34,370 nt of DNA from Coriobacteriaceae bacterium (GTDB taxonomy: Bacteria > Actinomycetota > Coriobacteriia > Coriobacteriales > UBA8131), in the NCBI GenBank assembly GCA_012515495.1, contig JAAYYH010000075.1, forward strand, positions 1-34,370. Reading direction: 5' to 3'. Shown in pieces: positions 1 through 34,370 of the stretch. Below the pieces are notes generated by a model. It saw nothing but the letters and a program-made list of their open reading frames with translations, made no database searches and was not told the DNA's origin. The first letter of the stretch is position 1. Every line of letters starts with the position of its first letter. A program made the position numbers and the translations under genes.

Positions 1-16
1 AATACGCGGTTCACGC

Positions 17-44
17 TTGCCAAGCCATCACGTTTTGCTAATAT
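17..44 (+). promoter_or_regulatory. Putative sigma-70-type promoter for tRNA-Pro
   Basis: TTGCCA (17-22), 16-nt spacer, TAATAT (39-44). This is about 12 nt upstream of the tRNA 5' end. The tRNA-Tyr operon promoter in this window uses the same -10 hexamer. Confidence 0.45.
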
Positions 45-56
45 ATTCTGCTGCAA

Positions 57-133
<77 letters not shown>

Positions 134-299
134 GTTATTGAGGCAGACGGTAAAAATCCATCTTGAGAAGCAGATTTGCAGGTAGTGCGAAAATGCTTAT
201 GAATATGACAATATTAGAACACTACATATAGCACTAGTAAGCTATTTCCAGACACAAGTATGCTCTCCTGCTCGAGAGAACACCCCTCCAATCTTCGCA

Positions 300-575
300 C
301 TAGTTGAAATTTTGCTCCACTGGGGAGAAAATGCGGAAATTGGTTCGCTTGACTTGTTCGAATATTCCGTCACATAGATAAAAGTTCCCTAATCCAGTGT
401 GCTTTTCACTATCACAGACTTGGGCCCTGTAGAGTGCGCGTGGGTCTTTATCGGTTGATGCCCAGCTCCGCTGTCTTTTGTGAATCTCAAAGGTAATCGA
501 GCTGGTAGAATAGCTTATATGGTTCAAAGTATTGTGACGCTGTGTATGGCAAGCGCATCTTGGGTCGATACTCAA
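300..575 (-). CDS. Hypothetical orphan ORF (91 aa) in AT-rich segment; possibly a gene remnant
   Basis: It is the only ORF over 60 aa in the AT-rich 134-700 segment. It has a TTG start, no internal Met, no obvious RBS and no family motif I recognise. Confidence 0.2.
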   Translation of the reverse strand: MSIDPRCACHTQRHNTLNHISYSTSSITFEIHKRQRSWASTDKDPRALYRAQVCDSEKHTGLGNFYLCDGIFEQVKRTNFRIFSPVEQNFN

Positions 576-712
576 TTACATACTATATGGATAAGGAGCA
601 GCCATGTATCTAAAGATGAGCGATAATCAACTAAAAAGACTACAACGACATCAATTCGAGTTTGAAGATTGACTAACAGGAAACGATTTTAGGAGGTCAG
701 GAAGGGATTTCG

Positions 713-1912
713 ATGACTGACTCAAATTACAAGGACATGGAGGATAGCATGACTGAGGACAACACTGAGAATAGGACTGCAGGTGGAATCGGTAGTCTGG
801 TAGATAACGTACCAAAGCTGGGGTTTGGCTTGATGCGGTTACCACGGATCGACGGTGGTAATGACATCGATACCGAGCAGCTCAAGGAAATGGTCGACCT
901 CTTCCTGAGCAAGGGTTTCACCTATTTTGATACTGCTTATGGCTATGAAGGTTCGGAGGCAGCCATCGCGGAAGCACTGGTGCAACGCCATCCACGCGAA
1001 AGCTACCTTCTGGCGACCAAGCTTCCGGCTTGGAAAGCGAAGACCACCGCAGATGCAGAGCAGATGTTCTGGACCTCATTGGAACGTACGGGTGCGGGCT
1101 ATTTCGACTATTACCTGCTTCATAACCTGGGGGCCGACAGGACTCATACCTTCGATGATTTTGGCATCTGGGACTTTCTCGCCAAACAGAAGCAGAGCGG
1201 GCTTATCCGCCATCTGGGTTTCTCCTTCCATGACAAGGCATCTCTGCTGGATGAGGTGCTGAGTAAGCATCCCGAAGTTGACTTCGTGCAGCTACAGTTG
1301 AATTATGCGGATTGGGAGAATCCGATGGTTGAATCGCGCAAATGCTATGAGACCGCGCGTCGTCACAACAAGCCCATCGTCATCATGGAACCTGTAAAGG
1401 GTGGCGCTTTGACCACCCTGCCTGACGCAGCTGTAGCGGTGCTGCGAAAGGCGAATCCCAAGGCATCGCTGGCTTCATGGGCGATTCGCTTCGCGGCTTC
1501 ATTGGATGGCGTTATCACGGTATTGAGCGGGATGTCGAATATGGATCAGATGCGCGATAACGTATCCTTCATGAAGGATTTCAGACCTCTGGACGAGCAG
1601 GAGCAAGAGGTTATTGTCAAAGCTCGTATCGAGATCGAGAAAGTACCGATCGTACCCTGCACCTCTTGTGGCTACTGCTTGCCAGAGTGTCCACAAAACA
1701 TCGCTATTCCCGGCATATTCGAGGCCATGAACAATCTTTTACTATATGGCAATAAGCGCAGCTGTTCGTTCACCTATACGTGGAATACAAGACTCCAGGG
1801 GAAGGGAGTAGCTTCGGATTGTATCGAGTGTGGTGCCTGCGAAGCTGTCTGTACACAGCATATAGCGATTATCGAGGAGTTAAAACGTGCCAGCGATATG
1901 TTTGGTGAATAG
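713..1912 (+). CDS. Aldo/keto reductase family oxidoreductase with C-terminal 4Fe-4S ferredoxin-type domain
   Basis: AKR-like N-terminus (LGFGLMRLP, FDTAYGYEGSE, ATKLP, YYLLH). The C-terminus carries two Cys clusters, CTSCGYCLPECP and CIECGACEAVC. AGGAGG/GGAAGGG lies upstream of ATG 713. The ~30-aa N-terminal extension leaves the exact start uncertain. Confidence 0.85.
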   Translation: MTDSNYKDMEDSMTEDNTENRTAGGIGSLVDNVPKLGFGLMRLPRIDGGNDIDTEQLKEMVDLFLSKGFTYFDTAYGYEGSEAAIAEALVQRHPRESYLLATKLPAWKAKTTADAEQMFWTSLERTGAGYFDYYLLHNLGADRTHTFDDFGIWDFLAKQKQSGLIRHLGFSFHDKASLLDEVLSKHPEVDFVQLQLNYADWENPMVESRKCYETARRHNKPIVIMEPVKGGALTTLPDAAVAVLRKANPKASLASWAIRFAASLDGVITVLSGMSNMDQMRDNVSFMKDFRPLDEQEQEVIVKARIEIEKVPIVPCTSCGYCLPECPQNIAIPGIFEAMNNLLLYGNKRSCSFTYTWNTRLQGKGVASDCIECGACEAVCTQHIAIIEELKRASDMFGE

Positions 1913-2072
1913 TCCTGTATCATACTGTCGTCGAGACAGTCGTTGAACTCGATCAAATCATCAGTATCTGACAGCAGGAAGTCAATCGGCAAGGAATTGA
2001 CAACAGGAAGCTGAAGGATGGTGCCAAAGGATAATTCGCGAGTTGCTGAGCGAAATGAGAGATTGACATGAA

Positions 2073-2643
2073 ATGGACCGGCGGCGGCAAAGCAGTAATG
2101 TCGAAGATAGACGAATGTCTAAGGGAGCTAAAGGCGCCCTTGGTGGTGTAGGCGGTCTGATCGTTATCGGATTGTTGGTTTTTGGCCTGTTCACTGGTAC
2201 TGATACCTCAGGATTGATCAATCTCGCACAAACAGTTGGCGTTGGCAATCATCAGACGGAGAGCCAAGAGCTGACGGCAGGCGAACAGCGGCACAACCGC
2301 TTCTGCGGCTACGGGACCCTTCTATATGCCTGATGAAGAGACCGTCTATCTTGATATGTCATTCTTCGATTAACTGAAGGTCGAATTCGGTGCCAAGACC
2401 AAACAGGATGTCAGTGCCGATAGCGGTGATTTCGTGGTCGCTTATGTCATAGCGCACGAAGTGGATCATCACGTGCAAAAGCAGCTGGGTATCCTCGATG
2501 CGGCTTCCGATCTTCAGGCTCACAGTAGCACGAAGGAGGCTAATCGCCTCAATGTGGCGATGGAGTTGCAGGCTGACTTCTTCGCCGGTGTGTTCGCCAA
2601 TCAGAAGCGAAAGGTGGAGATTTTAGGATACTCGCTTTCGTGA
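2073..2643 (+). pseudogene. Decayed YpfJ-like neutral zinc metallopeptidase (PF04228-type) gene
   Basis: Fragment 1 (frame of 2073) has the family N-terminus RRRQSSNVEDRR plus a TM helix. The downstream reading GPFYMPDEETVYLDMSFFD and GDFVVAYVIAHEVDHHVQ...ELQADFFAGVF is in a different frame. It is interrupted by an in-frame TAA at 2371-2373. The central ~100 aa are missing, the zinc motif is HEVDHH instead of HEVGHH, and the C-terminus is truncated. Confidence 0.75.
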
Positions 2644-2747
2644 CGTGCTTCCGTCTCACGATGTTGATCAGTTAATGATGCGCACTCGTTTCGCGACGGA
2701 CATTCAGCTCGAGATATCTGTCGACTTTATCCAGGTATAATGGGCGT

Positions 2748-3461
2748 ATGCAATCTTTCCTGTACTTCTTCGGCCATGGGTTTTGTCATCAGCTACCATC
2801 GCGCTCGTTTATGGTCGATGGGCTGTTCTTCTCGGTCTGCTCGCGTGACACTGGGATCTACCTTGGTCTGGCTTTGGCCATCGTAGTGGCTTTCTTCCTG
2901 TATCGGCGCATCAGGGAGAAACCCAGCCAACTACCGCCGTTGTCGATAGTGCTGATCTGTGCGCTGCTCGTCCTGCCCATGGCAATCGATGCTATCAGCT
3001 CATATCTGGGCTTCAGAGCTACTACTAACACTATCCGCTATATCACCGGTCTGTTAGCCGGGATTGGATTGGGCACCTTGGTAGTCCCTTCGCTCTTTGG
3101 TCTCACCAGATATGCTCGCGCTGACCGTCGGATATTCGAAACCGCCGTATCATTCAGCATCTATCTGGCAGCCTGCTTGTTGCCGGCCACTCTGTTCTAC
3201 ATCCTCTATCCGTTGATGGGATTGATCGCGCCCTTGATACCGGTTATTGCCTTCGTCGCTATTCTCAGCATCCTGAACCTGTTGGTCCTTTCAATGAGCA
3301 GCAGACTACAGCCTGATGGCAATTGGCGACGATGGTTGCTGTTAATCGCGCTTTCTTTGGCTATGGCTTTATTCGAGATAGCACTTCTGGGACTGTTGCG
3401 CGAAGCACTATTCGCCTTGCTTCCCGATGGCGTCAATCCCTGGGCTATCATCGGGAGTTGA
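2748..3461 (+). CDS. DUF2085 family integral membrane protein
   Basis: N-terminal signature FCHQLPSRSF...CSRDTGIYLG, typical of DUF2085, followed by multiple hydrophobic helices. TATAAT at 2736-2741 sits directly in front of the ATG. Confidence 0.7.
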   Translation: MQSFLYFFGHGFCHQLPSRSFMVDGLFFSVCSRDTGIYLGLALAIVVAFFLYRRIREKPSQLPPLSIVLICALLVLPMAIDAISSYLGFRATTNTIRYITGLLAGIGLGTLVVPSLFGLTRYARADRRIFETAVSFSIYLAACLLPATLFYILYPLMGLIAPLIPVIAFVAILSILNLLVLSMSSRLQPDGNWRRWLLLIALSLAMALFEIALLGLLREALFALLPDGVNPWAIIGS

Positions 3462-3692
3462 GGTAAGTTGTCAGACATACTGCATCAAGAGATGCTCCGA
3501 CGGGCATCAAAAGTGATTCGACCGTTGGATTGAATGCGTCACCACGGCTGGTTCAACGCGCTGTGACCACGGCATCTCCATAAGTTTTATAGCGGTTTGC
3601 AAAGACAGAATCTGCAATTAGTGGTAACCTATCACCTTGCAATATCCGATTACAAGGTAGACAGCTTGTATCTGTGACTCCTGGAGGCACGT

Positions 3693-3926
3693 ATGAAAGT
3701 ATTTGGATTGGGCTTGCCCGAACTTATCATCATCCTCGTGGTGGCCTTGCTGATATTCGGCCCCAAGAATCTTCCAAAACTCGGTAGCGCGCTGGGTAAG
3801 ACCGTCAAAGGCGTTCGTGATGGACTTGAGGGCAAAGGCGAGCTTGAAGAGGGCACTGTAGAGGAAGAAGAATTCGAAGAAGAAGCTCCTAAGCCAAAAG
3901 CTAAGGCTACTACAAAGAAGAAGTAA
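3693..3926 (+). CDS. tatA: Twin-arginine translocase subunit TatA/E
   Basis: MKVFGLGLPELIIILVVALLIFGPKNLPKLGSALGK is the TM helix plus amphipathic helix hallmark. The tail is acidic/basic. GGAGG lies 6 nt upstream of the ATG. Confidence 0.9.
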   Translation: MKVFGLGLPELIIILVVALLIFGPKNLPKLGSALGKTVKGVRDGLEGKGELEEGTVEEEEFEEEAPKPKAKATTKKK

Positions 3927-4024
3927 CTCCCCTCATCTCACAGTAGCTCGCGGCGTGCGTGACGTTTTGTTGCGTATGCCGCTTACTTTTATTCTTTGAC
4001 CGACAGACGAGGAGACAGAACCCA

Positions 4025-4495
4025 ATGCCAAAGGAAATCATACTCACACAAGAAGGTCGCGAGAAGCTGGAACGGGAACTGTTCATATTGGAGACAGAGA
4101 AGCGACCTCAGATAGGCGAACGGATCAAGATCGCCAGAGAATTCGGCGACATCTCCGAGAATTCCGAATATGATGATGCCAAGAACGAGCAGGCATGGAT
4201 GGAAGGCAGGATAGCCGAGATCTCCCAGATTCTTGCCAACGCCACAATCGTTGAGGCGCCCAAGCGCTCGAACAAGGTAGCGATTGGCAGCGTTGTCACG
4301 GTGGAGATGGCCGATAAGAGCGAGCGTGTCTTCACCATAGTAGGCGCGGCTGAAGCGGACACCTCTGCTGGTCGTATCTCCAATGAGTCTCCGGTAGGGG
4401 CTGCCCTACTGGGAGCGAGGAAAGGAGATGTCGTTAGCGCTGAGGGGCCAACGGGCAGGAAGCTCTCTTTCACGATCCTGAAGATCAGCAGGTGA
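4025..4495 (+). CDS. greA: Transcription elongation factor GreA
   Basis: MPKEIILTQEGREKLERELFILE...REFGDISENSEYDDAK is the coiled-coil finger motif, followed by a C-terminal FKBP-like domain. I chose internal ATG 4025 (156 aa) over the track start 3959, whose 22 extra residues are Cys/Leu-rich and non-homologous. Confidence 0.92.
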   Translation: MPKEIILTQEGREKLERELFILETEKRPQIGERIKIAREFGDISENSEYDDAKNEQAWMEGRIAEISQILANATIVEAPKRSNKVAIGSVVTVEMADKSERVFTIVGAAEADTSAGRISNESPVGAALLGARKGDVVSAEGPTGRKLSFTILKISR

Positions 4496-4500
4496 TATGG

Positions 4501-5973
4501 ATGGACGAAGACGATCCCATTGAAGTACGCAAGGCCAAGCGTCTCTCACTGATCGAGCGTGGTGAGGAGCCTTACGCACGGCGTTTTGACATCGACGCTC
4601 ATGTTCGTCAACTCGAAGAGCGTTATGAGCAGCTAGCCGATGGCGAATCAACAGCAGATGAGGTCCATGTCGCTGGTCGTATCACGGCAATACGCGACCA
4701 GGGAAAGATCGCCTTCATTGTCGTGCGCGACGCGACCGGAGACATCCAGCTGTTTTGTCGTATCAACGAGCTGGGTGAGGAGGCTTTTGAGCAGCTGAGG
4801 GAGCTCGATATTGGTGACTGGGTCGGCGTCAAAGGTCTGATCATGCGCACCAAGCGCGGTCAGCTCTCCATAGCGCCGCAGCAGGTAACGCTGCTAACCA
4901 AGTCACTCAGGCCACTGCCAGAGAAATTCCATGGTCTGGCCGACAAGGAGACCCGCTATCGTCAGCGCTATGTCGACTTGGTGATGAATCCGGATGTCAA
5001 GAAGACCTTCGAGGTCCGCTTCAGGGTTATCAGTGCCATTCGCAGGGCAGCAGAAGCTCAAGGCTTCATCGAAGTCGAGACTCCGATGCTACACCCGATT
5101 CCCGGCGGAGCGACAGCTAGACCCTTCGTGACGCACCATAACGCCTTGGACCGCGACTACTATCTGCGAATCGCCCCCGAACTCTATCTTAAACGGTTGC
5201 TCGTAGGTGGTTTTGAGCGCGTCTTTGAGATCAATCGTTCATTTCGCAATGAAGGTATGGACCATTCGCATAATCCAGAGTTCACCATGCTCGAGGCTTA
5301 TCAAGCCTATACCGACGTCGACGGCATCGCCGATTTCACTCGTGATCTGATTCAGGCTGCCTGCTTGGCAGCAACAGGGGAGTTGCGCCTCAACTACCAA
5401 GGCTTAGACGTCGATTTGAGCGGGAAATGGCGCAAAGCGACGATGATCCAATTGGTCAGCGATCAGATTGGCGAAGAGGTCGATTTCAACCGGACGCTCG
5501 ATGACCTGCAAATGTTAGCGAAACGATACCGAATAGACATTCAGAAGTCATGGGGTAAAGGTAAGATAATCGCGGAACTGTTCGACGAATTGGTTGAAGC
5601 AAGTCTGGTCCAGCCAACGTTCGTTACCCAATACCCGCTGGAAACATCGCCACTGGCAAAGAAGAATGCGGATGATCCCGATGTTACCGATAGATTCGAG
5701 TTATTCATCTGTGGCAGGGAGTGCGCCAATGGGTTCTCTGAACTCAATGACCCTGTTGACCAACGGGATCGATTCGCCGCTCAGGTTGCGGCTAAAGCAG
5801 CCGGAGACGATGAAGCCATGGGTTATGACGAGGATTATATCCGTGCCCTTGAGTATGGGATGCCACCAGCAGGTGGAGTGGGCATTGGTATCGACAGGCT
5901 GGTGATGTTATTGACCGATGCGCCATCCATCAGAGACGTCCTGCTGTTCCCACATATGAGAGACGAGAACTGA
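4501..5973 (+). CDS. lysS: Lysine--tRNA ligase (class II)
   Basis: OB-fold N-domain (GRITAIRDQGKIAFIVVRD). Class II motifs include FRNEGMDHSHNPEFTMLE and GGVGIGIDRLVMLLT. The start is ATG 4501, or GTG 4492 overlapping the greA stop. Confidence 0.95.
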   Translation: MDEDDPIEVRKAKRLSLIERGEEPYARRFDIDAHVRQLEERYEQLADGESTADEVHVAGRITAIRDQGKIAFIVVRDATGDIQLFCRINELGEEAFEQLRELDIGDWVGVKGLIMRTKRGQLSIAPQQVTLLTKSLRPLPEKFHGLADKETRYRQRYVDLVMNPDVKKTFEVRFRVISAIRRAAEAQGFIEVETPMLHPIPGGATARPFVTHHNALDRDYYLRIAPELYLKRLLVGGFERVFEINRSFRNEGMDHSHNPEFTMLEAYQAYTDVDGIADFTRDLIQAACLAATGELRLNYQGLDVDLSGKWRKATMIQLVSDQIGEEVDFNRTLDDLQMLAKRYRIDIQKSWGKGKIIAELFDELVEASLVQPTFVTQYPLETSPLAKKNADDPDVTDRFELFICGRECANGFSELNDPVDQRDRFAAQVAAKAAGDDEAMGYDEDYIRALEYGMPPAGGVGIGIDRLVMLLTDAPSIRDVLLFPHMRDEN

Positions 5974-5996
5974 ACAGATAAACGGAAGGGGGAGCT

Positions 5997-8576
5997 ATGG
6001 CATTCGAGAGATTCACTGACAAGGCACGCAATGTGCTGGCATTGGCTCAGGAAGAGGCTCGCTCACTCAAACAACCCTACGTTGGCACAGAGCATATGCT
6101 CTTGGGGCTGCTGCGCGAGCGCGAGGGTCTTGCCGCCCAAGCTCTGAGCAACCTCAGCATCACCTACGAACAGGTGCTGGCACAGGTGAAGACCATCATA
6201 GAGGTCGATCCCAATGCCCCAACCGGGCATTTGAGCTTCACGCCGCGCGTCAAACGCGTGCTGGAGTTCGCTTTGCGTGAGACCATGCAACTGGGACAGA
6301 ATTACATCTCCACGGAGCATCTATTGCTGGGTATCGTCCGCGAGGGCAACGGCGTGGCTATCCAGGCCTTATCGCAGATGGGTATCGACGCATCGATGGT
6401 CAAGGGCGCCCTGATGGATCTGTTACATCAGACAAGCTCATACGCCGGGCCGCAGGATTACATGGACGAGGACTACAACGAAAGCGGCGACATCCTTGAG
6501 GAGTTTGGCACAAATCTCACTCAGCAGGCTCAGGAGGGTAAGCTGGATCCGGTGGTTGGCCGCGAGGCTGAGATTGAACGCGTGATGCAGATCCTGTCCC
6601 GTCGCACGAAGAACAACCCACTGCTTCTGGGCGATCCAGGCGTGGGTAAGACAGCTATCGCCGAGGGCTTGGCTCAGTTGATCGCCAGCGAACAGGTGCC
6701 GGATATCCTTCGCCACAAGCAACTGATCACCTTAGATGTTGCAGCTCTGGTAGCTGGTTCCAAATACCGTGGAGAATTCGAAGATCGCCTGAAGAAAGTT
6801 GTCAAGGAGGTCAAGGATACCGGCAATATCATCCTGTTCATCGATGAGATGCATACATTGATCGGTGCGGGCAGTGCCGAGGGTTCAATCGATGCCGCCG
6901 CTATCCTCAAACCGCCTCTCAGTCGTGGTGAGATCCAGGTTATCGGAGCGACTACACATGATGAGTACCGCAAACATGTCGAGAAGGACTCGGCTTTGGA
7001 GCGTCGTTTCCAGCCAGTGACAATCAGCGAGCCCACCAGTGAGCAGTCTGTCAAGATCCTCGAGGGTCTCCGCGACCGTTACGAGGCTCATCACCGTGTG
7101 CGATTCACAGATGAAGCGTTGCAGGCTGCCGTGTCATTGTCCGACCGCTATGTTCAGGATCGCTTCCTGCCTGACAAGGCCATCGATGTCATCGATGAAG
7201 CTGGCGCTCGTATGCGCATCAGGAATATGACAATTCCCTCAGAGGTCCATGACATGGACGAGAAGATCCGCAAGGTCAGGGCCGAGAAGGAAGAGGCCAT
7301 CAATATCCAGGACTTCGAGAAGGCTGCCAAACTGCGTGATGACGAGAAACAGCTGATGCAGCAGCGTGAACAGCTGGAGGAGAAATGGCGCGAGAGTACA
7401 TCTCGCAACATCGTCAGTGTCACCGAGAAGGAGATCGCCGATATCATCTCGATGTCAACCGGTGTGCCGGTAGCTGACTTGACCGAAGCTGAGACTGAGA
7501 AGCTGTTGCGCATGGAACAAGTATTGCACGAACGAATCATTGGTCAGGAGGAGGCGGTAAGCGCCATCTCCAAAGCTATCCGCCGTTCACGCGCTGGATT
7601 GAAAGACCCCAAGCGTCCGGCTGGTTCGTTCATCTTCTTAGGCCCCAGTGGCGTAGGCAAGACAGAACTCTCCAAGGCGTTGGCAGAATTCCTCTTCAGC
7701 AGTGAGGAAGCGCTCGTATCCTTTGACATGTCAGAGTATATGGAGAAGCATACCGTATCACGTCTGGTTGGCTCGCCTCCAGGCTATGTGGGCTACGATG
7801 AGGGTGGACAGCTGACTAAGGCTGTCAGGCAGAAGCCGTATTCAGTATTGTTGTTCGACGAGATCGAGAAGGCGCATCCTGATGTCTTCAACATCCTGCT
7901 GCAGATACTCGAAGAGGGTCGCCTGACCGATGGTCAGGGTCGTAAGGTCGACTTCCGCAACACCATCATCATTATGACTTCCAATGTTGGCGCCCGCGAG
8001 ATCGCTCAGGGAACTCCGATTGGTTTCTCGGGATTGGACTCCAAGACCGGCTTGTCGGACAAGGAGATCAACAGCCGCGTGATGACAGAGATGAAGAAGC
8101 TCTTCAGGCCGGAATTCCTCAACCGTATCGATGACATCATCGTCTTCAAGTCGCTGACTAAGGCACAGATCGCTCAGATCGTCGAATTGATGATCTCGGA
8201 TCTGCGTGATCGCCTGATCACCCAGAATATGACTATCAACCTCAGCGATTCGGCTCGTAATTTCATTGCCGAGGAGGGTACCGATGTGACTTTCGGTGCC
8301 AGACCGTTGCGTCGGGCGATCCAAAGGCTGGTGGAAGACCCCATCTCCGAGCAGGTACTTGAGGGAAAGTGGAGATCCGGTGATGTGATCGAGGCCGATT
8401 ACAACGGCGAGGAGATCGTCTTCACACATGGATCAGGCCCGATCCCCGAACCTCGTAAGCGGCAATCCATCGCGCGTGAGCAAGAGTTAGTGACACCGAT
8501 CTTCGGTGCCGCGGCCAACAAAGGTAGCGGATCAGCATCGGGTGGCTCTGGCCTCCAGGCTGAAAACGGGGCATAA
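5997..8576 (+). CDS. clpC: ATP-dependent Clp protease ATP-binding subunit ClpC
   Basis: Duplicated Clp_N repeats. Two AAA+ modules with Walker A sequences GDPGVGKT and [11 protein letters not shown]-like linker ([14 protein letters not shown]). 859 aa. Confidence 0.95.
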
Positions 8577-8585
8577 TCGACTACG

Positions 8586-8615
8586 AGCGGGATGCATGAT
8601 GTGTCCCGCTTTTTG
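8586..8615 (+). terminator. Rho-independent terminator after clpC
   Basis: Stem AGCGGGA (8586-8592) pairs with TCCCGCT (8604-8610) around an 11-nt loop, followed by TTTTG. Confidence 0.6.
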
Positions 8616-8722
8616 TCTCGACTTTACGGCAACGACGAATCAGCGTTGCCGTGATTTCTGCTATTCTTCAACCTGAGCACTGCAAAAGGGGAAACTTCAC
8701 AATGGAATCGGAAGGGATGACC

Positions 8723-9793
8723 ATGGACAAGGTGCATAAGATAATACCCAAGACCAGCGGAGAGATATTCGATATCGCGGTTAGCAGGATCGCATCTGGT
8801 TCACCCCTTCGAGACACTATCGAAATGATCATCGCCGCGCAGAATGGTGCCTTGATCTGCATGGGCGACGTCAAAGCCATCCTCGAGTTGGGCAATGGTG
8901 GTTTCCGAATCGATGTGCCCTACACCCCTCAAAGACTATTCGAGCTCTCCAAGATGGATGGCGCTATCGTGCTATCAGAGGATGGCTCCCAGATCATCTG
9001 CGCGAACTTCCATCTCAATCCTGACCCCAGTCTGCTCACCTACGAAACCGGAATGCGCCATCGAACCGCCGCGAGGACCAGCGCTCAGACTGACGCTATC
9101 GTCATCGCGATATCCAAGCGACGTACGCAGACGACGATTTACTGCAAGGGAGAAGGCATTAACCTCGATTCCGATGAGATCTTGCTTTCAAAGGGCAACC
9201 AGGGCATCCTCGCTTTACAGAATGCCAAGAATTCTCTAGAGAAAGCCGCTATCCGTCTAACATTCCTCGAATTGGACGACATCGTTACTGCAGTGGACGT
9301 CGCAGCGATCCTCTCTCGCTATGCTAACCTGATGAATCTGGCTGCCCAGACTGAGCGTTTCGTACATTTCCTGGGCAACAACAGTGGACTTCTAGAGATG
9401 CAGCTTGAGGATATCATGGCTGGTGTCACTGATTCGTTCATACTGACTATCCGTGATTACGCTGTGACGGCGGCAGAGCGAGAGGCCAAGCGGATCGCCA
9501 AACTACTGGTTAAGTTGCCGCGAGAGGAGCTGACCATGACAAATGTCATGACCGCCCTGGGGCATACCAAGGTGAAATCCGATGAGGATCATCTTCAAGC
9601 TCGTGGACTTAGGGTGATCTCGCGACTTTCAATGGTCGATGAGGCAGCAGCGGTCCGCATCATCGATGAGTATGGCTCATTATCTGCCATCGTCAGCGAT
9701 TCGAAAGATGGTTTCGACCGTCTGGATAACACCGGTCTGGAGAACGTTAGAGCCATAGCGGCCAGTTTTAAGCAGTTGCGCAGTACACTCTAG
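8723..9793 (+). CDS. disA: DNA integrity scanning protein DisA (diadenylate cyclase)
   Basis: DAC domain motifs DGAIVLSEDG and GMRHRTAARTS, a linker, and a C-terminal HhH region. ATG 8723 has GGAAGGG 6 nt upstream. Alternative starts are 8651 (GTG), 8702 and 8717. Confidence 0.88.
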   Translation: MDKVHKIIPKTSGEIFDIAVSRIASGSPLRDTIEMIIAAQNGALICMGDVKAILELGNGGFRIDVPYTPQRLFELSKMDGAIVLSEDGSQIICANFHLNPDPSLLTYETGMRHRTAARTSAQTDAIVIAISKRRTQTTIYCKGEGINLDSDEILLSKGNQGILALQNAKNSLEKAAIRLTFLELDDIVTAVDVAAILSRYANLMNLAAQTERFVHFLGNNSGLLEMQLEDIMAGVTDSFILTIRDYAVTAAEREAKRIAKLLVKLPREELTMTNVMTALGHTKVKSDEDHLQARGLRVISRLSMVDEAAAVRIIDEYGSLSAIVSDSKDGFDRLDNTGLENVRAIAASFKQLRSTL

Positions 9794-9931
9794 CTACAGC
9801 TAGTGCTGCGACGACAGCTGCAACGCGTCCTGAGGCAGTGTTTCACCGTTTCTGAGGACAGAGAGCAGGGTCTTGAGCCGTTCCATAGGCTATAATGGCA
9901 GGTCATCAGGTACGTGAGGAGAGAGTCGGCC

Positions 9932-10801
9932 ATGGATACCGTTGACATATCACAGGGTAACAGGGAGATCTGGCAGACCGATCCGGTGACTGGTCCCTCG
10001 GTTCTCGCTGCTCCTGAATTTAATCTGAACAAGGATTCGCTCGAGTTGCCCACGGCTACCTTGACGTCACTGCGCGGAAAAGTCTCATCCCATCCAAGCA
10101 CAGCCGCGGTGATACTTGCTGGCGGCGATGGCGAGCGCTTTGGTCGAAATGGTGGGAAGCAACTGCTTGAGATCTTGGGAAAGCCGGTGTTGACCTGGAG
10201 CGCTGAGGCTTTCGATGCGGTAGCTGATGTCGGTCTGATCGTGCTCGTTTGCCCAGCGAACCGAATGGATGAATACTGTCGGGAAGCCATCGATCCCTAT
10301 CCGTTCGTCACCCCGGTTGTGCTCGCGCCTTCCGGTGAGCTGCGTCAGGAGTCCTCGTTCAACGGCATCAACCTGGTCCCTGAGAATTATGAGTTCATCG
10401 CCATCCACGATGGCGCTCGACCGCTGATAACCCCAGATCTGATCGACCATGCCATCGCGGCAGTCAAGGGTAACCTCGATGCTGACGGCGCGGTGGTTGG
10501 GTTCCCGGCCATCGATACCCTGAAAGTGGTCAGCGGCAACAACATCATCGGAACGCCGGATCGTTCGTCATTTTGGACTGCTCAGACGCCACAGGTCTTT
10601 CGCAGCAGCATCATCCGAGATGCACATACCACCGCTTTGTCAGAAGGTTTCGTGGGCACCGATGATTCTTCACTCGTCGAGCGCCTGGGTGGTAATGTAG
10701 TGTTGGTGCAAGGTCCGCGTGATAATATCAAGATCACTGTCCCGGAAGACCGCGGTCCAGCGGAAGCCGGTTTGCTACTCCGTTTAGAGCAACGGCTTTA
10801 A
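9932..10801 (+). CDS. ispD: 2-C-methyl-D-erythritol 4-phosphate cytidylyltransferase IspD, with unusual ~55-60 aa N-terminal extension
   Basis: Core motif AAVILAGGDGERFG...KQLL, then IHDGARPL and TPQVF. ATG 9932 is preceded by GAGGAG. The conserved core begins only about 57 residues downstream of that start. Confidence 0.85.
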   Translation: MDTVDISQGNREIWQTDPVTGPSVLAAPEFNLNKDSLELPTATLTSLRGKVSSHPSTAAVILAGGDGERFGRNGGKQLLEILGKPVLTWSAEAFDAVADVGLIVLVCPANRMDEYCREAIDPYPFVTPVVLAPSGELRQESSFNGINLVPENYEFIAIHDGARPLITPDLIDHAIAAVKGNLDADGAVVGFPAIDTLKVVSGNNIIGTPDRSSFWTAQTPQVFRSSIIRDAHTTALSEGFVGTDDSSLVERLGGNVVLVQGPRDNIKITVPEDRGPAEAGLLLRLEQRL

Positions 10802-10837
10802 ACAGCTTCAGTCGGTAACAGGAGAGGAAACGACCTC

Positions 10838-11326
10838 GTGCGCATTGGTTCAGGCATAGATGTTCACGCATTCGCTTCAGCTGAGGCTGGACGTCCTTTG
10901 TTGTTGGCCGGCGTGCGCATCAACCACCCTTGCGGGCTGGAAGGACATTCTGACACGGACGTACTCGCTCACGCAGTCATGGATGCCATTCTCGGTGCTT
11001 CGCGACTGGGCGACATCGGCAAGCTATTCCCAGATACCGATGAGCGATACAGGGATGCAGACTCATTGGAGCTGCTGGCGGAAGTCTATCGACTGGCCAA
11101 AGACAGCGGCGTTCGCCTCATGGATCTGGATTGCGTGATAATGGCTCAGGCTCCCCAGCTTTCTCAGTACCGCGAACAGATGCGTGAGAATCTGGCGCGC
11201 ACCCTTAAGATCACAGTGGAGCAAGTGGGGATCAAGTCCACAACTACAGAGCATCTGGGTTTTATCGGCCGACAGGAGGGTATATTGGCGCAGGCGGTTG
11301 TGCTGATGGAGGAGTGCAGGTGTTAG
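10838..11326 (+). CDS. ispF: 2-C-methyl-D-erythritol 2,4-cyclodiphosphate synthase
   Basis: MRIGSGIDVHAF...GHSDTDVLAHAVMDAILGA...GDIGKLFPD are IspF signatures. GTG start with AGGAGAGG upstream. Confidence 0.93.
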   Translation: MRIGSGIDVHAFASAEAGRPLLLAGVRINHPCGLEGHSDTDVLAHAVMDAILGASRLGDIGKLFPDTDERYRDADSLELLAEVYRLAKDSGVRLMDLDCVIMAQAPQLSQYREQMRENLARTLKITVEQVGIKSTTTEHLGFIGRQEGILAQAVVLMEECRC

Positions 11327-11400
11327 AGCCCGGCTGGTCCGGGCAACCCATGGCATGATCTTCCCTGTTCACACATTACAACCACGTTTGCGAGGTCATT

Positions 11401-12132
11401 ATGATATTCACCAGACTGCGAGAAGATATCAAGGCAGTAAAAGAGCGCGATCCTGCCGCAAATTCAACTATCGGTGTTCTGCTCTGTTATCCTGGTGTTC
11501 AAGCTGCGGCGGCGCATCGCTTCGAACACTGGCTGTGGCGTCATGGCCGACGTGGCTTAGCGCGTTTCTGCAGTCAGGTGACGCGTTTCTTCACGGGGAT
11601 CGAGATCCATCCGGGAGCAACAATCGGCCATCGCTTCTTCATCGACCACGGTATGGGTGTGATCATCGGCGAGACAGCCGTGGTTGGCGATGACGTGACG
11701 CTCTATCAGGGTGTAACACTGGGCGGAACCGGTAAGGAGCATGGAAAACGCCATCCGAATATCGAGGACGGTGTCGTGGTCGGCGTGGGTGCGGCGGTAC
11801 TGGGCAATATCACCATCGGCGCGCGTAGCAAGGTTGGCGGTGGAGCTGTAGTGGTCGATAACGTACCACCGGACTGCACGGTGGTGGGCATACCCGGGCG
11901 CATTGTGGTGCGGAATGGTGTCAGGACCTGTTCGGCTGACTCCTATCGCCGTGAGTTATTGCCAGACCCCATCGAAGCGCAGATCGAGTTGTTGCATCAC
12001 CGTATCTGCAAGCTGGAGGAGAAATCCTCGTTGCCGACACCAGCCTGGCAGGGTAAGGACACTGTGGTCTTCGACCTGGATGAGAATGATGATCTGCTAA
12101 GAGAGGATTCCCAGATACATGAGGTTGTATAA
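11401..12132 (+). CDS. cysE: Serine O-acetyltransferase
   Basis: SATase N-domain ([14 protein letters not shown]...[11 protein letters not shown]) and hexapeptide repeats ([30 protein letters not shown]). It has a ~70 aa C-terminal tail. Confidence 0.9.
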
Positions 12133-13639
12133 CACATTAACGCGCCAGAAAGAGGAGTTCGTACCCCGTGAGCCCGGCAAGGTGGCGATGTATATCTGCG
12201 GGCCTACAGTCTATAACCACATCCATATCGGCAACGCTAGGACCTTCCTTAGCTTTGACGTCATCCGGCGCTATCTGAGGTGGTCGGGCTATGAGGTCAC
12301 CTACGTGCAGAATGTCACCGATGTCGACGATAAGATCATCAACCGTGCCCGCGAGGAGAATCGCACGCCTGCTGAAGTCGCAGCGGAGTATACCGAGGCG
12401 TTCATCACTGCGATGCATGCTCTGGGTATCGAGGATCCAGACATCCGCCCCAAGGCCACTGCTGAGATCCCGGCGATGATCGAAATGATCGAATGTCTGA
12501 TCGAGAACGGACATGCCTATGCCGTTGAAGGCGATGTCTACTTCGCCGTGCGCTCCTTTGAGGAGTATGGCAAGCTCTCTGGGCGAGATATCGAACAGAT
12601 GCAGAGTGGTGCTCGGGTGGATATTGACCCGCGTAAGCGCGATCCACTGGATTTCGCCCTCTGGAAGGCAGCTAAACCAGGTGAGCCGAGCTGGGATTCA
12701 CCCTGGAGTCAAGGTCGACCGGGTTGGCACATCGAGTGTTCGGCGATGTCTGCAAAGTATCTCGGCAATCCCTTCGATATCCACGCCGGCGGCGATGACC
12801 TGGTGTTTCCGCACCATGAGAACGAGATCGCCCAATCTGAAGCCTGTAGTCATACGACATTCGCTAATTACTGGTTACATGGAGGCATGCTGACCATCGA
12901 CCGGGAGAAGATGTCCAAATCTGAGGGTAACTTCCTGTTGCTGAAAGATGTGCTATCGCACATACGCCCACAAGCCTTACGTCTGTTGATGCTGCAGACC
13001 CATTACCGCAGTCCCTTTGATTACTCTGCCGAGCGCTTACAGGAGGCGACTGCCGCACTGGAACGCGTCGAGGGTTCGCTGCGCAACCAGGAGTGGGCCA
13101 TCGCGAACGCTATAGTCACAGCTGACGAGCTACTATCCAACGATCAGCCCAACAAGGTCACTGATCAAAATGACATGGCACGGGCATTACTTGATCACAT
13201 CGAGAAGAAGCACAGGCAGTTCAAGTCCAGCATGGATGATGACTTCAACACCGCCGGTGCCGTCGCAGCTATCTTCGAGCTGGTGACTGCCGCGAATTCC
13301 AGTATCACCGAAACAGTGCAGAACTCTCTGCTTAAAGACGCGGCTGCGATAGCCAGACAGACGATTATCGAGTTGCTTGGTGTTCTGGGTGTAGCTCTTG
13401 AAGGCGATGAGGGGCATCGAGAGGAGCTTCCGACCGAGCTGGTGGATCTTGCTGCAGAAATGGCGGGATATGGCGGAGACAAGCCGGCAGAGGCGGTGGG
13501 AGAGCTCCTCGCGGCGCGTCAGAAGGCTCGAGAGAGGAAGGATTGGGCTTGTGCCGACGCTCTGCGTGATGGCCTTGCCGAGCTGGGTTTTGCCATTGAG
13601 GACACGGCTGCGGGAGCCCGTGTGGTGCGAAAGGGTTGA
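12119..13639 (+). CDS. cysS: Cysteine--tRNA ligase
   Basis: Class I motifs HIGNAR and KMSKS, the GWHIECS zinc site and a DALR-type C-domain. It overlaps the cysE end by 14 nt. Confidence 0.95.
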
Positions 13640-13642
13640 TGA

Positions 13643-14209
13643 GTGATGGCTGAATGGCGCGAGCAAACCCGATTGTTCGACGGAGAATCATATCATTACG
13701 AGTATTCGACGCTGTTCGACCTTATCCGCTTAGCAAAGGGTAAGGAGCAGGCCTTGATCGTGGCTCTGGACCACATCACCGATGTCGGCAATCTGGGGGC
13801 AGTGATCCGCAGCGCGGAAGTGGTGGGTGCTACCGGGTTGTTGCTGCCCACTAAGCGTTCAGCATCAGTGAACGAGGCCGTCTACAGGACTTCGGCGGGG
13901 GCGGTCGAGTATCTACCGGTAGCGCGTGAGGCCAATCTGGCTAACTCACTCAAGAGGCTCAAGGATGAGGGTTTTTGGATAGGAGCAGCTACCGAGCACG
14001 CGAAACAGGATATCTGGCAGGCACCTCTGGAGGGTCGTCTGGTGTTGGTAATGGGTTCTGAGGATGCCGGTATCTCGCGCCTGGTGCGCGAGACCTGCGA
14101 CTTCGAATTCAAATTGCCCCAACGTGGCTTCACGCAATCGCTCAATGTGGCTCAGGCCGCTACGGCTGTCATGTATGAATGGCTGCGAAGGACCATGGCA
14201 TTTCGATGA
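13643..14209 (+). CDS. rlmB: SpoU/TrmH-family RNA 2'-O-methyltransferase (RlmB/YacO-like by synteny), lacking the usual N-terminal substrate-binding domain
   Basis: SpoU motifs DHITDVGNLGAVIRSAE, LVMGSEDAGIS and LNVAQAATAVMYE. Its position between cysS and yacP matches Bacillus yacO. It is only 188 aa. The symbol is assigned by synteny only. Confidence 0.75.
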   Translation: MMAEWREQTRLFDGESYHYEYSTLFDLIRLAKGKEQALIVALDHITDVGNLGAVIRSAEVVGATGLLLPTKRSASVNEAVYRTSAGAVEYLPVAREANLANSLKRLKDEGFWIGAATEHAKQDIWQAPLEGRLVLVMGSEDAGISRLVRETCDFEFKLPQRGFTQSLNVAQAATAVMYEWLRRTMAFR

Positions 14210-14727
14210 GAGTTCTGATTGTCGACGGTTTCAATGTGCTGCGCAGCGGCGAGCGATATGCTCATCTTGTGGGTGATGAACATGCGCTGGATGCCCTCAA
14301 CACTGCGCGTGAGACACTGTTGACCGACGTCGCAACCTTTGCCCAGGGTACGTATCGGGCGACAGTGGTATTCGATGCCGCCAATAATCCGCTCTCTAAT
14401 GGCGAGGCGCAGGATTTTGCCGGTGTGGACGTGATCTTCTCACCAGCGGGGATCAGCGCTGATTCTGTCATCGAGGAGTTGGCGCGACAAGCGGTAAAGC
14501 GTGGCGAGGAAGTCCTGGTGGTGACTTCGGACGCTCAGACACAGTGGACGGTGCTGGGTGACAAGGTTACACGTATGAGCGCGGCAGGATTTAGTGCCGA
14601 GATAGGCGTTATCCAGGCGGGGATTGTTGAAAGCAACACTGAGTCGCAGATGAAGACGACTCTGGGTGAGCGACTGGATGACAGGACGCGCGAGGCGTTG
14701 CGGCGTTGGGTGCGAGGAAAACAGTAA
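14206..14727 (+). CDS. yacP: NYN-domain ribonuclease YacP/Rae1 family
   Basis: MRVLIVDGFNVLRSG...VVFDA...VVTSD is a PIN/NYN-like pattern. There is an ATGA start/stop overlap with the upstream methyltransferase. Synteny matches cysS-yacO-yacP. Confidence 0.85.
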   Translation: MRVLIVDGFNVLRSGERYAHLVGDEHALDALNTARETLLTDVATFAQGTYRATVVFDAANNPLSNGEAQDFAGVDVIFSPAGISADSVIEELARQAVKRGEEVLVVTSDAQTQWTVLGDKVTRMSAAGFSAEIGVIQAGIVESNTESQMKTTLGERLDDRTREALRRWVRGKQ

Positions 14728-16308
14728 TTGACAGACAATGATTACAGAGACGAGCAGGGCGGAGTCTTGCCGCAACCAATGAGCGAACAGACCCTCCAGC
14801 GTCTTGCCGAGAATCGAGAGCGTCGTGAAGAGCAACGCATCGCGCGCGCGGCCAAACGCAGGCGCCGCAAGATCATCGTGCTGCTTGCTGCCCTCGTCGT
14901 CTTGGCGGTGGCTGTTTATAGTGGCGGCGTGGCACACTTCTCTGGTCACTTCATGAACAAGACATCGTTGGGCAGCGTCGATATCTCCGGCAAGACGACT
15001 GCAGAGGTTCAGGCGTTACTGGATGATACGACTGCCTCCTATTCGCTCACAATCAGCGATTATGGATTTGAGACCAGCATCCAGGCAGCGGATATCAATT
15101 TCTCCTTAGATCAAAACTGCACAGCAGAGGCACTGATCGCTAAACGTAATCCCTTCATCTGGCCTTATGAGATGATGTTCGTCAGAGATTTGGCAGAGTA
15201 TCTACAGGTCACCTACGATGAACAGGCGCTGTTCGCTCTGCTGCAAGTTGCTGTCGATGAGCACAATCAGCATGCCGAACCTCCAAAGGAGGAAAGCATC
15301 GTCTTTGATCAGGAAACTAAAACGTTCGCGTATAGTGGACCTATCGCAGGGACACATCTGATATATGAGCAGGTCCTGATCAAGACACAAGATGCTCTTG
15401 CAAACCTGAGGTCTGTGTTGGAATTAGGCGATGATTGTGTTGTGCAGCCAGCTGCTGGAGGCAATGAAGCACAGCTGACAGCTGCGGCCAAGCAGGCGAA
15501 CAGGCTTTGCGATCAGTACCATATCACCTTCATGTTGGGAGATTCGGCTTCGCTGGTCGTAGATTCTGCGCAGGCGGCGCAATGGATCACCATCGATGAG
15601 GAGTATTCCGTCTCTCTCGATCAAGGCAAGATCGACTCCTGGATCGACTCAATCTGCGCCCTGCTCAACTCCAAAGGAGGCGAGCGCACCTATCTGCGAC
15701 CTGACGGCAAGGAGGTGACTGTCTCGGGGGGAAGCTACGGTTGGGCAGCCGATCGTGACGCTACTGCGAAGCTGATCAGGGATGCCATTGCTCAGAAGCC
15801 GAAGCAAAACGTATACATCCCCTGTGCTGTGGTAGGAAATGGTTTCCTCGGCCTACCCGGTGCGGATTGGGGAAAGCGTTATATCGACGTGGATATCAGT
15901 GAGCAGTATGCCCGATTCTACGATGACGACGGCAACCTCATCTGGGAGACGGATGTCATCACCGGAACCCGATGGACAGATTTTGAGACACCTTCGGGTG
16001 TCAATACGATCCAGTACAAGGCGAGTCCCAAGTCGCTGCGATCGACGGGTACCTATACCATCTACAACGACGATGGTACCGTCACCATTGAGGAGGACCA
16101 CGTATTCGGCCGCGACGTTGAGTATTGGATGCCCTTCATCAATGACTTCATCGGACTCCATGATGCCTGGTGGCAGGACTCATTCGGCGGTAGCCTCTAT
16201 GAGGATGCCAGTCATGGTAGTGGCGGTTGTATAAATCTACCTTCTGATAAGGCAGCCGAGCTTTACGACCTTGTTCGTGTCGGTGATGTGGTGGTTACTC
16301 ACTGGTAG
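14728..16308 (+). CDS. L,D-transpeptidase family protein (N-terminal TM anchor, Ldt-type N-domains, C-terminal YkuD catalytic domain)
   Basis: Basic stretch plus TM helix (KRRRRKIIVLLAALVVLAVAV). The C-terminus GLHDAWW...SHGSGGCINLPSDKAAELYDLV is the YkuD His/Cys catalytic region. The start is TTG 14728 or ATG 14779. Confidence 0.85.
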   Translation: MTDNDYRDEQGGVLPQPMSEQTLQRLAENRERREEQRIARAAKRRRRKIIVLLAALVVLAVAVYSGGVAHFSGHFMNKTSLGSVDISGKTTAEVQALLDDTTASYSLTISDYGFETSIQAADINFSLDQNCTAEALIAKRNPFIWPYEMMFVRDLAEYLQVTYDEQALFALLQVAVDEHNQHAEPPKEESIVFDQETKTFAYSGPIAGTHLIYEQVLIKTQDALANLRSVLELGDDCVVQPAAGGNEAQLTAAAKQANRLCDQYHITFMLGDSASLVVDSAQAAQWITIDEEYSVSLDQGKIDSWIDSICALLNSKGGERTYLRPDGKEVTVSGGSYGWAADRDATAKLIRDAIAQKPKQNVYIPCAVVGNGFLGLPGADWGKRYIDVDISEQYARFYDDDGNLIWETDVITGTRWTDFETPSGVNTIQYKASPKSLRSTGTYTIYNDDGTVTIEEDHVFGRDVEYWMPFINDFIGLHDAWWQDSFGGSLYEDASHGSGGCINLPSDKAAELYDLVRVGDVVVTHW

Positions 16309-16395
16309 TATCTGATGACAGTACCTCAAGAGAATCTACGACAGTATCAGAGCATGATCATCAAATTATAATGGCGGATACGCTCAGGCGATGCC

Positions 16396-16424
16396 TTGAC
16401 AGCGAGCAGTTGTTCGTATACCCT
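16396..16424 (+). promoter_or_regulatory. Putative promoter of the radical SAM/DUF4130 operon
   Basis: TTGACA (16396-16401), 17-nt spacer, TACCCT (16419-16424). The -10 fits the TANNNT type. Confidence 0.5.
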
Positions 16425-16427
16425 GAA

Positions 16428-16444
16428 TCGAACAAATGTTCTGA
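16428..16444 (+). promoter_or_regulatory. Putative LexA operator (SOS box)
   Basis: The sequence is TCGAAC-AAAT-GTTCTGA. The left half is a perfect actinobacterial TCGAAC. The core CGAAC-N4-GTTC matches the Gram-positive Cheo-box consensus CGAACRNRYGTTYC. It lies 3 nt downstream of the -10 hexamer. Confidence 0.6.
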
Positions 16445-16547
16445 TATCAGACCGAGATCGCGTCGTTGAGAACGATGCATCTGCGCGGCGAGCAAAACGC
16501 AAACGCAACGTTTAGCAGGCCGAATCCAGGCACCGGGAGCGTGAATC

Positions 16548-17864
16548 TTGGAACTTCTCGACAAACTGACCATTCTGGCGGATGCCGCGAAATACGATGT
16601 GGCCTGTACCTCAAGCGGAGTGAACCGCTCTGCAGTCAAGGGCAAGCTTGGCTCGACCGCCAGCGCCGGTATCTGCCATACCTTCTCAGCTGATGGTCGC
16701 TGCATCACACTGCTCAAGGTGCTGATGTCCAATGCTTGTAGCTATGATTGTACCTACTGCGTGAACCGCCGCAGCAATGACGTTCCGCGTGCAACATTCA
16801 CACCGCGTGAACTGGCGGAACTGACCATCGGTTTCTATCGCCGCAACTACATCGAGGGGCTGTTCCTCTCTTCCGGTGTGCTGCGCAATCCGGACTACAC
16901 CACCGAACAGATGTGTGAGGCTATCCGCCTGCTGCGTGGTGAATATGGCTTCAACGGATATATCCATGCCAAGGCGATTCCGGGCACCTCCAAGGAGCTT
17001 CTCACCCGTCTCGGTGTCTTGGTCGATCGCATGAGCCTGAACATCGAATTCCCCTCTGAGACCAGTCTGCGGCAACTGGCACCGGACAAAAGCGGTCAAA
17101 CCGTGTTGGAACCGATGCGCTTCGTGCGTGATGGGATCAAGGATAATATTCGGGATAAGACGACGAGCATCGTTAAGCGTACACGCTTTGTCCCAGCTGG
17201 TCAGAGTACGCAGATGATTGTGGGGGCCTCGCCGGAAAGCGACTATCAGATCCTCAATCTCAGTGCCAGTCTCTACAGCACACTGGAGCTCAAACGGGTG
17301 TTCTTCAGTGCGTATCTACCTGTGAACTCAGACCCATTGTTGCCTCAGGTCACAAAGGCACCCTTGTTGCGTGAGCATCGGCTCTATCAGGCCGACTGGC
17401 TGATGCGTTTCTATCACTTCGATGTCAATGAGATCATCGATGAACAAAATCCCTCCCTTGATCCGCTCATCGATCCTAAATGCAATTGGGCGCTCAATCA
17501 TATCGACCTCTTTCCTGCCGAGATCAACAAGGTGCCCTACGAGATGTTGCTGCGTATCCCCGGAATTGGCGTGAAGGGGGCCAGCCGTATCGCCAAAGCC
17601 AGGCGGGAACGGACATTGGCATTCGAGGATTTGAGTAGGCTGAATGTCTCCATTCGGCGAGCCAGACACTTCATCACCTGTAACGGCAGATTTGCAGATG
17701 GCCTGTTATTCGATCCGGCCTCAATCTATGACAGCCTTACCTGCGAGGTTCGCAATCGGCACTATAAAGGCGTGCTCGACGGCCAGCTGTCGCTTTTCGG
17801 TGAAAGCGGACTCACTCGCGAAGCATCCACGCAACCGCTGGAGTTGGCCTCATGGGCGAGTTGA
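16548..17864 (+). CDS. Putative DNA modification/repair radical SAM protein (TIGR03916-like)
   Basis: Family N-terminus LDKLTILADAAKYDVACTSSG. Radical SAM cluster motif CSYDCTYC at 16737-16760. C-terminal HhH (LLRIPGIGVKGASRIAKAR). TTG start. Confidence 0.88.
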   Translation: MELLDKLTILADAAKYDVACTSSGVNRSAVKGKLGSTASAGICHTFSADGRCITLLKVLMSNACSYDCTYCVNRRSNDVPRATFTPRELAELTIGFYRRNYIEGLFLSSGVLRNPDYTTEQMCEAIRLLRGEYGFNGYIHAKAIPGTSKELLTRLGVLVDRMSLNIEFPSETSLRQLAPDKSGQTVLEPMRFVRDGIKDNIRDKTTSIVKRTRFVPAGQSTQMIVGASPESDYQILNLSASLYSTLELKRVFFSAYLPVNSDPLLPQVTKAPLLREHRLYQADWLMRFYHFDVNEIIDEQNPSLDPLIDPKCNWALNHIDLFPAEINKVPYEMLLRIPGIGVKGASRIAKARRERTLAFEDLSRLNVSIRRARHFITCNGRFADGLLFDPASIYDSLTCEVRNRHYKGVLDGQLSLFGESGLTREASTQPLELASWAS

Positions 17865-18730
17865 CATCCGATCACCTTTTAAACGATGGCAGGCTGACCT
17901 GTCTCTACGATGGCTCATTCGAAGGCTTGCTCAGTGCTATCTTCTGGGTTTTCGAGCACAAGGAGAATCCGGTCGACATCGTTATCGAGGAGAATCTGCA
18001 GTCCGGTTTCGACCAAGTGATCACAACAATCGACACTGACATCAAAAAAGCGGAGAGGGTCAAGGCCGGTATCATCCGTTCTCTGGGTTATCAGGCATAT
18101 AAAGATGTTCGTTGTGTCTTCTTGTCTGACGATGAGCGTAAAGGCAGAGTGATGCTGCGCTTCCTGCAATATAGTCTGAAAAGGGGAGCGAGATCGCGTT
18201 CAGATCTCGCTGAGCCGATCATCGCTGACTTCGATGCCCTGCTGCGGGCGGTGAATCGCGAGATTCATTATCAACTGCAGTTCATTCGCTTCTCGGAGCT
18301 GCGAAACGGTATCTTCTTTGCCAAGATCCATCCCAAGGCCAACGTTGTTCCCTTGATCATGAGTCATTTTGCTGCACGGCTGAACATCCAACCTTTCATG
18401 ATCTTCGATGAGAAACACGCACTGGCTGGGATCTACGATTGTCAGCGTTGGTGGATGGTCGAGGCGGAAGCGGTCTCAGTACCTGATCAGTGCGCTCGAC
18501 AAGATGAATATCAGGCACTCTGGCAGACGTTCTATGACACCATCGCCATCGAGGAGCGCGCCAATCTCACGTGTCGGCGTAATTTCATGCCCAAGCGATT
18601 CTGGGGCGATCTTTGCGAGATGATCCCCCATGAGCTACGCAAGGGACAACCACAGACTGCGACGCCTACCGCCTGCGCGAGACTTGCTGGAGAACAGAGT
18701 AGAAAATCTCTGCAAAGTCCGTTAAACTAA
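17852..18730 (+). CDS. DUF4130 / TIGR03915-like probable DNA metabolism protein (no fused uracil-DNA glycosylase domain)
   Basis: N-terminus LYDGSFEGLLSAIFWVFE, plus FIRFSEL...FFAKIHPKANVVPLIMSHFAARL and WQTFYDTIAIEERAN, are typical of the family that partners the radical SAM protein. It overlaps the upstream gene by 13 nt, suggesting translational coupling. Confidence 0.82.
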   Translation: MGELTSDHLLNDGRLTCLYDGSFEGLLSAIFWVFEHKENPVDIVIEENLQSGFDQVITTIDTDIKKAERVKAGIIRSLGYQAYKDVRCVFLSDDERKGRVMLRFLQYSLKRGARSRSDLAEPIIADFDALLRAVNREIHYQLQFIRFSELRNGIFFAKIHPKANVVPLIMSHFAARLNIQPFMIFDEKHALAGIYDCQRWWMVEAEAVSVPDQCARQDEYQALWQTFYDTIAIEERANLTCRRNFMPKRFWGDLCEMIPHELRKGQPQTATPTACARLAGEQSRKSLQSPLN

Positions 18731-18810
18731 CACTTCGCAAAACGTTGAGACTCCACTGGTTGCGGAGATATCGCAAAGACTGAAAGTGCAAAGAGCCGAG
18801 GTTTAGAAAC

Positions 18811-18885
18811 GCTGATGTGGCGCAACGGTAGCGCATCTGATTTGTAATCAGACGGTTGCAGGTTCAAATCCTGTCATCAGCTCCA
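18811..18885 (+). tRNA. tRNA-Thr (anticodon TGT), encoded CCA
   Basis: Acceptor GCTGATG/CATCAGC. D arm GCGC/AACGGTA/GCGC. Anticodon arm TCTGA/TTTGTAA/TCAGA. T arm GCAGG/TTCAAAT/CCTGT. Discriminator T followed by CCA. Confidence 0.9.
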
Positions 18886-18895
18886 TGGATCAACC

Positions 18896-18922
18896 GACAC
18901 CCGCCAACAGCGGGTGTCTTTC
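18896..18922 (+). terminator. Rho-independent terminator after tRNA-Thr
   Basis: Stem GACACCCGC (18896-18904) pairs with GCGGGTGTC (18910-18918) around loop CAACA, followed by TTTCT. It lies between convergent transcription units. Confidence 0.6.
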
Positions 18923-19008
18923 TCGGATTAGCATCTAGTTGACCGTGGCGTCGTTACAGCTTTGATCAGAATGGTCGAGCTGTCGGGTCCGTCGTCGTCG
19001 TGCGAGGC

Positions 19009-20349
19009 TCATTCCAGCGCACGGCCCTTGGTCTCGATACCGAATAGCGCCACTACTATCGCAACGATGACGAACACAACAGTCAGCACCACGAAAACAG
19101 CGATGAAACCTTGCTCTGCGCCATAGACCGAATACAGTACCGGAACGATCATCGGTGCGATGAAAGCACCGATGCGCCCAAAGGCAGCCGCCCAACCAGT
19201 GCCGGCGCCGCGAACTTCGGCAGGGTAGAGCTCGGGAGTATAGGAGTAGACACAACCCCAGGCACCCAATGCGAAGAAGTACAGCAGGCAACCAAAACCC
19301 AAGACCTCAGTTGTGCTACCCGCGTGCCCGAAAAGCCAGGCAGCCAGAGCAGTGCCGGCAAAGAATATGGTCAAGACCGGTTTGCGACCGATCCTTTCTA
19401 TCAGCACTGCTGCCGCAAGATAGCCTGGCAGTTGAGCCAGACACATGATCAAAGTGAATTCGAAGCTCCTTACCAGATCGAAACCCTGGGCGACCAAAAA
19501 GCTCGGCGTCCAGAGCACAAAGCCGTAGTAGCCGAAATTGATGCCGAACCAGAGCACCCAGAGCACCGCTGTGGCTCGCAGGTGCCTGCGCGACCAGAGA
19601 CTGGTGAACGAGCGGAACAGACCAGCGGGTTTCGTTGTCTGCGCTGCGATGGGATCAGGAGCCATAGGGCTCTCAGGATCGATGGTGATCCCCGCCTCCC
19701 GTTCCATTCCAGTGACTATGCGGTTGGCCTCCTCGTGACGCCCCTGTCTTTCTAAGAAACGCGGAGATTCGGGAATAGCGAAGCGCAGGATAGCCGCAAA
19801 GAAAGCCGGAACAGCGCCGATTAGGAAGGCAGCGCGCCAGCCAAACTGGGGAATCGCGAGATAGGCGATGAGGGCGGCAGCTATCCAGCCCCAGGCCCAG
19901 AAGCTCTCAAGTATCACGACGTTGCGTCCGCGCTTGGATTTTGGGGAGAGTTCGCTGATCAATGTCGAAGCAGCGGGAAGCTCCCCTCCCAAACCGAAAC
20001 CGGTGATAAAACGACAGACGAGCAGCATCCAGTAATTGACAGCGAAGCCCGAAAGTGCGCTACCAATGCTGAATAACATCAGTGTCCAGACGATGACGGC
20101 GCGCCTGCCCCAACGATCGGAGGCGATACCGCTCAACGCCGCGCCCAGAATCATCCCTAAGATACCAGCACTTCCCAACAGTGAGAGTTGCGCTGTAGTC
20201 AGAGCCCACTCTTTGCCGACAGAGGCGATGACGCCACTTACCATGCCTTGATCCATGGCATCGAACAGCCAGCCGATGCCGGTGAAGAGCAGTATCTTGC
20301 GCATGCTCTTCGTCATTGGCAGGGCATCGATACGTTGTGAGATACTCAT
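19009..20349 (-). CDS. MFS transporter, NiaP/YceI-like (putative niacin or small-metabolite importer)
   Basis: 12-TM MFS protein. It shares GWLFDAMD, GGELPAASTLISE, LESFWAWGW, SFEFTLIMCLAQLPGY and GAWGCVYSYTPELYP...AAFGRIG with what I recall of B. subtilis YceI/NiaP. Substrate assignment is inference. Confidence 0.85.
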   Translation of the reverse strand: MSISQRIDALPMTKSMRKILLFTGIGWLFDAMDQGMVSGVIASVGKEWALTTAQLSLLGSAGILGMILGAALSGIASDRWGRRAVIVWTLMLFSIGSALSGFAVNYWMLLVCRFITGFGLGGELPAASTLISELSPKSKRGRNVVILESFWAWGWIAAALIAYLAIPQFGWRAAFLIGAVPAFFAAILRFAIPESPRFLERQGRHEEANRIVTGMEREAGITIDPESPMAPDPIAAQTTKPAGLFRSFTSLWSRRHLRATAVLWVLWFGINFGYYGFVLWTPSFLVAQGFDLVRSFEFTLIMCLAQLPGYLAAAVLIERIGRKPVLTIFFAGTALAAWLFGHAGSTTEVLGFGCLLYFFALGAWGCVYSYTPELYPAEVRGAGTGWAAAFGRIGAFIAPMIVPVLYSVYGAEQGFIAVFVVLTVVFVIVAIVVALFGIETKGRALE

Positions 20350-20590
20350 GTTACTTCTCTCAGTTCCCTTCGCGGTTTTTTATCGCTTAAGCGGTCATGC
20401 GTACTACGCCGTATCGTTTATTGTAGCCATAGCAGCCTTGGCACCAAGGCACAACCTTGGCCAGACAGGTAAAGTGCGGATATGAACGGCACTATACTGT
20501 TTCTCATATCGATTCAGGCTGTCTGATAATAAGGTGATGATAAGGTTACGATGGCTAGGCAAATAGATACACCCGGAGGCGTGTTATACG

Positions 20591-20620
20591 TTGACATCGG
20601 GGTATTCAATAGCGTAATAT
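20591..20620 (+). promoter_or_regulatory. Putative promoter of the tRNA-Tyr/Thr/Met-tuf unit
   Basis: TTGACA (20591-20596), 18-nt spacer, TAATAT (20615-20620). This is about 90 nt upstream of tRNA-Tyr. Confidence 0.5.
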
Positions 20621-20708
20621 GCCCTCTGCTCGCGTTCATGGGGAAACCTGTGATTGCGTGAGCACGCAACTTGAAAAGCGCACAATATATCAAGAGATCT
20701 ACCTAGAT

Positions 20709-20793
20709 GGGGGTGTGCCCGAGTGGCTAAAGGGGACGGGCTGTAAACCCGTTGGCTACGCCTACCATGGTTCGAATCCATGCGCCCCCACCA
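20709..20793 (+). tRNA. tRNA-Tyr (anticodon GTA), long variable arm, encoded CCA
   Basis: Acceptor GGGGGTG/CGCCCCC. Anticodon arm ACGGG/CTGTAAA/CCCGT. Long variable arm. T arm CATGG/TTCGAAT/CCATG. Ends A-CCA. Confidence 0.9.
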
Positions 20794-20820
20794 CCTGCTA
20801 ATCAAGTGGGTGTTCTAAAT

Positions 20821-20897
<77 letters not shown>

Positions 20898-20921
20898 TTA
20901 CCCTTAGCCCTCAAGGAATGC

Positions 20922-20998
20922 GGCGGTGTAGCTCAGTTGGTCAGAGCACACGGTTCATACCCGTGGCGTCATTGGTTCAAATCCAATCACCGCTACCA
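20922..20998 (+). tRNA. tRNA-Met (anticodon CAT), elongator-type (or tRNA-Ile2 if lysidinylated), encoded CCA
   Basis: Acceptor GGCGGTG/CACCGCT. Anticodon arm CACGG/TTCATAC/CCGTG. T arm ATTGG/TTCAAAT/CCAAT. It lacks the initiator features: there is no 1-72 mismatch and no triple G-C pairs in the anticodon stem. Confidence 0.88.
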
Positions 20999-21076
20999 GA
21001 ACTATCACGCGCTATACGCGCGTTGAAGCTATACGAATAATCAATGCAAGCACGAGAATCCTTTAAGGAGGAAATA

Positions 21077-22261
<1,185 letters not shown>

Positions 22262-22275
22262 GACCCGTTACAATC

Positions 22276-22306
22276 ATTCAGCCCGGTACCCAGTATCGGG
22301 CTGAAT
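22276..22306 (+). terminator. Hairpin downstream of tuf (possible terminator/attenuator)
   Basis: ATTCAGCCCG (22276-22285) pairs with CGGGCTGAAT (22297-22306), a 10-bp stem with an 11-nt loop. The weak T tract (TGTG) makes efficiency doubtful. Confidence 0.4.
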
Positions 22307-22465
22307 TGTGCGCTCATCTAAGACGCTTTATCCATATCTGCGCTGAAGATGCTCCTTTTTGGGCAGCCTCGTCTGGCTGACTGGTCTGTTGACGGTGGCA
22401 AGACGGGAATGGTATGGTATTCCACTGCGTTCGAAACGATATTATGCATCTGTGTAGGAGGATTC

Positions 22466-22615
22466 ATGCGAACCTTGGTCACCTTGGCGTGTACTGAATG
22501 TAAACGCCGCAACTATACGACCAAAAAGAATAAACAGAGTAATCCCGAGCGTATCGAGTACAAGAAGTACTGCAAATGGTGCAAGGGACATACCGTGCAC
22601 CGCGAGACGCGCTAA
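22466..22615 (+). CDS. rpmG: 50S ribosomal protein L33
   Basis: [23 protein letters not shown]...[15 protein letters not shown] is the zinc-ribbon form with CxxC...CxxC. TAGGAGGA lies upstream of ATG 22466. The track ORF start 22349 is rejected. Confidence 0.93.
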
Positions 22616-22630
22616 GGCAGTCGATGAATT

Positions 22631-22707
22631 AGGCCAGTAGCTCCAATTGGTAGAGCGGCGGTCTCCAAAACCGCATGTTGGGGGTTCGAATCCCTCCTGG
22701 CCTGCCA
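22631..22707 (+). tRNA. tRNA-Trp (anticodon CCA), encoded CCA
   Basis: Acceptor AGGCCAG/CTGGCCT. Anticodon arm GCGGT/CTCCAAA/ACCGC. T arm GGGGG/TTCGAAT/CCCTC. Discriminator G followed by CCA. Confidence 0.92.
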
Positions 22708-22741
22708 GCTCATCACGATAGTTCGATTTGACAGGAAGACG

Positions 22742-23089
22742 ATGGCAAAGAACCGGACAACGGAAAAAAAATCCAACAATACCTCGACAAAGGTCGCTAA
22801 GCCTGCGCCGAAGTCTCCGGTCAAGTCTACCAAAACCGCTGCCAAGACGGTTAAAGGGACACCGAAGAAAGAAAGCTTGATCACCAAGATCAGGAGCTAT
22901 TTCCACAACGTCCGCCTGGAGATCAAACGGACTACGTGGCCTAATAGAACCGAGGTCTTCCACATGAGCCTGGTCGTGGTCGCCGCGCTGCTATTCTTTG
23001 GCGTGTTGATCTTCGCTCTGGACTCAATCCTGTATACCCTGGTCGAACTGTACTCAAAACTCTATTTCGTAATCGGGGCAGGAGCGTAG
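22742..23089 (+). CDS. secE: Preprotein translocase subunit SecE
   Basis: Lys/Thr-rich N-tail, then FHNVRLEIKRTTWPNRTEVFHMSLVVVAALLFFGVLIFALD, which is the SecE core TM. Its position between tRNA-Trp and nusG is conserved. Confidence 0.9.
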   Translation: MAKNRTTEKKSNNTSTKVAKPAPKSPVKSTKTAAKTVKGTPKKESLITKIRSYFHNVRLEIKRTTWPNRTEVFHMSLVVVAALLFFGVLIFALDSILYTLVELYSKLYFVIGAGA

Positions 23090-23095
23090 CGGATT

Positions 23096-23626
23096 ATGGC
23101 AAAGAAATGGTACGTACTCCATACCTATTCGGGGTATGAGAACAAAGTCAAGAATAATCTTCAACATCGTATCGAATCCATGCAACTTGAGGACCAAGTC
23201 TTTGATATCCAGATCCCTACTGAGGAGGTCATTGAAATCAAGGAAGGTGGTAAACGGGTTACCACCGAGAAGAAGGTATTTCCCGGTTACGTGCTGGTAC
23301 GCATGGAATTAGATGACCGCTCCTGGGGTGTCGTGCGTAACACACCTGGTGTGACCGGTTTCGTTGGTGCCCAGGGTAAGCCATCACCTCTATCTCGGGA
23401 AGAATATGATCGCATCATGAAGCGGACTCGCTCCGATGCTCCCAAGAAGACATCATCGGATCTGAGCGTTGGACAGAGCGTCAAGGTTGTATCCGGACCT
23501 TTGGCGGAATTCGATGGCGTGATCTCTGAGGTTCAGCCAGAGACTGGCAAGATCAAGGTCCTGGTCTCGATATTCGGTCGCGAGACTCCGGTTGAGTTGA
23601 GCTACGACCAAGTGGCGAAGCTCTGA
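23096..23626 (+). CDS. nusG: Transcription termination/antitermination factor NusG
   Basis: [19 protein letters not shown] (NGN domain), FPGYVLVRM, and a KOW motif ([21 protein letters not shown]). Confidence 0.95.
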
Positions 23627-23790
23627 TAGCAGGAACAATCAGTCTGGTCGCAAACGTTGGTGACTGGGCAGTGTGGATTGGAATCAACACGGCGGTGTCC
23701 CCTGAAGGGAGCTTCTCGCCAGCCGTTTGAGATAGCATGACAGATAACGTCTCAGATTGACGGAGTACGTAGGTAAAGGAAGTACACAAG

Positions 23791-24339
23791 ATGGCTCCCA
23801 AGAAGAAGATAATCGGCAATATCAAATTACAGATCCCGGCTGGAGCAGCGACACCTGCGCCACCGGTCGGCCCTGCCCTTGGTGCCAAGGGCGTGAACAT
23901 CATGCAGTTCTGTCAGGCTTTCAATGCCGCGACACAGGATAAGGGCAGCACAATCATCCCCGTAGAGATCACAGTCTATGAGGACAAGACCTTCGAATTC
24001 ATCACCAAGACACCCCCCGCTGCCATCCTCATCAAGGAAGCACTGAGCCTTAAATCTGGTTCAGGCGCGCCTCACACCCAAAAAGTGGGCACCTTGACCA
24101 AGGAACAACTACGCTCCATCGCCGAGATCAAACTACCGGACCTGAACGCCAATGACATCGAAGCTGCGATGAAGGTTGTCCAGGGCACCGCTCGTTCAAT
24201 GGGCGTCAGGATCGAGGGCATCGCTGATACGGGTGTCTATATCAAGGGCCGTAAAGTCAAGACAAAGACCCAGATAAACGAAGAGTTCGCGGCTGAGGCA
24301 GCAGCTGATGCCTTTGCATCGGATGTGGTTAACTCCTGA
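23791..24339 (+). CDS. rplK: 50S ribosomal protein L11 with ~39-aa C-terminal extension
   Basis: [35 protein letters not shown]...[12 protein letters not shown] matches L11 end to end. A further 39 residues (IADTGVY...ASDVVNS) follow before the stop. Confidence 0.93.
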
Positions 24340-24424
24340 GGTCTTGGCCTGAGGATTGATACCAGAACGTACATATTGTAAAGCGTGGAAGGGCGAGCAG
24401 CCCGTTGACCACAAAGGAGTAAAG

Positions 24425-25144
24425 ATGACAAAACTCACCAAGAACCAAAAGAATGCCCGCGCGAAAATCGAAGTCGGTCGGCTCTATGCACCGCTGGCAG
24501 CTGTTCGCCTTGCCAAAGAGATCAAGGCAGCACGATTCGACGAGACAATCGAAGTGCATATTCGCTTGGGTATCGATACCCGCCAGGCTGACCAGCAGGT
24601 GCGTGGATCGATCCCCCTGCCTCACGGTACTGGAAAGACCGTACGTGTTGCTGTTTTCGCCGAAGGCGAGAAGGCACGTGAAGCTGAGGCGGCCGGTGCC
24701 GATGTCATTGGTTCAGATGACCTCGTAGCTCGCATCCAAAGTGGGTTCTTGGACTTTGACGCCACCGTCGCCACACCGGACATGATGGCCAAGGTCGGTC
24801 GACTGGGTAAGATCTTGGGAACGCGTGGCCTGATGCCCAATCCCAAGCTCGGCACAGTCACCAATGATGTCAGTAGGATGGTTGGAGAACTCAAGGCCGG
24901 TCGTGTGGAGTATCGAGCAGATCGTTATGGTATCTGCCACGTACCCATTGGAAAGGCCTCTTTTGACGAGGTCAAACTGGTCGAGAACTATGCGACTCTG
25001 CTGGAGGAGATCATCCGCGTCAAGCCTGCCGCCGCCAAGGGTCGCTATCTGAAATCCATTACCATCGCCTCCACCATGGGACCAGGTTTGCCCGTTGACA
25101 CCACTAAGACCCGCAATCTTTTAGACGAAGAAGAAGCGGTCTGA
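24425..25144 (+). CDS. rplA: 50S ribosomal protein L1
   Basis: [16 protein letters not shown]...[33 protein letters not shown]...[10 protein letters not shown]-like motifs. AAAGGAG lies upstream of ATG 24425. The track start 24356 is rejected. Confidence 0.95.
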
Positions 25145-25359
25145 TTTGACATCTCTTCTGTGACGTGGAAGAATGTTTGAGCTTGAGAATCACGTTTGCA
25201 TCACGTTTGTTCGCTACCTTAGACAGCCGGTGCCCAATAGGGCCTAAATGAGACAGTCTCAGCCCGCCGAGGTGGTCGTAGATACAGGACCATATGCGCC
25301 CTGAACCCCAGCGACCCTCACTGTCTGTAGCGAGGGTCGTTTCCTTAAGGAGGTGAAAT
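25145..25359 (+). promoter_or_regulatory. rplJ leader; candidate L10(L12)4 autoregulatory leader with terminator-like hairpin
   Basis: A 215-nt untranslated gap. CGACCCTC (25312-25319) pairs with GAGGGTCG (25332-25339), followed by TTTCC. This hairpin abuts the AAGGAGG Shine-Dalgarno of rplJ. Confidence 0.4.
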
Positions 25360-25878
25360 ATGCCAAATGCAGAGAAAGCAGCAACACTGAAGAAGATCCA
25401 AAAGGACTTCGCCAATGCCGACGCAGTCTGGGTGGTGGATTACCGCGGTCTGAGTGTCAAGCAGTCAGAGAGGCTCCGTACCGCTGTTCGCGCTCAAGAC
25501 GCCTCATTGAAGATCTACAAAAATTCCTTTACCGAGATCGCTCTCAGAGAACTGGGATTGCCCGAGATGGGCGACATCTTGGAAGGCCCCTCAGCGTTTA
25601 TCTTCGCTAACGGTGATCCCGTAAGCTCAGCCAAGGTCCTTAAGGCCTTCGCCAAGGAGAATGATAAATTGCAGATCAAGGGAGGTCTGCTGAGCAAAGA
25701 GTTGGTCACTGCCGATCAAGTCAAGGCCATTGCTGACCTACCGTCGCGCGAAGAGCTCATCGCCAAGCTCCTTGGCACTCTTAATAATCCGCTTATCGGT
25801 ATCGCTCGTGTGATCAATGGACCGGCGGAGAAGTTCGTTCGCACCTTATCAGCAATTGCCGAGAGCAAGGCTGCATAA
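25360..25878 (+). CDS. rplJ: 50S ribosomal protein L10
   Basis: The L10 N-terminal pattern (KKIQKDFANADAVWVVDYRGLSVKQSERLR) and the conserved rplJ-rplL order. Confidence 0.95.
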   Translation: MPNAEKAATLKKIQKDFANADAVWVVDYRGLSVKQSERLRTAVRAQDASLKIYKNSFTEIALRELGLPEMGDILEGPSAFIFANGDPVSSAKVLKAFAKENDKLQIKGGLLSKELVTADQVKAIADLPSREELIAKLLGTLNNPLIGIARVINGPAEKFVRTLSAIAESKAA

Positions 25879-25943
25879 TCATCTTTAAATCGGAAGCTGT
25901 GCAGCCCCTGCGCTGCTAAGACAATTGAAAGGAAGTATCAAGA

Positions 25944-26324
25944 ATGGCTGATATCACAAAAGAGCAGATCATTGAGGCCCTGAAGGCCATGCCGGCTCTG
26001 GAACTATCTGAGCTGGTCAAAGAGCTCGAAGAGGTCTTCGGAGTATCTGCCGCCGCTCCGGTTGCCTTTGCCGCCGCACCTGCTGGTGCCGCAGCGGAAG
26101 AGGTTGAAGAGCAGACGAGCTTCGATGTAGTGCTCGAGGGATATGGCGACAATAAGATCGCTGTCATCAAAGTCGTGCGCGAGCTCACTGGTCTGGGTCT
26201 CAAGGAGGCCAAGGATGCAGTTGAGGGAGCTCCCGGCAAGCTTATCGAGGGTCTGGATAAAGCAAAGGCCGAAGAGACGAAAGCCAAGCTGGAAGCTGCA
26301 GGTGCTGCAGTCACCCTTAAGTAG
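25944..26324 (+). CDS. rplL: 50S ribosomal protein L7/L12
   Basis: The Ala-rich hinge [18 protein letters not shown], and a C-domain with [27 protein letters not shown]...KAKLEAAGA. Confidence 0.96.
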
Positions 26325-26340
26325 CACAACAAAGATCTGA

Positions 26341-26379
26341 CAGAGAAGCCCTGCAGTCAGACGCTGCAGGGCTTCTCTG
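26341..26379 (+). terminator. Strong hairpin between rplL and rpoB (probable partial terminator/attenuator)
   Basis: A perfect 16-bp stem: CAGAGAAGCCCTGCAG (26341-26356) pairs with CTGCAGGGCTTCTCTG (26364-26379), loop TCAGACG. There is no T tract after it. Confidence 0.5.
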
Positions 26380-26531
26380 GCTGTGTCAGATGCACCGGCG
26401 CTATCTGTCGGGTTTCTGATTGTCAGCTATCGATAGCGCATACGGTTTCTCGGGTTTACAGCAGGATAGAAACGGTTAGGGAACTGCCACCAATCCTACA
26501 TAAAAACTACACCAAAGCGTCTCAGATACGA

Positions 26532-26560
26532 TTGACTCAATAAAAGTAAAACGATAACAT
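26532..26560 (+). promoter_or_regulatory. Possible internal promoter for rpoBC
   Basis: TTGACT (26532-26537), 17-nt spacer, TAACAT (26555-26560), within an AT-rich stretch about 50 nt upstream of the rpoB start. Confidence 0.35.
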
Positions 26561-26611
26561 TAAAGGTTGCGACTATTGGCGGCTCCATCTGAATATGAAG
26601 GAGGAATTCCC

Positions 26612-29600
26612 TTGCGTCGAGGACAGATTTCCACTCCTGCAAGTCTATATCGAGAGCGCAAAAGTTTCGCAAAAATCCCTGAGGTAATGGACGTCCCAAA
26701 TCTGATATCGATCCAAACCGATTCGTTCGGTTGGTTCAAAACCGAGGGCCTTGCAGAAGCTTTTAACGACATTTCACCCATTGAGAACAGTTCAAAGAAT
26801 CTCTTAGTGGAGTTTGGCTCCCACGAGTTCGGAGATCCGAAATTCTCTGTAGAAGAGTGTAAAGAAAAAGACATCTCATTTCAAGCACCCCTGTTCGTTG
26901 AGGTGCGTTTCATTAATAAGGACACCGGCGAGATCAAGGAGCAGGAGGTGTTCATGGGCGATTTTCCGATCATGACTCCACGTGGCACCTTCGTCATCAA
27001 CGGCACCGAGCGTGTGGTCGTCAGTCAGTTGGTCCGTTCTCCAGGTGTCTATTTCTCAGCTGAGACCGACAAGACCAGCGATAAGCTGTTATTCAACGCC
27101 AAGGTTATCCCTTCACGCGGTGCATGGTTGGAGTTCGAGACTGATCGCCGTGACATCCTCTCGGTGCGCGTCGATCGCAAGCGCAAACAGCCGGCTACAC
27201 TGTTGTTACGTGCACTGGATCTGGCTACTACCCGTGATGAGATCATCGATATGCTCGGTGACAGCGACCTAGTGATCCGTACGCTGGATCGAGATGGCGC
27301 TCAGACACGCGAAGAGGCCTTGATCGAGCTTTACAAGCGTCTCCGTCCCGGAGAGCCACCAAACGTCGACTCTGCTCGCACGCTGTTGGAGGGACTGTTC
27401 TTTAACCCCCAACGCTACGACTTGGCCAAGGTTGGTCGCTACAAGATCAACAACAAGCTGGGAACCGACGTGCCCGAGAGCCAGTCTACCCTGACTCCGG
27501 ACGACATCGTCAAGACGATGCGCTATATCGTCGACCTCCATGCTGGCGACGAAGACAAGCAGGTTGATGACATCGACCATTTTGGCAATCGGCGTATCCG
27601 CACGGTTGGCGAGCTGATCCAGAACCAGTTCCGGATTGGCCTCTCGCGCATGGAGCGTGTTGTGCGCGAGCGGATGTCTACTCAGGAAGTCGAGGACATC
27701 ACACCCCAGTCACTTATCAATATCCGTCCGATTGTGGCAGCCATCAAGGAGTTCTTCGGTTCTTCACAGTTGTCACAGTTCATGGACCAGACAAATCCGG
27801 CTACTGGGATCACCCACAAGCGTCGTCTCTCAGCCCTGGGTCCGGGAGGTCTTTCCCGTGAGCGCGCTGGCTTCGAGGTACGCGATGTCCATACCTCTCA
27901 TTACGGCCGTATGTGCCCGATCGAGACCCCTGAAGGTCCCAATATCGGTCTGATCGGCTCGCTCGCTTCCTATGCGCGCATCAATCCCTATGGCTTCATC
28001 GAAGCTCCGTATCGGCGCGTTGTTGATGGCAAAGTTACAGATGAGATTGACTACCTGACTGCTGACAAGGAAGAGAACTTCGTCATCGCTCAGGCTAATG
28101 AGTTATTCGATCAGCAGACGCGTATCTTTGGTCGTCTTGATCCTGAGATCGGCGAATTCGTTCCCGCCAAGCGGGTACTTTGTCGCGTGAAAGGTGTGGA
28201 CGGTACCTTTGGAGAGCCGGAGGAGGTCGAGCCTGAGAGAGTCGACTATATGGACGTCTCACCACGCCAGATGGTTTCTGTCGCTACGGCCTTGATCCCC
28301 TTCCTCGAGCATGATGACGCTAACCGTGCGCTGATGGGCTCGAATATGCAACGTCAGGCTGTGCCCTTATTGCGTCCCGCCGCTCCGCTGGTGGGAACCG
28401 GTATGGAACATCGTTGTGCCATCGACTCCGGTGAGATCGTCTTGGCGACTCGCGCAGGCGTCGTGGAGTATGTGCAAACAGACAAGGTCATCATCCGCGC
28501 CAAGGATGGTAGTACCGATGAATACACGCTGCCGAAATTCCAGCGCTCCAATCAGAGCGGTTGTCTGAATCATCGTCCGCTGGTCCGTGTTGGTCAGGAG
28601 GTCTTCGAGGGAGACATCCTCGCCGATGGTCCCGCAACCGATCTTGGCGAACTCTCGCTTGGTCAGAATCTGTTGGTCGCTTACATGCCTTGGGAAGGCT
28701 ATAACTACGAGGATGCCATCATCTTGTCTGAACGGGTTGTCAGTGATGACTTGCTGACGTCGATCCATATCAACCAATACGAGGTCGATGCCCGCGACAC
28801 CAAGCTTGGACCGGAGGAGATCACCCGCGAGATCCCCAACATCTCAGACGACATGATCGCAAATCTTGACGGTGACGGTATCATCCGCATCGGTGCCGAG
28901 GTCTTCCCTGGCGACGTGTTGGTTGGCAAGGTCACGCCCAAAGGCGAGACGGAATTGACTGCCGAAGAACGACTACTGAGGGCGATCTTTGGCGAGAAGG
29001 CCAGGGAAGTGCGGGATACCTCACTTAAAGTACCCCACGGCAGCGGTGGTCGCATCATCGGCATCTCGCGTTTCTCTAGGGAAACCGGTGACGAGCTGTC
29101 CCCAGGCGTCAATGAGTTGGTGCGAGTCTATGTGGCGCAGAAACGTAAGATCCAACAAGGAGACAAACTGGCTGGCCGTCACGGTAATAAAGGTGTTATC
29201 TCACGCATTCTGCCGATCGAGGATATGCCCTATATGGCCGACGGTACGCCTATCGACATCATCTTGAATCCTCTCGGTGTGCCATCACGTATGAACATCG
29301 GTCAGTTGCTGGAAACGCATCTTGGCTGGGCGGCGCATATCGGCTGGACGGACGAGGAGACGGATACAATTGTCGATGGTCCAATGTATGTTGCCACACC
29401 GGTTTTCGATGGTGCTTCAGAGACCGAGATATCCAACGCGATCGAGCGGGCGAACAGCAATCTGATCAATCGACGCAAAGCGGAACTGGGCAACCTGGTG
29501 CGCGAGGAATTGATTCCGCAGCTCTCGCGTGAAGGTAAGACCTGGCTCTTTGACGGCCGCACGGGAGAGAGGTTCCGCGAACCCATCACGGTTGGTCAGA

Positions 29601-30139
29601 ACTATATCCTCAAGCTCTCACATCTGGTTGATGATAAGATCCACGCCCGTTCAACCGGTCCATATTCGTTGATCACCCAGCAACCGCTTGGCGGTAAGGC
29701 GCAGTTTGGTGGCCAACGCTTCGGTGAGATGGAAGTCTGGGCGCTGTATGCCTATGGTGCCTCTCATGTCTTGCAGGAGATCTTGACCATCAAGTCCGAC
29801 GATACAGCTGGTCGAGTCAAGGCCTATGAGCACATCGTCAAAGGCGAGAACATCCCGGCTGCCGAGGTACCGGAGTCATTCAAGGTTTTAGTCAAGGAGA
29901 TGAAGTCACTCTGTCTGGATGTCGAGCTGATCGGTGAGCAACAGGAACCCGAGACGCTGGCTGATATGCCGATGCCCGAAGAGCCGAAGAGCTTGGCTTC
30001 GGCATTCATCATGGATGATTTTGATGATGATGAGATCGCTCTGGATTTCATCGCCAGCTCTCTCTCGGATCTCGATTTAGGGGAGTCGGATGATAAGGGT
30101 GATCTGCAAATGTTCGATAACGAAGGTGGAGAGGAGTGA
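26612..30139 (+). CDS. rpoB: DNA-directed RNA polymerase subunit beta, with acidic C-terminal tail
   Basis: Full-length beta homology ([72 protein letters not shown]). TTG 26612 lies 6 nt after AAGGAGGA. The track start 26567 has no RBS. Confidence 0.95.
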
Positions 30140-30141
30140 GC

Positions 30142-33100
30142 ATGTCTGAATTCGACGTAAACAACTTCGACCAACTTCGTATCGGACTGGCTAGCGCAGA
30201 GCGCATTCGCTCATGGTCGCGCGGCGAGGTCAAGAAACCAGAGACCATTAACTATCGAACCCTGAAGCCCGAGAAAGATGGGTTGTTCTGCGAGAAGATC
30301 TTTGGACCGGTCAAGGACTGGGAGTGCAACTGCGGTAAATACAAGCGCATCCGCTTCAAGGGTATCGTCTGCGAACGCTGCGGCGTCGAGGTGACCCGTG
30401 CAAAGGTCCGTCGCGAGCGTATGGGTCATATCGAGCTGGCCGCACCGGTCAGCCATATCTGGTACTTCAAGGGTTCACCGTCGCGGTTGGGCTATCTGCT
30501 GGATATCCCTCCCAAGGAACTGGAGAAAGTGCTCTATTTCGCCAGCTCCATCATTACATCGATTAACGAGGAAGCCCGCGATGCGGATGCAGCCGAACTT
30601 GCCGATGAGCTGGCAGCGGACCTCGAGGAGTTGGATGCCGAGCTGGAGCGTGAGATCGACAGAGTGCGCCGTCTGTCCACCACTGCAGTGGACGAGGGCG
30701 AATACGCTGATGATATCGACGAGGATGAACGACTAACCCCAGAAGAGGTAGAAGAGGAGATCTTCGACTTACGTGAAGAGTATCGGGAGCGCAAGGAGCT
30801 TCGCAATGAGGCCTTTGATGTCTTTATGAAACTCGTCCCCAAGCAGTTGGTAGGCGATGAGGCACTGTATCGCGAACTCCGTCTTAACTACAGTAACTAT
30901 TTCAAAGGTGGTATGGGTGCCGAGAGCATCCGCGATCTGCTCAGGAATATGGATTTGGAGGCGACTGCTGCCGAACTGCGGGCAACGATCCAAGATGGGA
31001 AGGGCCAGAAGCGCGCCAAAGCCATCAAGCGCCTGAAGGTCGTCGATGCTTTTCTTAAGAGTCAGAACGAACCCGAGGATATGATCTTGGATGTTGTTCC
31101 GGTTATCCCACCCGAATTGCGCCCGATGGTGCAGCTGGATGGTGGCCGCTTCGCCACATCCGACCTCAACGACCTATATCGCAGGGTCATCAATCGGAAC
31201 AACCGCCTGAAGCGTCTGTTGGATCTTGGAGCGCCCGAGATCATCGTCAACAACGAGAAGCGCATGCTGCAGGAGGCCGTGGATTCGCTGTTCGATAATG
31301 GACGGCGCGGACGGCCGGTCACCGGTCCCGGCAATCGCCCGTTGAAGTCGCTCTCTGATATGCTCAAAGGCAAACAGGGCCGTTTCCGCCAGAACCTGTT
31401 GGGCAAGCGCGTTGACTATTCGGGACGTTCGGTTATCGTAGTGGGTCCGCAGCTGCAGCTTCATCAGTGTGGTTTGCCAAAGGCCATGGCGCTGGAATTG
31501 TTCAAACCTTTCGTGATCAAGCGTTTAGTCGAGCTCGAGCATTTCCCCAATGTCAAAGCAGCCAAAAAAGCCGTTGACAGAGCAGTATCGACTACTGTCT
31601 GGGACGTGCTCGAAGAAGTCATCGCCGAGCATCCGGTTCTGTTGAACCGTGCCCCAACGCTGCATCGTCTGGGCATCCAGGCCTTTGAGCCGGTATTGGT
31701 GGAAGGCAAAGCGATAAGATTGCACCCCTTGGTATGTACAGCGTTCAACGCTGACTTCGATGGAGATCAGATGGCTGTACACGTGCCACTCTCCAGTGAG
31801 GCTCAGGCTGAAGCTCGTGTACTGATGCTGTCCACGAATAACATCAAGTCGCCTGCGCATGGTCGTCCGTTGGCAGTACCCACTCAGGACATGATCATCG
31901 GTTTGTATTACCTCACAGCCGCTCGCGATGATTTCCCGGGTCAAGGTCGCTCATTCATTGATTTCCGGGATGCTCTCACAGCCTATGATTCGCGTGCAGA
32001 CGTAGATCTGCAGGCTAAGATATTCGTACGGCTCTCTCGAGACAGCGAGATACAGACCAGCTACGACGTCTTCGAGCAGATGAAAGCAGGGGAGCGGATC
32101 GAGACTACGGTCGGCCGAATCATCTTCAACTCGGTGCTGCCCAAAGATCATCCCTTCATCAATTTTGAGATGAATAAAAAGGAGATTGCACGACTGGTTG
32201 AAGATTGCACCAATCGCTATAGCAACTCCCAGATGCCAGCTATCCTCGATGGTCTGAAGGAGATGGGCTTTCACTACGCCACGCGTGCCGGTGTCACCGT
32301 TTCCGTCTATGACGCAACTGTACCACCGGAGAAGGAAGCAATCCTGACTAAAGCGGATGCACAGGTTGCCGCCATCGATGAGGACTATGAGTTCGGCTTC
32401 ATGAGCAATGATGAACGTCATCGTCAGGTCGTCGACATCTGGAATAAGGCCAATGATGAAGTCGGAGAGGCCATGGCCAGAAACTTCGACAAATTCAATC
32501 CCATCTACATGATGGCGTTCTCAGGTGCTCGTGGTGATATCAAGCAGATCCGTCAGCTCGCTGGCATGCGTGGTCTGATGTCCGACCCCAAAGGTGAGAT
32601 CATCGACCGTCCGATCAAGGCGAATTTCCGTGAAGGTCTCAGTGTTCTCGAGTACTTCATCTCAACACATGGCGCTCGAAAGGGACTCGCAGATACTGCG
32701 TTGAGAACAGCCGACTCCGGTTATCTGACCCGACGTTTGGTTGATGTCGCTCAGGATGTCATCGTCAGGGAAGTCGATTGCGCTACCGATGATGGTGTCG
32801 ATTACAAATTGCTCAATGTCAAAGGCGAGCTCGACCGCAACCTCATCGGCCGTTGCCTTCTCGATGCCTGTGTCGATCCGAAAACCGGGGAGATACTCAA
32901 AGAGAAGAACGAGTACATCGTTTCTGTCGGAGATATCCAAAAACTGGTCGATGCAAAACTCGATCACGTCAAGGTTCGTACCATCATGACCTGTCATGCG
33001 CGTCGGGGAGTCTGCCAAAAATGCTATGGCTGGGACCTCGCGACCTCGCGACCCGTGAACATCGGTACTGCTGTGGGCATCATCGCCGCGCAATCGATCG

Positions 33101-34370
33101 GTGAACCAGGTACCCAGCTCACCATGCGTACCTTCCATACCGGTGGTGTAGCAGGCGAGGATATCACACACGGCCTGCCTCGCGTTACTGAGTTGTTCGA
33201 GGCCCGCAAGCCAAAAGGCCAGGCGATCTTGGCCGAGATTTCAGGTACCCTGCAGATCAGTGGTGACAGGAACCAGCGCATCTTGGTCATCTCGGACACG
33301 GAAGGCAACTTCCGCGAGTATCAGACTAGTGCTCGTGCACAGCTGATGCCGGATGTCACTGATGGGGCGCAGGTTGAGATTGGCCAGCAGCTCACCAAAG
33401 GTTCGATCAACCCGCACGATCTGCTGCGTCTGACTGACTCCAACAGCACCTTGAGGTATATCGTCTCGCAGGTTCAAGATGTCTATATCAGCCAGGGTGT
33501 CGATATCAACGACAAACACATCGAGGTCATCGCCCGTCAGATGCTGCGTAAGGTTGCCGTCACCGATCCCGGTGATTCCTCCTACCTACCTGCCAAACAG
33601 GTCGATGCTAACGAATTCGCCAAGGAGGCCGAACGTATCCGCCTCGAAGGCGGCGAGGTTCCCGTTGGGTCACCTCTGCTGCTTGGTATCACCAAGGCTT
33701 CGCTGGCTACCGACTCTTTCCTTTCTGCTGCCTCTTTCCAAGAGACCACCAAGGTGCTCACCGACGCGGCCATCGAGGGTAAGGCAGACGACCTTCTTGG
33801 TTTGAAAGAGAATGTCATCATCGGTAAGCCCATCCCAGCGGGAACAGGGCTCAAGCGTTATCGCTCGGTCAATCTGACGTATAAAGGAGTGCCTGTAGAA
33901 GGTCGCAGGGCTGCAACCGAGGCTCTACCTGAGTGGGCGCCAAGTGAGTTACGTGAGTTGGAGACTCTGCTGCCGCAACCACAGGAGTGGTCACTGGATA
34001 CCGAGGACTACATTGGATTATCTGGTGGTCTGGCAGACTATATCGGTGGCATTATCGCGACGAAACGGTCGCTTGCGATCTCTCCGGAGTCGGCGCGGCT
34101 CTACATCTTCGACGACTTGGGTGTATCACAGCGCTGGGCGAACAAGTTTACCGACGCTGGTATTGAAACCGTAAGTGATCTGGTTGGTAAGAACGAGGAT
34201 GACCTGTTGCGGATCGAGGGCATCGGCGTCAAGGCCATCGAGGAGCTCAAGGCTGGCCTCGAGGAACGTGATCTTCTACACATCCTTGATAATAAATCCG
34301 CGGATGAGGAACCTGATGTCTCGCAGTTGTTGGAAATGGTCTTCTCACCCGATGACAGTGACCTGTTGCT
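30142..34370 (+). CDS. rpoC: DNA-directed RNA polymerase subunit beta-prime (3' partial; runs off window)
   Basis: Not on the ORF track because no stop is reached. It was read directly from ATG 30142, which lies 2 nt after the rpoB stop with GGAGAGGAG upstream. The translation begins [25 protein letters not shown]. Zn finger [19 protein letters not shown]. Catalytic NADFDGD at 31747-31767. [14 protein letters not shown] ends near 33875. The frame stays open to 34370. Confidence 0.95.

Follow-up and report, generated by a model that had tools for sequence, protein, structure and literature searches.

Introduction

In Escherichia coli, the lexA, recN and colicin genes are transcribed from multi-operator SOS promoters, in which two LexA boxes overlap the core promoter, an arrangement associated with tight repression and late induction. 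Among the gene products found in SOS regulons, COG4277 is what we take to be the radical-SAM protein TIGR03916, and COG1573 is presumably the uracil-DNA glycosylase (UDG) that is often fused to DUF4130. Verrucomicrobia, Alphaproteobacteria and Bacteroidetes are reported to possess a COG1573-COG4277 'uracil-DNA glycosylase base-excision' operon that belongs to their SOS regulons (PMC8565304 and references therein; Erill and Barbé groups), and Aravind and colleagues associated DUF4130 with radical-SAM enzymes and with UDGs in the setting of the SOS response (PMC3765255). In Clostridium acetobutylicum, the CAC3343-CAC3344 operon was predicted in 2013 to be LexA-controlled, based on footprinting and on co-expression with lexA, recA and uvrB (PMC3828012). 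Radical-SAM and TIGR03915 genes of Acinetobacter were assigned to the DdaA DNA-damage regulon (PMC12392091), and a 2026 preprint predicted that radical-SAM and DUF4130 proteins pair as a heterodimer, with single-stranded nucleic acid as the ligand. Furthermore, the radical-SAM gene vnz_31145 of S. venezuelae, presumably of the SplB type (COG1533), has ChIP-seq support and is induced 20-fold by mitomycin C (PMC9380542), and SplB-type radical-SAM genes have been placed in a 'core Gram-positive SOS regulon' (PMC7739468). The CGAAC-N4-GTTCG-type palindrome is the experimentally established LexA motif of Actinobacteria and Firmicutes (PMC9380542, PMC7739468).

Here we analyze a radical-SAM/DUF4130 cassette on a 34,370-bp stretch of DNA (hereafter the window), which is the whole contig of an uncultured 'Coriobacteriaceae bacterium' metagenome-assembled genome (MAG). 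A literature search for the SOS regulon of Coriobacteriia or Eggerthella returned nothing relevant, and the LexA motif used throughout is the wider Actinobacteria/Firmicutes consensus, which we assumed for Coriobacteriia. We consider it very probable that LexA occludes the promoter of the cassette by means of two boxes and that DNA damage derepresses the operon.

Results and discussion

Promoter region and genes of the cassette

The first-pass annotation of this DNA had highlighted a single SOS box at 16428-16444, located 3 nt after a TTGACA-17-TACCCT promoter and about 105 nt upstream of the TTG start of a radical SAM/DUF4130 operon. The coordinates, the sequence and the CGAAC-N4-GTTC core of this box (box 2 in the following) were all exact, as were the positions of the hexamers, and the distance to the start codon was measured as 103 nt. 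The accompanying remark that the window held no other site was right for the exact core, which is single, but overlooked a site with one mismatch (box 1). The features of the region are:

16396-16401, + strand: -35 hexamer TTGACA, perfect consensus, invariant in the seven-species alignment
16402-16418: spacer of 17 nt between -35 and -10, read from the sequence
16403-16416, no strand assigned: predicted LexA box 1, CGAGCAGTTGTTCG, within the -35/-10 spacer, one mismatch to CGAACNNNNGTTCG
16419-16424, + strand: -10-like hexamer TACCCT, 17 nt after the -35 hexamer, 3/6 match to TATAAT including A2 and T6
16425-16427: GAA between the -10-like hexamer and box 2, read from the sequence
16428-16444, no strand assigned: predicted LexA box 2, TCGAACAAATGTTCTGA, core at 16429-16442, exact CGAAC-N4-GTTC
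16535-16539, + strand: GGGAG, putative ribosome-binding site at a distance of 8 nt from the start codon, read from the sequence
16548, + strand: TTG start codon, 103 nt from the end of box 2
16548-17864, + strand: radical-SAM gene, TIGR03916 (NCBIfam 619 bits, cutoff 343.5; Pfam Radical_SAM and Fer4_12)
17852-18730, + strand: DUF4130/TIGR03915 gene, 292 aa (TIGR03915 229.7 bits, cutoff 112.25; Pfam DUF4130 150 bits)
18811-18885, + strand: tRNA-Thr(UGU) gene, 80 nt after the DUF4130 stop codon
18896-18924, + strand: hairpin resembling a terminator, with a G+C-rich stem of 9 bp and a TTTCTC tail (-18.4 kcal/mol, z = -3.27)

Box 1 was found by a scan with CGAACNNNNGTTCG in which mismatches were allowed; its mismatch, GAGC for GAAC, lies inside the conserved core. 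It begins 1 base after the -35 hexamer, fills the spacer and is placed 26 bp upstream of box 2, which starts 3 nt after the -10-like hexamer and differs at one position from the CGAAC-N4-GTTCG 14-mer. Box 2 would cover the expected transcription start, some 7 nt after the -10. With box 1 filling the -35/-10 spacer, the repressor-occlusion geometry that had been put forward for box 2 turned out to be stronger than claimed.

The gene identities that had been proposed for the cassette were confirmed by scores above cutoff for both families. The radical-SAM protein contains the cluster motif CSYDCTYC (C-SYD-C-TY-C), which fits CxxxCxxC. A helix-hairpin-helix-like segment, PGIGVKGASRI, is visible in the same protein, and relatives carry PF12836, while Pfam gave no HhH match for it at E <= 0.001. 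The DUF4130 gene overlaps the radical-SAM gene by 13 nt. A Pfam search of its 292-aa product returned DUF4130 only and no uracil-DNA glycosylase domain; a UDG domain fused to the DUF4130 partner is optional and occurs in part of the family only. The L,D-transpeptidase gene upstream of the cassette (14728-16308) runs in the same direction, so that the intergenic region of 239 bp can serve the cassette only. At the other end, no terminator was found between the cassette and tRNA-Thr; co-transcription of the tRNA with the SOS operon is therefore possible, and tRNA-Thr might be transcribed together with the cassette. The hairpin at 18896-18924 is a possible end of the transcription unit.

The window also contains, at 5997-9793, a gene for a ClpC-like ATPase (5997-8576) and, directly behind it, disA (8651-9793); radA, which separates clpC from disA in many Gram-positive genomes, is absent from this position.

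Conservation of the two-box promoter

A scan of one genome per species yielded 80 loci with relatives of the radical-SAM protein (10 from Coriobacteriia, about 41 from Bacillota and other groups, 29 from Bacteroidota), and in 76 of these loci the next gene after the radical-SAM gene was a DUF4130 homologue. Upstream regions were aligned for seven species, namely the window and six Coriobacteriales/Eggerthellales loci, the radical-SAM proteins of which share 74-90% identity with that of the window. The only conserved blocks were TTGACA, box 1, the -10-like hexamer and box 2, with flanks that were not conserved. The -10-like hexamer occupied the same place in all seven species, reading TAnnnT in six and CATAGT in L005 (TACCCT, TAGACT, TAGTAT, TAGGAT, CATAGT and TATCCT were the hexamers seen at the -10 position among relatives). 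The start-codon column was NTG in all seven, thus supporting the TTG at 16548, and a GGAG-type element precedes the aligned start codon in the relatives too. The distance between box 2 and the start codon (5' UTR) ranged from 16 to 142 nt among relatives and was not conserved, making a conserved leader unlikely; an Rfam search, run to detect a 5'-UTR element in this interval, returned tRNAs only.

The layout of -35, box 1, -10-like hexamer and box 2 extended to 10/10 other Coriobacteriia loci, including four more distant ones (L008, L017 from Eggerthellaceae, L030 from Slackia and L045 from Atopobiaceae). All ten carry TTGACA or a near match at the -35 position, and box 1 of the window aligns with box 1 of every Coriobacteriia orthologue. 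The distance between the boxes was 26-28 bp in eight of the ten and 35 bp in L008 and L017. The box consensus for Coriobacteriia was nCGAACAnnTGTTCGn. Sites with at most one mismatch were confined to the upstream regions of the Coriobacteriia loci, with 16 in 2,479 bp upstream versus 0 in 93,276 bp elsewhere. Many Bacillota loci also carry the box upstream of the cassette; in the Bacillota and other loci we counted 20 such sites in 10,422 bp upstream versus 16 in 383,801 bp elsewhere. The first-pass annotation had proposed that a genuine operator should recur upstream of orthologous cassettes, and it did so in all ten other Coriobacteriia loci and in many Bacillota. No box was found within 260 nt in 23 of the 41 Bacillota and other loci, showing that the link between box and cassette is not universal.

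The gene preceding the cassette varies. In L003 (90-614) and L004 (4321-5426), the cassette follows rlmB-yacP, while an L,D-transpeptidase gene lies immediately upstream in the window (14728-16308) and in its closest relative L001 (3-1070); in the window, this gene separates yacP from the cassette. Both contexts, behind yacP and behind the L,D-transpeptidase gene, show the same promoter-operator module.

For the Bacteroidota loci, we examined the two LexA motifs of Bacteroidetes. The motif CTAA-N5-TTAG (PMC8565304) was about 44-fold enriched upstream of the cassette and often paired, thus reproducing the link between cassette and SOS response across phyla. In the sampled Bacteroidota loci, the other Bacteroidetes motif, GGA-N5-TCC, showed no enrichment upstream of the cassette. 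Pairs of CTAA-N5-TTAG spaced 18-19 bp apart were observed about 75-110 nt upstream of the radical-SAM gene (L057:5893-5925, L062, L070 and L080), indicating that paired operators recur even with a different motif.

Assignment of the motif to LexA

Neither lexA nor recA was found in the 34,370-bp window. The corresponding search in the 80 related loci gave S24-domain matches only, in L011, L028 and L031, and these proteins were rejected as canonical LexA, since they are HTH_3 (XRE) plus Peptidase_S24 proteins instead. When metagenome contigs were scanned for pairs of perfect boxes separated by 10-16 nt, at least 120 loci (L081-L200) were obtained, and 141 ORFs starting within 150 nt of the two-box sites were counted among the matches listed. 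LexA_DNA_bind was present in at least 26 and Peptidase_S24 in at least 25 of these ORFs, and the commonest neighbour among the matches listed was lexA. The LexA proteins concerned are canonical, with 45-57% identity to B. subtilis LexA. Other neighbours among the matches listed were LysM proteins (at least 11), UvrD/PcrA helicases (at least 6), a DinB-type IMS polymerase (at least 1) and Radical_SAM proteins (at least 5, of which at least 4 are TIGR03916 homologues divergent from a UvrD-type helicase gene). A TAnnnT hexamer was located between the boxes at many of the two-box loci. The neighbours of two-box sites thus represent an SOS gene set with lexA autoregulation at its top, which ties the motif to LexA.

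The LysM-protein ORFs at these loci (e.g., L081:636-986; at least 11 among the 141 listed) are usually divergent from lexA. LysM domains occur in the SOS cell-division inhibitors YneA and Rv2719c, and by analogy the LysM proteins beside the two-box sites resemble an SOS cell-division inhibitor of the YneA/Rv2719c type or a cell-wall hydrolase. In four loci (L140:2250-2291, L177:1938-1979, L193:3865-3906 and L200:4649-4690), the TIGR03916 gene is divergent from a UvrD/PcrA-type helicase gene encoding about 820 aa, and the two-box region between the divergent genes is identical in all four (GAACGCTTGTTCG-ATTTATACTATTACCA-GAACAACAGTTCG). A similar two-box region adjoins the same kind of UvrD/PcrA-type helicase in L176.

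The palindromes might, alternatively, be the operators of a regulator other than the housekeeping LexA, such as a LexA paralogue, an XRE-S24 repressor or an unrelated HTH dimer with a similar half-site, in which case induction might not follow the canonical SOS signal. The three Bacillota loci in which an HTH_3 plus Peptidase_S24 repressor gene adjoins a cassette devoid of boxes suggest that dedicated cassette regulators exist, and the Acinetobacter cassette is under the activator DdaA rather than LexA. No regulator gene adjoins the cassette in the window, however, and the motif in question is the experimentally established LexA consensus of Actinobacteria and Firmicutes (PMC7739468, PMC9380542), found in the same two-box arrangement most often beside canonical lexA (among the matches listed). 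We therefore regard control by such a regulator as improbable and favor LexA as the protein that would occupy the two boxes.

The XRE-S24 genes themselves encode proteins of 200-210 aa and lie directly beside the cassette (L028:5355-5960, + strand; L031:5063-5695, + strand; L011:98-727, - strand). In these genomes (Anaerofilum, Faecalibacterium and a Bacillota MAG), no CGAAC-N4-GTTCG box was present upstream of the radical-SAM gene, and no operator palindrome shared among the three loci was identified. The XRE-S24 gene may encode a repressor that is dedicated to the cassette, cleaves itself and stands in for canonical LexA control. PafBC/RecA-NDp-type control, which is known from a mycobacterial damage promoter, was also considered and set aside, as the -35 element here is a plain TTGACA.

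Assignment of the promoter

The promoter originally read as TTGACA-17-TACCCT was only partly upheld: TTGACA is invariant and the -10-like hexamer is conserved in the seven species, but a consensus promoter scan called no promoter at this position, because TACCCT matches TATAAT at only 3/6 positions. As a candidate sigma-70-type promoter, it is supported by conservation across 7-11 species, not by the consensus scan. A terminator scan found none between the L,D-transpeptidase gene and the boxes (the sole terminator-like match, at 17777, is inside the radical-SAM gene), so that some read-through transcription from the upstream gene is possible.

It is conceivable on these grounds that LexA binds but that the promoter is located elsewhere, or that transcripts read through from the L,D-transpeptidase gene, with LexA acting as a roadblock or modulator and no occlusion of polymerase. 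The incomplete hexamer, the uncalled promoter and the lack of a terminator after the upstream gene would be in line with such a misassignment. On the other hand, TTGACA and the -10-like hexamer have been kept at fixed spacing although their flanks diverged, and L003 and L004 possess the same module behind a different upstream gene (yacP). We consider the misassignment very unlikely, and retain promoter occlusion by LexA as the preferred reading.

Statistical evaluation of the boxes

The exact CGAAC-N4-GTTC core occurs once in the window against 0.28 expected, and at least one copy was present in 24/100 shuffles; on its own, the single exact core is not significant. Sites with at most one mismatch numbered 3 in the window versus 1.24 expected, and two of the three form the box pair. 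A pair of such sites 20-35 bp apart arose in 4/2000 first-order Markov simulations of the window. We also scored the window with a position-specific scoring matrix (PSSM) trained on the orthologous sites, leaving out the window's own sites. Box 2 reached 18.26, which is rank 1 of 34,355 window positions and equals the median of the orthologous training sites; scored against background, the site picked by eye thus proved to be the best in the window. Box 1 followed at rank 2 of 34,355 with 14.26, slightly under the weakest training site (15.0). Owing to the G in its GAAC core, box 1 is probably the weaker operator in this genome, and binding to it may be weak.

The origin of the boxes by chance, as intergenic matches with no regulatory role, could draw on the 0.28 single cores expected per window and the 24% of shuffles that contain one, but is effectively refuted by the conservation data, given a pair that appears in just 4/2000 simulations, is kept in 10/10 related loci, whose 93 kb of flanking sequence lack sites of this kind, and takes the top two PSSM ranks; we attach next to no probability to it.

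When the window is ranked by the LexA matrix, places three and four go to 16903-16918 and 17290-17305, which both fall within the radical-SAM coding sequence. They were rejected as extra operators and classified as coding by-products; the match at 16903 codes for the conserved peptide TEQMC and probably results from this coding role, not from a function as operator.

Proposed mechanism

We propose that the two-gene operon (TIGR03916 plus DUF4130/TIGR03915) is controlled by two LexA operators of the CGAAC-N4-GTTCG type that flank its -10 element. In undamaged cells, one LexA dimer would occupy the -35/-10 spacer and a second one the expected start site, and dimers on both boxes would block the binding of RNA polymerase or the formation of the open complex. 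Upon DNA damage, RecA on single-stranded DNA would trigger self-cleavage of LexA, the operators would be vacated and the operon would be transcribed. The two proteins it encodes are predicted to act as a heterodimer, with damaged or modified nucleic acid as the substrate. The sequences show the sites, their geometry, their conservation in the clade and the association of the motif with lexA promoters, while binding of both boxes by the LexA of this organism, a transcription start under box 2 and induction by damage are what we infer. In analogy to the multi-operator SOS promoters of E. coli, the presence of two operators would be expected to result in tight or late induction.

A more far-reaching model, which we offer tentatively and consider rather doubtful, concerns Coriobacteriia as a whole. 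According to this model, the cassette would belong to the core SOS genes and be subject to a fixed 'double lock' (a box abutting the -35 and a box over the start, 26-28 bp apart in most lineages). It would then rank among the most tightly repressed and late-induced damage functions of these strict anaerobes, which would imply that its radical-based DNA chemistry is hazardous or mutagenic if expressed in the absence of damage. Where the boxes were lost, a dedicated self-cleaving XRE-S24 repressor beside the cassette would take over in the same manner.

Significance

The analysis adds an uncharacterised radical-SAM/DUF4130 pair, which is very widespread, to the DNA-damage regulon predicted for Coriobacteriia, a gut actinobacterial class. 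Conserved across the whole clade, the promoter-operator module can be used as a ready reporter (16380-16460), and its matrix can serve to predict the other members of the regulon. The regulatory finding does not reveal the function of the cassette, and a specialist would not be surprised by it. The earlier view that the box provides a new handle on genes of unknown function was overstated, as LexA/SOS control of the cassette had already been published (PMC3828012, PMC8565304).

Comparison with known systems

CAC3343-CAC3344 of C. acetobutylicum shares with the window both the cassette and the Gram-positive LexA motif. It belongs to Bacillota, not to Coriobacteriia, and PMC3828012 describes no two-operator layout flanking the -10; relative to this operon, the window adds conservation across Coriobacteriia. 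The COG1573-COG4277 operon is likewise LexA-regulated, but through different LexA motifs in the phyla concerned, and its partner protein usually includes a UDG domain, whereas the partner in the window consists of DUF4130 alone and the motif is CGAAC-N4-GTTCG. The SplB-type genes resemble our case as LexA-repressed radical-SAM DNA-repair genes of Actinobacteria, repression being a prediction for the window, but they belong to a different, spore-photoproduct-lyase-like radical-SAM family (COG1533 versus TIGR03916, with vnz_31145 presumably in the former) and have no DUF4130 partner. The DdaA regulon of Acinetobacter also includes the cassette in a damage response, yet relies on a WYL-type activator and not on repression by LexA. 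The multi-operator promoters of E. coli use a different motif class (CTGT-N8-ACAG) and a spacing other than the 26-28 bp from centre to centre that is seen at most Coriobacteriia loci. Other phyla had already provided examples of damage inducibility of the cassette. The present work confirms and extends these and is not a discovery in itself; what is new here is the second operator, the clade-wide -35/box/-10/box module and the extension of a known regulatory link to Coriobacteriia.
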